From Acidimicrobiia bacterium (lineage in GTDB: Bacteria > Actinomycetota > Acidimicrobiia > IMCC26256 > JAENVU01): DNA of 64,000 nucleotides. The DNA is taken from assembly GCA_025361725.1 (NCBI GenBank), contig JANYJV010000081.1, positions 5,963 through 69,962 of the forward strand. Reading direction: 5' to 3'. Below are positions 1 through 64,000 of the stretch, one piece after another. The notes under the pieces were generated by a model. That model did no database searches, was not told where the DNA came from, and saw nothing but the letters and a program-made list of their open reading frames with translations. How positions within the stretch are numbered: position 1 is the stretch's first letter; each line of letters begins with the position of its first letter. A program made the translations under genes and the position numbers.

Positions 1-259
1 TCTTTCCCGAGGCGTCCGCGCCCGTACCGCTGCCGCCAGTACCGGTGCCGCCGTTTCCGCTGCCGCTGGATGCCGCACCGCCCCCGGAGGCGCCTTGCGC
101 ACCAGACTGGGCCGCCGAGCTCGACTGCTTCTTGCACGACGCGCCGGATGGGCCGCTCTTGGCCGGAGCACTGCTACTTGACCCACACGACAACAGCGCA
201 AGGGTGAGCCCGCCAACCATGAGCGTGCGGGAAAACGAAATTCTCGGTGTGATCGTCAT
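1..259 (-). CDS. Putative lipoprotein, N-terminal 86 codons only (gene continues off the left edge)
   Basis: Reverse-strand ATG (259-257) opens MTITPRISFSRTLMVGGLTLALLSCGSSSS. This is a signal peptide plus an LLSC lipobox, followed by a Gly/Ser-rich linker. The frame is open to nt 1. It is absent from the ORF track because there is no stop inside the window. Confidence 0.45.
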   Translation of the reverse strand, partial: MTITPRISFSRTLMVGGLTLALLSCGSSSSAPAKSGPSGASCKKQSSSAAQSGAQGASGGGAASSGSGNGGTGTGGSGTGADASGK

Positions 260-613
260 GAGGACTGGTCGAGTGCCGATCAAATGGGGTTGGGGCTATC
301 AGGGGTTGCCGCCGGCGCATCCGACTCGACGTCGTCTTCGAGGTGATCCGGATCGTCGACGATCTCGTTGGCGTTGAATCCGCTCAGCACATCGCTCAAG
401 GGGTTTTCGGGTTCGGACTTCGGATCCATGGCGTCGTCTCCTCGACCGGTGATCGGGAATTTCTCAGTGGATCACCATCTACCCACTCTGAGGTCCTCCC
501 GAAACCGAGCAGCGCCAATCACTCCGCAACGCCACACCTAACGTTCCGAGAAACACCCCGGCCGAGAGCGTGTCGTCGGCGGGTCGAGCAACCCTGAAGC
601 GTAAGGTCGCCGG

Positions 614-1168
614 ATGGCCGAGACCTCCGTCACCACCCGATCCGCGCCCGGCGCGACGTCGGGAATCGAAACGATCGCGACGGATCGGTGGGCCGGGCGC
701 GCCATCGGCGCGCTGCGGATACTCATGGGGTTGCTCTGGCTCCAGAACGCCGGTTGGAAGCATCCTCCCTTCACCACCAATTCCGGCGTCGGGCGGTACG
801 TACAACTCGGCATCGACAATCCGGTCTTCAGTCCGTTTTCGTGGTTCTCGAAGCACGTGATCATCCCGAACCTGACGGCGTTCGGTTGGGGAGTGGCCAT
901 CGTCGAAGTCTCGCTTGCCGTGTTCTTGATTTTGGGGCTGGCCACGCGTTTCTGGGCGGCGGTCGGTGTAATCCAAGCCGTGGCGATCACGCTGAGCGCA
1001 CTGCACGCACCGCACGAGTGGGGTTGGTCGTACTGGATGCTGATCGGCATCCACGTGGTGTTACTCGCGACGGCGGCCGGCCGAACCTATGGCCTCGACG
1101 GCGTACTCAGACCGGTCTGGAGAGAACGTCCCGGTCGCGTGGCGCAACTGCTCATGAGGGCCTCATGA
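614..1168 (+). CDS. DoxX-family integral membrane protein
   Basis: The 184-aa ORF has 4 predicted hydrophobic helices and a DoxX-like pattern (RILMGLLWLQNAGWK, AVFLILGLATRFWA). Its stop overlaps the next start (ATGA). Confidence 0.7.
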   Translation: MAETSVTTRSAPGATSGIETIATDRWAGRAIGALRILMGLLWLQNAGWKHPPFTTNSGVGRYVQLGIDNPVFSPFSWFSKHVIIPNLTAFGWGVAIVEVSLAVFLILGLATRFWAAVGVIQAVAITLSALHAPHEWGWSYWMLIGIHVVLLATAAGRTYGLDGVLRPVWRERPGRVAQLLMRAS

Positions 1169-1590
1169 TGATCGACCGAGTGCGGCGCGCGCAGTTGATC
1201 GTTGCGGTCCTCGCGATCGTCGTCGGCATCAGCGTGATGATCGATGCCAACTTCTCCTTCAGCGGTGCCGGTGGCCGCTTGTTCCTGATCGGGGACAGCT
1301 ATCCCATCGGCTCGCTGATAAGCATGAACGCAACCGGCGGCGCCTTCCTTGTAGCGGCCGGCGTGCTCGGTGCCGTCAGCGCGCGCGCCGGTGTGGCCGC
1401 GGCCGCATGGCTCGGCGCGGCGCTCTGTGTCGTCGGCGCGGTTGCCGTCTTCGTCGGCCTCGGTGACAAAGAAACACTCGTGGGCCAGGGCAACGCTTCG
1501 AACGCAGCGGTCCTTCTGGCCGTTGCGGTCGGGCTGGGCGCACTGCAATGGGGCGCCGGCGCGGCGCGTGCGGACACGACCGCCGTATGA
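1165..1590 (+). CDS. Hypothetical membrane protein (about 4 TM helices)
   Basis: Internal ATG at 1165 in ORF 688..1590 (MMIDRVRRAQLIVAVLAIVVG...). The protein is Ala/Gly/Val-rich and hydrophobic. ATGA overlaps occur on both sides. The upstream 159 codons of the track ORF are Arg-rich shadow sequence. Confidence 0.55.
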   Translation: MMIDRVRRAQLIVAVLAIVVGISVMIDANFSFSGAGGRLFLIGDSYPIGSLISMNATGGAFLVAAGVLGAVSARAGVAAAAWLGAALCVVGAVAVFVGLGDKETLVGQGNASNAAVLLAVAVGLGALQWGAGAARADTTAV

Positions 1591-2186
1591 ACTCGATGCG
1601 CGTCGTCGACGCGGCCGCACCCGCAACCAGTCCGCTGGTTGCGCTCATGACCCCGGCGACGGCGCCGCTGCTGACTCGGGGTGCCTTCGCGGATGGCCAG
1701 CCGGACCCGATCACGGCCGTGCTCGCACAAGTGCCGGAGTTGTTCGATGTGGCGCTGCCGTTCATCGGTGCGACGCTCGGACCGTCATTTGTCCCGTTGC
1801 GGGCCAAGGAGATCGTCATCCTCCGGACGTCGGCGCTGCTCGAATGCGAATACTGCGTTGGCGCGCACACGGTCGTCGCGACCGATGCCGGCCTCGGCCA
1901 CGACGAGGTGCGCGCGTTGCGCGCCGAGCTGGATTGGGTCGCGGTCTTCACCGACAACGCCGAGCGCGCGCTCATCGGGTGGATCGACGCGATCGCCCTC
2001 GGGCGCGGCCGCGTCGACGAGTCGATCGCCACCGCGATGACCGATCATTGGGACGATCCCGCCGTCGTGGAGATCACCGTGCTCATCGGAACGACGATGA
2101 TGTTGAACCGGCTCTGCACCGGGCTCGGACTGCCGCCCGGCGCTGACACCCTCGAGCGCCTCTCGACCGACGGGTTCAGCGCGTGA
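1587..2186 (+). CDS. Carboxymuconolactone decarboxylase / AhpD-like family protein with CxxC motif
   Basis: The AhpD-like core LRTSALLECEYCVGAH contains a CxxC motif. ATG at 1587 overlaps the previous stop (ATGA), and its own stop overlaps the next start. Confidence 0.75.
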   Translation: MNSMRVVDAAAPATSPLVALMTPATAPLLTRGAFADGQPDPITAVLAQVPELFDVALPFIGATLGPSFVPLRAKEIVILRTSALLECEYCVGAHTVVATDAGLGHDEVRALRAELDWVAVFTDNAERALIGWIDAIALGRGRVDESIATAMTDHWDDPAVVEITVLIGTTMMLNRLCTGLGLPPGADTLERLSTDGFSA

Positions 2187-3016
2187 GCGCCATTGCCGAG
2201 GCGATCGACGCCGGAACCCTGCCGGGTCGGGTATGGATGTACGCGGATTATCACTGCAACCTCGCGTGCACGTACTGCTTGACCGAGTCCGCGCCCGGAG
2301 TTTCGAAGCGCCTGCTCGATCCGGACGAGATGATCCGGATCGCCCGTGAGGCAGCGGAGCTGGGCTACCGGGACATCGGAATCACCGGCGGTGAGCCGTT
2401 CCTCCTCCGCCATCTCCCGGAAACCCTCGCCGCGGTCAGCGAGTATCTGCCCACCCTCGTCCTCACCAACGGCACCCTGTTCAACGAGACCCGGCTCGCC
2501 GAGTTGGCGCCGCTTGCGCGGCTGCCCGTCGCGCTCCAGATCTCACTCGATTCACCCGATCCGGATGTCAACGACGAGATGCGCGGGCCGGACAACTTCG
2601 CGACGGTCATCGACGCGATTCCGCGCTTGCGGGATCTCGGTATCACCGTTCGGATCGCCACCACCGGTGAGCCGGACCGGCTCGACGAGGACGATCACGC
2701 GCGGCTCTGCGCACTCCATCGAGAACTCGGGGTGCCGGACGAAGACCACATCGTTCGTCCGATCGTTCGCCGCGGACGTGCCGCCGACGTCGGACTCGGT
2801 CAAGATTTCGCGCCCGAACAGATTCCGGCGGAGTTGTGCATCAGCGTCGACGGCGCGTTCTGGAGTCCGTTCGGTCCAACGGTGCGCGGTGGCGAACTCG
2901 ATACGGATCTGCTGATCTCGCGGACCACCGCGCCGCTGAGCCGCCCCGCGAATCTGCTTTTGCGGCTGATCCAGGGGCGACTGCCCGGCGACGCCGCCGC
3001 GATCGGCATTCGCTGA
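2183..3016 (+). CDS. Radical SAM protein (MoaA/PqqE-like core, no SPASM-type C-terminal Cys cluster)
   Basis: Contains the CNLACTYC (CxxxCxxC) motif near the N-terminus, a GGEPFL glycine-rich SAM motif, and a TIM-barrel-like periodicity (LTNGTL, SLDSPDP). Only one Cys lies in the C-terminal 200 aa. Confidence 0.85.
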   Translation: MSAIAEAIDAGTLPGRVWMYADYHCNLACTYCLTESAPGVSKRLLDPDEMIRIAREAAELGYRDIGITGGEPFLLRHLPETLAAVSEYLPTLVLTNGTLFNETRLAELAPLARLPVALQISLDSPDPDVNDEMRGPDNFATVIDAIPRLRDLGITVRIATTGEPDRLDEDDHARLCALHRELGVPDEDHIVRPIVRRGRAADVGLGQDFAPEQIPAELCISVDGAFWSPFGPTVRGGELDTDLLISRTTAPLSRPANLLLRLIQGRLPGDAAAIGIR

Positions 3017-3093
3017 GCGTGACGCTGCGCAACCCGGTCGGGTTGCATCATCTTCGCCAGTAGTCCTGCTCCGTTTCCGATGCGGCCTCAGTT

Positions 3094-3382
3094 GTGGGCT
3101 CGCACACCCTCACGTCGTACGCGTTCCACCGATTCGAGTGCGCGCTCCGGTCGGCTGCGGTATTAGGTGTGATCGGCGCCGCTGGACTCGGATACCAGTT
3201 GAAGCTCTCGTTCCAGAGCTTTGCGTTACGACGACATCTGGACCTTGTTGTTCGCCCTGATCATCCTGTGCGGACTCGGCGAGTTGCTGTCCAATCGAGT
3301 CCGACACACGACGATGAAGGCTCGCACGCCGTCGCGGCCGCGGGCCGACGACGGTCACGTCGAGAGGCGTCACCGGACCTGA
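3094..3382 (+). pseudogene. Remnant of a PhnE-type ABC permease (C-terminal about 95 codons, frameshifted)
   Basis: Frame 1 encodes FECALRSAAVLGVIGAAGLGYQLKLSFQSF. The frame shifts around nt 3222, and frame 2 continues RYDDIWTLLFALIILCGLGELLSNRVRH to TGA 3380-3382. Together these match the PhnE C-terminal pattern. The N-terminal two-thirds of a permease is absent. Confidence 0.45.
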
Positions 3383-3385
3383 CCG

Positions 3386-4024
3386 GTGATCGTTGGATTG
3401 GTGGCCGGGTGTGCCATCGGCATTCCCTGGGCCTGGTGGCGCCTCGGCGTCGATATCTCAACGCTTTGGGCGAGCCGCGCTATCGATGCGGCGACGCGGC
3501 TCGCGTCCGAGCTGATCCCGCCCTCCGCTGACGGAGGTCTCGGACACGTCTTCGACATCACGATTGAGACGCTGGCGATGTCGGTGATCGCGTTGACGAT
3601 CGCGGCGACCCTGGCGGGTGGCGCAGCGTTCGTCGGCGCGCGCCGCCGAGGCGGTCCGCTCGTGGTGGTGGCGACCGCCATGCGCATGTTCCTGCTGGTC
3701 ACGCGCGCGATCCCGCCGCCGATCTGGGCGTTTGTGCTGCTGTTCCTCTTCCTGCCCGGCGAGGTGCCAGGCGCGCTCGCGTTGGCGATCTACACGTTCG
3801 GCGTGCTCGGGCGACTCATGGGTGAAGTGGTGGAGCACGTCGATCCCGGTCCCGGCGATCGTCTGTGCGCGATGGGCGCGTCGCCGGCGCAGGAGTTCCT
3901 CTACGAACGAGTTCCGCGTGTCGCCCCGTCGTTCGTCGCGCTCGCACTGTTGACGTTCGTCGCCGAGCTCGTGACGGCGGCTGTGTCGAGCCTGGTCGTG
4001 AACGCCGTCGCCGCGTTCGTGTAG
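3386..4024 (+). CDS. PhnE-like ABC transporter permease, probably C-terminally truncated or degenerate
   Basis: Contains an EAA-loop-like segment (GEVVEHVDPGPGDRLCAMGASPAQEFLYERVPRVAPSF), TRAIPPPIWAFVLLFLF, and several TM helices. Only about 35 aa follow the EAA loop. No ATPase or binding-protein gene is nearby. Confidence 0.55.
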   Translation: MIVGLVAGCAIGIPWAWWRLGVDISTLWASRAIDAATRLASELIPPSADGGLGHVFDITIETLAMSVIALTIAATLAGGAAFVGARRRGGPLVVVATAMRMFLLVTRAIPPPIWAFVLLFLFLPGEVPGALALAIYTFGVLGRLMGEVVEHVDPGPGDRLCAMGASPAQEFLYERVPRVAPSFVALALLTFVAELVTAAVSSLVVNAVAAFV

Positions 4025-4034
4025 ACACGGAGTC

Positions 4035-5057
4035 ATGACGCACGAGCGTGAGATCACCGAGCGGGTCGACCTCTGCACGCCGGAGGGGGACACGCTCAAT
4101 CCCGCGGCTCGTGGGTGGTCCCGTGTTCCGTTGCACCGAGCGAACCTCGAAGGCCATTTCGGTCAGAACAAGCGGTGGGACTACTGGGCGATCCTCGCGG
4201 GTGACGTTGTGGTGTCGTGCGTGTATTCGGACATCGACCACATCGGTCTGGCGGATGTGTTCTGGGTCGACCTCACCTCGGGTGAGTCCGGCGGCCGCAG
4301 CATCATCACGGACCCGGGGCTGATCTCGTTGCCCGATCGTCCGGGCACCGTGCCGTTGCGGGTGGACCACGACGGTCTCCGGCTCACGCTCGTCGACAAC
4401 GAGACCGGTACTCATCTCGCGGGCGAGTGGACCGAGGCCGACGGCCGGGCCGGCACGTTCGACATCACGGTCGCACTGCCGCCGGACCACGAGTCACTGA
4501 ACGTGGTGATCCCGTGGAATGAGAGCGTCTTCAACTTCACGTCGAAGCACCAGGCGCGTCCGGCGACGGGAACGTTGCACGTCGGCGATCGCACCTGGAC
4601 CATCGGTGGTGATGCCGGCGACGCATGGGGTGTCCTCGACGTCGGCCGTGGTCGTTGGCCCCACGAGATCGCGTGGAACTGGGGTGGCGGCGCCGGCCGG
4701 AGTGGCAAGCACGTGATCGGTCTTCAGATCGGGGGGAAGTGGACTGCCGGCACCGGCTTCACCGAAAACGGGCTCATCGTCGACGGGCGGCTCACGAAGC
4801 TCGGTCAGGAACTGGTGTGGTACTACGACTGGGACGCGCCGGTGCAGCCGTGGCGCGTCGACGATCCCGGCGGTCAACTCCACGCGGTCCTGACGCCTCG
4901 GTACGACAAGGTCACCGATGTGGGCGACGACCAACTCGGGAGTCAGGTGCACCAGGTGTTCGGCACGTGGTCCGGCTCGTTGACGACCGACGAGGGGATG
5001 CACCTCAAGTTCTCCGACCTTCAGGGCTTCGCGGAGGAAGCACGGCAACGCTGGTGA
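4035..5057 (+). CDS. Conserved hypothetical protein, DUF2804-like
   Basis: A clean 340-aa ORF with good coding periodicity and an RWDYWAI motif. The family assignment is from memory only. Confidence 0.7.
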   Translation: MTHEREITERVDLCTPEGDTLNPAARGWSRVPLHRANLEGHFGQNKRWDYWAILAGDVVVSCVYSDIDHIGLADVFWVDLTSGESGGRSIITDPGLISLPDRPGTVPLRVDHDGLRLTLVDNETGTHLAGEWTEADGRAGTFDITVALPPDHESLNVVIPWNESVFNFTSKHQARPATGTLHVGDRTWTIGGDAGDAWGVLDVGRGRWPHEIAWNWGGGAGRSGKHVIGLQIGGKWTAGTGFTENGLIVDGRLTKLGQELVWYYDWDAPVQPWRVDDPGGQLHAVLTPRYDKVTDVGDDQLGSQVHQVFGTWSGSLTTDEGMHLKFSDLQGFAEEARQRW

Positions 5058-5950
5058 CGACTCCGTCCGAGCGGGCCGAATCGCAGGCGACGTCGATCCA
5101 GACGATTGAGCGAGAGATCGCACTCGTGCGGTCGCTCGCGGGGCTTCGCGACGAAGATCTCATCGAGGTGGAGGACGAGGGCTGGGACAGCCGGGTCTAC
5201 GTGGTCAGTCGCGGCGCGATCGTGTTCAAGTTCCCGCGGACGTCCGAGGCACGCGCCGCGTATGACGATGAGATCGCGATTCTGCGCGTGCTGAATGGAG
5301 GCGATGGTCGGGTGGTCGTGCCGACGCTCGAGTGGGTCGGACCCGACCAGTCCTACGTCGGGTACCGGGGGATCGTCGGCCGGCAGCTCGGTCGGTTGGG
5401 CGCGCAGCTCTCGGCGAGCGATGCGCACCGGATCGGGCGTGACCTCGGGGCGTTCCTCACGACGCTGCACGCCACCGACACCGAGGGCTTCGTTGTGGTC
5501 TCGGTGGAGGACGAGATCAGACAGTTCGCCAGCACGTTCGACGCGAGTCGTGACGCCATCGAGTCAGAGTTCCCGCGCTCGGAGTGGAATCGGCTCGTCG
5601 AGTTCTTCTCGACCCGGCTTCCGGAGACGATGCGCGCCTCGGGTTCGGAGCCGCGCGTCTGTCACGGTGATCTCGGCCCGTACAACCTGATCCTCGGGGA
5701 CGACGGTCGCATCGGCGTCATCGACTTCGGCGACGTCGGCATTTTCGATTCGGCCAAGGACTTCATCGGGCTTGATGCCGCGATGTTCGACGCCGTGCTC
5801 GACGCGTACGGCGGGTCCGACGTGCTCCGGGCCAAGGTCGAGATCCGCCGTCTGGCGCTCCCGGCCCTCGACCTGCCGTTCTACCTCGGCAAGGGTGATG
5901 CCGTCGGTGTGGCGGGGTGCATCGAACGACTCCGGAGCTCTTTGCTGTGA
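5054..5950 (+). CDS. Aminoglycoside/choline-kinase-type phosphotransferase (APH family)
   Basis: GTG 5054 overlaps the previous stop (GTGA). The kinase motifs VCHGDLGPYNLIL (HGDxxxxN) and GVIDFGD (DFG-like) are present. The upstream part of track ORF 4625..5950 overlaps the previous gene and is Arg-rich. Confidence 0.75.
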   Translation: MTTPSERAESQATSIQTIEREIALVRSLAGLRDEDLIEVEDEGWDSRVYVVSRGAIVFKFPRTSEARAAYDDEIAILRVLNGGDGRVVVPTLEWVGPDQSYVGYRGIVGRQLGRLGAQLSASDAHRIGRDLGAFLTTLHATDTEGFVVVSVEDEIRQFASTFDASRDAIESEFPRSEWNRLVEFFSTRLPETMRASGSEPRVCHGDLGPYNLILGDDGRIGVIDFGDVGIFDSAKDFIGLDAAMFDAVLDAYGGSDVLRAKVEIRRLALPALDLPFYLGKGDAVGVAGCIERLRSSLL

Positions 5951-6453
5951 CGTCCGATCCGTTCTCGCGTCCGCCGACGCTGGACGTCGTCTTGGTGGCA
6001 CCGCAGATCGCCGGCAACACCGGGAACATCATCCGGCTGTGTGCGAACGTCGGCGCGCGCCTCAATCTCGTCCGCCCGCTCGGGTTCGGTTTCGAGGACG
6101 CGCCGTTGCGGCGCGCCGGGCTCGACTATCACGACCTCGCAGACGTTCGCATCTGGGAGACGTGGGCCGAATGCCGGGCCGGGCTTGGCGCAGGTGGGCG
6201 GTGGTTCGCGACGACGACTCGGGATCCCGAGCGACGCTACGACGACGTCGCCTATCGAGATGGCGACGTCGTCGTCTTCGGCTGTGAGGCAACCGGATTG
6301 GCGGACGACGTGCTCGCAGAGTTCCCCCGCGACCGTCGGCTTCACATCCCGATGCGGCCGTCGAACCGCAGCTTGAATCTTTCGAACGCGGTCAGCGTGG
6401 TGGCCTACGAAGCGTGGCGCCAGCGTGGGTTCGACGGTTCGGCTACGCCGTGA
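5947..6453 (+). CDS. trmL: tRNA (cytidine/uridine-2'-O)-methyltransferase TrmL (SpoU/TrmH family)
   Basis: Motifs PQIAGNTGNIIRLCANVG, VVVFGCEATGL and SLNLSNAVSVVAYEAWRQ are present. GTG 5947 overlaps the APH stop. An alternative start lies at 5917. Confidence 0.8.
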   Translation: MTSDPFSRPPTLDVVLVAPQIAGNTGNIIRLCANVGARLNLVRPLGFGFEDAPLRRAGLDYHDLADVRIWETWAECRAGLGAGGRWFATTTRDPERRYDDVAYRDGDVVVFGCEATGLADDVLAEFPRDRRLHIPMRPSNRSLNLSNAVSVVAYEAWRQRGFDGSATP

Positions 6454-6898
6454 GCGTGGCCAGGTAGTCGGCGAAGCGGTCAAGGCTGCTCTGGAATCCG
6501 GCCTGGGCTTCGGGCGAGCGGTACATCTCGGGGACGTTGGTCTGGTGGATGAACACCTCGGTGCGGCCGTCGCCGAGATCGGTGAACGTGCTCGAGTTCA
6601 TCATCCCGCCTTCGACGCCCGGCTCGGTCCACACGATGCGCTCGGGTTCTATGATCTCGACGAAGACGCCGCGGCTCGGGTACTCGTCGCCGGTCTCGTC
6701 GTTCACCATGACGGTTTCGAATACGCCGCCCGGACGCGCGTCGATCGTGATCTTGTCGACGGGCGTGCTGACGCCGACTGGTCCCCAGAAGTGGGTGAGA
6801 TGTTCGGGCTCGAGCATGCACCGGAACACGAGTTCGCGCGGTGCGTCGAACACGCGGGTGATCCTGACTTCGCCGAGGTTGGTGCTGGTCTCGCTCAT
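6443..6898 (-). CDS. SRPBCC / Aha1-domain protein
   Basis: Internal ATG (MSETSTNLGEVRITRVFDAPRELVFRCMLEPEHLTHFWGP) is a typical AHSA1/SRPBCC N-terminus. It has a 4-nt overlap with the upstream ArsR gene. Confidence 0.8.
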   Translation of the reverse strand: MSETSTNLGEVRITRVFDAPRELVFRCMLEPEHLTHFWGPVGVSTPVDKITIDARPGGVFETVMVNDETGDEYPSRGVFVEIIEPERIVWTEPGVEGGMMNSSTFTDLGDGRTEVFIHQTNVPEMYRSPEAQAGFQSSLDRFADYLATLTA

Positions 6899-7275
6899 GG
6901 CTGCTTCGCTTTCTTGGTTGGTGGTTTCTTGATGGCTGGTGGGTGCGGCTTCCCTGATTGCAGATGTTCGAGATGTTTCGAGAGTTGGTCGAAGCGATCG
7001 GTCCACGTGGCGCGGTGCTCGTCGATCCAGGCGACTGCGCCGTCGAGGGGAGCGGGCTCCAACCGACACGGCCGATACTGCGCGTACTGGCCACGGCTGA
7101 TGAGGCCCGCGTGCTCGAGCACCTTGAGGTGCTTCGAGATCGCTTGGACGCTCATCGCGAACGGTGCTGCGAGTTCGTTCACCGTGGCCTCGCCGTCTGC
7201 CAGCCGAGCCAGGATCGCTCGACGGGTCGGGTCGGCCAAGGCCCCGAAGGTGACGCTGAGTGGATCGTCGCTCAT
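6895..7275 (-). CDS. ArsR/SmtB-family transcriptional regulator
   Basis: The winged-HTH signature is ALADPTRRAILARLADGEATVNELAAPFAMSVQAISKHLKVLEHAGLI. Confidence 0.85.
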   Translation of the reverse strand: MSDDPLSVTFGALADPTRRAILARLADGEATVNELAAPFAMSVQAISKHLKVLEHAGLISRGQYAQYRPCRLEPAPLDGAVAWIDEHRATWTDRFDQLSKHLEHLQSGKPHPPAIKKPPTKKAKQP

Positions 7276-7297
7276 CTGTATTCAATCAAATAGTTGG

Positions 7298-7313
7298 TCA
7301 ACCGATCGGTTGA
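7298..7313. promoter_or_regulatory. Perfect 16-bp palindrome TCAACCGATCGGTTGA, candidate ArsR operator
   Basis: It lies 23 nt upstream of the ArsR start codon (7275, minus strand). There is no loop, so it is a poor terminator. Confidence 0.4.
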
Positions 7314-7351
7314 GTATGAGACATCGGCGACGACCTGTCAACCCCTTGTTT

Positions 7352-8089
7352 TCAGAAGGCGGAGTTGGTGCCGGGGACGCCGGCGCCGAATAGCGCGGCG
7401 AAGGTCTGGTCTTCGCGTTGGCGCGCCGCGTTCACGAGGTCCTGGCGCGCGTCGACGATGAGTTGCTTGGTGGCGACGATCGAGCCGAGGGGACCGGCGG
7501 TCACGATCTCGCGTGCGATGGCGACGGTGCGCGCCACGACCTCTGCGTCGGGCACGACCTCGAGCGCGAGACCACACGCCACGGCATCGGCGGCGCTCAA
7601 CCAACGGCCGGACAACAACGTGAGCGACGCGCGCTGCCAACCCATCAGTGCCGCGAAGGTGGCCGACGAACCGGCCTCGGGTGCCACGCCGAGCGGCACG
7701 AACGGACCGCGCAGACGCGCGGACTCCGCGATGAGCGCGACGTCGCAATAGGGGAGCAGCGTCATCCCGATTCCGACGCCCACTCCGTTGACCGCGGCGA
7801 GCAACGGCTTCGGAAACGTCGCGATCGCAGTCATGAAGCCGGCGAACGCTTGGCCCTGGTCTGCGCCGGCTTCTCCGGCTGCGGCGCCCATCAGCTCGCC
7901 GAGATCGTTGCCGGCGCAGAAGCCGCGGCCGTTGCCGGTGAGCACGACGGCGCCGACGTCGTCGTTGCCGGCGGCCTCGGCCAGGTTCTCGGCGCAGGCG
8001 CGATAGAGCGCGCTCGTCATCGCGTTGAGCTTCTCCGGCCGATTGAGAGTGAGGAGGCGAACGCCGTGGTCGTCATGTGATTGGAGCAT
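7352..8089 (-). CDS. Enoyl-CoA hydratase/isomerase (crotonase) family protein
   Basis: Motifs LTLNRPEKLNAM, VVLTGNGRGFCAGNDL and AAVNGVGVGIGMTLL are present. ATG at 8089 is chosen. The track ORF starts at TTG 8173, which would overlap the next gene. Confidence 0.8.
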   Translation of the reverse strand: MLQSHDDHGVRLLTLNRPEKLNAMTSALYRACAENLAEAAGNDDVGAVVLTGNGRGFCAGNDLGELMGAAAGEAGADQGQAFAGFMTAIATFPKPLLAAVNGVGVGIGMTLLPYCDVALIAESARLRGPFVPLGVAPEAGSSATFAALMGWQRASLTLLSGRWLSAADAVACGLALEVVPDAEVVARTVAIAREIVTAGPLGSIVATKQLIVDARQDLVNAARQREDQTFAALFGAGVPGTNSAF

Positions 8090-8129
8090 GGCCGGATCCT
8101 TGCACGGCGGCCCATCGTGGCCGGGCCGC

Positions 8130-9047
8130 TCAGGTCTCGCGGTGACGGGGGACGGAGTGGTCCCAGTCGGCAAGCAGGGTGCGAATCGCGGTGAGGAGGA
8201 GCAGCGGCTCGTCGAGCATGGCGTGGTGGCCGGCTTCAGGAATCTCGATGATCGGGGTCACGCGACCGAGCCGTTCGTACATCGAGGCGCCGATGTCATC
8301 AGTCACCAGTCCGTACTCGGACTTGAGTAGTGCCAACCGACACGTGACGTCGTCGAGGTAGGGAAGTGCGATCGCCCGCATCCCCACACCGAACTGTTCG
8401 AAGATGCGCCGGTCGAACTTCCATTGGAAGCCACCGTCGGCCGGGCGGAGCGAATGCCGGCCGACGTGATCCATCACGTAGTCGAGGTAGTGGTCTTGCG
8501 CGGGAACGGTTCGGAAGCGGGCGACGGCTTCGTCGATGCTCGTGTAGGTACGGGGACGACCGAACGCTTCGCGCAGGTGGTACGCGCCGATCTCGGGATC
8601 GGGTTCGGTGACCGGTGAGTCGCACACGATGACGCCGGAGATGGCGTCGGCGTGACGCGCCGCGGTGGCGATGGTGACGAAGCCGCCCATGCTGTGACCG
8701 ACGATGACGGGTGGTCCGCTGATCCCGCCCGCGTGGGCGGCGGCGATGACCTCGTCGGTCCACTGTTCGAGGGAGTACTCGTCCCGGTGGGTGCTGTCGC
8801 CGTGACCGGAAAGGTCCACCGCAACCACTCGGAACTCTTCGGCGAACGTCGCAGCCACGTGCGTCCACCAGTGCGCATGCGCGCCACCGCCGTGGACGAA
8901 CACCAGGCCCCGACGGTCCGGCTCACCCCAGGCGAGTGCATGAATCGGTCCGTCGACGTCGACGATGACATCCTCGGACGGGACGGTCAGTGCTCGACGG
9001 AACCAGTCCGGCGCGTTCGGCAGGGGCAGGTATTTGGTGTCGGTCAC
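8130..9047 (-). CDS. Alpha/beta hydrolase
   Basis: Contains an HGGG-like oxyanion segment (LVFVHGGGAHAHWW) and the nucleophile elbow VGHSMGG. It starts at GTG. Confidence 0.8.
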   Translation of the reverse strand: MTDTKYLPLPNAPDWFRRALTVPSEDVIVDVDGPIHALAWGEPDRRGLVFVHGGGAHAHWWTHVAATFAEEFRVVAVDLSGHGDSTHRDEYSLEQWTDEVIAAAHAGGISGPPVIVGHSMGGFVTIATAARHADAISGVIVCDSPVTEPDPEIGAYHLREAFGRPRTYTSIDEAVARFRTVPAQDHYLDYVMDHVGRHSLRPADGGFQWKFDRRIFEQFGVGMRAIALPYLDDVTCRLALLKSEYGLVTDDIGASMYERLGRVTPIIEIPEAGHHAMLDEPLLLLTAIRTLLADWDHSVPRHRET

Positions 9048-9220
9048 GGTGTTCGGCTCCGGTTGGGACGAAGCATCGATCGTAGGACCCGACCTGTCAC
9101 TCGCCTCGGGTCAGCGGTGAGCGTCAAATCTCGACGCAGGATGCACCGTCCGGGAGTCGTCCCGGTCACGCCGCCCATGAAGATCGGCGCGGAACAGTCG
9201 CTCGAGCCGGACGGCCAGAA

Positions 9221-12200
9221 ATGATGGTCGCACACTGCGGGTACGGTGCCGCGGTGATCGAATCGGTGCGGGGAGTGCAATACGGACGGCCGGCCACCGA
9301 CGCGCTCGCAACCGCGATCGCAGTGGCGCAGGACGGCGATCCGCTGGCTCCGGTGACGGTCATCGTCCCGTCGAACGGAGCCGGATTGGCCGCTCGACGG
9401 GTTCTGAGTACCACCCGTGGACTGGCGAACGTCGGATTCCTTACCGCCTACGCGCTGGCCGAAAAACTCGGTGGACCCCGGGCCGCGGCTGCGGGAGGAG
9501 CACGCCTCACCCAGCCGATGTTGGTGGCGGCGATTCGTCAAGAGTTGCGGTCTGACGCCGGGCCGTTTGCCTCGGTGGCAACCCACGTGGGCACCGAGCG
9601 GGCTCTTGCGCGCCGGTACGGCGAACTGTCTCGAGCGCGTCCGGAGACGCTCGAACGATTGCGACGGGCGGGTTCACCGCGGGCGCGTGCGCTCGTCGAA
9701 GTCGTCGATCGGGTGCGCATCAGGCTGGAGCCCTTCCCGGACGAAGGTGCTCTGGCACGTGAGGCGGTCGCGGCGGTCGCGGCCGGCGACCCCCCGATTG
9801 CCGCGCTCGGCACGGTGATCGTGCACCTCGTCCAGCCGCTGGTTCCGTCGCTCCGCGATCTGATCGGCGCAGTGACGCAGTCACGACCGACGGTGGTGAT
9901 TGCCGGCCTCACTGGCGATGACGCCGCCGACGCGGATGTGCGCGGAGAATGTGAACGACTCGGCATCGATCTCATGCAGGTGTTCGATCACCGCGCCGAC
10001 CGAAGACGCGTCCCACCGACGGGCACCGAGATCATCACCGCCTCAGATGTCGACGAAGAGGTTCGCGCCGTTCTTCGTCGTCTCCTGCAAGTCGCCGAGT
10101 CCGGGGTGCGGTTCGATCGGATGGCCATCCTGTCGCCGGCGGTCGAGCCGTTCGGGCGCATCGTCGATGCACAACTGAGCGCCGCCGGCATCGCCCACAA
10201 CGGTCCGGCCGTCCGGCTGCTTGCCGACACCATGGCCGGACGAATGCTCGATCGCGTGCTCCGACTCGTCGGCGCGGACTTCGCTCGCCACGAGGTGGTG
10301 GCGTTGTTTGCGAGCACTCCGATACGGACCCCGGACGGTGCGGCGATCCCCATTGATCGATGGGACCTGATCTCTCGTCGCGCCGGAGTGGTCGATGGTG
10401 ATGGGTGGGCTGAGCGGCTCGAGATCTACGCGTCGGATCTCATGGTGCGAGCTGACGATCGCGCCGAGGCCGGGATCGGCGGAGACGAGCAACTGCGAAG
10501 CAACGCACGCGCCGCGCGTTCGCTCGCTGCATTCGTCGCCGATCTGCGCACGCGGCTGGCGCGCCTCGAACATGCCACCGGTTGGTCCGGCCGCGCCGTC
10601 GAGGCCCGCTCGGTGATCGCCGAGTTACTCGACGTCTCCACCGGGTCCCAGGGCTGGCCTGACGCCGAACGCGATGCCCTCGACGCCGTGGATCATCTGC
10701 TCGAGCGGTGCCGCCGCCTGGACGTGCTCGAGCCGGAGCCGAGCTTCGCGACGTTCGCGAACACGGTGACGAACGAGTTGCGGTCCCCGGTCGGCCGCAT
10801 CGGGCGCTACGGCGAGGGGGTGTTCTGCGGCTCGATCGGGACGGGCACCGGCCTCGACCTCGACGCCGTCTTCGTCATCGGGTTGGCCGAAGGACTCATG
10901 CCGAGTGCGCGTCGTGAAGATGCGTTGCTCGCTGAGGCGGACCGGGCACTCGCAGTCGAAGGGGAGCTGGCAACTCGAGATCGAAGCCGATCTGAGCAGC
11001 GGCGCAGCTACCTCGCCGCGCTCGCCGCGGGTGCCGATCATCGGGTGCTGAGTTTCGCTCGTGGCGATCTGCGGTCCGCGCGCGAACGGCTCGCCTCCCG
11101 CTATCTCCTCGAAACCGCGTCCGCACTCACGGGGGCGCGCGTCTACGCGAGTGCGTTCGACGACCTCGGTTCGGCCGCGGGCGTGGATGCGGTGCCGTCC
11201 TTCGCCGCCGCGATGACGAGGGTGGACGAGGCGGCGACAGTGGTGGAGCGAGACGTGGGCGCGGTGTCGGCCTACGTAGACGCCGGTGGTGACGTTGCGG
11301 CGCATCCCCTCGTGGCGGGCAGTGTGGTCGCAGCGGGCATCGATGCCGTCCGCGGCCGGGCGTCCTCGGCGCTCACTCGGTGGGATGGCAACGTCGGCGC
11401 GGTCACCGCTCAGGTGCGCTCGCCGGCGACGGGCGAGGTGGTGTCGGCCACGCGGCTCGAAGCCTGGAGTACGTGTCCGTTCCGCTACTTCCTCACCCAT
11501 GTGCTGTCCGTGCCGGTCGAGGAGGACCCTGAGCGGTTGCTCGAACTCTCGCCCCGAGAACGCGGAACGCTCGTTCACGCGGTGCTCGAACGCTTTCTGG
11601 AAGAAGAACTCGCGCGGCCGGAAGTGGAGCGGGTCCCGGCGGGGGAGAGCTGGCCGCGCTCGGCCGTGCGTCGGATGCGTGAGATCGTCACCGAGCTGAT
11701 GGCCGAGACGGAGGCGAAGGGTCTCACGGGCAAAGCCGTGTTGTGGGCGCTGCACCGCGAGGAAATCGAATCGGACGTCGTGCAGTTCCTGTTGGTGGAC
11801 AGCATCTACCGCGAGCGTCAAGGCGTGGTGCCGGAGTCGGTGGAGTTCCCGTTCGGCTTCGACGATGCACCGCCCGTCGAGATCACCGTTCCGAGCGGCG
11901 CGATCGTGAAGTTCCGCGGCCGCGCCGATCGCATCGACCGTCGTCCGGACGGCACCCGAGTGGTCCTCGACTACAAAACCGGCAAGCAACCGAAGCCGCC
12001 CGACGGCTGTGGCGACGACCCGGTGTGGGGTGGCGCCCGCCTGCAGCTTCCCCTGTATGCCGAAGCGGCCCGTCAGCGCCTCGGTGTCGACTCCGTGGAG
12101 TCCGCGTACTGGTACATCTCGGAGCGCGGCGGATTCAAACGCGATGAAGTGCTGCTCGACGAGATCACGGCGGATCGGTTCCGCGCGGTGGTCGGACAGA

Positions 12201-12397
12201 TCGTCGACGGCATCGACCACGGCATCTTCCCAGCCGTTCCGGGCGAACCCGATTGGTTCAGCGGTACCGATGCCAACTGTGCGTTTTGTGATTTCGACGA
12301 CCTGTGCCCGGCGCAGCGCGCCGCGCAATCGGCGGCGAAGGAATCGGCACCGGAGCTCGAGTTCTTGCGGGTCTTGCAACCGGAGGTCGAAGCATGA
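9221..12397 (+). CDS. AddB/AdnA-like helicase-nuclease subunit (PD-(D/E)XK nuclease, 4-Cys cluster)
   Basis: The C-terminal RecB-type nuclease has RADRIDRRPDGTRVVLDYKTGK. Cys ligands are CPFRYF plus CAFCDFDDLC (C...CxxCx5C, AddB-type Fe-S pattern). The N-terminal UvrD-like domain has no clear GxGKT Walker A. Confidence 0.75.
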   Translation: MMVAHCGYGAAVIESVRGVQYGRPATDALATAIAVAQDGDPLAPVTVIVPSNGAGLAARRVLSTTRGLANVGFLTAYALAEKLGGPRAAAAGGARLTQPMLVAAIRQELRSDAGPFASVATHVGTERALARRYGELSRARPETLERLRRAGSPRARALVEVVDRVRIRLEPFPDEGALAREAVAAVAAGDPPIAALGTVIVHLVQPLVPSLRDLIGAVTQSRPTVVIAGLTGDDAADADVRGECERLGIDLMQVFDHRADRRRVPPTGTEIITASDVDEEVRAVLRRLLQVAESGVRFDRMAILSPAVEPFGRIVDAQLSAAGIAHNGPAVRLLADTMAGRMLDRVLRLVGADFARHEVVALFASTPIRTPDGAAIPIDRWDLISRRAGVVDGDGWAERLEIYASDLMVRADDRAEAGIGGDEQLRSNARAARSLAAFVADLRTRLARLEHATGWSGRAVEARSVIAELLDVSTGSQGWPDAERDALDAVDHLLERCRRLDVLEPEPSFATFANTVTNELRSPVGRIGRYGEGVFCGSIGTGTGLDLDAVFVIGLAEGLMPSARREDALLAEADRALAVEGELATRDRSRSEQRRSYLAALAAGADHRVLSFARGDLRSARERLASRYLLETASALTGARVYASAFDDLGSAAGVDAVPSFAAAMTRVDEAATVVERDVGAVSAYVDAGGDVAAHPLVAGSVVAAGIDAVRGRASSALTRWDGNVGAVTAQVRSPATGEVVSATRLEAWSTCPFRYFLTHVLSVPVEEDPERLLELSPRERGTLVHAVLERFLEEELARPEVERVPAGESWPRSAVRRMREIVTELMAETEAKGLTGKAVLWALHREEIESDVVQFLLVDSIYRERQGVVPESVEFPFGFDDAPPVEITVPSGAIVKFRGRADRIDRRPDGTRVVLDYKTGKQPKPPDGCGDDPVWGGARLQLPLYAEAARQRLGVDSVESAYWYISERGGFKRDEVLLDEITADRFRAVVGQIVDGIDHGIFPAVPGEPDWFSGTDANCAFCDFDDLCPAQRAAQSAAKESAPELEFLRVLQPEVEA

Positions 12398-15300
12398 CCG
12401 ATGCGATGGCAGCATCGAACGCCGACGCCGCCGCAGTGACGCTCGTGGATGAAGACGTCCGTCGACTCATCACGGCCGACGGTCTGGACGCGCTCCTGTT
12501 CGTCGAGGCGGGAGCGGGGACCGGCAAGACCAAACAGCTCGTCGATCGGGTGGTGTCCTTGGTCCTGGCGCGTGATGTGCCGATGCGCGAGATCGCCGCC
12601 ATCACCTTCACCGAGGCGGCGGCGAGCGAACTGCGGTCGCGAGTGCGAGAGGCATTGGAGCGCGTGGTGCACTCGACGGACGCGTCCGCGGACGCGTCTA
12701 CCGGCGCCAACGCGGCGACCGATGCCGATCGGGCGCGTGCCGACGCCGCGCTCGCCGATCTCGACTCGGCCGCGATCGGAACCGTGCATGCGTTTGCTCA
12801 ACGCATCCTCTCGGAACACCCCGTCGAGGCCGGCCTCCCGCCGAGTGTGGAAGTCCTCGACGAGGTCGAGAGCTTGCTCGAGTTCGGCCGCCGGTGGCAG
12901 GAGGAGGTGGATCGCATGTTCGCGACGCCCGACCTCGCCCCGGTGATCACCATCGCGCGATTGCTCGACGTGCGCGTGGACCACCCGAAGCTGGTCTCGT
13001 TGCGAGACATCGCGTCGGTCTTCGCCGACAACTGGGATCGGCTGGACTCGCTCGTCGATCTCCCGGTTCTCATCCCGAAGCTTGATCGGCTCGACGCCAT
13101 CGAGCAGGTGCGCGGTCTCGAGTCGGTCTTGGCCCGATGTGGCGAGATCCCCGAGGACAAGTTGGCGCAGCGGTTGCTCGCGGGCGGACCGGAGATGGGT
13201 TCGGTCTTGGACGTCCTTGAACAGGGCGACGACCGTGCGGTGGTACGCCGGCTGGTGTCCAAGCGCAAGGGCAAGAAGTGGGGCCACGGGAACGCCGGGA
13301 CCGCCGCGAACTGGGGTGGCAAAGACGAGAAGGCGGCGGTTGGCGCAACGGTCGCCGCCGCGGAGACCGCCCTCGAGAACATCCTCGAGCAGGCCGCGGA
13401 CGATGTGCTGCGGGTGTTGGCTGCTGAGGTCGCGCGGTTCACGGTGCGCGCGGCACAGGACCGGCTCGGCGACGGACGGCTCGAGTTCCACGATCTCCTG
13501 GTGTTCGCTCGGCGTCTGCTGCGTGAGAGTCCAGACGCGCGCGCCGCGCTGCACGCGCGCTACACCCGGCTGTTGATCGACGAGTTCCAGGACACCGATC
13601 CGATCCAGGTGGAGCTGGCGACGCTGATCGCTGCGTCCGTGGGTGAGCACGACCCGAAGGCCAGATGGCAGGACGTGGTGGTGGACGACGAGCGGTTGTT
13701 CTTCGTCGGCGACCCGAAGCAGTCGATCTACCGTTTCCGTCGGGCCGACATTTCCCTGTTCCTCGCGGCTCGTGACCGCTTCGCCGGCGAGTCCGTGCGC
13801 CTCACTACGAACTTCCGCACCGTGCCCCCCGTACTGGACTGGGTGAACCACGTCTTCGGTGCACTGATGGCGGAGGAGATTCCGGGCCGGCGTCCGCAGT
13901 ACGAACCGTTGCACTCCCACCGTCATGCGAGTTCGCACGACCATCGCGTGGTGTTGCTCGGCGGACCGCATCCGAAGGCAGAGAAGTTGCGCGCCGGTCC
14001 GCTGCGCGAACTCGAGGCCGCCACGGTCGCCGCGGCCGTGGCCGAGATCCTCGCTCATCCCGAGGAGTGGCCCGTCGATGCCGACGGCGAATGGCGAGCG
14101 GCGCGGCCCGAAGACATCGCGATCCTTGTGCCGACGCGTACTTCGCTCGGGGTGTTGATGGACGCGCTACGCGACCGAGACGTGGACGTGCGCGCGGAGA
14201 CCGGAACGCTGGTCTATGAAACGCAGGAGATTCGGGATCTGCTCTCGGTGCTGCGAGCCGTGGCGTACGGGACCGATGCGGTGGCGCTGGTGGCTGCGCT
14301 GCGGTCGCCGATCCTGGCGTGCGGCGACGATGACCTCGTGACCTACGCGCACGCCGGTGGTAAGTGGAGCGTGACCGCGCCTCGGCCGGACCTGCCCGAG
14401 GACCAGCCGGTCATGGCGGCACTCGCCTTCATGGCGCGATTGCACGAAGCCCGCTGGTGGACCCCGCCGAGTGAGCTGATCGATTGGATCATCAGGGAAC
14501 GGCGGCTCCTGACCATCGGACTGGCGCAGCGCCGGGCCCGGGACACGTGGCGGCGGATCCGGTTCCTCTCCGACCAGGCGCGGGTGTTCGAAGCGTCTCA
14601 GTCCGGCGACTTGGTGGCGTTCGTGGACTGGGCTGACCTCCAACGCTCCGAAATGGCTCGGGTGCACGAACCGATCCTCCCCGAAGCCGACGATCACGCG
14701 GTTCGGATCATGACGATTCACGGCGCCAAAGGATTGGAGTTCCCGATCACGGTGGTCTCGGGTCTGACGACGCGCTTGCTGGCCCGGCGCGGTCGTGTGG
14801 CCGTCCGTTGGGACGGCGATGAGATCGGGGTCTCAACGCGCAAAGACATTGCCACCGCCGGGTTCGATCGCCTCGCGGATCTCGAGGATGAGATGGACAG
14901 CGAAGAGAAGCTGCGGCTGTTGTACGTCGCTTGTACCCGAGCTCGGGACCACCTCCTGGTTGCGACCCATCACGTTGAGGACGTGCCGTCGTTCGCCCAG
15001 GTCGCGTGGGCTCATTCCCATGACGCACCTGCGGAGTGCTGGCGGGAGTCCGAGATCGATGCGCCGATTGCCGCGCCGGTGACGTCGCCGGCGACCGAGC
15101 CGATGGCCCCGACGTCCGTCCCGAGTGCGGCGGTGCTCGCCGCGGAGATGGAGGAACGCGCCGAGTGGCTCGCGCTCCGGTCGAGCCTGGTTGAATCGAG
15201 TCGAGCGACGCGGACCGTCTCTGCCACGGAAGTCCGTCGCTCCGGAACCGCGGGTGCCCGCGGTTCCCGCCGCCGCTGGCTCGGCCCGTCCATCGACACG

Positions 15301-15885
15301 GAGTCCACGGAAATCCCCGACCCGGCGACCGCGTGGCGCCAGGGGAGTTCGGCAACGGCCTTCGGACGGGCCGTGCACGCCGTGCTCCAGGACGCGGATC
15401 TGACGACCGGCGGAAACATCGCCAGTCTTGCAGCCACGATCGCCGATGCCGAGGGGATCGGAGACCACGTGGACGACGTCGCGGCCGCCGCCCGCTCGGT
15501 GCTCGCTGCCGAGATGGTCCGCGAGGCGGCCGTCGGGATCGAGCGCGGTGACGCGTTCCGAGAGATGTACGTGGCGGCGCCAGTGGGGGAGCGAGTCATC
15601 GAGGGCTACATCGACCTGCTCGTGCGTACTCCCGACGGTCTGGTCGTGGTCGACTACAAGACGGATCCCGTCACGAGCGCCGAGGAGATCCACCAGCGAG
15701 TCGAGGAGTACCGGCTCCAGCTGGCGGCGTACGCGCTGGCGGTTGAGGTCGTCACCGGAACTCCGGTCACGGCAGGCGTCCTGGTGTTCGCGCGGTCCGA
15801 AGGGATGGTGGAACGGCGTATCGAGGCCCAGGACCTGGGCCTTGCCGAGGTGCGTGCCATCCTGGGCGGTCAACCAGCAGGCTGA
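12394..15885 (+). CDS. AddA/AdnB-like UvrD-family helicase with C-terminal RecB-type nuclease
   Basis: ATG 12394 overlaps the previous stop (ATGA). Helicase motifs are AGAGTGKT, LIDEFQDTDP, VGDPKQSIYRFRRAD, TNFRT, TIHGAKGLEF and YVACTRAR. The nuclease motif is IDLLVRTPDGLVVVDYKTD. Confidence 0.85.
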   Translation: MTDAMAASNADAAAVTLVDEDVRRLITADGLDALLFVEAGAGTGKTKQLVDRVVSLVLARDVPMREIAAITFTEAAASELRSRVREALERVVHSTDASADASTGANAATDADRARADAALADLDSAAIGTVHAFAQRILSEHPVEAGLPPSVEVLDEVESLLEFGRRWQEEVDRMFATPDLAPVITIARLLDVRVDHPKLVSLRDIASVFADNWDRLDSLVDLPVLIPKLDRLDAIEQVRGLESVLARCGEIPEDKLAQRLLAGGPEMGSVLDVLEQGDDRAVVRRLVSKRKGKKWGHGNAGTAANWGGKDEKAAVGATVAAAETALENILEQAADDVLRVLAAEVARFTVRAAQDRLGDGRLEFHDLLVFARRLLRESPDARAALHARYTRLLIDEFQDTDPIQVELATLIAASVGEHDPKARWQDVVVDDERLFFVGDPKQSIYRFRRADISLFLAARDRFAGESVRLTTNFRTVPPVLDWVNHVFGALMAEEIPGRRPQYEPLHSHRHASSHDHRVVLLGGPHPKAEKLRAGPLRELEAATVAAAVAEILAHPEEWPVDADGEWRAARPEDIAILVPTRTSLGVLMDALRDRDVDVRAETGTLVYETQEIRDLLSVLRAVAYGTDAVALVAALRSPILACGDDDLVTYAHAGGKWSVTAPRPDLPEDQPVMAALAFMARLHEARWWTPPSELIDWIIRERRLLTIGLAQRRARDTWRRIRFLSDQARVFEASQSGDLVAFVDWADLQRSEMARVHEPILPEADDHAVRIMTIHGAKGLEFPITVVSGLTTRLLARRGRVAVRWDGDEIGVSTRKDIATAGFDRLADLEDEMDSEEKLRLLYVACTRARDHLLVATHHVEDVPSFAQVAWAHSHDAPAECWRESEIDAPIAAPVTSPATEPMAPTSVPSAAVLAAEMEERAEWLALRSSLVESSRATRTVSATEVRRSGTAGARGSRRRWLGPSIDTESTEIPDPATAWRQGSSATAFGRAVHAVLQDADLTTGGNIASLAATIADAEGIGDHVDDVAAAARSVLAAEMVREAAVGIERGDAFREMYVAAPVGERVIEGYIDLLVRTPDGLVVVDYKTDPVTSAEEIHQRVEEYRLQLAAYALAVEVVTGTPVTAGVLVFARSEGMVERRIEAQDLGLAEVRAILGGQPAG

Positions 15886-15890
15886 CGTGC

Positions 15891-15908
15891 CGCCGGCCGA
15901 GGCCGGCG
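15891..15908 (+). terminator. GC palindrome CGCCGGCC-GA-GGCCGGCG after the helicase gene
   Basis: The arms are 8 nt and it lies 6 nt after the stop. There is no U-tract. Confidence 0.3.
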
Positions 15909-15931
15909 ATGTGCGATCCTGGTAGCCCTTC

Positions 15932-18070
15932 ATGCGCCCTTCAAACCGACTGTTCCGTCTCGTCACGATTCTCGTTCTCGGGGGCCTCGCCGTCGGCGTG
16001 TGCATGGTCGCGCTCACCCCCGGTTTCGAGAAGATCGCCGGGAGCGCGCAGTACAGCGGGAAGGTCGGGCCGCACCTGCGCGCACTCGAAGATCCCACGA
16101 CGTTCTACGACGCGAACGGCGCCGTCTACGAACGCGTCGGGCAGCTGGACCGCCAGCCCGTCTCGCTCGCCGCGGTGCCGAAGGTCATGCGCCAAGCCGT
16201 GATCTCCACGGAGGACCGCACCTTCTATACGAACGACGGCATCGACGTGCGGTCCGCGGTCCGTGCGCTTGTCTCCGACGTCGGTGCCGGGGGAATCGAC
16301 CAAGGCGGCTCGACGATCACGCAGCAGCTGATCAAGAACCGATTCTTCAAAAACCCGAAGCGGAACATCGACCGCAAGGTGCGCGAGGCGGTCCTGGCTC
16401 ATCGGCTGACGAGTGAGTGGTCCAAGAACCGCATCCTCGAGGAGTACCTCAACACCGTGTACTTCGGTGAAAACTCCTACGGCATCCAGGCGGCCGCCAC
16501 TCGGATCATCGGGAAGCCGGACCTGGCCCAGATCACGTTGCCGGAGGCCGCGCTGCTCGCCGGGTTGATCAAGAATCCTTCCGCCTACGACATCTTCGAT
16601 CCGGCGAAGCAGAAGGTCGCGCTCGAACGCAGGAACGACGTGATTCGTCGGATGCTGGTGCAACACGTGATCACCAAGGCCGAGGCCGCGGCGGCACGTA
16701 CGAGCCCCCTGCCGGCTCCACCACGCCCGGACAACGAACTGCGAGCCCGCACGCCGTACGGGGAAGAGGTGTTGAGCCAGTTGAAGACGCTTGACGCCCT
16801 CGGGAAAGACCGACTCCAGCGGGAGCAGACCATCTTCTCGGGTGGGCTGCGGGTGTACACCGAGTACGACCCTCGCCTCACCGAGATGGCAGCCGGCGCG
16901 ATCGCGTCGACGATCAAGCCGTCGTTCGCACCCTTCACGGCAGCGATGGCGGTGATGGATCCGAAGACCGGGTCGGTGCGCGCGGTCGTCGGCGGCGGCG
17001 GCCAAGCGCAGGGATTCAATCTCGCGACCGATGGCGGCGGCTTCAAGGTGGGATCCACGTTCAAGCCGATCACCTTGGCGACCGCGATCGAAAACGGGTA
17101 TTCGCCCCACGACACGGTCGACGGCAGCGACAGCACCGACTCGTTCGACGGGAAGTCGGGATGCAAGATCGTCTACGACCCGTGGGGCAAGGACACCTAT
17201 ATCGGTCACAACGCCGGAGACGGAGCCAGTGGCGGAGTGAACGACCTCTACTACCAAACGCGGAACTCGGTGAACTGTGCGTACCTCCGACTCCTGACCA
17301 GCGTCGGCCCCCCAAAGGTCCAGGCCATGGCCAAGACGCTCGGGTATACGCACCCGGTGAACAACAACCGGGTCATCGGGATCGGCGAGACCGAACACAC
17401 GCCGCTCGAGGTCGCCACGGTGTTCAGCACCCTCGCCGCCGACGGGGTGAAACACGCGCCGGTCTTCGTGCGCCGGATCGAGGACGGAAACGGGCGGGTG
17501 GTGTACCGGGCTCCCGGCGGAGTGCGGGTGTTGTCCACGCAGACCGCGCGCACAGTGACCGATGTGCTGAGTCACGTCACCGAAGGCACCGCGCCGCGTG
17601 CGAAGTTGTCGGACCGGCCGCTGGCCGGCAAGACCGGCACGGTGGACCGTCAGGTGGACGCCTGGTTCGCCGGCTACACGCCCCAGCTCGCCGCCGCGGT
17701 GTGGATGGGAAATCCTCAGGTCCAGGCCTTCAACAATCCGGCGGCGTGGATGAGCAACGTCGGCGAGTTCAGCCCGGTGTACGGCGGGACCTATCCGGCG
17801 ATCATCTGGCAGAAGTTCATGACCGCGGCGCTCAAAGGGCAACCGGTCATCCCGTTCACCGCGCCGGACGAGAGCCTGTGGCCGAAGCCGGCAAGTGTGC
17901 TCCCGAAGGGCGGCCGAGGCGAGCCCATCTCCGATCTCCCACCGGTTACCGAGGCGCCCACTTCGAGCACCCTCCCGACGAACACCACGTTGCCTCCGAC
18001 GTCTGTCCCGTCGACCACCCCACCAACGTCCGGGCCTCCGCCGACCACGCCGAAACCGACGGTTCCCTGA
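15932..18070 (+). CDS. Class A penicillin-binding protein (GT51 transglycosylase + transpeptidase)
   Basis: It has an N-terminal TM anchor. GT51 motifs are EDRTFYTNDGID and GGSTITQQLIKN. The transpeptidase has a GSTFKP (SxxK) motif. A Pro/Thr-rich tail follows. Confidence 0.9.
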   Translation: MRPSNRLFRLVTILVLGGLAVGVCMVALTPGFEKIAGSAQYSGKVGPHLRALEDPTTFYDANGAVYERVGQLDRQPVSLAAVPKVMRQAVISTEDRTFYTNDGIDVRSAVRALVSDVGAGGIDQGGSTITQQLIKNRFFKNPKRNIDRKVREAVLAHRLTSEWSKNRILEEYLNTVYFGENSYGIQAAATRIIGKPDLAQITLPEAALLAGLIKNPSAYDIFDPAKQKVALERRNDVIRRMLVQHVITKAEAAAARTSPLPAPPRPDNELRARTPYGEEVLSQLKTLDALGKDRLQREQTIFSGGLRVYTEYDPRLTEMAAGAIASTIKPSFAPFTAAMAVMDPKTGSVRAVVGGGGQAQGFNLATDGGGFKVGSTFKPITLATAIENGYSPHDTVDGSDSTDSFDGKSGCKIVYDPWGKDTYIGHNAGDGASGGVNDLYYQTRNSVNCAYLRLLTSVGPPKVQAMAKTLGYTHPVNNNRVIGIGETEHTPLEVATVFSTLAADGVKHAPVFVRRIEDGNGRVVYRAPGGVRVLSTQTARTVTDVLSHVTEGTAPRAKLSDRPLAGKTGTVDRQVDAWFAGYTPQLAAAVWMGNPQVQAFNNPAAWMSNVGEFSPVYGGTYPAIIWQKFMTAALKGQPVIPFTAPDESLWPKPASVLPKGGRGEPISDLPPVTEAPTSSTLPTNTTLPPTSVPSTTPPTSGPPPTTPKPTVP

Positions 18071-18110
18071 CCGGTCCCCGATCGGAGTGAGATCGAGCTT
18101 CGGGGACCGG
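18071..18110 (+). terminator. Hairpin with 11-bp stem (CCGGTCCCCGA / TCGGGGACCGG), 18-nt loop
   Basis: It begins immediately after the PBP stop codon. The stem complementarity is perfect. Confidence 0.5.
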
Positions 18111-18129
18111 CCCGATAGATTCGACGGCG

Positions 18130-18855
18130 ATGTCTTCTCTCGAACAGCTGCTCGTCGTTCAAGACCACGACACCACGTTGGATCAACTCCGACACCGTCG
18201 TACGACGCTCCCCGAACGTGAGGTCGTGGCCCGGGCCGAAGCCAGGCTCCGGGAACTCGAAGGGCCGATCACGGAGACTCGCGCCCGGCGCGATGTGGTG
18301 CACCGCGATGTGAAACGGTTGGAGGACGAGGCGAGCGCCGCGTCGGCGAAGGCCAAAGATGTCGATGCTGCGATGTACTCGGGAACCATCACCTCCGCCA
18401 AAGAACTGCAAGCCATGCAGACCGACCTCGAGCAGATCCGGGCCCATCAGCGGACGCTCGAGGATCGTGAACTCGAGTTCATGGAGCAGCAGGAACTCAT
18501 CGACGGCGAACTGGGCGTTCTCGACCGCGAGGTCGTGGCCGCCGGTGCCGAGATCGCGGCGGCACGAAAGGTGATCGTCGAACAGGAAGCGGTCATCGAC
18601 GCCGAGATCGCGGCTGAGATCAGCGCTCGTGCGGAATCGGCGGTGGACATTCCGGCGGAGCTCCTGGCCCTCTACGAACGCTGTCACGCCCAGAATCGTG
18701 GTCCCGGCGCGGCGCGCCTGCTCGGGAACACGTGTCAGGGCTGCCGGCTCACGATCCCGGCAACGGAAGTGGACCGCATCCGTCACGCCGCCGAGGGCGC
18801 GCCCGTGTCGCACTGCGACAACTGCGGAGCGATCCTGGTCCCGGGCCGCCCGTGA
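18130..18855 (+). CDS. Coiled-coil protein with C-terminal C4 zinc ribbon (COG1579-like)
   Basis: A long heptad-like Glu/Arg/Ala-rich region ends with CQGCRL...CDNCGAIL. Confidence 0.8.
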   Translation: MSSLEQLLVVQDHDTTLDQLRHRRTTLPEREVVARAEARLRELEGPITETRARRDVVHRDVKRLEDEASAASAKAKDVDAAMYSGTITSAKELQAMQTDLEQIRAHQRTLEDRELEFMEQQELIDGELGVLDREVVAAGAEIAAARKVIVEQEAVIDAEIAAEISARAESAVDIPAELLALYERCHAQNRGPGAARLLGNTCQGCRLTIPATEVDRIRHAAEGAPVSHCDNCGAILVPGRP

Positions 18856-19397
18856 GCCGGCGCGGCACCGACCCATCGATGACGGAATCGTTCCCCGGCT
18901 TCGGGGCAGGCATCGAGCGAGCGGACGGTCCGCAGTTCCAGACGATTCGCATCTTCTGCGACGGGGGGTCGCGCGGCAATCCGGGTCCGGCAGGGATCGG
19001 CGCAGTCTTGCTCGATGCCTCGCACGAACCGGCGACGGTGATCGGAACCGTCAGCGAGACGATCGGGATCGCGACCAACAACGTCGCGGAGTACCAGGCG
19101 CTCGTGTCCGGGTTGGAACTCGCGGAACCGTTTGGCGCTCGACGTATCGAGGTGCGCGCGGACTCGCAGCTGCTGATCCGCCAACTCGAGGGCCGGTATC
19201 GCGTCAAGAACGCGGGTCTGCAACCGCTCTACCGCCGGGCCATGACTCTGCTGAAGGCCTACGCGGAGGTGGATCTGGCCCACGTGTACCGCGAAGACAA
19301 CGTGGAAGCGGACGCGCTGGTGAACCTCGCGCTCGATGCGGAGCGTGATGAGCGCGCGGCACGGGCTGCCGGATCCGTTGCTCGTCCCGCCGACTGA
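18852..19397 (+). CDS. Ribonuclease HI family protein
   Basis: Motifs FCDGGSRGNPGPAGIGAVL, NNVAEYQAL and EDNVEADALVNLAL are present. GTG 18852 overlaps the previous stop. An alternative ATG lies at 18879. Confidence 0.8.
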   Translation: MSRRGTDPSMTESFPGFGAGIERADGPQFQTIRIFCDGGSRGNPGPAGIGAVLLDASHEPATVIGTVSETIGIATNNVAEYQALVSGLELAEPFGARRIEVRADSQLLIRQLEGRYRVKNAGLQPLYRRAMTLLKAYAEVDLAHVYREDNVEADALVNLALDAERDERAARAAGSVARPAD

Positions 19398-19409
19398 GCG
19401 AGTGAACCC

Positions 19410-19886
19410 ATGCTGCTCTGGTACCTCGGTCCGTCGATCATCGGAGTGCATGAGGTTTTCCGCAGCCGGGGCCTGGATTATCGGCTCATCGGGTTGGGTT
19501 CGCTGCTCCCGCTCTTGATCGATCTGCCGGTCGGCCACTTCGGTGTCGGCCACTCGTTGGTCGTGGCCGTTGGAGCGCTGGCGGTCGTGATGATCGGAAC
19601 GATCGGGAGGACGCGCCTGCTGCGCCGACGCCTCGTCTGTGTCCCGATCGGGTGGATGGGCGGTCTCCTGCTCTCCGGCGCGTTCCTTCATGATCGGTCA
19701 TTTCTGTGGCCGCTCCTCGGACGCAACGTCGGCGACGTCGGGCTCCTTCCGCCTCCCACTGTCCTCGTCCTCGCCGAAGCTTCCGGTCTCGCGCTGATCG
19801 CGTGGTCCATCGGTCGGTTCGGTCTGAATCGGCCCGAGGCGCGGACCGAGTTCGTGACGACCGGTCGGTTGACGGAGCAATCGTGA
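19410..19886 (+). CDS. Membrane protein, possibly DUF457-type membrane-bound metal-dependent hydrolase
   Basis: The protein is hydrophobic with LLPLLIDLPVGHFGVGHSLV, a pattern reminiscent of YdjM/DUF457. The assignment is weak. Confidence 0.5.
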   Translation: MLLWYLGPSIIGVHEVFRSRGLDYRLIGLGSLLPLLIDLPVGHFGVGHSLVVAVGALAVVMIGTIGRTRLLRRRLVCVPIGWMGGLLLSGAFLHDRSFLWPLLGRNVGDVGLLPPPTVLVLAEASGLALIAWSIGRFGLNRPEARTEFVTTGRLTEQS

Positions 19887-20464
19887 TCATTCTGGTGCGG
19901 CACGGCGAAACGGCGGCGAACCGTGCGCGCCTGGCGTTGGGGCGGGCCGATCCGTCGCTCACTGAGTTGGGCCGGCACCAGGCCCGGGCGCTGGCCGATC
20001 GCTTCGCGGCGTCGGACATCGGGCGCGTGGTGAGCAGTCCGTTGCAGCGTGCCGTGGAGACGGCAACCGCGATCGCCACGGCGTTGGACTGCAGCATCGA
20101 GGTCGACGACCGTCTTATCGAGATGGATTACGGCGAGTGGGACGAACGGTCCTTCGGGGATTTCCCGGCGGAGGATCTGGCGCAATGGCGGCGTGACGCA
20201 TCCTTCGCTCCACCCGGCGGCGAGAGCTTGATCGACGTCGGCGCACGGGTGGCGCCGCTGTGTGAATCACTCGTCGGCGGTCCCTCGGTGATCGCGGTCA
20301 GTCATGTGTCGCCGATCAAGGCGGCGGCGCTCTGGGCGATGGACGCGGATCCGCTCCTTGCGTGGCGGATGCACCTGGATGTTGCGTCGGTGACGCGGGT
20401 CGGGGCCCCCGCCGGCGGGCGACCCAGCCTGCTCGGATTCAACGACACGAGCCATCTCGTCTGA
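19883..20464 (+). CDS. Histidine phosphatase family protein (phosphoglycerate mutase / CobC-like)
   Basis: GTG 19883 overlaps the previous stop. Contains the LVRHGET (RHG) catalytic motif, SSPLQRAVETA and AVSHVSPIK. Confidence 0.8.
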   Translation: MIILVRHGETAANRARLALGRADPSLTELGRHQARALADRFAASDIGRVVSSPLQRAVETATAIATALDCSIEVDDRLIEMDYGEWDERSFGDFPAEDLAQWRRDASFAPPGGESLIDVGARVAPLCESLVGGPSVIAVSHVSPIKAAALWAMDADPLLAWRMHLDVASVTRVGAPAGGRPSLLGFNDTSHLV

Positions 20465-20465
20465 A

Positions 20466-20482
20466 CCGAGCTCGAGGCTCGG
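20466..20482. terminator. Small hairpin CCGAGC-TCGAG-GCTCGG between convergent genes
   Basis: The stem is 6 bp. It sits in the 21-nt gap between the two stops. Confidence 0.3.
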
Positions 20483-20485
20483 CGG

Positions 20486-21841
20486 TCACGGGGCCGAGGA
20501 GACTGGAACGGCGGGCGCGACCGTACCCCGCTGGCGAATCTGACGGAACCCAGCCCACATGCAGAGTCCGAGCGCGGCCAACAGGTCGAGAGACAGCATG
20601 GTGGGACCGAGCATCCACTCGAAGCCGCTCTTGCCGAGCACGGCATTGATCGGACTCCAGCCGAGCGGGCCGACGAGGGGGATGAGCAACAAGACGAACA
20701 CCGCCACACGCGTTCGACGCGGCCACGCGATTCCGTGCACTGGCGCTCGGCGTGCGAGCAGGACCATCGGACCGACCAGAAGCAGCTCGTCGTACGGAAC
20801 GTGGTAGAGGCAGGTGAGTATCAGGAGGCACCCGAGCGTGAGCGTGAGCTCGTCGGGATCGCCGCCCGGGTCGCCGCGATGGAGCCGACGCAGGGTCCAG
20901 GCCCCCACGACCATGAGCATCAGTCCGCCGATCGACCCGACGAGTTCCGACGGGTGCAGATGGGAGACGCGCACGAAGGTGTTGGCGGCATCGATCCGCA
21001 AGCCACTCCCGAGGCGAGATTGGACCGACTGACTGGTGATGCGGGCGCTGTCCTCCCAGGACTGCACCAGTTCACTCACGCCACCCGCGGCATCGACCAG
21101 CCACGGCAGGACCAGTGCGCTCAGTGCCGCGCCGAGCGCGGTGCCGAGCAACGCGACGCGCCGCTGCCCTCGCACGAGGAGCAGCACGGTCAGCGGAAGC
21201 GCGAACGTCGGCTTGGACCAGACGATCGCGAGGGCGATGACGCCGACCAGGGTCGGCACGGTCGCGGTCGCGATCGCGGTCGCGGTGCGGTCGCGCTCGC
21301 GGCCCGGTGCGCGCGCCCGCCACGCGAGGTAGGCGCTGATCACGATGATGAGCGTCGGCTGGCCGGTCCGGAGGTCGAACTTTCCGGGCTCGCTGAGCAG
21401 GACGAGGACGCCGAGCCCGAACACGGAGGCCAACGCGAGGCGATGACCGGCCAGCCGTAACGCTGTCGCCGCCAGAGCGACTACGAGCAGGAGGTTCCAT
21501 CCGAGGTCGATGGCGCGCGCGGTCGAGAGTGAGAACGCGAGCAACGGGAGGTGGAGGAGCAGGTGCACCGGGGTGTAGAGCGGGAACTCCTGGCCGACGG
21601 GGTAGTGCCGGAAATAGGAGCCGGCGTCGTAGGGATTGACGTGATCACGCAGTGCGACGACCGGGTAGTAGATCGCGTCTCGGAAGTCGGTGTGCAGGCC
21701 GACGTCGAGTCGACTCGATGAGAGGCCATGCCACGTGGTGATGGTCAACCACGACCCGACGGCAATGAACGCGCCGATCGCAAGTGTGGCGCGCAGCCAC
21801 GAAGGAACCGACGCCACCGCAATGTGCAGGCGGTCGATCAT
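20486..21841 (-). CDS. Polytopic membrane glycosyltransferase, GT87/DUF2029-like
   Basis: The internal ATG (MIDRLHIAVAS...) overlaps the upstream stop (ATGA). Contains HTDFRDAIYYPVVALRDHVNPYD and many TM helices. Confidence 0.65.
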   Translation of the reverse strand: MIDRLHIAVASVPSWLRATLAIGAFIAVGSWLTITTWHGLSSSRLDVGLHTDFRDAIYYPVVALRDHVNPYDAGSYFRHYPVGQEFPLYTPVHLLLHLPLLAFSLSTARAIDLGWNLLLVVALAATALRLAGHRLALASVFGLGVLVLLSEPGKFDLRTGQPTLIIVISAYLAWRARAPGRERDRTATAIATATVPTLVGVIALAIVWSKPTFALPLTVLLLVRGQRRVALLGTALGAALSALVLPWLVDAAGGVSELVQSWEDSARITSQSVQSRLGSGLRIDAANTFVRVSHLHPSELVGSIGGLMLMVVGAWTLRRLHRGDPGGDPDELTLTLGCLLILTCLYHVPYDELLLVGPMVLLARRAPVHGIAWPRRTRVAVFVLLLIPLVGPLGWSPINAVLGKSGFEWMLGPTMLSLDLLAALGLCMWAGFRQIRQRGTVAPAVPVSSAP

Positions 21842-23781
21842 GGCGCGGGTGGGGTCACGGTCTTCGCGATTCGGTGCAGCTGGGGTGCGAGCCAGCGCCA
21901 GATCACGCGAGCGCCCTCTGGCGTGAAGTGCTCGCCGTCGGTGCGCATCGTCACGCCGTCGATTTGTGCGGCGTACTTCCCGCCGGGACAGGCGATCGCG
22001 GCAAGGTCCAAGAGGTGCACGTCGGTCGGATGATCGGCGGCGTAGCGAGCCCACACGTGGTTCAGCCATTGGATCCGCTTCGGGTCGGACCGTTCGGCCT
22101 CACCCCACGCTCCGAGATCGCGTGTGGCGACCGAGAGACACGGGGTGGTGAGGAGTGCGAGTGACGCGCCGCCGGAGGTCAAGATCGTGCGGGCGCGGTC
22201 GAGTTCGGTTCGGAGGTACTGCTCCATCGCCGGCGTGCCGACGCGCAGCGTTTGGCCGTTCACCCGCCGATCGAACAGTTCCCAGCCACCGAGCAACAAG
22301 GTCGCAACTTGCGGCCGATATTTCTTCACCCCGGCCGCGTAGCGATCCGCCCACTCGGCACACCGGTCCTGATTGGTGCCGTCGATACCGCGACTCAACG
22401 GCACGCCGGTGACGATGCCGCAGCCGATGATGGTGACACCCCGGTTCCAGACGAGACGTTCGTCGCGATCGTCGATCTTGGCGGTCACCAGCGTGAAGGC
22501 GATGGAGTCACCCGCCGCGAGCACCCGGGTGGCACCGGGGAGCGGGGGAGCGTTCAGGCGTCGGCGAAACTCCGCGAAGATGTTGGGCCGGGTCCGGGCG
22601 GCCGCGCCGGACGCCGTGAGCCCGAACAACGCCACGGACGTGAGTGCCAGCACTGCCGGCACCCAGATGATGCGATCGCGCACCAGGCGAAACCGTTGTT
22701 CGCGAATGGGGCGCTCGACGAAGAAGTACGAGGCTAGGGCGACCCCGAGGGTGACCCCGAGCCGCAGCGCGAGCAGGCTGTTCCCCGATCGACCGGTCCG
22801 GTCCGGCGAGAGCCAGACGTAGATGGGCCAGTGCCAGAGGTAGAGGCCGTAGGAGATCCGTCCGATGGCGGGCAGCGGTGGGACCGACAGCAGGCGACGA
22901 ACCGGCCCTCGCACCATCGCGCCCGCGATGATCGCCGCGGATGCAATGGCGACCAGCGTGAAGCCGCCGCGGTAGAGGCGCGGCCAGGTTTCGGACTTGG
23001 TTCCCATCACCCAGGCAACGAACACCACTCCAGCGACGCCGGCAACTTGGAACAGGAATCGCCAGGCGCGGCTCCACTCCGTGCTGCGGACGGAAAAGCC
23101 GACGGCGAGCAATGCTCCGATCAAGAGGGCCTGTGCACGCGTGTCGGTGCCGTAGTAGATCCGCAGCGCATCGCCACCCGGCGTGTACAAGACGGTCATC
23201 AGCGTGGCCGAGATGACGGCGAGGGCGGCGATGACCGCGGCGATGAGTCGGGTCTTCGCGCGGGTCATGCGAACGATGACGAGAAACGCCAGTGGCCAGA
23301 CGAGATACCACTGTTCCTCGATCGCCAACGACCACATGTGGCGCAGGGGTGACGGAGAACCGAACTGCGCGAAGTACGGCTGGCCGGAGAGCACCAGCCT
23401 CCAGTTCTGGACGTAGAAGAGTGAACCGAAGAGATCTCCTCGCAGGCCGAGTGCTTCCTCGTCCGTGGCGACGAACGCGCCGAAGCACGCCACCGCGACG
23501 AGTACCAGCACCAGCGCAGGGAGTAGGCGCCGAGCCCGTCGGAGCCAGAACGCCCGCACGTCGACACGACGCGTCGAGGAGATTTCGCGCAGCAACAACA
23601 AGGTGATCAGGAACCCGGACAAGACGAGGAAGACGTCCACGCCGAGGAACCCGGCATGGGTCCACCCGATGCCGGCGTGAAACAGCATGACGGCGACGAC
23701 GGCGAGCGCACGGATGCCGTCCAGGGCCGGCTGGTGGGTGAGTGGCGCCGGGGTGTCGGCGGAGGTGGGGCCGGTGCTCAT
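21838..23781 (-). CDS. Acyltransferase family 3 (OafA-like) with C-terminal SGNH-hydrolase-like domain
   Basis: Internal ATG 23781 (MSTGPTSADTPAPLTHQPALDGIRALAVVAVMLFH). About 10 TM helices are followed by a soluble domain with AAGDSIAF (GDS motif). The upstream 128 codons of the track ORF look non-coding. Confidence 0.8.
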   Translation of the reverse strand: MSTGPTSADTPAPLTHQPALDGIRALAVVAVMLFHAGIGWTHAGFLGVDVFLVLSGFLITLLLLREISSTRRVDVRAFWLRRARRLLPALVLVLVAVACFGAFVATDEEALGLRGDLFGSLFYVQNWRLVLSGQPYFAQFGSPSPLRHMWSLAIEEQWYLVWPLAFLVIVRMTRAKTRLIAAVIAALAVISATLMTVLYTPGGDALRIYYGTDTRAQALLIGALLAVGFSVRSTEWSRAWRFLFQVAGVAGVVFVAWVMGTKSETWPRLYRGGFTLVAIASAAIIAGAMVRGPVRRLLSVPPLPAIGRISYGLYLWHWPIYVWLSPDRTGRSGNSLLALRLGVTLGVALASYFFVERPIREQRFRLVRDRIIWVPAVLALTSVALFGLTASGAAARTRPNIFAEFRRRLNAPPLPGATRVLAAGDSIAFTLVTAKIDDRDERLVWNRGVTIIGCGIVTGVPLSRGIDGTNQDRCAEWADRYAAGVKKYRPQVATLLLGGWELFDRRVNGQTLRVGTPAMEQYLRTELDRARTILTSGGASLALLTTPCLSVATRDLGAWGEAERSDPKRIQWLNHVWARYAADHPTDVHLLDLAAIACPGGKYAAQIDGVTMRTDGEHFTPEGARVIWRWLAPQLHRIAKTVTPPAP

Positions 23782-23887
23782 CGGCGGGCGATCGTCTCCG
23801 GAGATCCGCAGGATTCGAAACCGGGCGACGCCCGAAAGAGGCCAATGGTAGGGGAGCGACGTCAATATCTTCAGTACCCTTGGCGCG

Positions 23888-25264
23888 GTGATCCGACGAT
23901 GGGGTGCGTGCGCGGTCGCGATGCTGACAATTGCCCTGAGCGCAGCCGGGTCAGGCCCCGCAAACGCGCTCGGCACGAAGCTCCGAGCCGGTTTGACCGT
24001 CTCGGTCCCGAGCGGGATCGATGCCACCGGCTCCCGGGATGTCACTGCCGAACTGAACACGTTTCTCGGGTCACGGTCGGCCGGGACCACGATTTCCTTC
24101 CCGGAACGTGGTCGGTACCGCATCGAAGGTGTCGTGATCGCCAGCGCGCTCACCGACGTCACCATCGAAGGTCACGGCAGCACGCTCTTCGCCACCACCG
24201 ACGGCAGCGGTGGTCCCCCGCCGTTCTACAACTACCGGTCGCACTGGCCGCGCCTGCGCGAGCATTTCGAGATCCGTGACAGTGAACGCATCACCGTCCA
24301 CGATCTGACCGTCGAGGGTCCAAATCGTGATGGCACGTTCCGGTCCGCACTCGAAGGGCAGGCCGGCTTCGTGGTGAGTCGTTCACGCAACGTGACTCTC
24401 GATGGCGTGACCGCGCGGGCCACGTACGGCGACGGTGTGTACATCGTGGGAGGTTCGGTCGACATCTCCGTCCGACGTTGTGTGCTTGATCACAACGGAC
24501 GCCAAGGAGTTGCGGTGGTCGACGGCGACAACGTCACGGTCGAGGATTGCACCATTCGTGCCACCGGCCGGTCCGTGATCGATCTCGAACCGGCCCACGG
24601 TCTCGTGCGCACCGTGCACGTGCGCAACAACCGAGTCGACGGGTACGTCAACTTCCTTCTCGCGGCGGTCGGGGCCGGCAGCGGGGTACAAGACGTCTGG
24701 TTGGAGAACAACCAGGTGAAGGGCGGACGGGGTGTCAGCGTGTACGTCGGCACTGAACGGTCCACGCGCACCGGCATTCATGTGATCGGCAATCGAGGTG
24801 ACGGCCCGTCGCGTGGGTACGAGGGCACCTTGATGCGGTTCACCCGCTTCGACGGGATTGAGGTGCGCGACAACGTTCAGCAGGTCTCGGCCGGGACCAC
24901 GCCGGTGCTGCTGCACAACTCGTGCAATGCCACGATCAGCAGCAACGACTTCGGTTCGGTGAGCGCGTCCGATGTCGTGAAAAGCGATGGTGACTGCACC
25001 ACCGGGCCCCAGGCGAAGTTCCCCACGCCGAGTAGCGTGGCCCGCGGCCCGCGTGTCACGCGCAGCACGCCGACGAGTCGGGGGCGCATCGGACGATCAA
25101 CGACGACCACCTCACTCGCGCCGGTCCGCCCGACCCCACCGTCCGAGGAGAACGGCACGAGTTGGCCGCCCTTGGCGCTCGCTGCGGGCCTCGGCGTGGT
25201 GGCCGGGGTCGGCGGAACGCTCGGGCTTCAGCGCGGCCGTCGCAAACGAGCTGCTGCGCCCTGA
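23888..25264 (+). CDS. Secreted right-handed beta-helix repeat protein with C-terminal TM anchor
   Basis: It has a signal peptide (AVAMLTIALSAAGSGPANA). The periodic hydrophobic/Gly/Asn pattern (NVTLDGV, VDISVRRC, NVTVEDC) is typical of pectate-lyase-fold proteins. The C-terminal hydrophobic helix is followed by RGRRKR. Confidence 0.65.
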   Translation: MIRRWGACAVAMLTIALSAAGSGPANALGTKLRAGLTVSVPSGIDATGSRDVTAELNTFLGSRSAGTTISFPERGRYRIEGVVIASALTDVTIEGHGSTLFATTDGSGGPPPFYNYRSHWPRLREHFEIRDSERITVHDLTVEGPNRDGTFRSALEGQAGFVVSRSRNVTLDGVTARATYGDGVYIVGGSVDISVRRCVLDHNGRQGVAVVDGDNVTVEDCTIRATGRSVIDLEPAHGLVRTVHVRNNRVDGYVNFLLAAVGAGSGVQDVWLENNQVKGGRGVSVYVGTERSTRTGIHVIGNRGDGPSRGYEGTLMRFTRFDGIEVRDNVQQVSAGTTPVLLHNSCNATISSNDFGSVSASDVVKSDGDCTTGPQAKFPTPSSVARGPRVTRSTPTSRGRIGRSTTTTSLAPVRPTPPSEENGTSWPPLALAAGLGVVAGVGGTLGLQRGRRKRAAAP

Positions 25265-25312
25265 TTCGCTGTGTAGCGCGGAACTGCTATCGAGCGAGAG
25301 CGGTGCGAGACC

Positions 25313-26188
25313 TCAGTGCGCGGCGGCGGGCAGGTCCATCTCCCAGTACAAGAAGTTGCGGGTCTGCTCGAACATCTCGGTGCCGTAATCGCTGAACGGC
25401 GCGTGACCTGCTCCGTCGAACGAGGTGAGATAGGTGGTGAGTTCGGCCGCGGTCGCCTCGTTGTAGGTGTCGACCGCCCATTGGTAGGGGACCACGGTGT
25501 CGAGGGTGCCGTGCAGCAGGAGGCTGGCAGCATCGCCGGCATTGGCAGTGCCGAGCTTCTTCGCGCCGGACACGGACACCGCGGCTCGGACCGTCGATGG
25601 GAACTCGGGGTTGCCGCTGTCACCGGGGTCGTCTGCGTTGAAGCCGACGTGGAGCGCGGTGATCGCTCCCGCGGAGATTCCCTTGACCGCGATGCGGGTG
25701 GGATCGACGCCGTACGTCGTGGCGTTCGCGCGGAGAAAGCGAACGGCGGCCTGCGCATCGTGTTGGGCGTCGGTCATCTCCTGCACGCACGTCGCGAGCT
25801 GATAGTTGGTGGTGCACCCGCTCGGATACAGGCGGTAGTTGATCGACGCGCCGACGTAGCCGAGTTTGGCGAAGGTCGTCGCCTCGTTCACGATCGAGCT
25901 CGAAGACTTGTCGCCGGACTTGAACGAACCGCCGTGCACCCAGACGATGGCCGGACGCGCGGTGACGGTGTCCCCGACGGGGGCGTACACATCGAGCAGC
26001 AGCGATTGCGTCTCACCGAACTGGTCCGCGGCGCTTCCGTATTGCACGTTCTTGGTGACTGCGGTTTGAGGAAAGATCTCGTCCCGGTACCGCAGAGGCG
26101 CGTCGCCGATCGGTACCACGCGAGGCTTGTCGCAGCCGACGAGCAGGACCGCAAGCGCGGCGACGATCAGTACGGCCCACCGGCGCAT
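25313..26188 (-). CDS. Lipoprotein esterase/lipase (alpha/beta hydrolase)
   Basis: Contains the lipobox LLVGC, VWVHGGSF (HGG) and the GISAGA nucleophile elbow. Confidence 0.75.
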   Translation of the reverse strand: MRRWAVLIVAALAVLLVGCDKPRVVPIGDAPLRYRDEIFPQTAVTKNVQYGSAADQFGETQSLLLDVYAPVGDTVTARPAIVWVHGGSFKSGDKSSSSIVNEATTFAKLGYVGASINYRLYPSGCTTNYQLATCVQEMTDAQHDAQAAVRFLRANATTYGVDPTRIAVKGISAGAITALHVGFNADDPGDSGNPEFPSTVRAAVSVSGAKKLGTANAGDAASLLLHGTLDTVVPYQWAVDTYNEATAAELTTYLTSFDGAGHAPFSDYGTEMFEQTRNFLYWEMDLPAAAH

Positions 26189-26406
26189 CGGTTTCCCCGA
26201 CCCCTCATCCCGCGACCGCCGTCGGCGGTTCCCGGCGTCAGGATAGGGCCCACTTCACCTGCACCGGGACAAGACGGCCTGAATCAGGTGATTTGTTTGG
26301 TACTACGCACCACGATCAACGCAACGTCGTCGTGCGCATCATCGGATCGGCACGTGGCGAGCAGCTGATCCCGGTAGGCATGGTTGTACATGCAGATCGC
26401 GTCCGG

Positions 26407-27224
26407 TCATGAGAAGTCCGAACCGCCGTCGACGTTGACGTTGGTGCCGGTCATGTAGCTGTTCACACGCGACGCGAGGAACGCGATCACGGGTCCGATC
26501 TCCTTCGGATCTCCGGCCCGCGGCAGATGCGCGGGATGACCGAAATCCTCGGCGATCACGCGCATCGCGTCCCCGAGGCTGTCGGGATCGATCCCGCGAT
26601 CGGCGGGGAGGGCCTCGAGGTAGGCCCGCATGCCTTCGGACAAGAACGAACCCGGCGACACGGTGTTCACGAGAATGCCGTCGGCCGCCAATGACAGCGA
26701 CAAGTTCTTCGTGAGACTCGTCAGGGCCGCCTTCGCCGCGGTGTACGCGATCAACTCCGGAGACTGTCGCTTCGTCGAGTGGGCGGAGACGTTGACGATG
26801 CGGGCCCACTCTGCGTTGCGCAACCAGGGCAGCGCGGCGCGCACGCAGCGGGCGGCACTCAGTGCTCCGATGTCGAAGGTCGCCAGCCACTCGTCGTCGT
26901 CGAGATCCTCGAAGCGTCGAATGCCGACGTCGACCGGTCCGGCGCAGTTGACGAGGACATTGCACTCGCCCCATCGCTCGCCGATGGCGGCGAACGCGCG
27001 GTCGACGTCGTTGCGCACGGTGAGGTCCGCGGCGATTCCTACGGCGTCGGCTGCACCGGCCGCAACGTCTGGACCGTGTCATCCAGTGCGGCCTGACCGC
27101 GTGCGAGTACGGCCACGCGCGCGCCCTCGCCGGCCAGACTCAGCGCGGCAGCCCGGCCCATTCCCTTCGAGCCACCGCTGACGACGGCGGCGGCCTGGTT
27201 CAAACCAAGATCCATACGCGCCAT
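26407..27224 (-). pseudogene. Short-chain dehydrogenase/reductase interrupted by a frameshift
   Basis: The N-terminal Rossmann part (MDLGLNQAAAVVSGGSKGMGRAAALSLAGEGARVAVLAR) is in the frame of ORF 27039..27503 and stops at 27039. The rest (DVAAGAADAVGIAADLTVRNDVDRAF...NCAG...YTAAKAAL...) is in the frame of ORF 26407..27018. The shift maps between about 27039 and 27075. Confidence 0.6.
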
Positions 27225-27303
27225 CTTGGTCGAGTGCCGGACGCGGTGGGAACCGGCCAACCTAGGGTGTCGGCCCGCGTCGGCAGAGGGGTCCAGGGAC
27301 GGC

Positions 27304-28539
27304 ATGACCAGCAACTCGTCACCAACGACAGACGGCTCGCGACGTATCGAATACGCCGGCAGCGTGCACGATGAACGCGAGGTCGAAGCCGTCGTCGCGG
27401 TGCTGCGCGGCGGCCCGCAAGCATTGCGCATCGGGAAGTCGGTGCGCGCGTTCGAGCGTGCGATCGCGGAGCTGTTCGGGAAGCGGCGCGGGATCATGTG
27501 CAACTCCGGTTCGTCGGCGCTCTACCTCGCCGTCGAGCTGCTCGATCTCACGCCGGGTGATGAGGTGATCACCCCGGCCCTCACGTTCTCGACGGATATC
27601 GCTCCGCTGGTCCGGGCCGGCCTCGTGCCGGTCTTCGTCGACGTCGAGCCGGACACGTACAACATCGACGTCGAGGCCATCGAGGCCATGGTCGGACCGC
27701 GAACCAAGGCGATCTTGGTGCCGAATCTGATCGGGAATGTCCCGGACTGGGATCGGATCCGGTCGATCGCGGATGCGCACGATCTCCTCGTGGTCGAGGA
27801 TTCCTGCGATGCGCTCGGCTCTACGCTGCGTGGAACGCCCACGGGCATGCGCTCGGACATTTCGGTCACGTCGTTCGCGCTGTCGCACATCATCACGGGC
27901 GCGGGGACCGGCGGCATGGTGTGCGTCGACGACGAGGCGATTGCGGACCGCTGCCTGTTGCTGCGCCGCTGGGGCCGACGGTCCGAGGTGCAGATCTACG
28001 GGTCGACCAAGGGGGTCGATCGTCGGTTCTTCTCCACCATCGACGGTGACCTCGAGTACGACAACCTCTTCATCTTCGACGAAGTGGGGTGGAACTTCGA
28101 ACCGTCGGAACTCTCGGCGGCGTTCGGACTCGTGCAAGTGGACAAACTCACCGACAATCTCGTCGCCCGGAAACGCAACTTTGCTCATCTGGTGGAGCGC
28201 TTCGCGCAACGGCCCGATGTGTTCGTCCTCCCGCGCACGACCGACGGCGTCGACACCGCTTGGCACATGTTCCCGGTGCTCATCCGGTCCGAGTCGGGCG
28301 TCGAGCGTGGAGCCTTTCAATCGCACATGGAAGCCAACGGGATCGACACCCGCATGGTCTGGACCGGCAACGCGCTCCGCCAGCCTGCGTTCCGAACCAT
28401 GACGCACCGGCAACCGGCCGACGGTCTTCCCAATACCGACGCCGTGATGGAACGGGGTCTGATCCTGCCGTCCAATCACAGCCTGAGCGAGGACGACATC
28501 GAGTACATCTGGACGACGGCCGCCGCGTTCTTACCGTGA
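27304..28539 (+). CDS. DegT/DnrJ/EryC1/StrS-family enzyme, RfbH/ColD-like (His replaces the PLP-binding Lys)
   Basis: Motifs NSGSSALYLA, EDSCDALG and SFALSHIITGAGTGG are present, with His where aminotransferases have Lys. Its length is close to RfbH. ATG 27304 is chosen inside track ORF 27226..28539. Confidence 0.8.
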   Translation: MTSNSSPTTDGSRRIEYAGSVHDEREVEAVVAVLRGGPQALRIGKSVRAFERAIAELFGKRRGIMCNSGSSALYLAVELLDLTPGDEVITPALTFSTDIAPLVRAGLVPVFVDVEPDTYNIDVEAIEAMVGPRTKAILVPNLIGNVPDWDRIRSIADAHDLLVVEDSCDALGSTLRGTPTGMRSDISVTSFALSHIITGAGTGGMVCVDDEAIADRCLLLRRWGRRSEVQIYGSTKGVDRRFFSTIDGDLEYDNLFIFDEVGWNFEPSELSAAFGLVQVDKLTDNLVARKRNFAHLVERFAQRPDVFVLPRTTDGVDTAWHMFPVLIRSESGVERGAFQSHMEANGIDTRMVWTGNALRQPAFRTMTHRQPADGLPNTDAVMERGLILPSNHSLSEDDIEYIWTTAAAFLP

Positions 28540-28549
28540 ATGCAACCGC

Positions 28550-28574
28550 ACCGGGCGGGTGATCCTCGCCCGGT
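28550..28574. terminator. Hairpin ACCGGGCG-(9 nt)-CGCCCGGT between convergent genes
   Basis: It has a perfect 8-bp stem and lies 11 nt after the stop at 28539. Confidence 0.45.
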
Positions 28575-28627
28575 CAGGAGCCATCGGTCAGGAGTCGTTG
28601 GTCAGGTGCGGTCGGTCGGGAGTTCGC
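28572..28627. repeat. Four tandem 14-nt degenerate repeats (GGTCAGGAG-N5)
   Basis: The units are GGTCAGGAGCCATC / GGTCAGGAGTCGTT / GGTCAGGTGCGGTC / GGTCGGGAGTTCGC, starting at 28572, 28586, 28600 and 28614. The last two overlap the 3' end of the STAS gene. Confidence 0.6.
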
Positions 28628-28913
28628 CCCAGTGGAACTGGTCGCTGAGACCGGCCCGTCGCAGGATCCGCGTCACCATTGGTGACGGAGCGACCACGAG
28701 GTTCACCGCTCGGACCTCCGCGATCTTCCGAGCGCGGATCAGCGCGGAGACTGCGTGTGAGTCGAAGAACGTCACCCCGGTCAGGTCGAGGTACACCGTG
28801 GATCCCGGGTCCCGAATGAGTCCGACCAGCTCGGAGAAGAACGCTTTCGCCGTCGCCACATCGAGTTCGCCATCCACGACGAACACCGGGTCCGGGGTCT
28901 CCATCTCATTCAT
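28602..28913 (-). CDS. STAS-domain protein (anti-sigma-factor antagonist-like)
   Basis: Internal ATG (MNEMETPDPVFVVDGELDVATAKAFFSELV...LDLTGVTFFDSHAVSALIRA). The upstream part of track ORF 28602..29150 is Arg/Gly-rich shadow sequence of menE. Confidence 0.7.
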   Translation of the reverse strand: MNEMETPDPVFVVDGELDVATAKAFFSELVGLIRDPGSTVYLDLTGVTFFDSHAVSALIRARKIAEVRAVNLVVAPSPMVTRILRRAGLSDQFHWGELPTDRT

Positions 28914-28963
28914 CTCTACCCGCCGCGGTGCCTGGGAAAACCCCTGGTTTCGGGATCGGCCAG

Positions 28964-30133
28964 TCAGCGGAGCAGTCGGCGGAGGATCTTGCCCGACGGC
29001 GTACGCGGAATCGTCGCGACCAACCGGAGCGCCCGAGGGAGTTCGGCGCCACGCAGTCCCGCGTCCACGCCGGCCGACCGCAGGTCTGCGAGTGACGGCG
29101 GGTCGGAGGCGTCGACCGGCACGATGCACGCCACCACCCGTTCGCCCCACTCCGGGTCGGGTTCGCCGACGACAGCCATCTCGCCGACCCCCGGAACGGC
29201 GGCGTACGCCGACTCGATCGCGGTCGGGCTCACGTTCACGCCTCCGGTGATGATCAAATCCTTCAGCCGGTCGACGAGCTCGAGCAGACCGTGCTCGTCG
29301 CGCCGACCGACGTCACCGGTGCGCAGCCAATCACCGCGCCAGGACTCCTCTGCGCGCATCGAGCCGTTGCGGTACCCGCGCATGACGACCGGACCCCGCA
29401 CGAGGACCTCGCTCGAGCTCGGCGCGAAGTCGATCTCAACCCGGTCGAGTTCGTGACCGTCGTGCACACACCCGCCACCGGTCTCAGTGAGTCCGTACGT
29501 GGTGACGACGTGCACCCCGGCTTCGGTCGCTCGGGCGCGCAGGGCCGGCGGAATCGGTGCACCCCCGAGCAGCACGCGCCGGAACCGCGCGGCCGCGGCC
29601 GCGTCGGCGTCGAGCAGTCTCGCCAAGGTGGTGGGCACGAGCGACACCAGTGAGCACTCCCCCGCGGCGGCTGCCACTGCCGCCGGATCGAAGCGCGGCT
29701 GCACCGCGAGGGGAGTGCCGGTGGTGTGGGCTCGAGCGACGATCGCGAGTCCGGCGACCGAGGTGAGCGGTAAGCAGGCGAGCCAGCGGTCACGCGCCGG
29801 GTCGACGTCGAGCGCGTGGTGGACGGCCGCGGCCGACGCGGCCAGGCCGGCGGTGGTGAGCTCGACGAATCGGGGTTCGCCGGTGGTGCCGGACGTGGCG
29901 ACCACGGCCCCGACCGATGGGTCGACCGGCCGACCTTCCGGTCTCGCGTGGCGCCCACTCCCGTCGATCAGGTCGGTGGGACCCACCGCCATGATGAGCT
30001 CGCCGAGCCGAGGATGCTCAGGGTCGAAGACGACGACCGCACCGTCGCGATCCCAGACCTGGCGGACGGCGTCGGCCGCGTTCGGGGGAGCCAGGACCAC
30101 GGCCACGAGGTGCGACTCGTCGGGTCCGGACAT
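28964..30133 (-). CDS. menE: o-Succinylbenzoate-CoA ligase (short actinobacterial MenE type)
   Basis: Adenylate-forming motifs are [26 protein letters not shown] and [11 protein letters not shown]. It sits in men-gene context. Confidence 0.75.
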
Positions 30134-30183
30134 GGCTCGCTAGCGTAACGATTGGAGTGATCACTCCCAGAGTTGGAGGAACA

Positions 30184-31026
30184 GTGACCACGAATCCCAT
30201 TCGCCCCGGAGCCGACTGGAAGGCCTCGGAGCAGGACTTCGCCGACATCCGTTACGAGGTGGCGGGTGGCATTGCAAAGCTCACGATTTGCCGACCCGAA
30301 GTGCGCAATGCCTTCCGGCCCCAGACACTTTTCGAACTGCGCGACGCCTTCGAGATCGCGCGTGACGATCCCACGATCGGTGTCATTGTGCTCACTGGTG
30401 AGGGTCCCGATGCCTTTTGCTCCGGCGGGGACCAACGGGTGCGCGGCGACGACGGGTACGTCGGCCAGGACGGCATCGGGCGGCTGAACGTCCTCGATCT
30501 GCAGATCCAGATCCGCCGGCTCCCCAAGCCGGTCATCGCGATGGTCGCCGGGTACGCGATCGGCGGCGGCCATGTCCTGCACGTGGTCTGTGACCTCACG
30601 ATCGCCGCCGACAACGCGCGATTTGGTCAGACCGGCCCGAAGGTCGGTTCCTTCGACGGCGGCTACGGGTCAGGTCTGCTCGCGCGCTCGGTCGGCCAGA
30701 AGAAGGCCCGCGAGATTTGGATGCTGTGTCGCCAGTACGACGCGGAAGCGGCGCTGGAGATGGGACTCGTCAACACGGTTGTGCCGCTGGCGGCGCTGGA
30801 AGAAGAGACGGTGAAATGGTGTGACGAGATGCTCGGGATGAGCCCGCTCGCACTCCGGATGATTAAGGCGTCCATGAATGCGGCCGACGACGGGCTTGCC
30901 GGAATCCAACAGCTGGCCGGTGACGCGACGCTCTTGTATTACATGTCCGAGGAGGCGCAGGAGGGCAAGCGCGCCTACCTCGAACGCCGCACTCCGGACT
31001 TCGACCAGTTCCCCAAGCGCCCGTGA
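30184..31026 (+). CDS. menB: 1,4-Dihydroxy-2-naphthoyl-CoA synthase
   Basis: Motifs [48 protein letters not shown] and [12 protein letters not shown] are present. GTG 30184 is preceded by GGAGGA. The track start is GTG 30157. Confidence 0.9.
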
Positions 31027-31069
31027 CCTCGGGCCGCCAAGGCGGGAGCGGTGTCCGGCACCAACGCGC

Positions 31070-31939
31070 ATGACGACGGCGTCGGAGTGGTTGGCCGGCG
31101 CGCGGCCGCGCACCCTCGGACTCGCAATCGCGCCCGTGGTGCTCGGGACCGCAGCCGCGACCACGAACGCATCGTTCCGGCCCGAGCGCGCGGTGCTTGC
31201 GCTCCTCGTCGCGATCGCATTGCAGGTTGGAGTGAACTACTCCAACGACTACGCCGACGGCATTCGAGGCACCGATGCGGACCGACGCGGACCGATGCGG
31301 CTGACGGCCACGGGAACCGCAGCTCCCGCCGCGGTGCGCCGTGCCGCGGTCATCGCGCTCGGCCTCGGTGCAGTCTTCGGCGCCGTGCTCGCGATCATGG
31401 TGGATCTGCGGCTACTGCTGCTCGGCGTCGCGGCCATCGCCGCGGCGTGGGGCTACACCGGCGGTCGGCACCCCTACGGATACGCGGGGTGGGGTGAGGT
31501 CGCGGTCCTCGCGTTCTTCGGGTTCGCCGCGTGCGCAGGTTCGGCGTACGTGCAGCACGCCACGGTACCAGCGACGGCGTGGTGGGGTTCGCTCGTGGTC
31601 GGACTCCCCGCGTGCGCCGTGCTCCTCGTGAACAACATCCGTGACGCCGATGGCGACGCCGTCGCGGGAAAGCGCACGCTCGCGGTCCGGTTCGGACGGC
31701 CGCTCGCGAAACGGCTCTTCGTCGGCTGCTTCGTGGGTTCGTTGGTGTCAGTGGTGCTGATCGCGACCTCGGTGCCGGCCGCGGCGATCGGACTGCTCGC
31801 GGGGATCTTCGCCGTGGGTCCGGTGCGGTTGGTACTCAAACGGTCCGATCCACCAGGACTCGTCGCAGCTTTGGTGGCCACGGTTCGATTCACGATCGTG
31901 GTCTCGCTGTTGACGACGATCGGCCTCGTGATCGGATGA
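31070..31939 (+). CDS. menA: 1,4-Dihydroxy-2-naphthoate polyprenyltransferase
   Basis: Internal ATG (MTTASEWLAGARPRTL). UbiA-family motifs are NYSNDYADGIRGTD and NNIRDADGD. About 8 TM helices are present. Confidence 0.85.
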   Translation: MTTASEWLAGARPRTLGLAIAPVVLGTAAATTNASFRPERAVLALLVAIALQVGVNYSNDYADGIRGTDADRRGPMRLTATGTAAPAAVRRAAVIALGLGAVFGAVLAIMVDLRLLLLGVAAIAAAWGYTGGRHPYGYAGWGEVAVLAFFGFAACAGSAYVQHATVPATAWWGSLVVGLPACAVLLVNNIRDADGDAVAGKRTLAVRFGRPLAKRLFVGCFVGSLVSVVLIATSVPAAAIGLLAGIFAVGPVRLVLKRSDPPGLVAALVATVRFTIVVSLLTTIGLVIG

Positions 31940-32799
31940 CGGTCGAGCACTGGCTCCGCATCGGTGGTCGCAACGTGCTGCTCGTCGAAGGCCCGGCGGG
32001 GTGGGGGGAGTGCTCGCCCTTGCCCCGGTATCCGTGCACGGTCGACGCGGCGCGCGCGGCTGCGGAGGAAGCGGCCACGCAGGGTTGGCCTGCGCCGGTT
32101 CGATCGGTGGTTCCTGTCAACGGGCTGGTGCCCGCCGCCGCTTCGCTGGACGACGAGCACGCGTGCGCGGCGTGGCTCGGGTATCCGTCGGTGAAGGTGA
32201 AGGTCGGTCGCGGGACCCCCGACGAGGATGTGAATCGCGTTGCCCGGGTGCGCGATCTCATCGGGCCGACGGTCGGGCTGCGCGTGGACGCGAACGGTGC
32301 GTGGGACGTGGAGACTGCGGTGGCGACCCTGACGCGCCTGGCGCGCTATGACCTCGAGTTCGCAGAACAACCGGTGGCGAGCCTCGGTGACCTGCGAGCG
32401 GTGCGGCGCGACGTCGCGATGCCGATTGCCGCTGACGAGTGTGTGCGGAGCGTGGCGGACGCCCAACGGCTGCGCGCGACGGACGCCGCCGATGTCTTGG
32501 TCCTCAAGGTCCAACCGCTGGGCGGAGTGCGCGCCGCGTTGGCGATCGCCGACGCTGCGGGCGTCCCGGCCGTCGTGAGTTCGATGTACGAGACCTCGAT
32601 CGGACTCGCGGCGGGGTTGGCGCTGGCGGCCGCGTTGCCGGCCCTACCGTTCGCGTGCGGGTTGGCCACACTCGCCGAGATCGCCGGTGACGTGACCGCG
32701 ACCCCGCTCCAACCACGCCACGGTGTCCTGACCATCGACGCGGCGTTTCCGCCCCCGCCGTCGTCCGAACTCCTCGCGCGTTACGCCGTGGCCGCGTGA
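31936..32799 (+). CDS. menC: o-Succinylbenzoate synthase (enolase superfamily, short form)
   Basis: Motifs SVKVKVG, LRVDANGAW, EFAEQP, IAADE and VLKVQPLGG are present. It has an ATGA overlap with menA. Confidence 0.8.
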   Translation: MTVEHWLRIGGRNVLLVEGPAGWGECSPLPRYPCTVDAARAAAEEAATQGWPAPVRSVVPVNGLVPAAASLDDEHACAAWLGYPSVKVKVGRGTPDEDVNRVARVRDLIGPTVGLRVDANGAWDVETAVATLTRLARYDLEFAEQPVASLGDLRAVRRDVAMPIAADECVRSVADAQRLRATDAADVLVLKVQPLGGVRAALAIADAAGVPAVVSSMYETSIGLAAGLALAAALPALPFACGLATLAEIAGDVTATPLQPRHGVLTIDAAFPPPPSSELLARYAVAA

Positions 32800-33482
32800 A
32801 CGCGGGCGATCACCGTGCTCAGCGCCGCGGGTTGTTCGAGGGGCAGGGCGTGACCACCGTCGAGTTCGATCAACGCGGCGTGGGGAATCCGGGCCGCCAT
32901 GGCGCGGCCGATCTCGACGTACCGGGTATCGGCCCGACCGACCACGACCGTCGTCGGCATCGTCAGTTCCGCGAGTCGTTCGCCGAGCGGGTCCATCGCC
33001 CCTTGGCCGAGGGCCGTCATCTGGTGAGCCAGGCGCGTCGCGTCCATCGTGGCGGCCCGCGCGTCGATCATCGCGTCGTCGCGCGGAAGCGTTGCAAACA
33101 ACGGTTGGGTGAGCCAGTCTTCGAGAAACGCGCGAACCCCCAACGTGTGGATCTGCTCGGCGCGAACCCGGTCCTGCTCGGCGCGCGCGGCGCGTACCTC
33201 CGAGTCGTCGAAACCCGGCGCTGCGCTCACGAGCACCAAGGCGCGCACGAGATCAGGCCGGTCGACGGCGAGCCGCAACGCCAGACGACCACCCATCGAG
33301 TACCCGACGTAGATCGCCGGCCCGGCGAGAGTGCCGAGCGCGTCGGCCGTGGCTGCGAAGTCCAAGCCGTCCGGTACTTCGAGCGCCAACGATTCGTGGG
33401 CGATCGGAGCGGGCAGTGCATCGATGACCGGCCTCCACGCCGAAGCTGGTTGCGAGAAGCCGGGGATCAGAGCGATTCGCAC
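32781..33482 (-). CDS. menH: Alpha/beta hydrolase, probable SHCHC synthase
   Basis: Contains a GYSMGG nucleophile elbow. It lies between menC and menD. The function is inferred mainly from context. Confidence 0.65.
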   Translation of the reverse strand: MRIALIPGFSQPASAWRPVIDALPAPIAHESLALEVPDGLDFAATADALGTLAGPAIYVGYSMGGRLALRLAVDRPDLVRALVLVSAAPGFDDSEVRAARAEQDRVRAEQIHTLGVRAFLEDWLTQPLFATLPRDDAMIDARAATMDATRLAHQMTALGQGAMDPLGERLAELTMPTTVVVGRADTRYVEIGRAMAARIPHAALIELDGGHALPLEQPAALSTVIARVHAATA

Positions 33483-33496
33483 CGGAGGATGTTGTC

Positions 33497-35221
33497 ATGA
33501 GTCGTGATGTCAACACGTCGTTCGCTCGGGTGTTGGTCGACGAATGGGTACGGGGCGGCGTGACGAACGCCGTGATCGCGCCAGGTTCGCGTTCGGCGCC
33601 GATCGCGTTGGCACTCGCCGCCAACGCGCGGATTGCCGTGCACGTGATCCTGGACGAGCGGTCCGCCGCCTTCGTCGCGCTGGGATTGGGCCGGGCGACC
33701 GGGCGGCCGGCCGTCGTCCTGACCACCTCGGGCACCGCGGCCGCGAACCTGCATCCGGCGATCCTCGAGGCCCACCACGGACGCGTGCCGCTGATCGCGT
33801 GCACGGCGGACCGGCCGCCCGAACTCCGCGACACCGGTGCGCCGCAGACGATCGATCAGGTCCGGCTCTTCGGCACCGCGGTGCGATGGTTCGTCGATGC
33901 CGAGGTGCCGGCCGATCGCCTCGACGCGGGACCTGCGTGGCGCGCCCTCGGGGCGCGTTCGGTGGCCGAAGCGATCGGGTCGACGCCCGGACCGGTCCAT
34001 CTGAATCTGCCGCTGCGTGAGCCGTTGGTCCCCACGGGCGAACCCTTCGTCGGCGCGCCCGGCCGCGCGGACGGACGACCGTGGACCGAGTTCTCGGAGC
34101 CCCCACGCAGACTCCTCGATTCATCCGAGATCGACGAGCTCGCGACGCGCGTGCTCGCCGAACCACGCGGCCTCGTCATCTGTGGGTGGGGCAGCAGGGT
34201 CAGCACCGAGACCGTGCACCGGTTCGCTCGGGCGTCGGGGTGGCCGATCATCGCGGATCCGCTTTCTGGTGTCAGCGGAGACGAGTGCGTGAGCGCATAC
34301 GAGGCCCTCGCCCGTACCGAACGATTTACGAGCAGTCACGCGCCGCGGGTCGCTTGGCGGGTCGGTGCACCGCTCACGAGTACGACGTTCGCCCGCTGGC
34401 TGGACACTGCAGGGACCGAGATCACGATCGTCGAAAGGGGTCTCGGGCGGTGCGACCCGTCCCATTCCGCGGTGGCGGTCATCGACGCTGACGCCGACGA
34501 CCTCCTGATCGCAATCGCCGCTCGCCTCGAAGCCCTCGCTCCCGATCGTGACCGTTCGTGGGCCGACGAGTGGACGACCGCGGATGCGCGTGCGTTGAAG
34601 GCGATCGACACCGCGCTCGACGGGTGGCCCGAGTGCTCGGAGCCTCGAACCGCGCGCGACCTGATGGCGCAGCTGCCGGCCGACGCGACGCTGGTGGTGG
34701 CATCGAGCATGCCAATCCGCGAGGTGGAGTGGTTCGGCCGACCGGGGTCACGTTGGGTCATCGCGAACCGAGGCGTCAACGGTATCGACGGCTTCGTCTC
34801 GACCGTCTTGGGTGTCGCACTCGGCACCGTCGGACCGGTGGTCGCACTGACCGGAGACCTGAGCTTTCTGCACGATGCCGGTGGTCTGCTCGCGGCCAAG
34901 GGAACCAGCGTTGACGTGGTCTTCGTGGTCGTGGACAACCGCGGCGGAGGGATCTTCTCGTTCCTGCCCCAGGCCAACCACCCCGAGCACTTCGAGACGC
35001 TGTTCGGCACGCCCCCGACCGTCGACATCGGTGTTCTTGCCGCGGCCCACGGCTTTTCGGTGCGGTCGGTGGGCACGCCACCCGAACTCGCGGGCGCGCT
35101 CGTTGCCGCGATGGCGGAACCCGGACCGTCCGTGGTGCTCGTGGTGACGGATCGGGCGCGCAACGTGGAACACCACCGTGCGGTGTGGGACGCGGTGGCG
35201 TCAGCGTTCAGCGACGGGTGA
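33497..35221 (+). CDS. menD: SEPHCHC synthase (2-succinyl-5-enolpyruvyl-6-hydroxy-3-cyclohexene-1-carboxylate synthase), ThDP-dependent
   Basis: Motifs APGSRSAPIALA, DERSAAFVALG, TSGTAAANLHPA, ADRPPELR and the ThDP motif GDLSFLHD...NRGGGIF are present. Confidence 0.9.
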   Translation: MSRDVNTSFARVLVDEWVRGGVTNAVIAPGSRSAPIALALAANARIAVHVILDERSAAFVALGLGRATGRPAVVLTTSGTAAANLHPAILEAHHGRVPLIACTADRPPELRDTGAPQTIDQVRLFGTAVRWFVDAEVPADRLDAGPAWRALGARSVAEAIGSTPGPVHLNLPLREPLVPTGEPFVGAPGRADGRPWTEFSEPPRRLLDSSEIDELATRVLAEPRGLVICGWGSRVSTETVHRFARASGWPIIADPLSGVSGDECVSAYEALARTERFTSSHAPRVAWRVGAPLTSTTFARWLDTAGTEITIVERGLGRCDPSHSAVAVIDADADDLLIAIAARLEALAPDRDRSWADEWTTADARALKAIDTALDGWPECSEPRTARDLMAQLPADATLVVASSMPIREVEWFGRPGSRWVIANRGVNGIDGFVSTVLGVALGTVGPVVALTGDLSFLHDAGGLLAAKGTSVDVVFVVVDNRGGGIFSFLPQANHPEHFETLFGTPPTVDIGVLAAAHGFSVRSVGTPPELAGALVAAMAEPGPSVVLVVTDRARNVEHHRAVWDAVASAFSDG

Positions 35222-36431
35222 GTGCGCGCAGCACCGGAGTGAGTTTCGCGTCGATCTCGTCCCATTCGGCCCGCGGATCGCTCCCGGACACGATCCCGGC
35301 GCCGGCGCGTACCAGAGCGGTTGTGCCGTCGATTTCTGCGGAGCGCAACGCGACTGCGATCTCCCCGTCGCCCCGTGCGTCTACCCAACCCACGGGCCCG
35401 GCGAATCGGCCGCGACCATGGGGTTCGGCGCGCGCGATGTACTCGAGCGCCCGTGGCGTGGGAGTACCGCCGACGGCGGGTGTCGGATGCAGTGCGAGTG
35501 CGAGTCCGAGCGCGCCGGGCGTGTCCATTCCCGCGCGAGCGCGCACAGTGGTGGCGATGTGGGCGACGTCGGCGAGTCGGAGGGCAACGGGCAGACCGAC
35601 GTCGAGGTCGGAGCACAGCGCACCCAGCGTCGCTGCCAGCGCGTTCACGACGATCGCGTGTTCGCGTTGTTGTTTGCCGGACTGCATCAGCGCTTCGATT
35701 GCGTGTTCTTCGGCCGGCCACGGAACGGTCCCGGCGAGGGGGCGAGCGAGTACCTCCGGGCCGGCCCGACTCACCAGGAGTTCGGGCGAGGCACCGACGC
35801 TGCCGGCATGGGCGAACAGGTAACGACCCGGCTCGCGGGCCTGGAGACGACCGAGCAGCCAGCGAGGATCGATGGCCCGTGCGGCCTCGACCTGCACCGT
35901 GCGCGCGAGCACCACCTTCGTGACCTCACCAGCGCCGATAGCGGCCAGCACGGATTCCACCGCGTGAACCCAGCGTTCGTGCGACGTGAGGCACCGGGTA
36001 CGAGTGGTTCCCGGACTCGTCATCGGCGCGGTGGCGCGGGCGGGCGGTGCCGACGGCGCGTCCCTCCGACCGATCTCGGTGCGCCAACTCGTGCCATCAG
36101 CCGCGCGGCCTTCGACCCATGCGGGAATGGTCACGGTGGCAGTAGCGACCCCGAGGAACGGCAGGCTGCCCACGGCGATGGCTCCGCTGCCGGGGCGATG
36201 AACGTCGTCGTGGACCTCGATGTCGCGCAGGCGCGCCTCGGCGTCGCACGCCGGGACTTCCGCGGTCACCCCGCCGGCGACGAAGCCGGATCCGTCTCGG
36301 AGCCACGTGAATCCGTCGGGATCCGCGCGGTCGAGCAACTCGCCGTGGAGTGGGACGAGGACCGTCCGCGCCACGAGATTTTGGTGGGACGTGCTCGTGC
36401 TGGTCACCATCGGGGTGGTTGGGTCCGTCAT
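35208..36431 (-). CDS. menF: Isochorismate synthase
   Basis: The chorismate-binding C-terminus reads LHPTPAVGGTP, RGRFAGPVGW, IAVALRSA and AGAGIVSGSDP. It has an ATGA overlap with menG. Confidence 0.85.
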   Translation of the reverse strand: MTDPTTPMVTSTSTSHQNLVARTVLVPLHGELLDRADPDGFTWLRDGSGFVAGGVTAEVPACDAEARLRDIEVHDDVHRPGSGAIAVGSLPFLGVATATVTIPAWVEGRAADGTSWRTEIGRRDAPSAPPARATAPMTSPGTTRTRCLTSHERWVHAVESVLAAIGAGEVTKVVLARTVQVEAARAIDPRWLLGRLQAREPGRYLFAHAGSVGASPELLVSRAGPEVLARPLAGTVPWPAEEHAIEALMQSGKQQREHAIVVNALAATLGALCSDLDVGLPVALRLADVAHIATTVRARAGMDTPGALGLALALHPTPAVGGTPTPRALEYIARAEPHGRGRFAGPVGWVDARGDGEIAVALRSAEIDGTTALVRAGAGIVSGSDPRAEWDEIDAKLTPVLRALTRR

Positions 36432-37114
36432 GGGCGCCGGCCCGTGATCAGTTGCACCGCGCCGCCAGTGAACGTGCGCCGTCGCACGTCGACGAGTCCG
36501 GCATCGGTGAAGAGGTCCACGATGGCGCTCGGATCCGGGAGATACGCCGTGGAAGCCGGCAGGTAGCGGTACGCGGCGCCGTCGCCGAGGAGACCGCCGA
36601 TGCGGGGCACGGCGTGGCGGAACCAGATCGAGTGGCCGATGCGCGTCAAAGCCCCGGTGGGCTCAGCGGCATCGAGGAGCGAGACCCGTCCGCCGGGACG
36701 AAGGACTCGAACGCACTCACGTGCGAACGCAGGGAGATCGGTGAAGTTGCGGAGCGCGAACCCGCACGTGATGCCGTCGGCGGTGACGTCGGGCAGCGGG
36801 AGTTGCAGTGCATCGGCGAGCACCAGCGGTGCGACGACGCGCGCGTGTTCGAGCATCCCCGGCGAGAGATCGAATCCGACCGGGCGACACCCGGCCGCGC
36901 CGAGCTCACGACACAGGTCGCCGGTGCCGCACGCGAGATCCAACACTCGATCGCCCGGACGTGCGGCCAATGCCTCGATTGCGTGTCGACGCCACCGCCG
37001 GTCCTGGCCCAAAGAGATCAGCCGGTTGAGTCGGTCGTAGCTCGGCGCGACCCGATCGAACATCGCCGTGACGGTGGCCCGCTTCTCGTCGCCGGTGGGT
37101 AATGGGGTCGTCAT
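36428..37114 (-). CDS. menG: Demethylmenaquinone methyltransferase (UbiE/MenG)
   Basis: Motifs MFDRVAPSYDRLNRLISLGQDRRWR, VLDLACGTGD, FALRNF and LRPGGRV are present. Confidence 0.85.
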   Translation of the reverse strand: MTTPLPTGDEKRATVTAMFDRVAPSYDRLNRLISLGQDRRWRRHAIEALAARPGDRVLDLACGTGDLCRELGAAGCRPVGFDLSPGMLEHARVVAPLVLADALQLPLPDVTADGITCGFALRNFTDLPAFARECVRVLRPGGRVSLLDAAEPTGALTRIGHSIWFRHAVPRIGGLLGDGAAYRYLPASTAYLPDPSAIVDLFTDAGLVDVRRRTFTGGAVQLITGRRP

Positions 37115-37902
37115 TGGTTCCAGCCCTCCTCGATCCGCCGTGCGCCGGCCGCCTGGGCCGCGGCGCGTTCGTCCGGATCGCCGACGGTCTCCAGATGCTC
37201 CTGGGCGATCTGAAGCAGGACGCGCCGAAAGTGTTGCGAGACGAGCGTGCCGGTCGCGGGGAGCAACCGACGGAACGTTCGGACCAATCGGGCCGCGCGC
37301 TCGTCGTCGCCGAGATCGGATGCCAACAACGGGCGGCGCACGTGCTCGTCGAAAAGTTCCACGGCTGCGTTCGCGACTTCGAGGGTCGCCGCGTGGTGGA
37401 GCCGGGCCAACTCGAGGAGTGCAGTGAGCGGCAGGCCGGCGTCGAGGAGTTCGAGGCCGGCCGCGATCACCGCGATGTCCGACGCGGTGAATCGAGGCTC
37501 GCCGTCGTGGAGGCGCGGGACCAACAACCCTTCGGCGACGACCGCATCGATTAGCGCGGCAGGGACACCGGCGCGAGCCGCGAGCTCATCGACGGTCAAA
37601 AACTCCTCGGTGTCGGATTCGGCGACGGCGGCCGCAAGCTGCTGGTCGATGACGCCGAGATCACCGTCGAGCACCCGGCGCACCATCGCGAGCGTGAACC
37701 CGTCGCGCTGGAGTTCCTTGATGCGCAGCAGACGCGCTTCGTGCTCCGCGCTGTACCAGGCGACGCGGCCGTCGCGTACCGGCGGCGCCAGGAGTTGGCG
37801 CTTCTGGTAGAAGCGGATGGTGTCGACCGTGACGTCGACTCGAGCACTCAGTTCCTCGACCCGAAACGGTCCGGGGCTCGGCGACGGGGGCTCGGTGGAC
37901 AC
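37111..37902 (-). CDS. MerR-family transcriptional regulator with about 190-aa C-terminal domain
   Basis: GTG 37902 (VSTEPPSPSPGPFRVEELSARVDVTVDTIRFYQKRQLL) is a MerR HTH. Its stop overlaps the menG start. The remaining 560 upstream codons of track ORF 37111..39591 are the shadow of the next gene. Confidence 0.8.
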   Translation of the reverse strand: MSTEPPSPSPGPFRVEELSARVDVTVDTIRFYQKRQLLAPPVRDGRVAWYSAEHEARLLRIKELQRDGFTLAMVRRVLDGDLGVIDQQLAAAVAESDTEEFLTVDELAARAGVPAALIDAVVAEGLLVPRLHDGEPRFTASDIAVIAAGLELLDAGLPLTALLELARLHHAATLEVANAAVELFDEHVRRPLLASDLGDDERAARLVRTFRRLLPATGTLVSQHFRRVLLQIAQEHLETVGDPDERAAAQAAGARRIEEGWNQ

Positions 37903-37964
37903 GCTCCCATGATAGGAGTGACTGCTCCCATGTTTCGATCCGGACGGCAATGGCCGGTGGCGCC

Positions 37965-39206
37965 TCAGTCGGTTGAGGCCGCCGCCGGCAATCGACCCAA
38001 ATCGATGAGCGAGCGATCGAGCTCGGGGATACTGCCCACGCCCAGGAGGCTCATCGTGCGGACTATGTCGGCGTGGAACCATTCGAGGACTCGGTCCACG
38101 CCGGTTTCGCCGGCCGCCCCGAGCGCGTAGAGGTAGGAGCGGCCGGCCATGCACGCGTCCGCGCCGGCCGCGAGGGCCTTGACGATGTCGCTCCCGCGTC
38201 GGATCCCACCGTCGCAGATGATCTCGGTCCGACCGCCGACCGCATCGGCCACGGGTGCGACGAGCGAGAACGTGGCGGGGGAGCCGTCGAGCTGGCGGCC
38301 GCCGTGGTTCGATAGCGCGATCGCTTCCACCCCGGCATCGGCGGCGAGGACTGCGTCGGCGACGGTCTGGATGCCCTTGAGGATGATCGGGCCGTCCCAG
38401 ACGGAGCGCAGCCACGTGACGTCGTCCCATGACAGCGCGGGATCGAACTGGGTGTTGATGTAGTCGGACAAGGTGACGGGCGACGCGCCGTCCCCCACGT
38501 CCCGACCGACGACGTTCGCGAAGCGGATCGGCTCGCTGCGCACGAACGACCACGTCCAGCCCGGATGCAGCGCGCCGTCGACCACGGTGCGCGGCCCGAT
38601 GGTGGGCGGGAGCGAGAACCCGCGGCGGACGTCTCGTTCGCGGCGGCCGAACACCGCGGTGTCGACGGTGAGGACAAGTGCCTCGTACCGCGCCATGGCG
38701 GCGCGTTCGATCATCTCCTGGACGAGACCGCGATCGCGCCACGCGTAGACCTGGAACCAGAGCCGGCCGTCGCTCACGGAGCGGACTTCTTCGATCGAAC
38801 GGGTGCTGAGGGTGGACAACGTGTACGGCAACCCCGCGCGTTCTGCCGCACGCGCGACGGCGAGTTCGCCCTGCGGATCCGCGATGCGAGTGAACCCCGT
38901 TGGGGCGAGGACGAGGGGATAGGCGAGCGGCTGGCCGAGGATGGTCGTCGCGACCTTCACCTTCTTGACGCCGCGCAGGACGCGCGGTCGGAACGTGGTG
39001 GCCGCGAAGGCGTCCTGGTTCGCGGCGAGGGTGCGTTCGTCTTCGGCGGCGCCGTCGATGTAGTCGAACACGCCGCCTGGCAGCCGGCGCTTCGCTATTC
39101 GACGGAGGTCCGCGACCGATGCAGCACGCGCGAGTCGGCGCTCGATGCGGTCGGTCTCGACCCGTTTGACTCGGACGACGGAGCGGATGGTCTCGAAGGG
39201 TTTCAC
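37965..39206 (-). CDS. FMN-dependent alpha-hydroxy-acid dehydrogenase (LldD/glycolate-oxidase family)
   Basis: Motifs FDYIDGAAEDE, LAPTG, STLSTRS, WFQVY, LTVDTAVFGRRERD, SNHGGRQLD and DGGIRRGSD are present. The GTG start is at 39206. Confidence 0.85.
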   Translation of the reverse strand: MKPFETIRSVVRVKRVETDRIERRLARAASVADLRRIAKRRLPGGVFDYIDGAAEDERTLAANQDAFAATTFRPRVLRGVKKVKVATTILGQPLAYPLVLAPTGFTRIADPQGELAVARAAERAGLPYTLSTLSTRSIEEVRSVSDGRLWFQVYAWRDRGLVQEMIERAAMARYEALVLTVDTAVFGRRERDVRRGFSLPPTIGPRTVVDGALHPGWTWSFVRSEPIRFANVVGRDVGDGASPVTLSDYINTQFDPALSWDDVTWLRSVWDGPIILKGIQTVADAVLAADAGVEAIALSNHGGRQLDGSPATFSLVAPVADAVGGRTEIICDGGIRRGSDIVKALAAGADACMAGRSYLYALGAAGETGVDRVLEWFHADIVRTMSLLGVGSIPELDRSLIDLGRLPAAASTD

Positions 39207-39244
39207 GACGGTTCCCAGCCCACGGGGTCGATCGTATGTGAGAG

Positions 39245-40786
39245 TTGGCCATCCACCCACGAAAGGCCGAGAACAATGAGCGACCGGTGACGACCCCGAA
39301 CGAGTGGGACGAGGTTCTCGCGAATCTCGAACATCGACGTAACGCATCACGTGCGATGGGCGGTGACGAGCGCCTGCGCAAACACCGGGACGCGGGCAAG
39401 CTCGACGCACGGGCCCGCGTCGCCACGCTGCTTGATCCAGGTTCATTCCATGAGCTCGGCACGCTCGTGGGTGGTGAGGAGGCTCCGGCCGACGCCGTCG
39501 TCACGGGCTCGGGTCGGATCGACGGACGCCCGATCATGGTGGCCGCCGAGGATTTCACGGTGAAGGCGGGCACGATCAGCGCCGCGTCCAACTCGAAGCG
39601 CTACCGAGTTGCCGAACTCGCGGTCGCAGATCGGGTCCCGCTGGTGATGCTGCTCGAAGGTGCCGGCTTCCGTGCCGACGGGCGCGGCCACGGTGCCCGA
39701 ACGCCCACGGACCTGATCGCCCAAGCTCGCTGCTCCGGCCGGATCCCGCTGGTGACGGCAGTGCTCGGCGCGTCGGCGGGGCACGGCGCGCTGGTCGCGC
39801 CGATCTCGGATTTCTCGGTCATGAGCCGGCACGCGTCGATCTTCACCGCGGGTCCACCGGTGGTGAAGGAATCGATGGGGGAGGAGATCACCAAGGAAGC
39901 GCTCGGCGGTCCCGGCGTTGCGCTTGCGAGCGGACTCATTCATAACGTCGGCGACGACGACGCGGCCGCGATCGAACTCGTACGCGCGTACCTCTCGTAT
40001 TTCCCGTCGTCGGCGTGGTCGTATCCGTATCGCGCCTCCGGGGGTGACGACGGCCCGCGGACCGTCACGGAAATCACGAGCTTGGTACCACTGAACGGTC
40101 GCCGCATCTACGACATGCGCCGGGTGGTCGACGTGGTGTTCGACACGAACTCGAGCTTCGAAGTGCAACCCGAGTTCGGACGTTCCGTCATCTGCGCGTT
40201 GGTGCGGCTGGGAGGTCAGCCGGTCGCGGTCGTGGCAAATCAACCGCAGGTCCTGGCGGGTTCGATCAGCGCCGAGGCGGCGGAGAAGGCCGCACACTTC
40301 ATCGCGGTGGCCGACTCGTTTCATCTGCCACTGGTGTTCCTGTCGGACAATCCCGGCGTCCTGCCGGGCAGTGCGTCCGAGCGCGCCGGCATACTGCGCA
40401 AGGGCGCGCGCATGTACGCGGCGCAGACCCTCGCCACCGTGCCGAAGTTCGAGGTGACGTTGCGGAAGGCCTACGGCTTCGGCTCGATGGTCATGGCGAT
40501 GATTCCGTTCGACGGTCAGTCCGGGGTGTTCGCGTTCCCCGCTGCCACGATGGGCGCCATGGGTGCGTCGGCGATGAGTCAGGCTCGCGGGTCCGACGCC
40601 GACGAAGCGGAGATGCTGCGTACCCAGGAGGTCGAGGCGTCGTACCGCTCGGCCCAGTCGTTCGGTTTCGACGAACTGATCGACCCCCGGGAGATTCGCA
40701 ACGTGCTGCTTCACTCGCTCGAGCGCGCACTTCACCGCCGCCAAGCCGTCGCCGAACCCGTCGCCCGCATCGGCATCGCTCCGTAG
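39245..40786 (+). CDS. Acyl-CoA carboxylase carboxyltransferase (beta) subunit
   Basis: It has two crotonase-like carboxyltransferase halves (GRIDGRPIMVAAEDFTVKAGTIS; PLVFLSDNPGVLPG). The start is uncertain (TTG 39245 or GTG 39287). No biotin carboxylase or BCCP gene is in the window. Confidence 0.85.
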   Translation: MAIHPRKAENNERPVTTPNEWDEVLANLEHRRNASRAMGGDERLRKHRDAGKLDARARVATLLDPGSFHELGTLVGGEEAPADAVVTGSGRIDGRPIMVAAEDFTVKAGTISAASNSKRYRVAELAVADRVPLVMLLEGAGFRADGRGHGARTPTDLIAQARCSGRIPLVTAVLGASAGHGALVAPISDFSVMSRHASIFTAGPPVVKESMGEEITKEALGGPGVALASGLIHNVGDDDAAAIELVRAYLSYFPSSAWSYPYRASGGDDGPRTVTEITSLVPLNGRRIYDMRRVVDVVFDTNSSFEVQPEFGRSVICALVRLGGQPVAVVANQPQVLAGSISAEAAEKAAHFIAVADSFHLPLVFLSDNPGVLPGSASERAGILRKGARMYAAQTLATVPKFEVTLRKAYGFGSMVMAMIPFDGQSGVFAFPAATMGAMGASAMSQARGSDADEAEMLRTQEVEASYRSAQSFGFDELIDPREIRNVLLHSLERALHRRQAVAEPVARIGIAP

Positions 40787-40810
40787 GCGAAGGACATTCG
40801 TGGTTGAAGG

Positions 40811-40841
40811 GTCGAGCGTCGAAACCGTAGGGTCGCTCGAC
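40811..40841 (+). terminator. Hairpin GTCGAGCG-(15 nt)-CGCTCGAC
   Basis: It has a perfect 8-bp stem and lies 25 nt after the stop at 40786. Confidence 0.4.
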
Positions 40842-40894
40842 GCTGGGTGCGAAGACTCCCGTCGTCGACGGCTGAGCGCTGAGGGATCGCAATC

Positions 40895-42415
40895 GTGACC
40901 ATCGAACATCCGAGCTCGTTCGCCCCGTCTGTGCCCGACCGCGTCGCGGTCATTGTGGCGAACACCGGCGCGACCCTGACCTACGGCCGACTCGAGGCTC
41001 GTTCGAACCAGGTTGCACACGCGCTGCGCGCACGGGGTCTGGGCGTGGGTGATCACGTCGCCGTCTTGGTCGACAATCGCGCCGAGTACTTCGAGATCAT
41101 CTGGGGTGCGATGCGCTCCGGGCTGTTCGTCACGCCGATCAACTGGCATCTGGCCGCCGACGAAGCGAAGTACATAGTGACGGACTGTGGTGCGACGGCG
41201 TTGATCGCGTCCGCCGAGTGCGCGCACTTGGCGGACGATGCTGGTGGTGCTCGTATCGCACTCGGCGGCGAGGTCGATGGCTTCGAGTCCTACGAGGATG
41301 TGCTCGCCGCTCAGCCGGCCACACCGGTCGCGGACGAGTGCGAAGGCAACTGGATGTTCTATTCGTCCGGAACCACCGGCCGACCGAAGGGAATCAAACC
41401 TTTGGTCGCGGGTCAGCCCCTTGGCGCACCGACCGCCTTCACCGGGATGGTCGCCGGTCTCTACGGCGGGAGCGAATCGACCCGGTACCTCAGCCCCGCA
41501 CCGCTGTATCACGCCGCACCATCAGGCTGGTCCACCGCCGTGCACCGGCTGGGCGGGACCGTGGTCATCATGCCGCGATTCGATGCGATCGAGTTCCTCG
41601 ACGCGATCGAACGGTACGCCGTCACCCACGCGCAGGTGGTGCCGACCCATCTCGTCCGGTTGTTGAAGCTGCCCGAGTCCGATCGGAACCGCTTCGACCT
41701 GTCGAGCCTCGAAAAGCTCGTGCATGCTGCGGCGCCGTGCCCGCCGGACGTGAAACGCGCGGCGATCGAATGGTTGGGGCCGATCGTCTACGAGTACTAC
41801 TCGGGCAGCGAAGGGGTGGGATTCTGCGCGATTGGACCAGAGGAGTGGCTCGCCCATCCCGGCTCGGTCGGCCGTTCACTGCTCGCGCCCGTCCACATCG
41901 TCGACGACGACGGCAACGAAGTTCCGGCTCGCACCGAAGGTCAGGTGTGGTTCGAGACCACGAGCAGCTTTGAATATCACGGCGACCCGGAGAAGACCGC
42001 GGCAGCGTTCGATCACCGCGGTTGGGGCTGTCTCGGTGACATGGGTTGGGTCGACGACGAGGACTACCTCTACCTGACCGACCGCATCTCTAACATGATC
42101 ATCTCGGGCGGCGTGAACATCTACCCGCGTGAAGTGGAGGACGCACTCATCGGGCATCCCGGGGTGACGGACGTGGCCGTGATCGGTGTTGCCGACGACG
42201 ACATGGGCGAAGCCGTGCGCGCGATCGTGCAGCCGGCCGCGTCTCCGGCCGACCCTGATGCGTTCGCGCGTGAACTCATCGAGTTCTGCCGCGACCGGAT
42301 CGCGCACTACAAGTGCCCGCGCACGGTCCGGTTCGTGGACGAACTGCCGCGCCTACCCACCGGCAAGATCGCCCGTCGGCTGCTGCCGCCCGAGCTGAGC
42401 GATTCTGCGAAATGA
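40895..42415 (+). CDS. Acyl-CoA synthetase (AMP-forming)
   Basis: Motifs YSSGTTGRPKG, YYSGSEG, GDMGWVDDEDYLYLTDR and LPRLPTGKIARR are present. Confidence 0.85.
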   Translation: MTIEHPSSFAPSVPDRVAVIVANTGATLTYGRLEARSNQVAHALRARGLGVGDHVAVLVDNRAEYFEIIWGAMRSGLFVTPINWHLAADEAKYIVTDCGATALIASAECAHLADDAGGARIALGGEVDGFESYEDVLAAQPATPVADECEGNWMFYSSGTTGRPKGIKPLVAGQPLGAPTAFTGMVAGLYGGSESTRYLSPAPLYHAAPSGWSTAVHRLGGTVVIMPRFDAIEFLDAIERYAVTHAQVVPTHLVRLLKLPESDRNRFDLSSLEKLVHAAAPCPPDVKRAAIEWLGPIVYEYYSGSEGVGFCAIGPEEWLAHPGSVGRSLLAPVHIVDDDGNEVPARTEGQVWFETTSSFEYHGDPEKTAAAFDHRGWGCLGDMGWVDDEDYLYLTDRISNMIISGGVNIYPREVEDALIGHPGVTDVAVIGVADDDMGEAVRAIVQPAASPADPDAFARELIEFCRDRIAHYKCPRTVRFVDELPRLPTGKIARRLLPPELSDSAK

Positions 42416-42428
42416 GGAACCGGGCCTG

Positions 42429-43418
42429 ATGGACTTTCGCCTCGACGACGATCAGATCGCATTGCGGCACGCCGTGCGCGGACTGAGCGAGCGGCACTTC
42501 GCACTGGGTGCCGTCGCTGCTCGCGAAGACGCGCCGGCAGCGGACCCGGCGTGGCGCGATCTCGTGGCCATGGGAATCTTTGGGTTGCTCGTTTCGGACG
42601 GCGATGAGACACCAAGGAACGGAACCGTGACCGCGGCCGTCGCCCTGGAGGAGTTGAGCGCCCACCTCGCCACGGGTCCGATCCTCTGGACCACGATCAC
42701 GGCGCCGGTGCTGACGGGCGGGGAGATCGAGGCCGGGCGCGTCGCCGGTGTCGTCGTGGTTGGAGACGCGGGCGGCCCGGTGGTGATCGAGCATGCGACC
42801 GAGGCCGAGTTCCTGGTCGTTGTCCACCACGACCGAATCGAGCGGGTCGAAACGACGAGCCTCCCCGAGGTGATCGCCGGTGAGCCCTCCGATCCGCTGA
42901 CGCCGACCGTTGCCTACGAGTCCGTGCCGCGCGGTGACGTGATCAGCGGTCCGGACGAGGCGCGGACGATCCGGTTGGCGGGCACGGTGCTGGCGGCCGC
43001 GCAACTCGTCGGGGTGGCCCAGGGTGCGCTCGACGTCGCGGCGGCGTACGCCTTGGAACGTCATCAGTTCGGTGTGCCTATCGGCTCGTTCCAAGCGATC
43101 AAACACCTGTTGAGCGACATGTACGTGCGGGTCGAGCTCGCGCGGAGTTCCACGTTCGCGGCGGCCGCCATCCTCGACGACGAACGCGGCGGAGACGCGG
43201 CGCGCGCGGCGGGCGCAGCCAAACTGCTCGCCGGCCAGGCCGGTATTGACAACGGCCGCGCCGCCGTGCAGATCCTCGGCGGCATGGGCTTCACCTGGGA
43301 AATGCTCCCGCACTACTTCCTCAAGCGGGCCTGGGTGCTGGAGCAAAGCTTCGGGACGGCGGAGTTCCACGCGCTCGCGCTCGGCGTCGCGCTCGGCGCC
43401 GGAGTGGTGAAGGCGTGA
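42429..43418 (+). CDS. Acyl-CoA dehydrogenase family protein (short, probable non-catalytic partner subunit)
   Basis: The ACAD C-terminal helical domain (ERHQFGVPIGSFQAIKHLLSDM, GGMGFTWE) is present. At 329 aa it is shorter than canonical ACADs. Confidence 0.75.
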   Translation: MDFRLDDDQIALRHAVRGLSERHFALGAVAAREDAPAADPAWRDLVAMGIFGLLVSDGDETPRNGTVTAAVALEELSAHLATGPILWTTITAPVLTGGEIEAGRVAGVVVVGDAGGPVVIEHATEAEFLVVVHHDRIERVETTSLPEVIAGEPSDPLTPTVAYESVPRGDVISGPDEARTIRLAGTVLAAAQLVGVAQGALDVAAAYALERHQFGVPIGSFQAIKHLLSDMYVRVELARSSTFAAAAILDDERGGDAARAAGAAKLLAGQAGIDNGRAAVQILGGMGFTWEMLPHYFLKRAWVLEQSFGTAEFHALALGVALGAGVVKA

Positions 43419-43422
43419 TCGC

Positions 43423-44598
43423 GTGGACCTGACCTACAGCGCCGAGGACGAAGAGTTCCGTGCGCAACTCCGAACTTGGCTGGACACTGCAGTGCAACGC
43501 CAGAGTCCGCCTCCACCTCCGGGCGATTGGCCGGCGCGCCGCGCGTACGACACCCAGTGGCAGCGCACCCTCTACGACGCCGGGTACGCGGGCCTGCACT
43601 GGCCCGTCGCCTTCGGGGGTCGGGGACTGCCGGTGAGCCAGCAGCTCGTGTACCTGGAGGAATACGCCCGTGCGAACGCGCCGTACATCAGCGTGAACTT
43701 CGTCGGGTTGATGCACGCGGGTCCCACGCTCATCGCCGAGGGCACCGACGAACAGCGCGCGTTCCACTTGCCGCGGATCCTCACGGGGGAGAGCGTCTGG
43801 TGTCAGGGTTTCTCCGAGCCGGGCGCGGGGTCGGACCTCGCGTCGCTCCAGACCCGGGCCGTCCGTGACGGTGACCACTACATCGTGAATGGTCAGAAGA
43901 TTTGGAGTACCCGCGCGCACGTCGCGGACTACTGCGAGTTGCTGGTGCGGACCGATCCGGACGCGCCGAAGCACAAGGGCATCACCTGGCTCATCCTGGA
44001 CATGCACCAGCCCGGCGTCGACGTCCGACCAATGCGCACGATCGATGGTGAGAGTCACTTCTGCGAGGTGTTCCTCGACGACGCGCGCGTGCCGGTCTCC
44101 AATCGCGTCGGCGAGGAGAACGACGGGTGGCGGGTCACCAACGTGACACTGCGCTTCGAGCGCGGCACCGCGTTCGCCCAACACGTCATCACGCTGCGCA
44201 GCCAGCTCCGCAAGCTGGTCGACGTCGCTCAGGACACGCCCGCAGTCGGTGGTGGTACCGCATGGGATGACGCCGAGTTCCGGCGCCACGTGGGAAGGCT
44301 TGACGCGAGCGTCGACGCGTTGTGGCGCATGACGCAGATGGGAATCGCGGACACGGAGCGAACTGGGATGCCCGCCCGCTCGGGTTCAGCGGTGAAGCTG
44401 CGCTACAGCGAGATCACCCAGGAGATTGCGGACCTCCTGCTCCGCACCGTCGGCCGGGCGGCCCTGGCCGGAGTGCCCGGGCCTGCGGCGGACGCGATGC
44501 GTGAGTACCTGTGGTCGTTGCAGTACACGATCGCGGCGGGAACATCCCAGATCCAGCGGAATCTGATCGCGGAACGAATCCTCGGAATGCCACGGTGA
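43423..44598 (+). CDS. Acyl-CoA dehydrogenase
   Basis: Motifs CQGFSEPGAGSDLASL, VNGQKIWST and a C-terminal ...QIQRNLIAERILG are present. Confidence 0.85.
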   Translation: MDLTYSAEDEEFRAQLRTWLDTAVQRQSPPPPPGDWPARRAYDTQWQRTLYDAGYAGLHWPVAFGGRGLPVSQQLVYLEEYARANAPYISVNFVGLMHAGPTLIAEGTDEQRAFHLPRILTGESVWCQGFSEPGAGSDLASLQTRAVRDGDHYIVNGQKIWSTRAHVADYCELLVRTDPDAPKHKGITWLILDMHQPGVDVRPMRTIDGESHFCEVFLDDARVPVSNRVGEENDGWRVTNVTLRFERGTAFAQHVITLRSQLRKLVDVAQDTPAVGGGTAWDDAEFRRHVGRLDASVDALWRMTQMGIADTERTGMPARSGSAVKLRYSEITQEIADLLLRTVGRAALAGVPGPAADAMREYLWSLQYTIAAGTSQIQRNLIAERILGMPR

Positions 44599-44749
44599 GC
44601 CGACGGATCGAACGAACCGACGTCGTGCATGCGCGCATGGCACGATCCATACTCCCGCCTTGCGAATGTTTCTCGCCTGCTCCGGCAGCGCGGCCACCCT
44701 TTGACGTCAGGGATGCGATGAACCGATCCGAACAACGAACGAAGCGACC

Positions 44750-45562
44750 GTGCGCGTGAGCGCCGATGTCACCGACGGTGTGGGGGTTTCGGTTCAGGAC
44801 GACATCCTCGAGATCGTCCTCGATCGACCAGAACGCAAGAACGCACTGCATTCCGCGGCGATTGTGAGGATCGTCGGGACGCTCGAAACCGTAGCCACCG
44901 ACGACTCGTTGCGCGGCGTGATCATTCGCGGGTCCGGTGACAACTTCTGTTCCGGCGCGGACTGGGTCGCACAGAATCGCACCGGCGGGCAACGTCCCCG
45001 CACGGGCAGCATTCAGCGCCGAACGCCGGTGCAGGCGCATCGACTTATCCAGCTGATCATGGAGGTGCAGCTACCCGTGGTGTGCGCAGTGCGTGGTTGG
45101 GCTGCGGGGATCGGATGCCAGATCGCGCTGGCGGCGGACTTCACGGTGGCGGAGAACTCGAGCCGGTTCTGGGAACCGTTCGTGAAGCGCGGCTTCACCC
45201 CCGACAGCGGCGCGACCTGGCTGCTGCCGCGCCTCATCGGGGTCGCGCGCGCCAAGGAACTGCTGATGTTGGGGCGCGAAGTTTCCGGCGCCGACGCGGC
45301 CGAGTGGGGCCTGATCCACCGGGCGGTGGCGCCCGCGGATCTCGACGCGGCGGTCGATGAGTTACTGGTTGAGCTCGGAGGTGCGGCCACCGTCGCCGTC
45401 GGTCTCACCAAACGCGCGATCCACCGGGCGTTGGAGAGTTCTCTCGCGACGGCGATGGAGACCGAAGCGAACGCACTCGAGTTGTCGTCGCGGTCCCCGG
45501 ACTTCAAAGAGGGACTGGCGGCGTTCCAGGAAAAGCGATCGCCCAACTTCGGCGGGCGCTGA
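44750..45562 (+). CDS. Enoyl-CoA hydratase/isomerase family protein
   Basis: Motifs LDRPERKNAL, FCSGADW and AVRGWAAGIGCQIALAADF are present. Confidence 0.8.
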   Translation: MRVSADVTDGVGVSVQDDILEIVLDRPERKNALHSAAIVRIVGTLETVATDDSLRGVIIRGSGDNFCSGADWVAQNRTGGQRPRTGSIQRRTPVQAHRLIQLIMEVQLPVVCAVRGWAAGIGCQIALAADFTVAENSSRFWEPFVKRGFTPDSGATWLLPRLIGVARAKELLMLGREVSGADAAEWGLIHRAVAPADLDAAVDELLVELGGAATVAVGLTKRAIHRALESSLATAMETEANALELSSRSPDFKEGLAAFQEKRSPNFGGR

Positions 45563-45587
45563 GGCCACAACGCGGACTCGCGCCCGG

Positions 45588-46736
45588 TCAGCGCATGGAG
45601 CGGAAGCCGTCGCGAATCTCGGCGACGAATCGATCGGGTTGTTCGAACGCGGCGAAGTGACCGCCACGGTCGAGTTCGTTGAAGTGACGGAGATCGGTGA
45701 ACCGGGTTTCGGCCCAACGCTTCGAGGAGCGGAAGATCTCGTGGGGAAAGACGGAGATGGCGCTCGGGACTCCAATCGGTGTGAAGTCCAGGTCTCGGAA
45801 CGACTCCCAATAGAGCCGAGCTGACGACGCGGCGGAGTTCGTGAGCCAGTACACCATCACGTTGTCGAGGAGTTCGTCGGCGGTGAGGACCGTGAGCGGA
45901 TCGCCGTCGGAGTCGGTCCAGGCCCAGAACTTTTCGATGATCCACGCCATCTGGCCGACGGGTGAATCGGCGAGGCCGTACCCCAGGGTCTGCGGACGGG
46001 TGGACTGCTGCGCCGAGTAGCCGTTATCCCACGTCATGTAGTGCTGGAGGCCTGCGACCGCAGCCTGCTCGATGGGGGTCATCTCCTCCGACGGTGTCGA
46101 CGGGATGACGACTGGCATGTTCACGTGGATGCCGGCGAGATGGTCGGGGTGATACGCGCCGATCGCAGACGTGATCATCGAACCCCAGTCTCCACCCTGC
46201 GCGCCGAAGCGCTCGTAGCCGAGGCGCAGCATGAGTTGTTCCCATGCCGCGGCGATGCGCCGCACGCTCCATCCCGTGTCACGGGGTTGGTCCGACCATC
46301 CGTAACCCGGGAGTGACGGCACCACCAGATCGAACGCGTCCGCCGCGTCGCCACCGTGTGCGACCGGGTCCGTCAACGGCCCGATCACCTTGAGGAACTC
46401 GACGACTGATCCCGGCCAGCCGTGGGTCATCACCACCGGAAGCGCGTTGGGTTCCGGCGACCGGACGTGCATGAAGTGGATGCCGAGACCGTCGAGCTCG
46501 GTGCGGAACTGTGGGAAACCGTTGAGCCGGGATTCCACCTGGCGCCAGTCGTACGCCGACTGCCAGTGCACCGCGAGTTGCTGCGCGTAGGCCCGAGGCA
46601 TGCCCTGCTCCCACGGCTCGTCACCGCCGACGGTGGTTTCCTCGTCGGGCCAGCGCGTGCGTTGGAGTCGGTCCGTCAGATCATCCAGCTGGTCCTGGGG
46701 TACGGCGACGGTGAAGGGCTCGATCTCGGTACTCAT
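45588..46736 (-). CDS. Epoxide hydrolase (microsomal EH-like, N-terminal EHN domain)
   Basis: Motifs VPQDQLDDLTDRLQRTRWPDE, FRTELDGLGIHFMHVRS, THGWPGS and GGDWGS are present. Confidence 0.85.
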   Translation of the reverse strand: MSTEIEPFTVAVPQDQLDDLTDRLQRTRWPDEETTVGGDEPWEQGMPRAYAQQLAVHWQSAYDWRQVESRLNGFPQFRTELDGLGIHFMHVRSPEPNALPVVMTHGWPGSVVEFLKVIGPLTDPVAHGGDAADAFDLVVPSLPGYGWSDQPRDTGWSVRRIAAAWEQLMLRLGYERFGAQGGDWGSMITSAIGAYHPDHLAGIHVNMPVVIPSTPSEEMTPIEQAAVAGLQHYMTWDNGYSAQQSTRPQTLGYGLADSPVGQMAWIIEKFWAWTDSDGDPLTVLTADELLDNVMVYWLTNSAASSARLYWESFRDLDFTPIGVPSAISVFPHEIFRSSKRWAETRFTDLRHFNELDRGGHFAAFEQPDRFVAEIRDGFRSMR

Positions 46737-46763
46737 GGCGGCGCACCGTAGACCGCTCAGCCG

Positions 46764-47585
46764 CTACCGGAGACGCCACTCCACGCGTTTGCCGGAGGCG
46801 AAGCGCTCCTGCCCGGCGCGGAACGTGGCGGCGTCAGACCCGATACGGGTGAACAGGTTCGCCATCTCGATCCCCTGGTGGCGCGAGACCTCGAGCGCGG
46901 TCCAGAGTGCACGCATCGTGCCTTGGATCGCGAGTGGCGGCGCGTCGGCGATCACCCGGGCCGCCCACGCGGCGCGCTCGCGGAGTTCGTCACGCGGCAC
47001 CACCTCGGTGACGAGGCCGATCTCGCGCGCTCGCTCCGCGGACATGCGCTCGTCCGCGCCGAGCAAGGACATCCGCATGATCTCCTGGAACGGCATCTTG
47101 GTGAGCATCTGGATGGGTTCGAAGGCCGCAGTCATGCCGTAGGTGACGTGCGGGTCGAAGAACGTGGCGTCGTCGGCCGCGATGATGAACTCGACCTCGC
47201 CGAGGATGTAGAACGCGCCTCCGCAGGCCATGCCGTTCACGGCCGCGATCACCGGCTTCCAACAGTCGCGTGCCTTCGGTCCCACGTCACGGCCCGGATC
47301 GTCGTACATCCAGGGAGTGGGGTAGCCGGGGTAGTCGCCGGCCGCCATGGCGTCGGTGTTGGAGTCCGAGATCGCCTCGTTGCGGTCGATACCAGTGCAG
47401 AAGGATTCGCCCTCGGCGGTCAGGACCACACAACGGATGTCGTTGTCGTACCGGACCTCGTCCCACAGATGGCGCAGGTCGTTCTGCATCTGTTGGTTGA
47501 TCGCGTTGCGGACCTTCGGACGGTTGAGCGACACCCAGGCGATGCCGTCGTCTTTGGAAAAGAGCAGAGTCTCGTAGCTGGACAT
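46764..47585 (-). CDS. Enoyl-CoA hydratase/isomerase family protein (tandem paralog 1)
   Basis: Motifs LNRPKVRNA, FCTGID and AAVNGMACGGAFY are present. It is clearly similar along its length to the next gene. Confidence 0.8.
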   Translation of the reverse strand: MSSYETLLFSKDDGIAWVSLNRPKVRNAINQQMQNDLRHLWDEVRYDNDIRCVVLTAEGESFCTGIDRNEAISDSNTDAMAAGDYPGYPTPWMYDDPGRDVGPKARDCWKPVIAAVNGMACGGAFYILGEVEFIIAADDATFFDPHVTYGMTAAFEPIQMLTKMPFQEIMRMSLLGADERMSAERAREIGLVTEVVPRDELRERAAWAARVIADAPPLAIQGTMRALWTALEVSRHQGIEMANLFTRIGSDAATFRAGQERFASGKRVEWRLR

Positions 47586-47620
47586 CGGGCGAGTGTAGGA
47601 AGCGGCGAGAGTGCGGACCC

Positions 47621-48457
47621 CTACCGGATGTCGGGCTCGGTCCGCTGGGTGAGGAAGGCCTGGTGGCCACTTTCGATGTTGGCGTGATCGGTGCCGGCTG
47701 ATACGAGCATCGAGACCTGCATCAAAGCGTCGCGCCGCAAAGTCTCCTGCGCGAGCCAGGCGGCGCGCACGGTCCCTTGGATTGCGAGCGCAGGAGCAGT
47801 CACGATCGCCGCCGCGAGCTCCACAGCCCGATCTCGCACGGGAACCTCTCGCACGATCTCGGACACCATTCCGAGTTGATACGCGCGTTCGGCCGACATC
47901 CGTTCAGTGTTCCCGAGGAGTGCAATGCGCAGCGTCTCGCCGAACGGCAACTTCTGGAGCATGTGCACGGTCTCGAATCCGGCGACCATCCCGTAGGAGA
48001 CGTGGGGATCGAAGAACGTCGCGTGCTCGGCGGCGATGATGATGTCGCACTCGCCGAGCATGTAGAACGCGCCGCCGCACGCCATGCCGTTTACCGCGGC
48101 AATGACCGGCTTCCAGAGATCGTTCTGCTTCGGGTTGATGTACTCGCCCGGGTCGTTGAACATGAAGGGCGTGGACACGTGACCTGATCGCGGTGCCGAA
48201 GTTGCAGCACCCTCCGCGGTCCGTTCGAGGTAGCCGCCGATCGCCTCTTTCCGATCGATGCCGGTGCAGAAGGCCTTCTCGCCGGCGCCGGTGAGGACGA
48301 TCGCCTGGACGTCGTCATTGGTGCGGAGCGATCGCCACACCGTCGACAGCTCGTGCTGCATCTGGAGGTTGAACGCGTTGTGGACTTCGGGGCGGTTGAG
48401 GGTGACGACCGCGACCTTCCCAATCTCTTCGTACTGAAGGGTTTCGAGGTCGTCCAC
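47621..48457 (-). CDS. Enoyl-CoA hydratase/isomerase family protein (tandem paralog 2)
   Basis: Motifs LNRPEVHNAF, FCTGID and AAVNGMACGGAFY are present. Confidence 0.8.
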   Translation of the reverse strand: MDDLETLQYEEIGKVAVVTLNRPEVHNAFNLQMQHELSTVWRSLRTNDDVQAIVLTGAGEKAFCTGIDRKEAIGGYLERTAEGAATSAPRSGHVSTPFMFNDPGEYINPKQNDLWKPVIAAVNGMACGGAFYMLGECDIIIAAEHATFFDPHVSYGMVAGFETVHMLQKLPFGETLRIALLGNTERMSAERAYQLGMVSEIVREVPVRDRAVELAAAIVTAPALAIQGTVRAAWLAQETLRRDALMQVSMLVSAGTDHANIESGHQAFLTQRTEPDIR

Positions 48458-48738
48458 GAGCTGCTCCGGTGGTCGGTTCGACGGCGGCGCCGGACATTAG
48501 TTCGGGTTTGCGCACGTCGGTCGGGGAGTGCGGCGCGACTCGGATGAAGAACCACACTCGGCTCGGCCTTCGTCGAGTCTTCGACTCGGGCTCACGATTC
48601 CATGATCGTTGCTCTCCACCATGAACCCATGGATGCATCGAACCCAACGAGCAGAGCACGAGTACCCCGCCGCCGCAGAGTGGTCCGGCGCGCCAGTGTG
48701 AGCTTGGGCGTGCTCGCGACGTCTACGCGCCGGCTCGG

Positions 48739-49455
48739 GTGTGTCGAACGCCGGTCGTCATATGGGTGCACGGCGGCGGATATCACCTTGGCGACAAGGC
48801 CTCCCAAGTCCGTGACGAGGTCCGTCTGTTCAATGACCGAGGCTTCCTGTTCATCAGTGTGAACTATCGGCTGACGGTGAAGGGTGATTCGAGCTCTGCG
48901 CATTACCCGGACCACTACGACGACGTGGCCGCCGCGGTTGCGTGGTTGCATTCCAATATCGGACGGTTCGGTGGCGATGCCTCGCGCATCGCGCTCCTCG
49001 GTCATTCGGCCGGGGCGGACATCGTCTCCAACGTGGCCACGAATCCGCGCTACCTGCGAAATCACCGCCTCGGGTTGCGCGCGATCGCGTGCGCCGGCCC
49101 GCTCGACACGGAAGGGTTCGACAAAGTGACGGCTGACGCCGGAGGTGGCGAGGAACGCTCCGCGTGGTCAGACGCGCTCGGGAATGCTCCGGACTTCGAG
49201 CGCACGACGTCGGCGATCACGTGGATCCGACCGCACGTGGGAATCCCGCAGACCATCGGCGTTGTACGCGGCACTCCGCAGCGGCGCGGTATCGAACAGG
49301 ACTACCTCGATCGACTTGCCGCCGCGAGCGTCCGAACCGCGCGGATCGATGCATCCGGTCTGTCGCACGCCGAGGTGAACCGACGGATCGGCGCACCGGG
49401 CGACACCGTGATAACGCCCCCGCTGATGAAGTTCCTCGATCGGTGTCTCCGTTGA
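48739..49455 (+). CDS. Alpha/beta hydrolase (HGGG-type esterase), 5' end disrupted or uncertain
   Basis: Contains VIWVHGGGY and GHSAGA. The same frame is open from 48625 and encodes the expected upstream DVYAP motif, but it has no start codon. The nearest ATG (48621) is in another frame. Confidence 0.55.
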   Translation: MCRTPVVIWVHGGGYHLGDKASQVRDEVRLFNDRGFLFISVNYRLTVKGDSSSAHYPDHYDDVAAAVAWLHSNIGRFGGDASRIALLGHSAGADIVSNVATNPRYLRNHRLGLRAIACAGPLDTEGFDKVTADAGGGEERSAWSDALGNAPDFERTTSAITWIRPHVGIPQTIGVVRGTPQRRGIEQDYLDRLAAASVRTARIDASGLSHAEVNRRIGAPGDTVITPPLMKFLDRCLR

Positions 49456-49578
49456 GCGACCTACGGTGGGGGCCATGGTGAGGGTCTCCGTCAGAGTGGT
49501 CCGAGGCAGCGGGCATTGACGGCCGAGCGGAAGTTGGGGGCGAGGTAGAGCAGATCGTGATCGACGGCACCCGATCGT

Positions 49579-50115
49579 TCAGCGGCCTGGCGGTGCGGAC
49601 CGTCGGCCTCGGTAATCGACGTATTGATCGCGCGGCCAGTACCGGGTGGGAGTGATCGTGTCGAGTTCGATCAAGTCGGCCTTGAGCTCGTCGTACTCGT
49701 AGCAGTTCAACTCGTACTGGTTGCCCCACGGGTCGGCCAGGTCGTATGCCCAGCACAGGTCGAAGTCGACGACGTCATTCGGCATGAGCGGTCCTCCCGA
49801 GGGACCGTCGATTCCGTTCGGCAAGGAACGCGCGAAGGCGGCGAAGACGCTCGCTCCGACACTGAACGCGACTCCGGTCTGTTGCCGGACCATCGGGTGT
49901 CCCTCGCCGGCTTCGAAGAGCGCCAGCGTGGTCCGGCCGCCGTCGGCGGAGATCTGGAGCGGACCGCCCTCGATGCCCGACGCCCAGAAATCGAATTGCT
50001 CGACGGGTTCGAAGCCGAGACGCTCCGCGTACCACGCTGCGGCCTCGGCTCGGTCGGGCACTCGGATGTGCACGTGATCGAGTCGTCCCATCCGGAACCG
50101 CATGCCCTCAGTCAT
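49579..50115 (-). CDS. VOC (glyoxalase/bleomycin-resistance/dioxygenase) family protein
   Basis: Contains LDHVHIRVPDRAEAAAWYAERLGF and the paired beta-alpha-beta-beta-beta pattern DPWGNQYEL. Confidence 0.7.
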   Translation of the reverse strand: MTEGMRFRMGRLDHVHIRVPDRAEAAAWYAERLGFEPVEQFDFWASGIEGGPLQISADGGRTTLALFEAGEGHPMVRQQTGVAFSVGASVFAAFARSLPNGIDGPSGGPLMPNDVVDFDLCWAYDLADPWGNQYELNCYEYDELKADLIELDTITPTRYWPRDQYVDYRGRRSAPPGR

Positions 50116-50700
50116 GGCATCACCGTTTGCGCCCAGCCGGTTTGTGGCGCGAGCACACAGAACGCGTTTCCCTCAGGGTCGGCGAGCACCACCCAATCGG
50201 CATCGACCGGTTGGCCGACATCGATACGCCGGGCGCCCAGTGCGATGAGCCGAGCCACTTCGGCGTCCTGGTCGTCGGGATTCAGGGACGGACGGGGTCG
50301 TCACACTCCACGACGACGCTGAACCAGTCGCTTGGCATGTCGCCACCGTAGGCGCACGGAAATCGCCCGCGGCGGGATCGAAGGTGGGCATCGCGCCGGA
50401 CATTCCCGCCTTCTTCCTGTTCTCCTTGTAGACCTCGGGGCCGAGCACCGGGCGGACCTCTTGCCCGGTCCAGGTGTGGTCGGTGAGGAGCTCGACGGCG
50501 ACGTCGGCAATGTCCCGCGTGGCGCAACTGGGCAGAGCTCGATCACCAGCGATGGAGAGTAGAACGCGCCCTGGTTGGCAATCGCGGCGGCCCGTCGAGC
50601 GAGGTTGTCCATGATTCGGCCGACGCTCGACCTGACGATGGCCCTCGCTGCCGGTCGACTGAAGTCGACATACGCCGCGTGCACGCTGTCGGCGTTGGGG
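50112..50700 (-). pseudogene. Decayed gene remnants: NmrA/NAD(P)-binding-like fragment plus glyoxalase-like (VOC) C-terminal fragment, several frame changes
   Basis: Three different minus-strand frames each carry family-like peptide stretches. These are ATRDIADVAVELLTDHTWTGQEVRPVLGPEV; WFSVVVECDDP; and LNPDDQDAEVARLIALGARRIDVGQPVDADWVVLADPEGNAFCVL. The last ends at a stop (50112-50114) overlapping the start of the downstream VOC gene. Confidence 0.35.
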
Positions 50701-50861
50701 CCGCGGTGACCAGAATCATGGAAGTGCTTCCTGTCGACGTCATGAAGCGCTCTGCATTCCCCGGCCCGAGGCAGAACATGCGAGCGTGGCAGGAAGCCGC
50801 GTTTGCGGGAACGAGCCGGCGGCGCGAGTGCATCGGATATAGAACCGCAGAGGAGCGATCG

Positions 50862-51479
50862 ATGGGTTTCTATCGAGACGAGATACTTCCACGATTCCAG
50901 GACCAGGTGATGGGCCGCACGCCTAACCGTGCCGTCCGCGCGCGGGTGTGCGAGCAACTCCGAGGTGATGTCATCGAGCTCGGTTTTGGCACCGGTTTGA
51001 ACGCGCGGTACTACCCGCCCGGGGTATCACGCGTTGTGGCGGTCGAGCCGTCGAAGGTCTGTATGCGGATCGCCGAGCCGAGGATCGCGGCCACGTCGAT
51101 CGCGATTGAGTACGGCGGACTGACGGGCGAACATCTCGATGTCCCGTCGCACGAGTTCGATACCGCGCTCTCGACCTGGACCCTCTGTTCGATCCCCAAC
51201 CTCGGCGCCGCACTCGAGGAGCTGCGACGGGTGCTGAAGCCCGGCGGAACGTTTCATTTCATTGAGCACGGACACGCACCCGACGAGTCCGTTGTGCGTT
51301 GGCAAGAGCGCATGGAACCCATCAACAAACGCCTCGCCGGCGGCTGCCACCTGACTCGACATATTGGGGAAGACATCGAGCGCGCCGGCTTCGAGATCGA
51401 GGCGCTCAACACCTACTACTTCGAGGGCGAACCCAAGCCGATGGGCTACACGTACGAGGGCATCGCCGTCAGTCGCTGA
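50862..51479 (+). CDS. Class I SAM-dependent methyltransferase
   Basis: The internal ATG is preceded by AGAGGAG. Contains VIELGFGTGLN (motif I) and LKPGGTFHFIEH. Confidence 0.8.
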   Translation: MGFYRDEILPRFQDQVMGRTPNRAVRARVCEQLRGDVIELGFGTGLNARYYPPGVSRVVAVEPSKVCMRIAEPRIAATSIAIEYGGLTGEHLDVPSHEFDTALSTWTLCSIPNLGAALEELRRVLKPGGTFHFIEHGHAPDESVVRWQERMEPINKRLAGGCHLTRHIGEDIERAGFEIEALNTYYFEGEPKPMGYTYEGIAVSR

Positions 51480-51587
51480 CGCTGGCGAGGATGATCGGAC
51501 TTGGTCCGCCATCCTCGTCTTCGGGGGTCTCGCGAGGTTCGTCCGAACGCTCACGAGCAAACCCGCCGCCCGGGATAGCGTCGTGGC

Positions 51588-52649
51588 GTGCGTCGTGAAC
51601 GATCCGGATATCCGATCGGGCTCGTCGCTGCGCTCCTCTTCGGTGCGAGCGCGCCGTTCTCGAAGCTGCTGCTCGATTCCGTAGGCCCGCAGCTGTTGGC
51701 GGGCCTTCTCTACTTCGGCGCGTTCGTGGCGGTCGCACCCTTCATCGCGACTCGGCCGCAACGCCAGGAGGCGGGGCTCCGGCGCGCAGACGTGCCACGC
51801 CTCGCGATCATCGTCACGACCGGCGGGATTCTTGCCCCGGTCTTGTTGATGATCGGCCTCGAACGGGTCACCGGGGTGGCGGGTTCCCTCCTCCTGAACC
51901 TCGAGGGACCGCTGACGCTGGTCGTCGGTATCGTCGTGATGCACGAGTACCTCGGCCGCCGGGCGGGTTTCGGGACCGTCGCGATCTTCGCCGGTTCTGC
52001 GCTGATCGGTCTTCGCGGAGGTGCCGGGACGATCGACGGGCTCGGGGTGGTGCTGATCGGCCTGGCGTGTCTCGGCTGGGCAATCGACAACAACCTGACG
52101 CAGGCGATCTCCGGCCGAGATCCATTCCAGATTGTGGCGGTCAAGACCGGCGTCGCGGCATCGGTCAACATCTCGTTGGCCCTGGTGCGCGGCGAGACGG
52201 GCGCGTCGTGGGGCATCGTCGGTGGCGCACTCGTGCTCGGCGCATTCGCCTACGGGATCAGCATCCTGCTCGACGCCTACGCGTTGCGATTGCTCGGAGC
52301 GGCGCGTGAAGCGGCGATCTTCGCAACGGCACCCTTCGCGGGGGCGTTGTTGGCGGTCCCGTTGCTCGACGAGTCGTGGAGCGGACTCGATCTGCTCGCG
52401 GCCGGAGTGATCGCCTTCGGTGTGGTGCTCCTCGTCGCCGATCGACACGAACACCTTCATGCGCACGAGCCATTCGAGCACGATCATCGCCATGTGCACG
52501 ACGCCCACCACCAGCACGACCATCCGTCCGGAGTCGACCCGACCCAACCTCACAGTCATCCCCATCGACACGAGCACCTCGTCCACGCACACGCGCACGT
52601 CAGCGACGCCCACCATCGCCACCGCCACCCGGACGGGCCAGCGAGCTAA
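51588..52649 (+). CDS. EamA/DMT-family transporter with 69-residue histidine-rich C-terminal tail
   Basis: It has ten hydrophobic helices in a 5+5 arrangement typical of DMT. The tail from residue 285 (nt 52440) contains 24 His (HEHLHAHEPFEHDHRHVHDAHHQHDH...HSHPHRHEHLVHAHAH...HHRHRH). Confidence 0.8.
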   Translation: MRRERSGYPIGLVAALLFGASAPFSKLLLDSVGPQLLAGLLYFGAFVAVAPFIATRPQRQEAGLRRADVPRLAIIVTTGGILAPVLLMIGLERVTGVAGSLLLNLEGPLTLVVGIVVMHEYLGRRAGFGTVAIFAGSALIGLRGGAGTIDGLGVVLIGLACLGWAIDNNLTQAISGRDPFQIVAVKTGVAASVNISLALVRGETGASWGIVGGALVLGAFAYGISILLDAYALRLLGAAREAAIFATAPFAGALLAVPLLDESWSGLDLLAAGVIAFGVVLLVADRHEHLHAHEPFEHDHRHVHDAHHQHDHPSGVDPTQPHSHPHRHEHLVHAHAHVSDAHHRHRHPDGPAS

Positions 52650-52686
52650 TACCCCCCCCGGGGTAACTTGACTACCCCCGGGGGTA
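52650..52686. promoter_or_regulatory. Two adjacent CsoR-type GC-rich palindromic operators
   Basis: The sites are TACCCCCCCCGGGGTA (52650-52665) and the perfect palindrome TACCCCCGGGGGTA (52673-52686). They lie 17-53 nt upstream of the CsoR-family gene start at 52703. Confidence 0.55.
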
Positions 52687-52702
52687 TCTGTATGATGGCA
52701 GC

Positions 52703-52972
52703 ATGGAACTTCCTCCGGAGGTCGTGTCGGACCTCACCAAGCGTTTGCGTCGAGTTGAGGGTCAGGTCCGCGGCATTCAGCAGATGTTGGCCGAAGAACG
52801 TGACTGTCGCGATGTCGTGACGCAGATCTCGGCGGCCAACAAGGCGCTGGAACAGACCGGCTTCGTCCTGGTGGCAGCCGGGCTCACCTGGTGTCTCGAG
52901 AACCCTGAGCGGTCCGCCGCCGAGGGGTACGAGCTCGCCGACGTCCAGAAGATGTTCACGAAGCTCGCCTGA
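52703..52972 (+). CDS. CsoR/RcnR-family repressor, CstR-like (two Cys, no His ligand)
   Basis: The DUF156 pattern is LTKRLRRVEGQVRGIQQML...RDCRDVVTQISAANKAL. Cys35 and Cys64 are present. The residue four positions before Cys64 is Gly, not the Cu-ligand His. Confidence 0.85.
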   Translation: MELPPEVVSDLTKRLRRVEGQVRGIQQMLAEERDCRDVVTQISAANKALEQTGFVLVAAGLTWCLENPERSAAEGYELADVQKMFTKLA

Positions 52973-53044
52973 GCTCCACCAAGACACGCGCATATCAGTG
53001 TGACCCACCCCGTGGTCGGTCGCGCCCGAAATCGAAAGGAAGCG

Positions 53045-53485
53045 ATGACTGTCGTGACGGACCCGCCGACGCCGCCCGGTACCAGGAATGTCGCTGCCGT
53101 TCCTCAGCGTGGCGCGTTGGCTCGTTTCGGATGAGCGTCGGCCCGACACCCGCGCCGGGTCATATCGATGGGGCTGCTGATCGCCGCGCCTTTGGCCGTG
53201 ACGCTCACGTCGGCGTTGTCGGGCGCGGGATGGGATGCGCAGGGCTCGACGGCGCAACGCGTCCGTGATGAGCTGCGTCGCGAGTTCCCGCAGCTCGACC
53301 CGCACGCCACCACGATCACCTACTGCGCGAGCGGCTACCGCTCGTCGGCCGCGGCCGCGGCCTCGACCCTCCGCGCCCACGGCTTCGGGTCGGTCGCTGA
53401 CCTCGTCGGTGGCTACGACGCCTGGACCGCCGCCATACGTCCCGCAGTGCCCCACGCCGCCGATCGCAACCAAGGAGTACCATCC
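53045..53485 (+). pseudogene. Chimeric remnant: MMPL-type transporter N-terminus (with in-frame TGA) fused to a rhodanese C-terminal fragment
   Basis: The remnant reads ...GALARFG-TGA(53132)-ASARHPRRVISMGLLIAAPLAVTLTSALSGAGWDAQGSTAQRVRDELRREFPQ, which resembles an MMPL N-terminus. From about 53297 the same frame reads DPHATTITYCASGYRSSAAAAASTLRAHGFGSVADLVGGYDAW, a rhodanese active-site loop and C-terminus. Confidence 0.4.
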
Positions 53486-53818
53486 ATGAACCCATTCCAA
53501 CCCGAGGCCAGTCCGACCGAGGCTCATCGACGCGGTTCGGACGTCGTCTTGCTCGACGTTCGCGAGCTCGACGAGTGGTCCGCCGGGCATGCCCCTGGAG
53601 CCCGGCACATGCCGCTTGGAACCGTTGACGCGTCGATGCTCGCCGACGACGCGACCGTGCTCTGCGTGTGCCGATCCGGGGGACGGTCCGCCCTGGCCAC
53701 CGAGTCCCTCAGACAAGCCGGTGTCGACGCTCGCAACGTCACCGGCGGCATGCAGGCCTGGGCCGAGGCAGCCCTCCCGATCGTCACCGACGACGACCGA
53801 CCCGGCACCGTCGCCTGA
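53486..53818 (+). CDS. Single-domain rhodanese sulfurtransferase
   Basis: The ATG is preceded by AAGGAG. Contains LLDVRELDEWSAGHAPGARHMP and the active-site loop CVCRSGGRS. Confidence 0.8.
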   Translation: MNPFQPEASPTEAHRRGSDVVLLDVRELDEWSAGHAPGARHMPLGTVDASMLADDATVLCVCRSGGRSALATESLRQAGVDARNVTGGMQAWAEAALPIVTDDDRPGTVA

Positions 53819-53885
53819 AACCACATGCAACGTCACGAACGCGTGTTCATCAACAATCGGGTCGCTCGCGCGGACGCGGTCGCTC

Positions 53886-54638
53886 ATGCCTGCCTGGCTT
53901 GAGATCACCGCGGTCGGGCTCGCCGTCGGCGTGCTCTTCGGAATCTTCGGTGTCGGGGGATCGAGTTTTGCGACGCCCGCGCTCGGGCTGATCGGCGTGC
54001 CCGGGCTCATCGCCGTCGCTGCGCCACTCCCCGCGACGATTCCAGCTGCGCTTGTCGGCATGGTCGCCTACGTACGACGAGGCCAGGTGGAATGGCCGAT
54101 CGCCCGCTGGTGTATCTACGGCGGGGTCCCGGCGACTGTCGTGGGCGCCGCGATGTCGAGTCGCGTCGGCAGTTCAGGACTCCTCATCGCGTCGGGTGTC
54201 GTGCTCGCTGCGGTCGGCGTACGCCTCATCGTGCCGGCCCGCACGCGAGCGCAGCACATGACATCGCGCCGTCGGCCTGCCCTCGTGATACCCGCGGCCG
54301 CAGTCATCGGCTTCTTCACCGGACTCCTCGCCAACGGCGGTGGCTTCCTGCTCGTTCCGCTCTTCGTCCTGGTGCTCGGCCTCACCATGCCCGAATCCGC
54401 CGGCACCAGCCTCGTCGTCATCGCCGTCCTCTCGATCCCGACGCTGATCACCCATTGGGCACTTGGACATATCGACTGGGCCGTCGCAGGCGCGTTCGCG
54501 CTTGGTTCGATTCCGGGCGCCGCCGCGGGCGCGCAACTCGCGCAACGTCTTCCGGCCGACGCGATGAAGCGCGGGTTCGGCATCATGCTGGTCGGCTTCG
54601 CGATCTACTTCGTCGCCCACCAGGTCAGCGTGGGCTGA
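53886..54638 (+). CDS. TauE/SafE (DUF81) family sulfite/organosulfur exporter
   Basis: Internal ATG (MPAWLEITAVGLAVGVLFGIFGVGGSSF). The 4+4 TM repeat has two GGG-containing segments (NGGGFLLVPL). Confidence 0.85.
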   Translation: MPAWLEITAVGLAVGVLFGIFGVGGSSFATPALGLIGVPGLIAVAAPLPATIPAALVGMVAYVRRGQVEWPIARWCIYGGVPATVVGAAMSSRVGSSGLLIASGVVLAAVGVRLIVPARTRAQHMTSRRRPALVIPAAAVIGFFTGLLANGGGFLLVPLFVLVLGLTMPESAGTSLVVIAVLSIPTLITHWALGHIDWAVAGAFALGSIPGAAAGAQLAQRLPADAMKRGFGIMLVGFAIYFVAHQVSVG

Positions 54639-54749
54639 GCGGCCGAAGCGCCTCGGGAAGAGCATGCCCCCGGGCGCGCGTGATTGATTGGTCGGGGACT
54701 CGGTACCATGAAGGGCCAGAGACCAGCGAACCGCCGAAGGTGGTGCACG

Positions 54750-54941
54750 ATGCCCGTAGTCGTCAGCGAGATCCTCGGGTGGGAAATTTTGGTCCCGCTC
54801 GCTCTCTTGGTGGTGTTCTTTGGTGGTTCCAAGATCCCGCAACTTGCCCGTTCACTCGGCCAAGCACAGAACGAGTTCAAGAAGGGTCTCCGCGACGGCG
54901 CCTCGGACGGCGAGGACAAGCCCGTCGAGCCGCGAGGCTGA
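54750..54941 (+). CDS. tatA: Twin-arginine translocase subunit TatA/E
   Basis: The sequence ILGWEILVPLALLVVFFGGSKIPQLARSLGQAQNEFKKG is the canonical TatA TM plus amphipathic helix. No tatC or tatB is nearby. Confidence 0.8.
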   Translation: MPVVVSEILGWEILVPLALLVVFFGGSKIPQLARSLGQAQNEFKKGLRDGASDGEDKPVEPRG

Positions 54942-54970
54942 CTCCTCGGCCTGAACGCCATTGCAACCCA

Positions 54971-54986
54971 CGCAGCCACGAAGGCT
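54971..54986. repeat. Direct repeat copy 1, CGCAGCCACGAAGGCT (candidate attL)
   Basis: An exact 16-nt match occurs at 57130-57145 in the same orientation. Confidence 0.6.
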
Positions 54987-54989
54987 GCG
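54971..54989 (+). terminator. Hairpin CGCAGCC-ACGAA-GGCTGCG after tatA
   Basis: The stem is 7 bp and it lies 30 nt after the stop. It overlaps direct-repeat copy 1. Confidence 0.4.
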
Positions 54990-55062
54990 GTTGATCACGA
55001 CAAGCCCACCGCTAGAGGCGGCACCTCGTGGTATGTTTATTCAGTAACTTATATACTTACTA

Positions 55063-55560
55063 ATGGAGTGCTCGGTGCCCAGCTACGACAATCTCATCCA
55101 GGTAGCCCGGTCGGTGAAGCGCGACCTTGATCACGACTCGAAGGCCTTCCGGAGCTACGAACGGATGGAGCTCACGAGCCGGCTGCGAACGGTATCCGGC
55201 GAGCCCACGACGCGGATCAAGCTTTCGCTCGGGGCCGATCTCGAACGTGCCCTGAGCGACCAGGGACTCCGTTGCTACCCGCGTCTGACCGAAACGACGA
55301 CCGGCGATCGGATCCGAATCTTTCGCGCTGGGTCCACCGTCGGCGATCTCCTCGACGCGGTGTTGGTGCCTTCCCCAGATCACGATCGCCGGTTGGCGGA
55401 AGCGCTCAAGAAGTTCAAGGGAACGTGGGAATGGGATCGCGGCTCCCATACGGGCGCCTCAGAGACGACAGCGGCCGAACTGTTCGCCAAGCTCCTGCCG
55501 CGTGGAGAACAGCTCGAGTATGTGCGGTCACTCGACGACCCCGACCTCGCGACGACGTGA
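55063..55560 (+). CDS. Hypothetical protein (no recognisable domain)
   Basis: The 165-aa ORF sits directly after the only strongly AT-rich stretch in the window (55031-55062, containing TATACT 6 nt before the ATG). Its stop overlaps the next start (GTGA). Confidence 0.5.
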   Translation: MECSVPSYDNLIQVARSVKRDLDHDSKAFRSYERMELTSRLRTVSGEPTTRIKLSLGADLERALSDQGLRCYPRLTETTTGDRIRIFRAGSTVGDLLDAVLVPSPDHDRRLAEALKKFKGTWEWDRGSHTGASETTAAELFAKLLPRGEQLEYVRSLDDPDLATT

Positions 55561-56006
55561 TCCTGCTCGATGATCATTTGGTGCGCGATCTCGTAGCGGG
55601 TGAGTTGCCAAGCGAAGTCGAGGAACCTGAGGAGGAATTCGCGACGACGAACCTCTGGCTTGTGCGCTTGGCCGGCGCCCTCACGCGGCAGGGGATCTCG
55701 AGCTCGCTATCGGGAAGCATCAAGGGGCTCGGTGAAGCCGACGCGATGCGATTCCGTCAACACTTGACCGAGCGGGTGGAACTCCTGACGGTGTTGCCCA
55801 TGCGGGACATCGTGTGGTCGATTGCCGAACTCCAACAGCGTCACCGAGAAGCCGGTCACCTGCTCAGTACTGCGATGGCCGAGGTCCTTGCGGCCGCGCA
55901 TGCGCTCGGTGCCACGATCGCCGTCGCCGAGGATGACGTTGGGCCAGGGCTCCAAGCCGCGGCCGCGGCTGACGACATCTCGTTCCGCATCGTCGCTCGT
56001 GGATAG
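55557..56006 (+). CDS. Hypothetical protein, weakly PIN-domain-like
   Basis: GTG 55557 opens VILLDDHLVRDL..., and the C-terminus reads AAHALGATIAVAEDD. This loosely resembles PIN motifs (N-terminal LLD; C-terminal A..g..l.T.D). The call is weak. Confidence 0.4.
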   Translation: MILLDDHLVRDLVAGELPSEVEEPEEEFATTNLWLVRLAGALTRQGISSSLSGSIKGLGEADAMRFRQHLTERVELLTVLPMRDIVWSIAELQQRHREAGHLLSTAMAEVLAAAHALGATIAVAEDDVGPGLQAAAAADDISFRIVARG

Positions 56007-56054
56007 CTGAGGCATTCCAGGGCGTCTCACCGCTGTGGCGAGCCCGCATCGTGC

Positions 56055-56403
56055 TCACAACCGTGATGCGGTTGTGGCCACGCTGGCGACTGACGCGCCG
56101 AGCACTTCGTCGACGGCTTCACGGGTCAGGTCATCGCTGTCCGGCCAGAGGTGTGCGTAGGTGTCGAGAGTCTCGCTGGCGCTCGCGTGTCGGAGAGGCG
56201 TCGGACCCAGCCCTTCCCAGGGTGGGCGTGACGTTCGCGATCGGGTGGCTGCCGAAGGTCGGCAAAGCGTGACGCTCCATATGCGACTCGACCTGAGCGC
56301 GGGAGGACGCGACCTTCCGCTGACCGGGCGCGACGCTTGACGCCCCACGCTCAAGGGACATCAATGGACGCCTGAGTGATCGTGCCTCACCCGACCCGCA
56401 CAC
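56055..56403 (-). pseudogene. Tyrosine-recombinase (phage integrase) remnant with large internal deletion and frameshift
   Basis: One frame encodes a core-binding-domain-like segment, AQVESHMERHALPTFGSHPIANVTP. Another encodes the extreme C-terminus, LRHASASETLDTYAHLWPDSDD (catalytic Tyr motif). The catalytic R...HxxR region is missing. Confidence 0.6.
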
Positions 56404-56974
56404 CTTCGGCGATCTGCTGAAGTTGCGCGTCGTCGAATCTGAGTCCGGTAACGGACATCACGGCGTCTTGATCCACAACCCAGAAGAGCGACCGCCAACC
56501 GAGGGGATCGGAGTACGCGATGCCGGGCTGATCATGGACTCGAGTATCCGTCGGCGGCGGAAGCGAGATCCCTGCTTGTTGGCTCTGAGTGACGAGATCG
56601 GCAGCGAGCGCACGCTTCTCGGCGAGCACCCGGACTCCAACACCGTGCCCTGTCGTCAGGTTCGTCGTGAGGGTCGGGGCGAGCCCAGAGGCTGAAAACC
56701 ACCGGATGTGCGCAATCCCGCCGGTCGGAGTTGGTAGCTCCTTCCTCCGAATCTCAACGAGAGACGCCGGTAGTCGAGCCGGCTCGTAGGTGCTGACACC
56801 CGAATCGGCCTTGGCAGTTGGTGCCGAGGGCAAAGGGTTGGTTGCGGCCGTCGGCTCCACCCGGCCGACTTTGGCCGCCGTTTCCGTCCCGCCACAGGAG
56901 CCGACGAGAAACCCGGTGACGACGACCGCGGCCAAGAGCGGGCCGCGCCTCGATGCGCAGAGATGTTGCGGCAT
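56387..56974 (-). CDS. Hypothetical lipoprotein
   Basis: It has a signal peptide with the lipobox FLVGSC. No other recognisable domain is present. Confidence 0.55.
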   Translation of the reverse strand: MPQHLCASRRGPLLAAVVVTGFLVGSCGGTETAAKVGRVEPTAATNPLPSAPTAKADSGVSTYEPARLPASLVEIRRKELPTPTGGIAHIRWFSASGLAPTLTTNLTTGHGVGVRVLAEKRALAADLVTQSQQAGISLPPPTDTRVHDQPGIAYSDPLGWRSLFWVVDQDAVMSVTGLRFDDAQLQQIAEGVRVG

Positions 56975-57129
56975 TCCAACCGCCCTTCCCGTGAGGCCGG
57001 AGCGTCACGAGCGTATTGGACAAAGGTCTTTGGCGGATAGTGCGGGTCTTTCGTGTCTCTTGACGCCACGTCCGTCGAAGCGAAGCGCGGACCCGGCGTC
57101 GGCGGAAATCCCTTCGGGGCCTTGATGCC

Positions 57130-57145
57130 CGCAGCCACGAAGGCT
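57130..57145. repeat. Direct repeat copy 2, CGCAGCCACGAAGGCT (candidate attR)
   Basis: An exact 16-nt match to 54971-54986. It lies in the gap between the lipoprotein start and the MFS stop. Confidence 0.6.
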
Positions 57146-57170
57146 CTCTCTGCAATCACAGGAGCAGCGA

Positions 57171-58460
57171 TCACTCCACCGAACTGATCGGGGATTTCGC
57201 CGGTGGAGGATGGGTTTCGTACATCCGAACTGCGACGACCAGGCCCGATGCAGCGGTGAGCGCAGCGACCGTCCAGATCGCCGCTTCGATGGAGACGAGG
57301 TCGGCGACGATGCCGGCGAGGAGGGCGCCGACGGCGAACCCGGCGTCGCGCCAGAGTCGGTAGATGCCAACGGCTCGCGCCCGCCAGGCGGGATGTGCGA
57401 CATCGCCGATCGCAGCCAGCAGGGTCGGGTAGACCATCGCAGTTCCGGCACCGAGGACCGCGGCCCCGACCGCCCACGCAGTGAAGCCTGTCGTCATCGC
57501 GATCCAGCCGATGGCGACGGCTTGGGTGAGCATGCCTCCGGCGATGAGTCGTTTCCGTCCGATGCGGTCCGAGAGCCCACCGGTGTAGAGCTGGCCGAGG
57601 CCCCAGATCGCGGGGTAGATCGCAGCGAGGAGGCCGATGCGGCCGATGGAAAGCCCGGCGCGGGCGAAGAAGATCGGAAACAAGCCCCACGCGAGGCCGT
57701 CGTTGAGGTTGTTCACCAGACCGGCCTGCGAGCACGACGACAATGCCTTCTCGCGAAACGACGTCAGCCTGAAGACCGCGCCTGTCGATAGCCCTTCGCG
57801 GAGTCCATCGTGCGCGGCGGTGTGGTTCGCGGCTTCGTGACGCGCGTGCCCTCGGGTCTCGCGAACGAAGAGCGTCGACAGGCCGAGTCCGAGGCCCGCG
57901 TACGCGACTCCGAGAAAGAACGGTGCGGGTCGCAGTCCGTGTTGTTGTGCGATGTAGCCGGTCGCGAACGCGGTGACCGCGACCGCGCCGTACCCGGCGG
58001 CTTCGTTGAGTCCCATCGCGAAGCCGCGTCGCGCGGGACCGACCAGATCGATCTTCATGATCACGGTCGTTGACCAGGTCAGGCCCTGGTTGATACCCAG
58101 CAAGACGTTGGCGAACACGATCCAACCCCACGACGGGGCCCACATGAGAAGAAAGGGGATCGGCACGCCGACGATCCAACCGGCGACGAGCACGGGCTTG
58201 CGACCGTACCGATCCGACAGGGTGCCGGCGAAGAAGTTCGTCGCCGCCTTCACTGCGCCGAACGCGACGATGAACGTGAGGGTGGCGGTGAACGCGTTGA
58301 GGTGAAACTCGCGCGTCGCGAGGAGGGGGAGGACCGTGCGTTCTTGGCCGATCATCCCGCCGACGAGGGCGTTGACGCCGACGAGCAGTGAGAACTGCGC
58401 GAGGTTCTCGCGTAGCCCGAGACGGATCGGCGTCCCGCGCTCGGCTGCGTTGATGGTCAT
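57171..58460 (-). CDS. MFS transporter
   Basis: The internal ATG overlaps the upstream stop (ATGA). It has 12 TM helices and the MFS motif A-like segments GTLSDRYGRKP and GGLSDRIGRKR. Confidence 0.85.
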   Translation of the reverse strand: MTINAAERGTPIRLGLRENLAQFSLLVGVNALVGGMIGQERTVLPLLATREFHLNAFTATLTFIVAFGAVKAATNFFAGTLSDRYGRKPVLVAGWIVGVPIPFLLMWAPSWGWIVFANVLLGINQGLTWSTTVIMKIDLVGPARRGFAMGLNEAAGYGAVAVTAFATGYIAQQHGLRPAPFFLGVAYAGLGLGLSTLFVRETRGHARHEAANHTAAHDGLREGLSTGAVFRLTSFREKALSSCSQAGLVNNLNDGLAWGLFPIFFARAGLSIGRIGLLAAIYPAIWGLGQLYTGGLSDRIGRKRLIAGGMLTQAVAIGWIAMTTGFTAWAVGAAVLGAGTAMVYPTLLAAIGDVAHPAWRARAVGIYRLWRDAGFAVGALLAGIVADLVSIEAAIWTVAALTAASGLVVAVRMYETHPPPAKSPISSVE

Positions 58461-59803
58461 TCGAGGGCGCGGCCGGTGGCACTTGCCCAATCTTCGGGCC
58501 CTCCCGCGAGCACGGACACCGCGGTGTGTCCATGCGCGCTGAGAATCGACGCGGCGGTCATGGCGCGTTCTCCGTGACCGCACATCACCGTGACCGGTCC
58601 ATCGGGGAGCGTGCTTGCGGAGCGGTGCATCTGGCCGAGTTCGATGTTGATGGCGTCGGGTAGGTGGCCGGCGAGGTATTCGTTGTCTTGGCGGACGTCG
58701 ATGACCGTGGACGCGATCGCGCTCGGGTCGACGAGTTCGATTCGTTCCTCGGCGATGCCGGCCGCTCGTGAGGCGTCCATGCCGCCGTCCAGTTCACCGG
58801 CGAGGTTCTCGTAGCCGACGTTCAGGCATTGGCGAACGAGCTCGGCGCGATTCTGATCGGCGTTGAGGACGAACACGAGAGGTCGGTCGGGTTCGACGAG
58901 CCAGCCGAGCCAACTCGCGAACACGGGTCGGAGTTCGATCGACAGCGCGCCGGGGAGGCGACCGGCCGCGAAGTCTTCGATCGGACGGACGTCGACGAGT
59001 GCCGCGCCCTTGGCGATCAGCGCATCGAGGTCGGCGATGCTGACGCGCTCGAGCGGAGGCGGGGTGCGATAGAGACGTGGTCCGCGCCGGTTCACTTCGG
59101 GCAGACGTGAGAAGTAACTCGGGAACGAGCCGAAGCCGGCGGTGAGTTGCGCGACGAAGGTGTTCTCGTCGCGTTCGCTCAACAGGGGATTGGTCGCTCG
59201 TTCGTGTCCGATGGTGGTCGTGCGCGCGGATGCACCCGGTGCGGAACAGAATGAGCCGGCTCCGTGGGTGGGGTAGACGGCAAGATCCTCCGGCAGGGTG
59301 AGGATCTCGTCGCGGAGCGCGCGGAATAGCTGGCGGGTGAGGTCGTCGCGCGGCGCCGGGCCGAGGAGGTCGGTCCGACCGACCGCTCCGACCATGAGCG
59401 AACCACCGCTGAACAACGCGGTCGGCTGTCCGCGCTCACAGAGGAGGTAGGCGAGGTGGTCCGGTGTGTGTCCCGGGGTCGCGATCGCGCGCAACACCAC
59501 GTCGTCGCGGAGTTGAATCTCGTCGCCGGCCGCGACGTCGCAGTGCCCAACCTCCAGGTGAGCACCCTGCGAGGCGAGAAACGTCGCACCTCGTGCCGCA
59601 AGTTCGGGACTGCCGGAGACATAGTCCGCGTGAGAGTGCGTATCGGCGGTGAACGCGATTTCGAGGCCGCGCGCACGCGCCGCGGCAAGGTGATCCTCGG
59701 GCAGGCGGGGTGGGTCGACGACCAGCGCGCGGCCGTCGCCCAGATCGACGAGATACGACGAGTGACCAAGGCCCTCGTCGACGAACGCGACGATGTCGAT
59801 CAT
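58457..59803 (-). CDS. MBL-fold hydrolase fused to two rhodanese domains (CstB/Blh-like persulfide dioxygenase-sulfurtransferase)
   Basis: The internal ATG (MIDIVAFVDEGLGHSSYLV) overlaps the upstream stop. The metallo-beta-lactamase motif is TADTHSHADY, with ATPGHTPDH. The two rhodanese domains are ALVDVRPIEDFAAGRLPGA (no Cys loop) and VIDVRQDNEYLAGHLPDA, which has the active-site loop VMCGHGERA. Confidence 0.85.
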   Translation of the reverse strand: MIDIVAFVDEGLGHSSYLVDLGDGRALVVDPPRLPEDHLAAARARGLEIAFTADTHSHADYVSGSPELAARGATFLASQGAHLEVGHCDVAAGDEIQLRDDVVLRAIATPGHTPDHLAYLLCERGQPTALFSGGSLMVGAVGRTDLLGPAPRDDLTRQLFRALRDEILTLPEDLAVYPTHGAGSFCSAPGASARTTTIGHERATNPLLSERDENTFVAQLTAGFGSFPSYFSRLPEVNRRGPRLYRTPPPLERVSIADLDALIAKGAALVDVRPIEDFAAGRLPGALSIELRPVFASWLGWLVEPDRPLVFVLNADQNRAELVRQCLNVGYENLAGELDGGMDASRAAGIAEERIELVDPSAIASTVIDVRQDNEYLAGHLPDAINIELGQMHRSASTLPDGPVTVMCGHGERAMTAASILSAHGHTAVSVLAGGPEDWASATGRALE

Positions 59804-60261
59804 CGACGCGGGACCGTCGTCGCCAATGAGGCGAGTGCGCTGAGTGATTCGGGCAGTTCGTGCCGGCGCAGCTGGCGACCGCGTACTTTGACGAGGAGCA
59901 CTCTTCGCCAGAACGTGGCGGGATGCAGTCCAAGCGACACCGTGACGGCGCATCCGTCAGGCGCGTGGTCGACCTCCCAGGTCCAGTCGGCGTAAGACGG
60001 ATTGCCGTCGTCGGTTTGCGAACGGTACATGAACCGCCGCATCGAGGCGTCGAGTTCGACCACGGTCGAGCGGCTTGGCCACGTCTGGCCGAGCGCGGAG
60101 AGTTCGACGACCCATTGACACCCGGTCGTCAGCTGTTCGGGCGCCTCGACGAACCGGACGATCTTGTGGTTCCACTCGGGAAGGCGCCGGGGTTCGGTGA
60201 GAAGTCGGAACACGTCGTCGGGATCGGCGGGGATCGTCCGGGTTGCGGTGTAGTCGCGCAT
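59800..60261 (-). CDS. SRPBCC (START/polyketide-cyclase-like) family protein
   Basis: The sequence RTIPADPDDVFRLLTEPRRLPEWN is a typical SRPBCC N-terminus. It is the first gene of the three-gene minus-strand operon. Confidence 0.7.
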   Translation of the reverse strand: MRDYTATRTIPADPDDVFRLLTEPRRLPEWNHKIVRFVEAPEQLTTGCQWVVELSALGQTWPSRSTVVELDASMRRFMYRSQTDDGNPSYADWTWEVDHAPDGCAVTVSLGLHPATFWRRVLLVKVRGRQLRRHELPESLSALASLATTVPRR

Positions 60262-60309
60262 AAGGCCTCCTCGCGGTTGGTGACGACATCTTCCTCGAAC
60301 TCACGCGTA

Positions 60310-60339
60310 TTGTCAAGTAGTTGCTTGAAGACTTGACAA
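60310..60339. promoter_or_regulatory. Inverted repeat TTGTCAAGT-N12-ACTTGACAA in divergent promoter region
   Basis: It has perfect 9-bp arms. It lies between the SRPBCC start (60261, minus) and the ArsR-rhodanese start (about 60360, plus). Confidence 0.45.
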
Positions 60340-60359
60340 AGAGTGAGCTTGATCGCACA

Positions 60360-61040
60360 ATGGCACCCATGAGTGATCGAGAAGCCAAAGCCGCTCTCTT
60401 CGACGGGTTCGCCGAAGTCGCGAAGGCGTTGGCCAGCGGGCGCCGGGCCGAGATCGTCGATCTACTGGCCCAGGGTGAGCGCTCGGTTGACGCAATCGCC
60501 GGTGAGATCGACCAGAGCGTTGCCAACACGTCGCATCATCTCCAGGCTCTGACCCGAGCCGGGTTGCTGTCGAGTCGACGCGAAGGAACCCGCGTGTTCT
60601 ATGCGTTGGCGAGCGCGCGCGTTGGCGAGCTCTGGGCTGCGGTACGAGACGTCGCTGCAGAACACGTCGCGGGTATCGATCGGCTCGCGGCCGCATATGT
60701 GGGGGATCGCGGAGATCTCGAGGCGATCACCCGCGATGAACTCGCGAGACGTCTCCGGCGCCGCAATGTCGTGGTGCTCGATGTTCGACCGACCGCCGAG
60801 TACGCCGCCGGTCACATTCGCGGCGCGCGTTCGCTGCCTCCGGACGAGGTACGCGCGCGCTTGCGCACCATCCCCAAGGACGCTGAGATCGTGGCGTACT
60901 GCCGCGGGCCGTACTGCGTCTACGCCGACGACGTCGTCCGTGCCCTGCGCCGCCGGGGGATCCACGCCCGCCGCCTCGAAGACGGGTTCCCTGAATGGAA
61001 CCGCGCGGGCCTCCCTATAGCAGTCGGCACAGGAGGCTGA
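60360..61040 (+). CDS. ArsR/SmtB-family regulator fused to a C-terminal rhodanese domain
   Basis: The HTH is RRAEIVDLLAQGERSVDAIAGEIDQSVANTSHHLQALTRAGLL. The rhodanese domain is VLDVRPTAEYAAGHIRGA, with the loop AYCRGPYC. Start candidates are 60321 (TTG), 60360 and 60369. Confidence 0.8.
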   Translation: MAPMSDREAKAALFDGFAEVAKALASGRRAEIVDLLAQGERSVDAIAGEIDQSVANTSHHLQALTRAGLLSSRREGTRVFYALASARVGELWAAVRDVAAEHVAGIDRLAAAYVGDRGDLEAITRDELARRLRRRNVVVLDVRPTAEYAAGHIRGARSLPPDEVRARLRTIPKDAEIVAYCRGPYCVYADDVVRALRRRGIHARRLEDGFPEWNRAGLPIAVGTGG

Positions 61041-61043
61041 AAG

Positions 61044-61826
61044 ATGACCGAGGACCTCGTGGTCGACGTCGAAACGCTGCGCGAACAAGTGCGCGAGAAG
61101 TACCGAGAAGTCGCGGTCGCGCCGCACGCCGAGTACCACTTCCACGCCGGCCGTCCACTCGCGCGCAAGCTCGGCTACGACGCTGCCGTTGTCGATGCGT
61201 TGCCCGATCCGGCGGTTGAGTCCTTCGCCGGAGTCGGCAATCCGTTCTCGCTGCGCACGATCGTCCCGGGGGAGCGCGTCGTCGACGTCGGCTCGGGTGC
61301 CGGCTTCGATTCGTTCGTCGCGGCTGCATTTGTTGGTGCCGACGGACGCGTCGTCGGGATCGACATGACCGCCGCGATGCTCGCCAAATCGCGTTCGACC
61401 GCCACCCAAATGGGTCACACGCACGTCGAGTTCCGCGAGGGCTTCGCCGAAGCGCTACCAGTCGAGGACGGCTGGGCCGATGTTGTCATCTCCAACGGCG
61501 TGATCAACCTCTGCGCCGACAAACGAGCGGTGTTCGGCGAACTCAACCGCGTGCTCCGCCCCGGAGGCATCCTGCAGTTCGCCGACATCGCCAACGGCCG
61601 CCCGGTCCCGCCAGAGGCCTTACGCGACATCGACCTCTGGACCGGCTGAATCGCCGGAGGGCTGCCCCGTGCGGGCTGGCAGAAGATGCTCGAAGACGCA
61701 GGCTTCACGGACGTGCAGATCGGCCCACCGGTCGACACTTTCGCCGGCGCAACCGGTGAAGAGAAGGCACACGCCTATGAAGTGTTCGGTTACGCGTTTC
61801 TCGCCCGCAAACCCGAGAGGGACTGA
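61044..61826 (+). CDS. ArsM/UbiE-like SAM methyltransferase with in-frame TGA (61647-61649) at the conserved Cys position; conventional ORF ends at 61649
   Basis: Motif I is VVDVGSGAGFD, with GIDMT, VVISNGVINL and LRPGGIL. Then DLWTG-TGA-IAGGLPRAGWQKMLEDAGFTDVQIG continues in the same frame to TGA 61824-61826. Confidence 0.7.
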
Positions 61827-61828
61827 GC

Positions 61829-62060
61829 ATGACCACCGCGAAGATCGGACTCGTCCTCGACTGTGCGAACCCCGAGCAACTCGCCGAGTTCTGGGCGCCT
61901 GCACTGGGCTACGTGTCGCTGGGCAGTGCCGGGAACTACGTCGTGCTCGTCGACGAAGCGAACGCGCAGCCCAGCTGCTGCTCCAGCGAGTGAGAGACCG
62001 GGGCACCCGAGAGCGGCTGAGCGGCTCCGCGACAGCCCACATTCAGGTAACTACGAAAGG
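61829..62060 (+). pseudogene. Glyoxalase-like (VOC) domain N-terminal remnant, frameshifted
   Basis: The frame reads MTTAKIGLVLDCANPEQLAEFWAPALGYVSLGSAGNYVVLVDEANAQP, then stops at 61991. The next frame continues QLLLQRV.... The domain is not completed before the next gene. Confidence 0.4.
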
Positions 62061-62070
62061 AAGCGATTCG

Positions 62071-62883
62071 ATGAATCCGAACAAGGCACTTTGGGAGAAG
62101 GGCGATTTTACTCGCATCGCCGCGAGCATGCGCGAGAGCGGCGAGGCGCTCGTCAAGGACTTGAACATCACCAGCGGGCTCAAGGTCTTGGATCTCGGAT
62201 GCGGTGATGGAACGACAGCAATACCGGCTGCTCGTCTCGGCGCCGACGTGTTGGGCGTCGATATCGCGAGCAACTTGGTCGCGGCCGGGAACCGACGCGC
62301 CGAGGCCGAGGGGTTGACGAACTGCCGGTTCCAAGAAGGGGACGCGTCGGACTTGCACGATCTGGGGGATGACTCGTTCGACCTGGTCGTCAGCATGTTC
62401 GGAGCGATGTTCGCACCGAAGCCGTTCGACGTGGCCAAGGAAATGGCGCGCGTGACGCGGCCCGGTGGCCGGATCGTCATGGGTAACTGGATTCCCGGCG
62501 ATCCGACGCTCGTCGCGCAGATCTTGAAGATCAGTGGCGCGTACGCACCGCCCCCGCCCGAAGGCTTCATCAGCCCCGTGACGTGGGGCGTCGAAGCCAA
62601 CGTCGTCGAACGCTTCACCGGCGCGGGAGTACCGGAAGAGAAGATCTCGTTCGCCCGCGACACATACAACTTCAACTACCCGGAGCCACCGTCCGCCCTT
62701 CTCGCTGCATTCCGCACCTACTACGGGCCGACGATGAATGCGTTCGAAGCGGCGGACGCGAACGGTCGCACCGCCGATCTGCAGAACGAGTTGGAAGCGC
62801 TCTTCAACAGCCAGAACGCGAGCCCGAGCAACGACACCACCTCCATCCCGGCAACGTTCCTCCGGGTCACGGTCGCTCCCTGA
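62071..62883 (+). CDS. Class I SAM-dependent methyltransferase
   Basis: The ATG is preceded by GAAAGGAAG. Contains VLDLGCGDGT (motif I), DLVVSMFGAMF and TRPGGRIVMGNW. Confidence 0.8.
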   Translation: MNPNKALWEKGDFTRIAASMRESGEALVKDLNITSGLKVLDLGCGDGTTAIPAARLGADVLGVDIASNLVAAGNRRAEAEGLTNCRFQEGDASDLHDLGDDSFDLVVSMFGAMFAPKPFDVAKEMARVTRPGGRIVMGNWIPGDPTLVAQILKISGAYAPPPPEGFISPVTWGVEANVVERFTGAGVPEEKISFARDTYNFNYPEPPSALLAAFRTYYGPTMNAFEAADANGRTADLQNELEALFNSQNASPSNDTTSIPATFLRVTVAP

Positions 62884-62896
62884 GGTCGCGGACACG

Positions 62897-63460
62897 ATGC
62901 CTCCGGATCGGGTGACGAACGATCAGCAGCAGCACTGGTCCAGCGTGTTCGCTGACAACCCGGACATGTACGGGACGCATCCGAGCGAGCCCGGGTGTTT
63001 CGCGGTTGACGTGTTTCTACGCGACGCATCCCGCGACGTGCTCGAACTCGGTGCCGGGCATGGACGTGACACGATCGCGTTCCTGAAGGTTGGTCTGCGC
63101 GTCACGGCGCTCGACTACGCCGCTGACGCCCTTCGCTGCATTCGGGAGAGAGCCGTTGGGCTTGGAGTGGCGGAGACATTGACAACGGTTGTTCATGACA
63201 TTCGCGAGCCGCTGCCGCTGACCGCCGAAAGCGTCGACGCGGTCTATTCGCACATGTTGTTCAACATGGCGCTCAGCACGCGGGAACTTGACGCGCTCAC
63301 CGCCGAAGTGCATCGCGTGCTGCGGTCTGGTGGGTTGCACATCTACACGGTTCGCCACACCGGAGATCCGCACTACGAGACTGGCGTCTCGCGAGGCGAC
63401 GCGATGTTCGAACACGGCGGGTTTGTGGTCCACTTCTTCGACCGGCCGTTGGTCGATCGG
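62897..63460 (+). CDS. SAM-dependent methyltransferase (TehB-like size), 3' end apparently replaced by IS sequence
   Basis: Contains VLELGAGHGRD (motif I) and LRSGGLHIYTV. After ...VHFFDRPLVDR the frame reads on, antisense through the transposase gene, to 63922. The true end is uncertain by about 15 nt. Confidence 0.6.
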
Positions 63461-64000
63461 AGGATGTCCCACTCGTTGTTGAAGTGGGGTGACGGTCGGT
63501 GTTCATCTCATGCGACGTTGGCAGTCTCGCATGCGGGTGAAATCGATGCAGCGTGTGCGGCGAGCGCGGCAGCGAGTTTCGGCATTTGGGTGTGGCCGCG
63601 CAGCCGCCGGTATTTGCGTTCGGCGTTGAGGATCCCCGCAGCGCACCACCGTTTGATCATGGTGCCGTCCCGCCACCGTTTCACGTTCCGGGTCGTGTCT
63701 CGTGCGACCGAGATCGTCGACTCGATCGGGTTGGTGGTGGTGAGGGTCGCTGCGAGCATTCCAGTGATCCCGAGGCGGCGGACGGTGAACATCTCGTCGA
63801 GTCCTTCGAGCATCGAGCTGGCGGCGTCGGGATACGCGAGGCGGATCGACGCGGCGAGTGCGTTCACTTGCCGGCGACCCGCGTCGACGTTCTCGTTCGC
63901 GAACGCGGCTGCGAGTTTCTGATCGATCCGACGCTGCCGGTCTTTGGGCAGGTGGCCGGTCAATGCGTCGCTTATGCAACGTGCACCGCTGGATGAGGGC
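63461..64000. mobile_element. IS256-family insertion sequence, partial (runs off the right edge)
   Basis: It contains the 3' part of a mutator-type transposase gene. The left boundary is inferred only from where the methyltransferase similarity stops. The terminal inverted repeat was not identified. Confidence 0.5.
63508..64000 (-). CDS. IS256-family (mutator-type) transposase, C-terminal part
   Basis: The sequence ...MFTVRRLGITGMLAATLTTTNPIESTISVARDTTRNVKRWRDGTMIKRW matches the conserved C-terminal TNxIES...V.RW pattern of IS256 transposases. The frame is open to the window edge. Confidence 0.75.
   Translation of the reverse strand, partial: PSSSGARCISDALTGHLPKDRQRRIDQKLAAAFANENVDAGRRQVNALAASIRLAYPDAASSMLEGLDEMFTVRRLGITGMLAATLTTTNPIESTISVARDTTRNVKRWRDGTMIKRWCAAGILNAERKYRRLRGHTQMPKLAAALAAHAASISPACETANVA

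Follow-up and report, generated by a model that had tools for sequence, protein, structure and literature searches.

An ArsM-like methyltransferase gene of an Acidimicrobiia bacterium very likely encodes a selenoprotein with selenocysteine at an in-frame UGA

Results

A methyltransferase reading frame with an internal TGA

The window analysed here is a 64-kb stretch of Acidimicrobiia DNA, and all positions given below refer to it. On its plus strand a reading frame leads from the ATG at 61044 to the TGA at 61824-61826 and contains an additional in-frame TGA at 61647-61649 (Table 1). The frame consists of 201 codons, this TGA and then 58 codons before the stop, and the interrupting TGA is located within DLWTG-[TGA]-IAGGL, just as the initial annotation had read it. 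We propose a full-length product of about 260 residues that comprises a single domain and has selenocysteine (Sec) at residue 202. The stop codon of the upstream gene (61038-61040) lies 3 nt 5′ of the methyltransferase ATG, and at such a short distance the two genes are probably translationally coupled.

The same TGA is present in contig JAYSNC010000413.1 of an independent assembly (GCA_043724125.1), which is 99.98% identical to the window over positions 51781-63684; a base-calling error at this codon is therefore unlikely. The window was also scanned for further coding frames interrupted by TGA, using GC-by-codon-position signatures. With a strict filter only the methyltransferase gene remained, everything else that was left being ordinary gene ends and same-frame neighbouring genes; a filter using GC3 only was too noisy.

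Table 1. Features of the methyltransferase locus. Columns: feature; position in the window; strand; basis of the assignment.
Feature	Position	Strand	Basis
MFS transporter, co-directional with the MBL-rhodanese gene	57171..58460	-	Pfam MFS_1
Metallo-beta-lactamase (MBL) fold + rhodanese (persulfide-dioxygenase-like), divergent	58457..59803	-	Pfam
SRPBCC (Polyketide_cyc2) protein between the two units	59800..60261	-	Pfam
ArsR/SmtB-type HTH + rhodanese fusion, likely regulator	60360..61040	+	Pfam HTH_5 + Rhodanese; NCBIfam HTH_metalloreg above cutoff
GGAGG ribosome-binding site, 8 nt 5′ of the ATG	61032..61036	+	read from the sequence
Full selenoprotein gene (very likely), ArsM-like SAM-dependent methyltransferase	61044..61826	+	frame, domain matches, selection in relatives
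UGA very likely read as selenocysteine (residue 202), corresponding to Cys224 of CmArsM	61647..61649	+	TGA in 80/80 relatives; Cys in remoter homologues
Longer alternative drawing of the same hairpin element	61653..61680	+	outer stem 61653-61657/61676-61680, inner stem 61665-61667/61673-61675
Candidate bacterial SECIS hairpin	61659..61677	+	RNAalifold consensus, 88% of cells pair

Two further SAM methyltransferase genes come after the methyltransferase gene, and genes for a CsoR-type repressor, a rhodanese and a TauE sulfite exporter are found 7 kb upstream. The gene is adjoined by a VOC/glyoxalase remnant (61829-61993), which is ~200 nt shorter than in the nearest relative, L002 (88% identical).

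The encoded protein and its Cys-containing homologues

The read-through product, with Cys placed at the TGA, matches Pfam Methyltransf_31, Methyltransf_11 and Methyltransf_25, which are class I SAM methyltransferase domains. Its best NCBIfam matches are ArsM-type models, three of them curated "exception" models for ArsM-domain selenoproteins, and all scores stay under the cutoffs (NF041537, 225 bits; PRK11873, 215.1 bits; NF047649, 206 bits). For PRK11873/NF008823 the family cutoff is 263, which was not reached with U replaced by C. Among PDB entries, ArsM structures are the best sequence matches, and the best fold matches are CrArsM, CmArsM and human AS3MT (TM 0.6-0.7, ~30% identity), covering about 237-251 of 259 columns. 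Thus, the protein has the SAM-dependent class I methyltransferase fold with the N-terminal region of ArsM, and its motif U-I-A-G within the PRK11873-like domain fits U-x-x-G.

In an alignment with PDB entries 5eg5 and 5evj, the TGA codon corresponds to Cys224 of CmArsM, Val64 (motif GVGNP) to Cys72 and Gly152 (motif SNGVINLC) to Cys174. This confirms two proposals of the initial annotation, namely that the UGA aligns with the conserved ArsM Cys224 and that the other ArsM cysteines are missing. Val and Gly are invariant at these two positions across the clade, and the sole conserved thiol or selenol positions are Sec202 (80/80) and Cys157 (78/80). Like canonical ArsM/AS3MT (4FS8, 4FR0, 6CX6; 5EVJ; 8XT7), the protein has an N-terminal and a Rossmann-like domain, with Sec202 at the Cys224 site. 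In contrast to these enzymes it has Val for Cys72 and Gly for Cys174, is devoid of the ~100-residue C-terminal domain and has a conserved cysteine of its own, Cys157. Judged by sequence, two features of ArsM proper are absent: a score above the NF008823 cutoff and the three As(III)-related cysteines.

Remoter matches carry a cysteine where the window gene has the TGA. Altogether, Cys was found at the aligned position in 46 full-length homologues, and Cys forms occur at 63-69% identity. The DNA of one such remoter homologue, L084, has TGC at the position of the TGA.

Conservation of the TGA and of the downstream frame

The closest relatives were taken as the 80 best-matching loci from GTDB contigs with one genome per species, each locus belonging to another GTDB species. 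All 80 have TGA at the interrupting codon and none has TGC or TGT; because these loci are the top scorers, this shows that the TGA is retained throughout the Sec clade and is no statement on the wider family. Carriers are mainly Acidimicrobiia (Ilumatobacteraceae, Acidimicrobiaceae and unnamed lineages); the others belong to other Actinomycetota, to Rhodospirillales and other Alphaproteobacteria, and to Deltaproteobacteria. One of them is a cultured isolate, Enhydrobacter aerosaccus ATCC 27094 (Alphaproteobacteria), whose gene occupies positions 10001-10765 of locus L073 and reads DLWTA-U-IAGGLPC around the Sec codon. There are also more divergent Sec paralogues, one of them at 1768-2757 of L039. 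In a search of ~5.8 billion proteins, 63 of the best 120 matches are exactly 201 aa long (82-99% identity), all of them ending at the same residue, and full-length proteins appear among these 120 only at 63-72% identity.

In a neighbour-joining tree the 80 TGA forms are one clade. Apart from them only four sequences fall inside it, with Cys, Leu, Trp and Trp codons that are each one nucleotide away from TGA. One of the Trp codons is the TGG of Blastococcus deserti, and the other three codons belong to metagenomic proteins. Such escapes show that lineages do leave Sec decoding.

No stop codon occurs between codons +1 and +53 after the TGA in any of the 80 relatives. Compared with the window, dN/dS is 0.18 downstream (beyond the hairpin described below) and 0.17 upstream, and downstream variation is concentrated at third codon positions. 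In the downstream segment the nearest relative, L002, differs by nine synonymous and three non-synonymous codons. To judge from this pattern of substitution, the segment 3′ of the TGA is translated, and purifying selection acts on it as strongly as on the part 5′ of the TGA. In a confident AlphaFold model of the Cys orthologue P0013 (pLDDT 86.7, pTM 0.89), the chain after the Cys/Sec position forms a helix and contributes two strands (beta-6 and beta-7; 221-225 and 246-254) to the central sheet. Since these two strands are located behind the Sec position, the Rossmann-like fold would be left incomplete in a product of 201 aa.

In a set of 80 sequences made up of the window and 79 relatives, the gene also has TGA as its true stop in 69, and therefore the local context must separate the two UGAs. 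Telling UGAs apart by local context is what a SECIS element does.

A conserved hairpin downstream of the UGA

Folding of 79 aligned 48-nt segments with RNAalifold yielded a consensus hairpin in which columns 13-19 pair with columns 25-31. In the window it starts 10 nt after the UGA and has a 7-position stem (61659-61665/61671-61677) and a 5-nt loop (61666-61670), in which the G at 61669 is invariant (column 23, counting the U of UGA as 1). The initial annotation had drawn a hairpin at 61653-61680 and judged it only moderately convincing. Such a drawing is indeed possible; 92% of its cells pair and none of its pairs is altered on both sides, but the second register fits about equally well and is the one that RNAalifold picks.

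The codons that encode the element are unusually constrained. For codons with four- or six-fold degeneracy, the codon entropy amounts to 0.66 within codons 206-211, compared with 1.46 elsewhere. Unusual codon choices are fixed there, with CGT for 56 of 57 Arg and CTG for 78 of 80 Leu residues and GGG for Gly. The peptide GGLPRAGWQ is near-invariant in the TGA forms, whereas the Cys forms vary (LPTDDWEAV, LSRDGWRQV and others), and the Cys form L084 is missing the 3′ half of the hairpin, which was seen in TGA forms only.

A covariance analysis had been suggested as a check on the hairpin. The hairpin proved to be conserved, but covariation in either register was not above shuffle controls in an element that hardly varies, and only one compensatory pair was seen, U-A in L080. 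Single-sequence folding of the hairpin region of the window was no more stable than that of shuffles (z = +0.88). Rfam searches of the whole window at gathering thresholds returned nothing relevant, and with E-values up to 10 on positions 61600-61760 there was only a chance miRNA match on the opposite strand. Altogether, a constrained RNA element 3′ of the UGA is well supported, and the sequences leave its exact fold between the two registers.

In the SECIS of E. coli fdhF, the stem begins ~10 nt after the UGA, and a loop G-U near positions 23-24 is part of the element, which is bound by SelB. The window hairpin resembles it in being a short hairpin within the coding sequence, ~10 nt past the UGA, with an apical-loop G-U 22-23 nt on. 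In contrast to the fdhF element, to which it has no sequence similarity, it has no Rfam model, and it is a candidate SelB-binding element. We infer that the conserved hairpin is a SECIS.

Genes for selenocysteine insertion

Within the 64-kb window no tRNA gene was found, and tblastn with E. coli SelA, SelB and SelD gave no match to selA, selB or selD. Among the 80 related loci, four of the 15 tRNA genes are tRNA-Sec genes, each located within ~2 kb of the methyltransferase gene. These four tRNAs are 95-96 nt long and have a UCA anticodon and a long extra arm. They are encoded in the loci L027 and L054 (Acidimicrobiia), L044 (Sporichthyaceae) and L071 (Rhodospirillaceae). The gene order in L071 is selA, selB, a membrane protein gene, tRNA-Sec, methyltransferase and selD; in L044 it is methyltransferase, a small DsrE-like ORF, tRNA-Sec and selD. 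According to a 2026 preprint, the Actinomarinales, which are also an order of Acidimicrobiia, have the complete Sec machinery throughout. We infer that the genome from which the window derives has Sec machinery as well.

Gene neighbourhood

Of the 65 relatives with enough upstream DNA, 26 have an ArsR-rhodanese gene as the immediate upstream neighbour in the same orientation, and 41 have one anywhere in the locus. Among the 32 relatives with at least 6 kb on both sides, an MBL-rhodanese gene is found within 6.5 kb in 14 and an MFS transporter gene in 15; the SRPBCC gene is present in only three of the 32. The gene neighbourhood is thus common to only about 40-60% of the relatives. A Cys orthologue also has the ArsR-rhodanese regulator and the SRPBCC gene as neighbours. 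Genes of the ars type (arsB, acr3, arsC) were not seen next to the methyltransferase gene, and the predicted functions of its neighbours are of sulfur type rather than arsenic type.

BigR/Blh-type operons for sulfide detoxification encode an ArsR-family sulfur sensor, an MBL-fold dioxygenase-rhodanese and a sulfite exporter. The window locus is similar in that an ArsR-family regulator, an MBL-rhodanese fusion and membrane exporters are neighbours. It differs from these operons in that the regulator itself is fused to rhodanese, and its scores against the equivalog models for BigR and Blh lie far under the cutoffs (36.8 versus 155 and 21.7 versus 625). To our knowledge, the described BigR operon contains no methyltransferase gene.

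Discussion

Decoding of the UGA

We consider it very likely that the gene is an intact selenoprotein gene and that the UGA at 61647-61649 is decoded as Sec. The TGA in all 80 closest relatives, the open and constrained frame behind it, the homologues with Cys at its position and the tRNA-Sec, selA, selB and selD genes adjoining it in some relatives all speak for the selenocysteine that the initial annotation had proposed. In the mechanism that we envisage, Sec-tRNA(Sec) brought by SelB would decode this UGA, and the hairpin at 61659-61677, starting 10 nt downstream, would recruit SelB. Translation of the same mRNA would end at the ordinary UGA at 61824-61826, and Sec202 would take the place of the metalloid-binding Cys224 of ArsM.

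It is conceivable that the gene belongs to the Sec clade but that this genome has lost the Sec machinery, so that the UGA terminates translation of a dead or newly orphaned gene. The one-nucleotide escapes from TGA inside the clade (TGG in Blastococcus deserti and the Leu, Trp and Cys codons of the metagenomic proteins) fit such a loss. We nevertheless regard it as unlikely: neither the hairpin nor the downstream frame is damaged, synonymous differences from L002 outnumber non-synonymous ones by 9 to 3, and tRNA-Sec adjoins the gene in Acidimicrobiia relatives.

The UGA might also be recoded in another way, by near-cognate read-through as Trp or Cys or in a reassigned code, and two clade members do have a Trp codon in place of the TGA. 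This is very improbable. The code is not reassigned, because the gene itself (in 69/80) and its neighbours end at TGA; in addition, the aligned residue of the homologues is Cys and not Trp, and relatives have tRNA-Sec and sel genes in physical linkage with it. A pseudogene created in this strain by a recent TGC/TGT-to-TGA nonsense mutation in an ordinary Cys-type methyltransferase gene, the alternative that the initial annotation had named, might be suspected from the adjoining VOC/glyoxalase fragment, a remnant, and from the absence of Sec machinery within the 64-kb window, but we reject such a private mutation as extremely improbable, since all 80 closest species have the TGA, the downstream frame is intact and constrained, also in comparison with L002, and the independent assembly agrees on the base.

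Relation to known selenoproteins

Selenoproteins of this type have been noted before. Catalogues of prokaryotic selenoproteins have included "arsenite S-adenosylmethyltransferase" (PRK11873) from Fomenko et al. (2007, Science) onwards. The GOS survey contained eight selenoprotein sequences for arsenite S-adenosylmethyltransferase (Zhang and Gladyshev, 2008), and a genome survey gives the numbers 39 and 41 against the family, which we read as organisms and genes (Peng et al., 2016). A 2026 review (PMC13188914) gives the family motif as UxxG. The BSepDB and deep-Sep papers make no mention of an ArsM-type selenoprotein family. Like members of the PRK11873/NF008823 selenoprotein family, the window protein belongs to the ArsM-like SAM methyltransferases and has one Sec residue, in U-x-x-G, where its homologues have Cys. 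In contrast to them it scores under the family cutoff and is without the other ArsM cysteines and the C-terminal domain, and the carriers found here are mostly Acidimicrobiia; it was compared with the family, whose listed representative is WP_011987699.1, by motif and profile.

Proteins in which the same Sec-bearing domain is fused to another one were reported in 2025. Their models NF041537, NF041536 and NF047649 match the window protein with the methyltransferase part only (profile positions 9-227), and their cutoffs of 460-575 bits are not reached. This methyltransferase domain is colinear with residues 8-226 (193-225 bits) and has the same UxxG Sec. Further Sec residues are found in the second domain of the fusion proteins (AhpD, DUF2284 or UXPK-star), whereas the window protein is stand-alone, the gene ending at 61826. 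The three models stand for the fusion selenoproteins ArsM/AhpD (NF041537), ArsM/DUF2284 (NF041536) and MTase/UXPK-star (NF047649), which are attributed to Haft and Tolstoy (2025). Searching a plasmid collection revealed only distant ArsM-like genes (<45% identity), which have no bearing on how the gene is annotated. We also considered a link to MddH/MddM, the H2S/methanethiol methyltransferases, and found none beyond the shared UbiE-type fold.

The gene is thus very likely a genuine selenoprotein gene, of the catalogued ArsM type and not a new class. Less well documented are the spread of such genes in Acidimicrobiia, their systematic truncation in annotation and the non-arsenic look of the active site and the neighbours. 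Public gene calls, including annotations of MAGs deposited at NCBI, give a 201-aa "methyltransferase domain-containing protein", where the real product should be ~260 aa long and contain Sec. The same truncation error is found in dozens of Acidimicrobiia species, and in this class the use of Sec has barely been described.

Possible substrates

We picture a soft chalcogen or metalloid substrate that would be bound by Sec202, and perhaps also by the conserved Cys157, while it receives the methyl group. The initial annotation had suggested that the substrate may not be arsenite, and the finding that two of the three ArsM cysteines are missing is in line with this. We think that a substrate of the sulfide, persulfide or selenide type is more likely than arsenite, because these two cysteines are gone and the gene context is of the persulfide type in about half of the relatives with enough flanking DNA; this is the weakest step of our interpretation.

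We give a rather low probability to the alternative that the enzyme does methylate arsenite, with the higher nucleophilicity of Sec making up for the missing cysteines. ArsM and AS3MT are the best matches in sequence, profile and fold, the literature files such proteins as "arsenite S-adenosylmethyltransferase" selenoproteins, and the regulator is of the ArsR family. On the other hand, the equivalents of Cys72 and Cys174 are Val and Gly in the whole clade, and PRK11873 is matched with 215 against a cutoff of 263. Moreover, no arsB, acr3 or arsC was seen adjoining the gene, and the neighbours are of the rhodanese, persulfide-dioxygenase-like and sulfite-exporter types.

A chalcogen substrate can be placed in a more specific, tentative picture, which we likewise hold to be rather doubtful in its entirety. 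The clade might be a Sec-dependent methyltransferase for reduced chalcogens (sulfide, persulfide or selenide) that acts under the control of a rhodanese-fused ArsR sensor and alongside a persulfide-dioxygenase-like enzyme. If this is true, some bacteria embed the enzyme in a selenium-utilisation locus, between tRNA-Sec and selD, and in that position it would be a candidate enzyme for the handling or detoxification of selenide or sulfane sulfur. Of the ArsM metal site the clade retains only Sec and one other cysteine, often beside persulfide-type genes and sometimes beside selC/selD, and is therefore a tractable candidate for a chalcogen-methylating selenoenzyme. The cultured carrier Enhydrobacter aerosaccus ATCC 27094 makes the enzyme experimentally accessible.

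Departures from TGA within the Sec clade

Not every sequence that falls within the Sec clade, the clade formed by the TGA-carrying relatives of the selenoprotein gene, has TGA itself. The gene of Blastococcus deserti (L086, JBJJTM010000009.1, 6001-6783) belongs to the clade and has TGG (Trp) in place of TGA, and the sequence of the candidate SECIS hairpin is almost unaltered despite this exchange. The clade also holds three metagenomic proteins with a residue other than Sec at this position: P0015 has Trp, P0012 has Leu and P0013 has Cys. All four replacements are one nucleotide away from TGA, which suggests that these lineages are leaving selenocysteine decoding.

Related methyltransferase genes

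In two metagenome-assembled genomes (MAGs) the methyltransferase gene is located within a selenium-utilisation locus (loci L071 and L044). A further locus, L039, encodes a second, paralogous methyltransferase with an in-frame TGA of its own at position 2530 (context AAWAG-U-VAGAL). The equivalents of Cys72 and Cys174 (CmArsM numbering) are missing in this paralogue (GVGNP, SNGVLNLS), as they are in the main gene. Sec forms that lack the remaining cysteines of ArsM may constitute a wider group.

Genes surrounding the selenoprotein gene

Together with the two genes that follow it, the selenoprotein gene makes up a series of three consecutive methyltransferase genes. The ORF at the end of the third may mark the boundary of a mobile element close to the window end; its likeness to a transposase was judged by eye. 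The regulator contains a rhodanese domain with the active-site loop CRGPYC, and its weak NCBIfam matches were to rhodanese-related (seleno)proteins, TsoR and BigR, all far under the cutoffs. Compared to the closest relative (L002, 7834-8111), approximately 200 nucleotides are missing from the VOC/glyoxalase-like gene. An assembly error was ruled out as the source of this gap, since the same remnant is present in L083, a near-identical contig from the independent assembly GCA_043724125.1; the deletion is therefore real. Further upstream, a second sulfur-type unit was found (52703-54941, +).

Features in the window and in the loci of relatives
Feature	Location	Strand	Remarks
EamA transporter	window 51783-52649		precedes sulfur-type unit
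CsoR-type repressor	window 52703-52972	+	sulfur-type unit
Double-rhodanese protein	window 53168-53818	+	sulfur-type unit
TauE sulfite exporter	window 53886-54638	+	sulfur-type unit
TatA	window 54750-54941	+	sulfur-type unit
Regulator	window 60360-61040	+	ArsR-type HTH fused to rhodanese domain
VOC/glyoxalase-like gene remnant	window 61829-61993	+	54 aa; directly 3′ of selenoprotein gene
SAM-dependent methyltransferase, first after selenoprotein gene	window 62071-62883	+	also matches TehB (tellurite resistance) and CMAS profiles
SAM-dependent methyltransferase, second after selenoprotein gene	window 62897-63682	+	
ORF resembling transposase C-terminal part (by eye)	window 63508-63963	-	abuts end of third methyltransferase gene
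Paralogous second methyltransferase	L039 1768-2757		directly upstream of main methyltransferase gene
Selenium-utilisation locus, Rhodospirillaceae MAG	L071 5171-11866		selA, selB, membrane protein, tRNA-Sec, methyltransferase, selD
Selenium-utilisation locus, Sporichthyaceae MAG	L044 1515-3994		methyltransferase, small DsrE-like ORF, tRNA-Sec, selD
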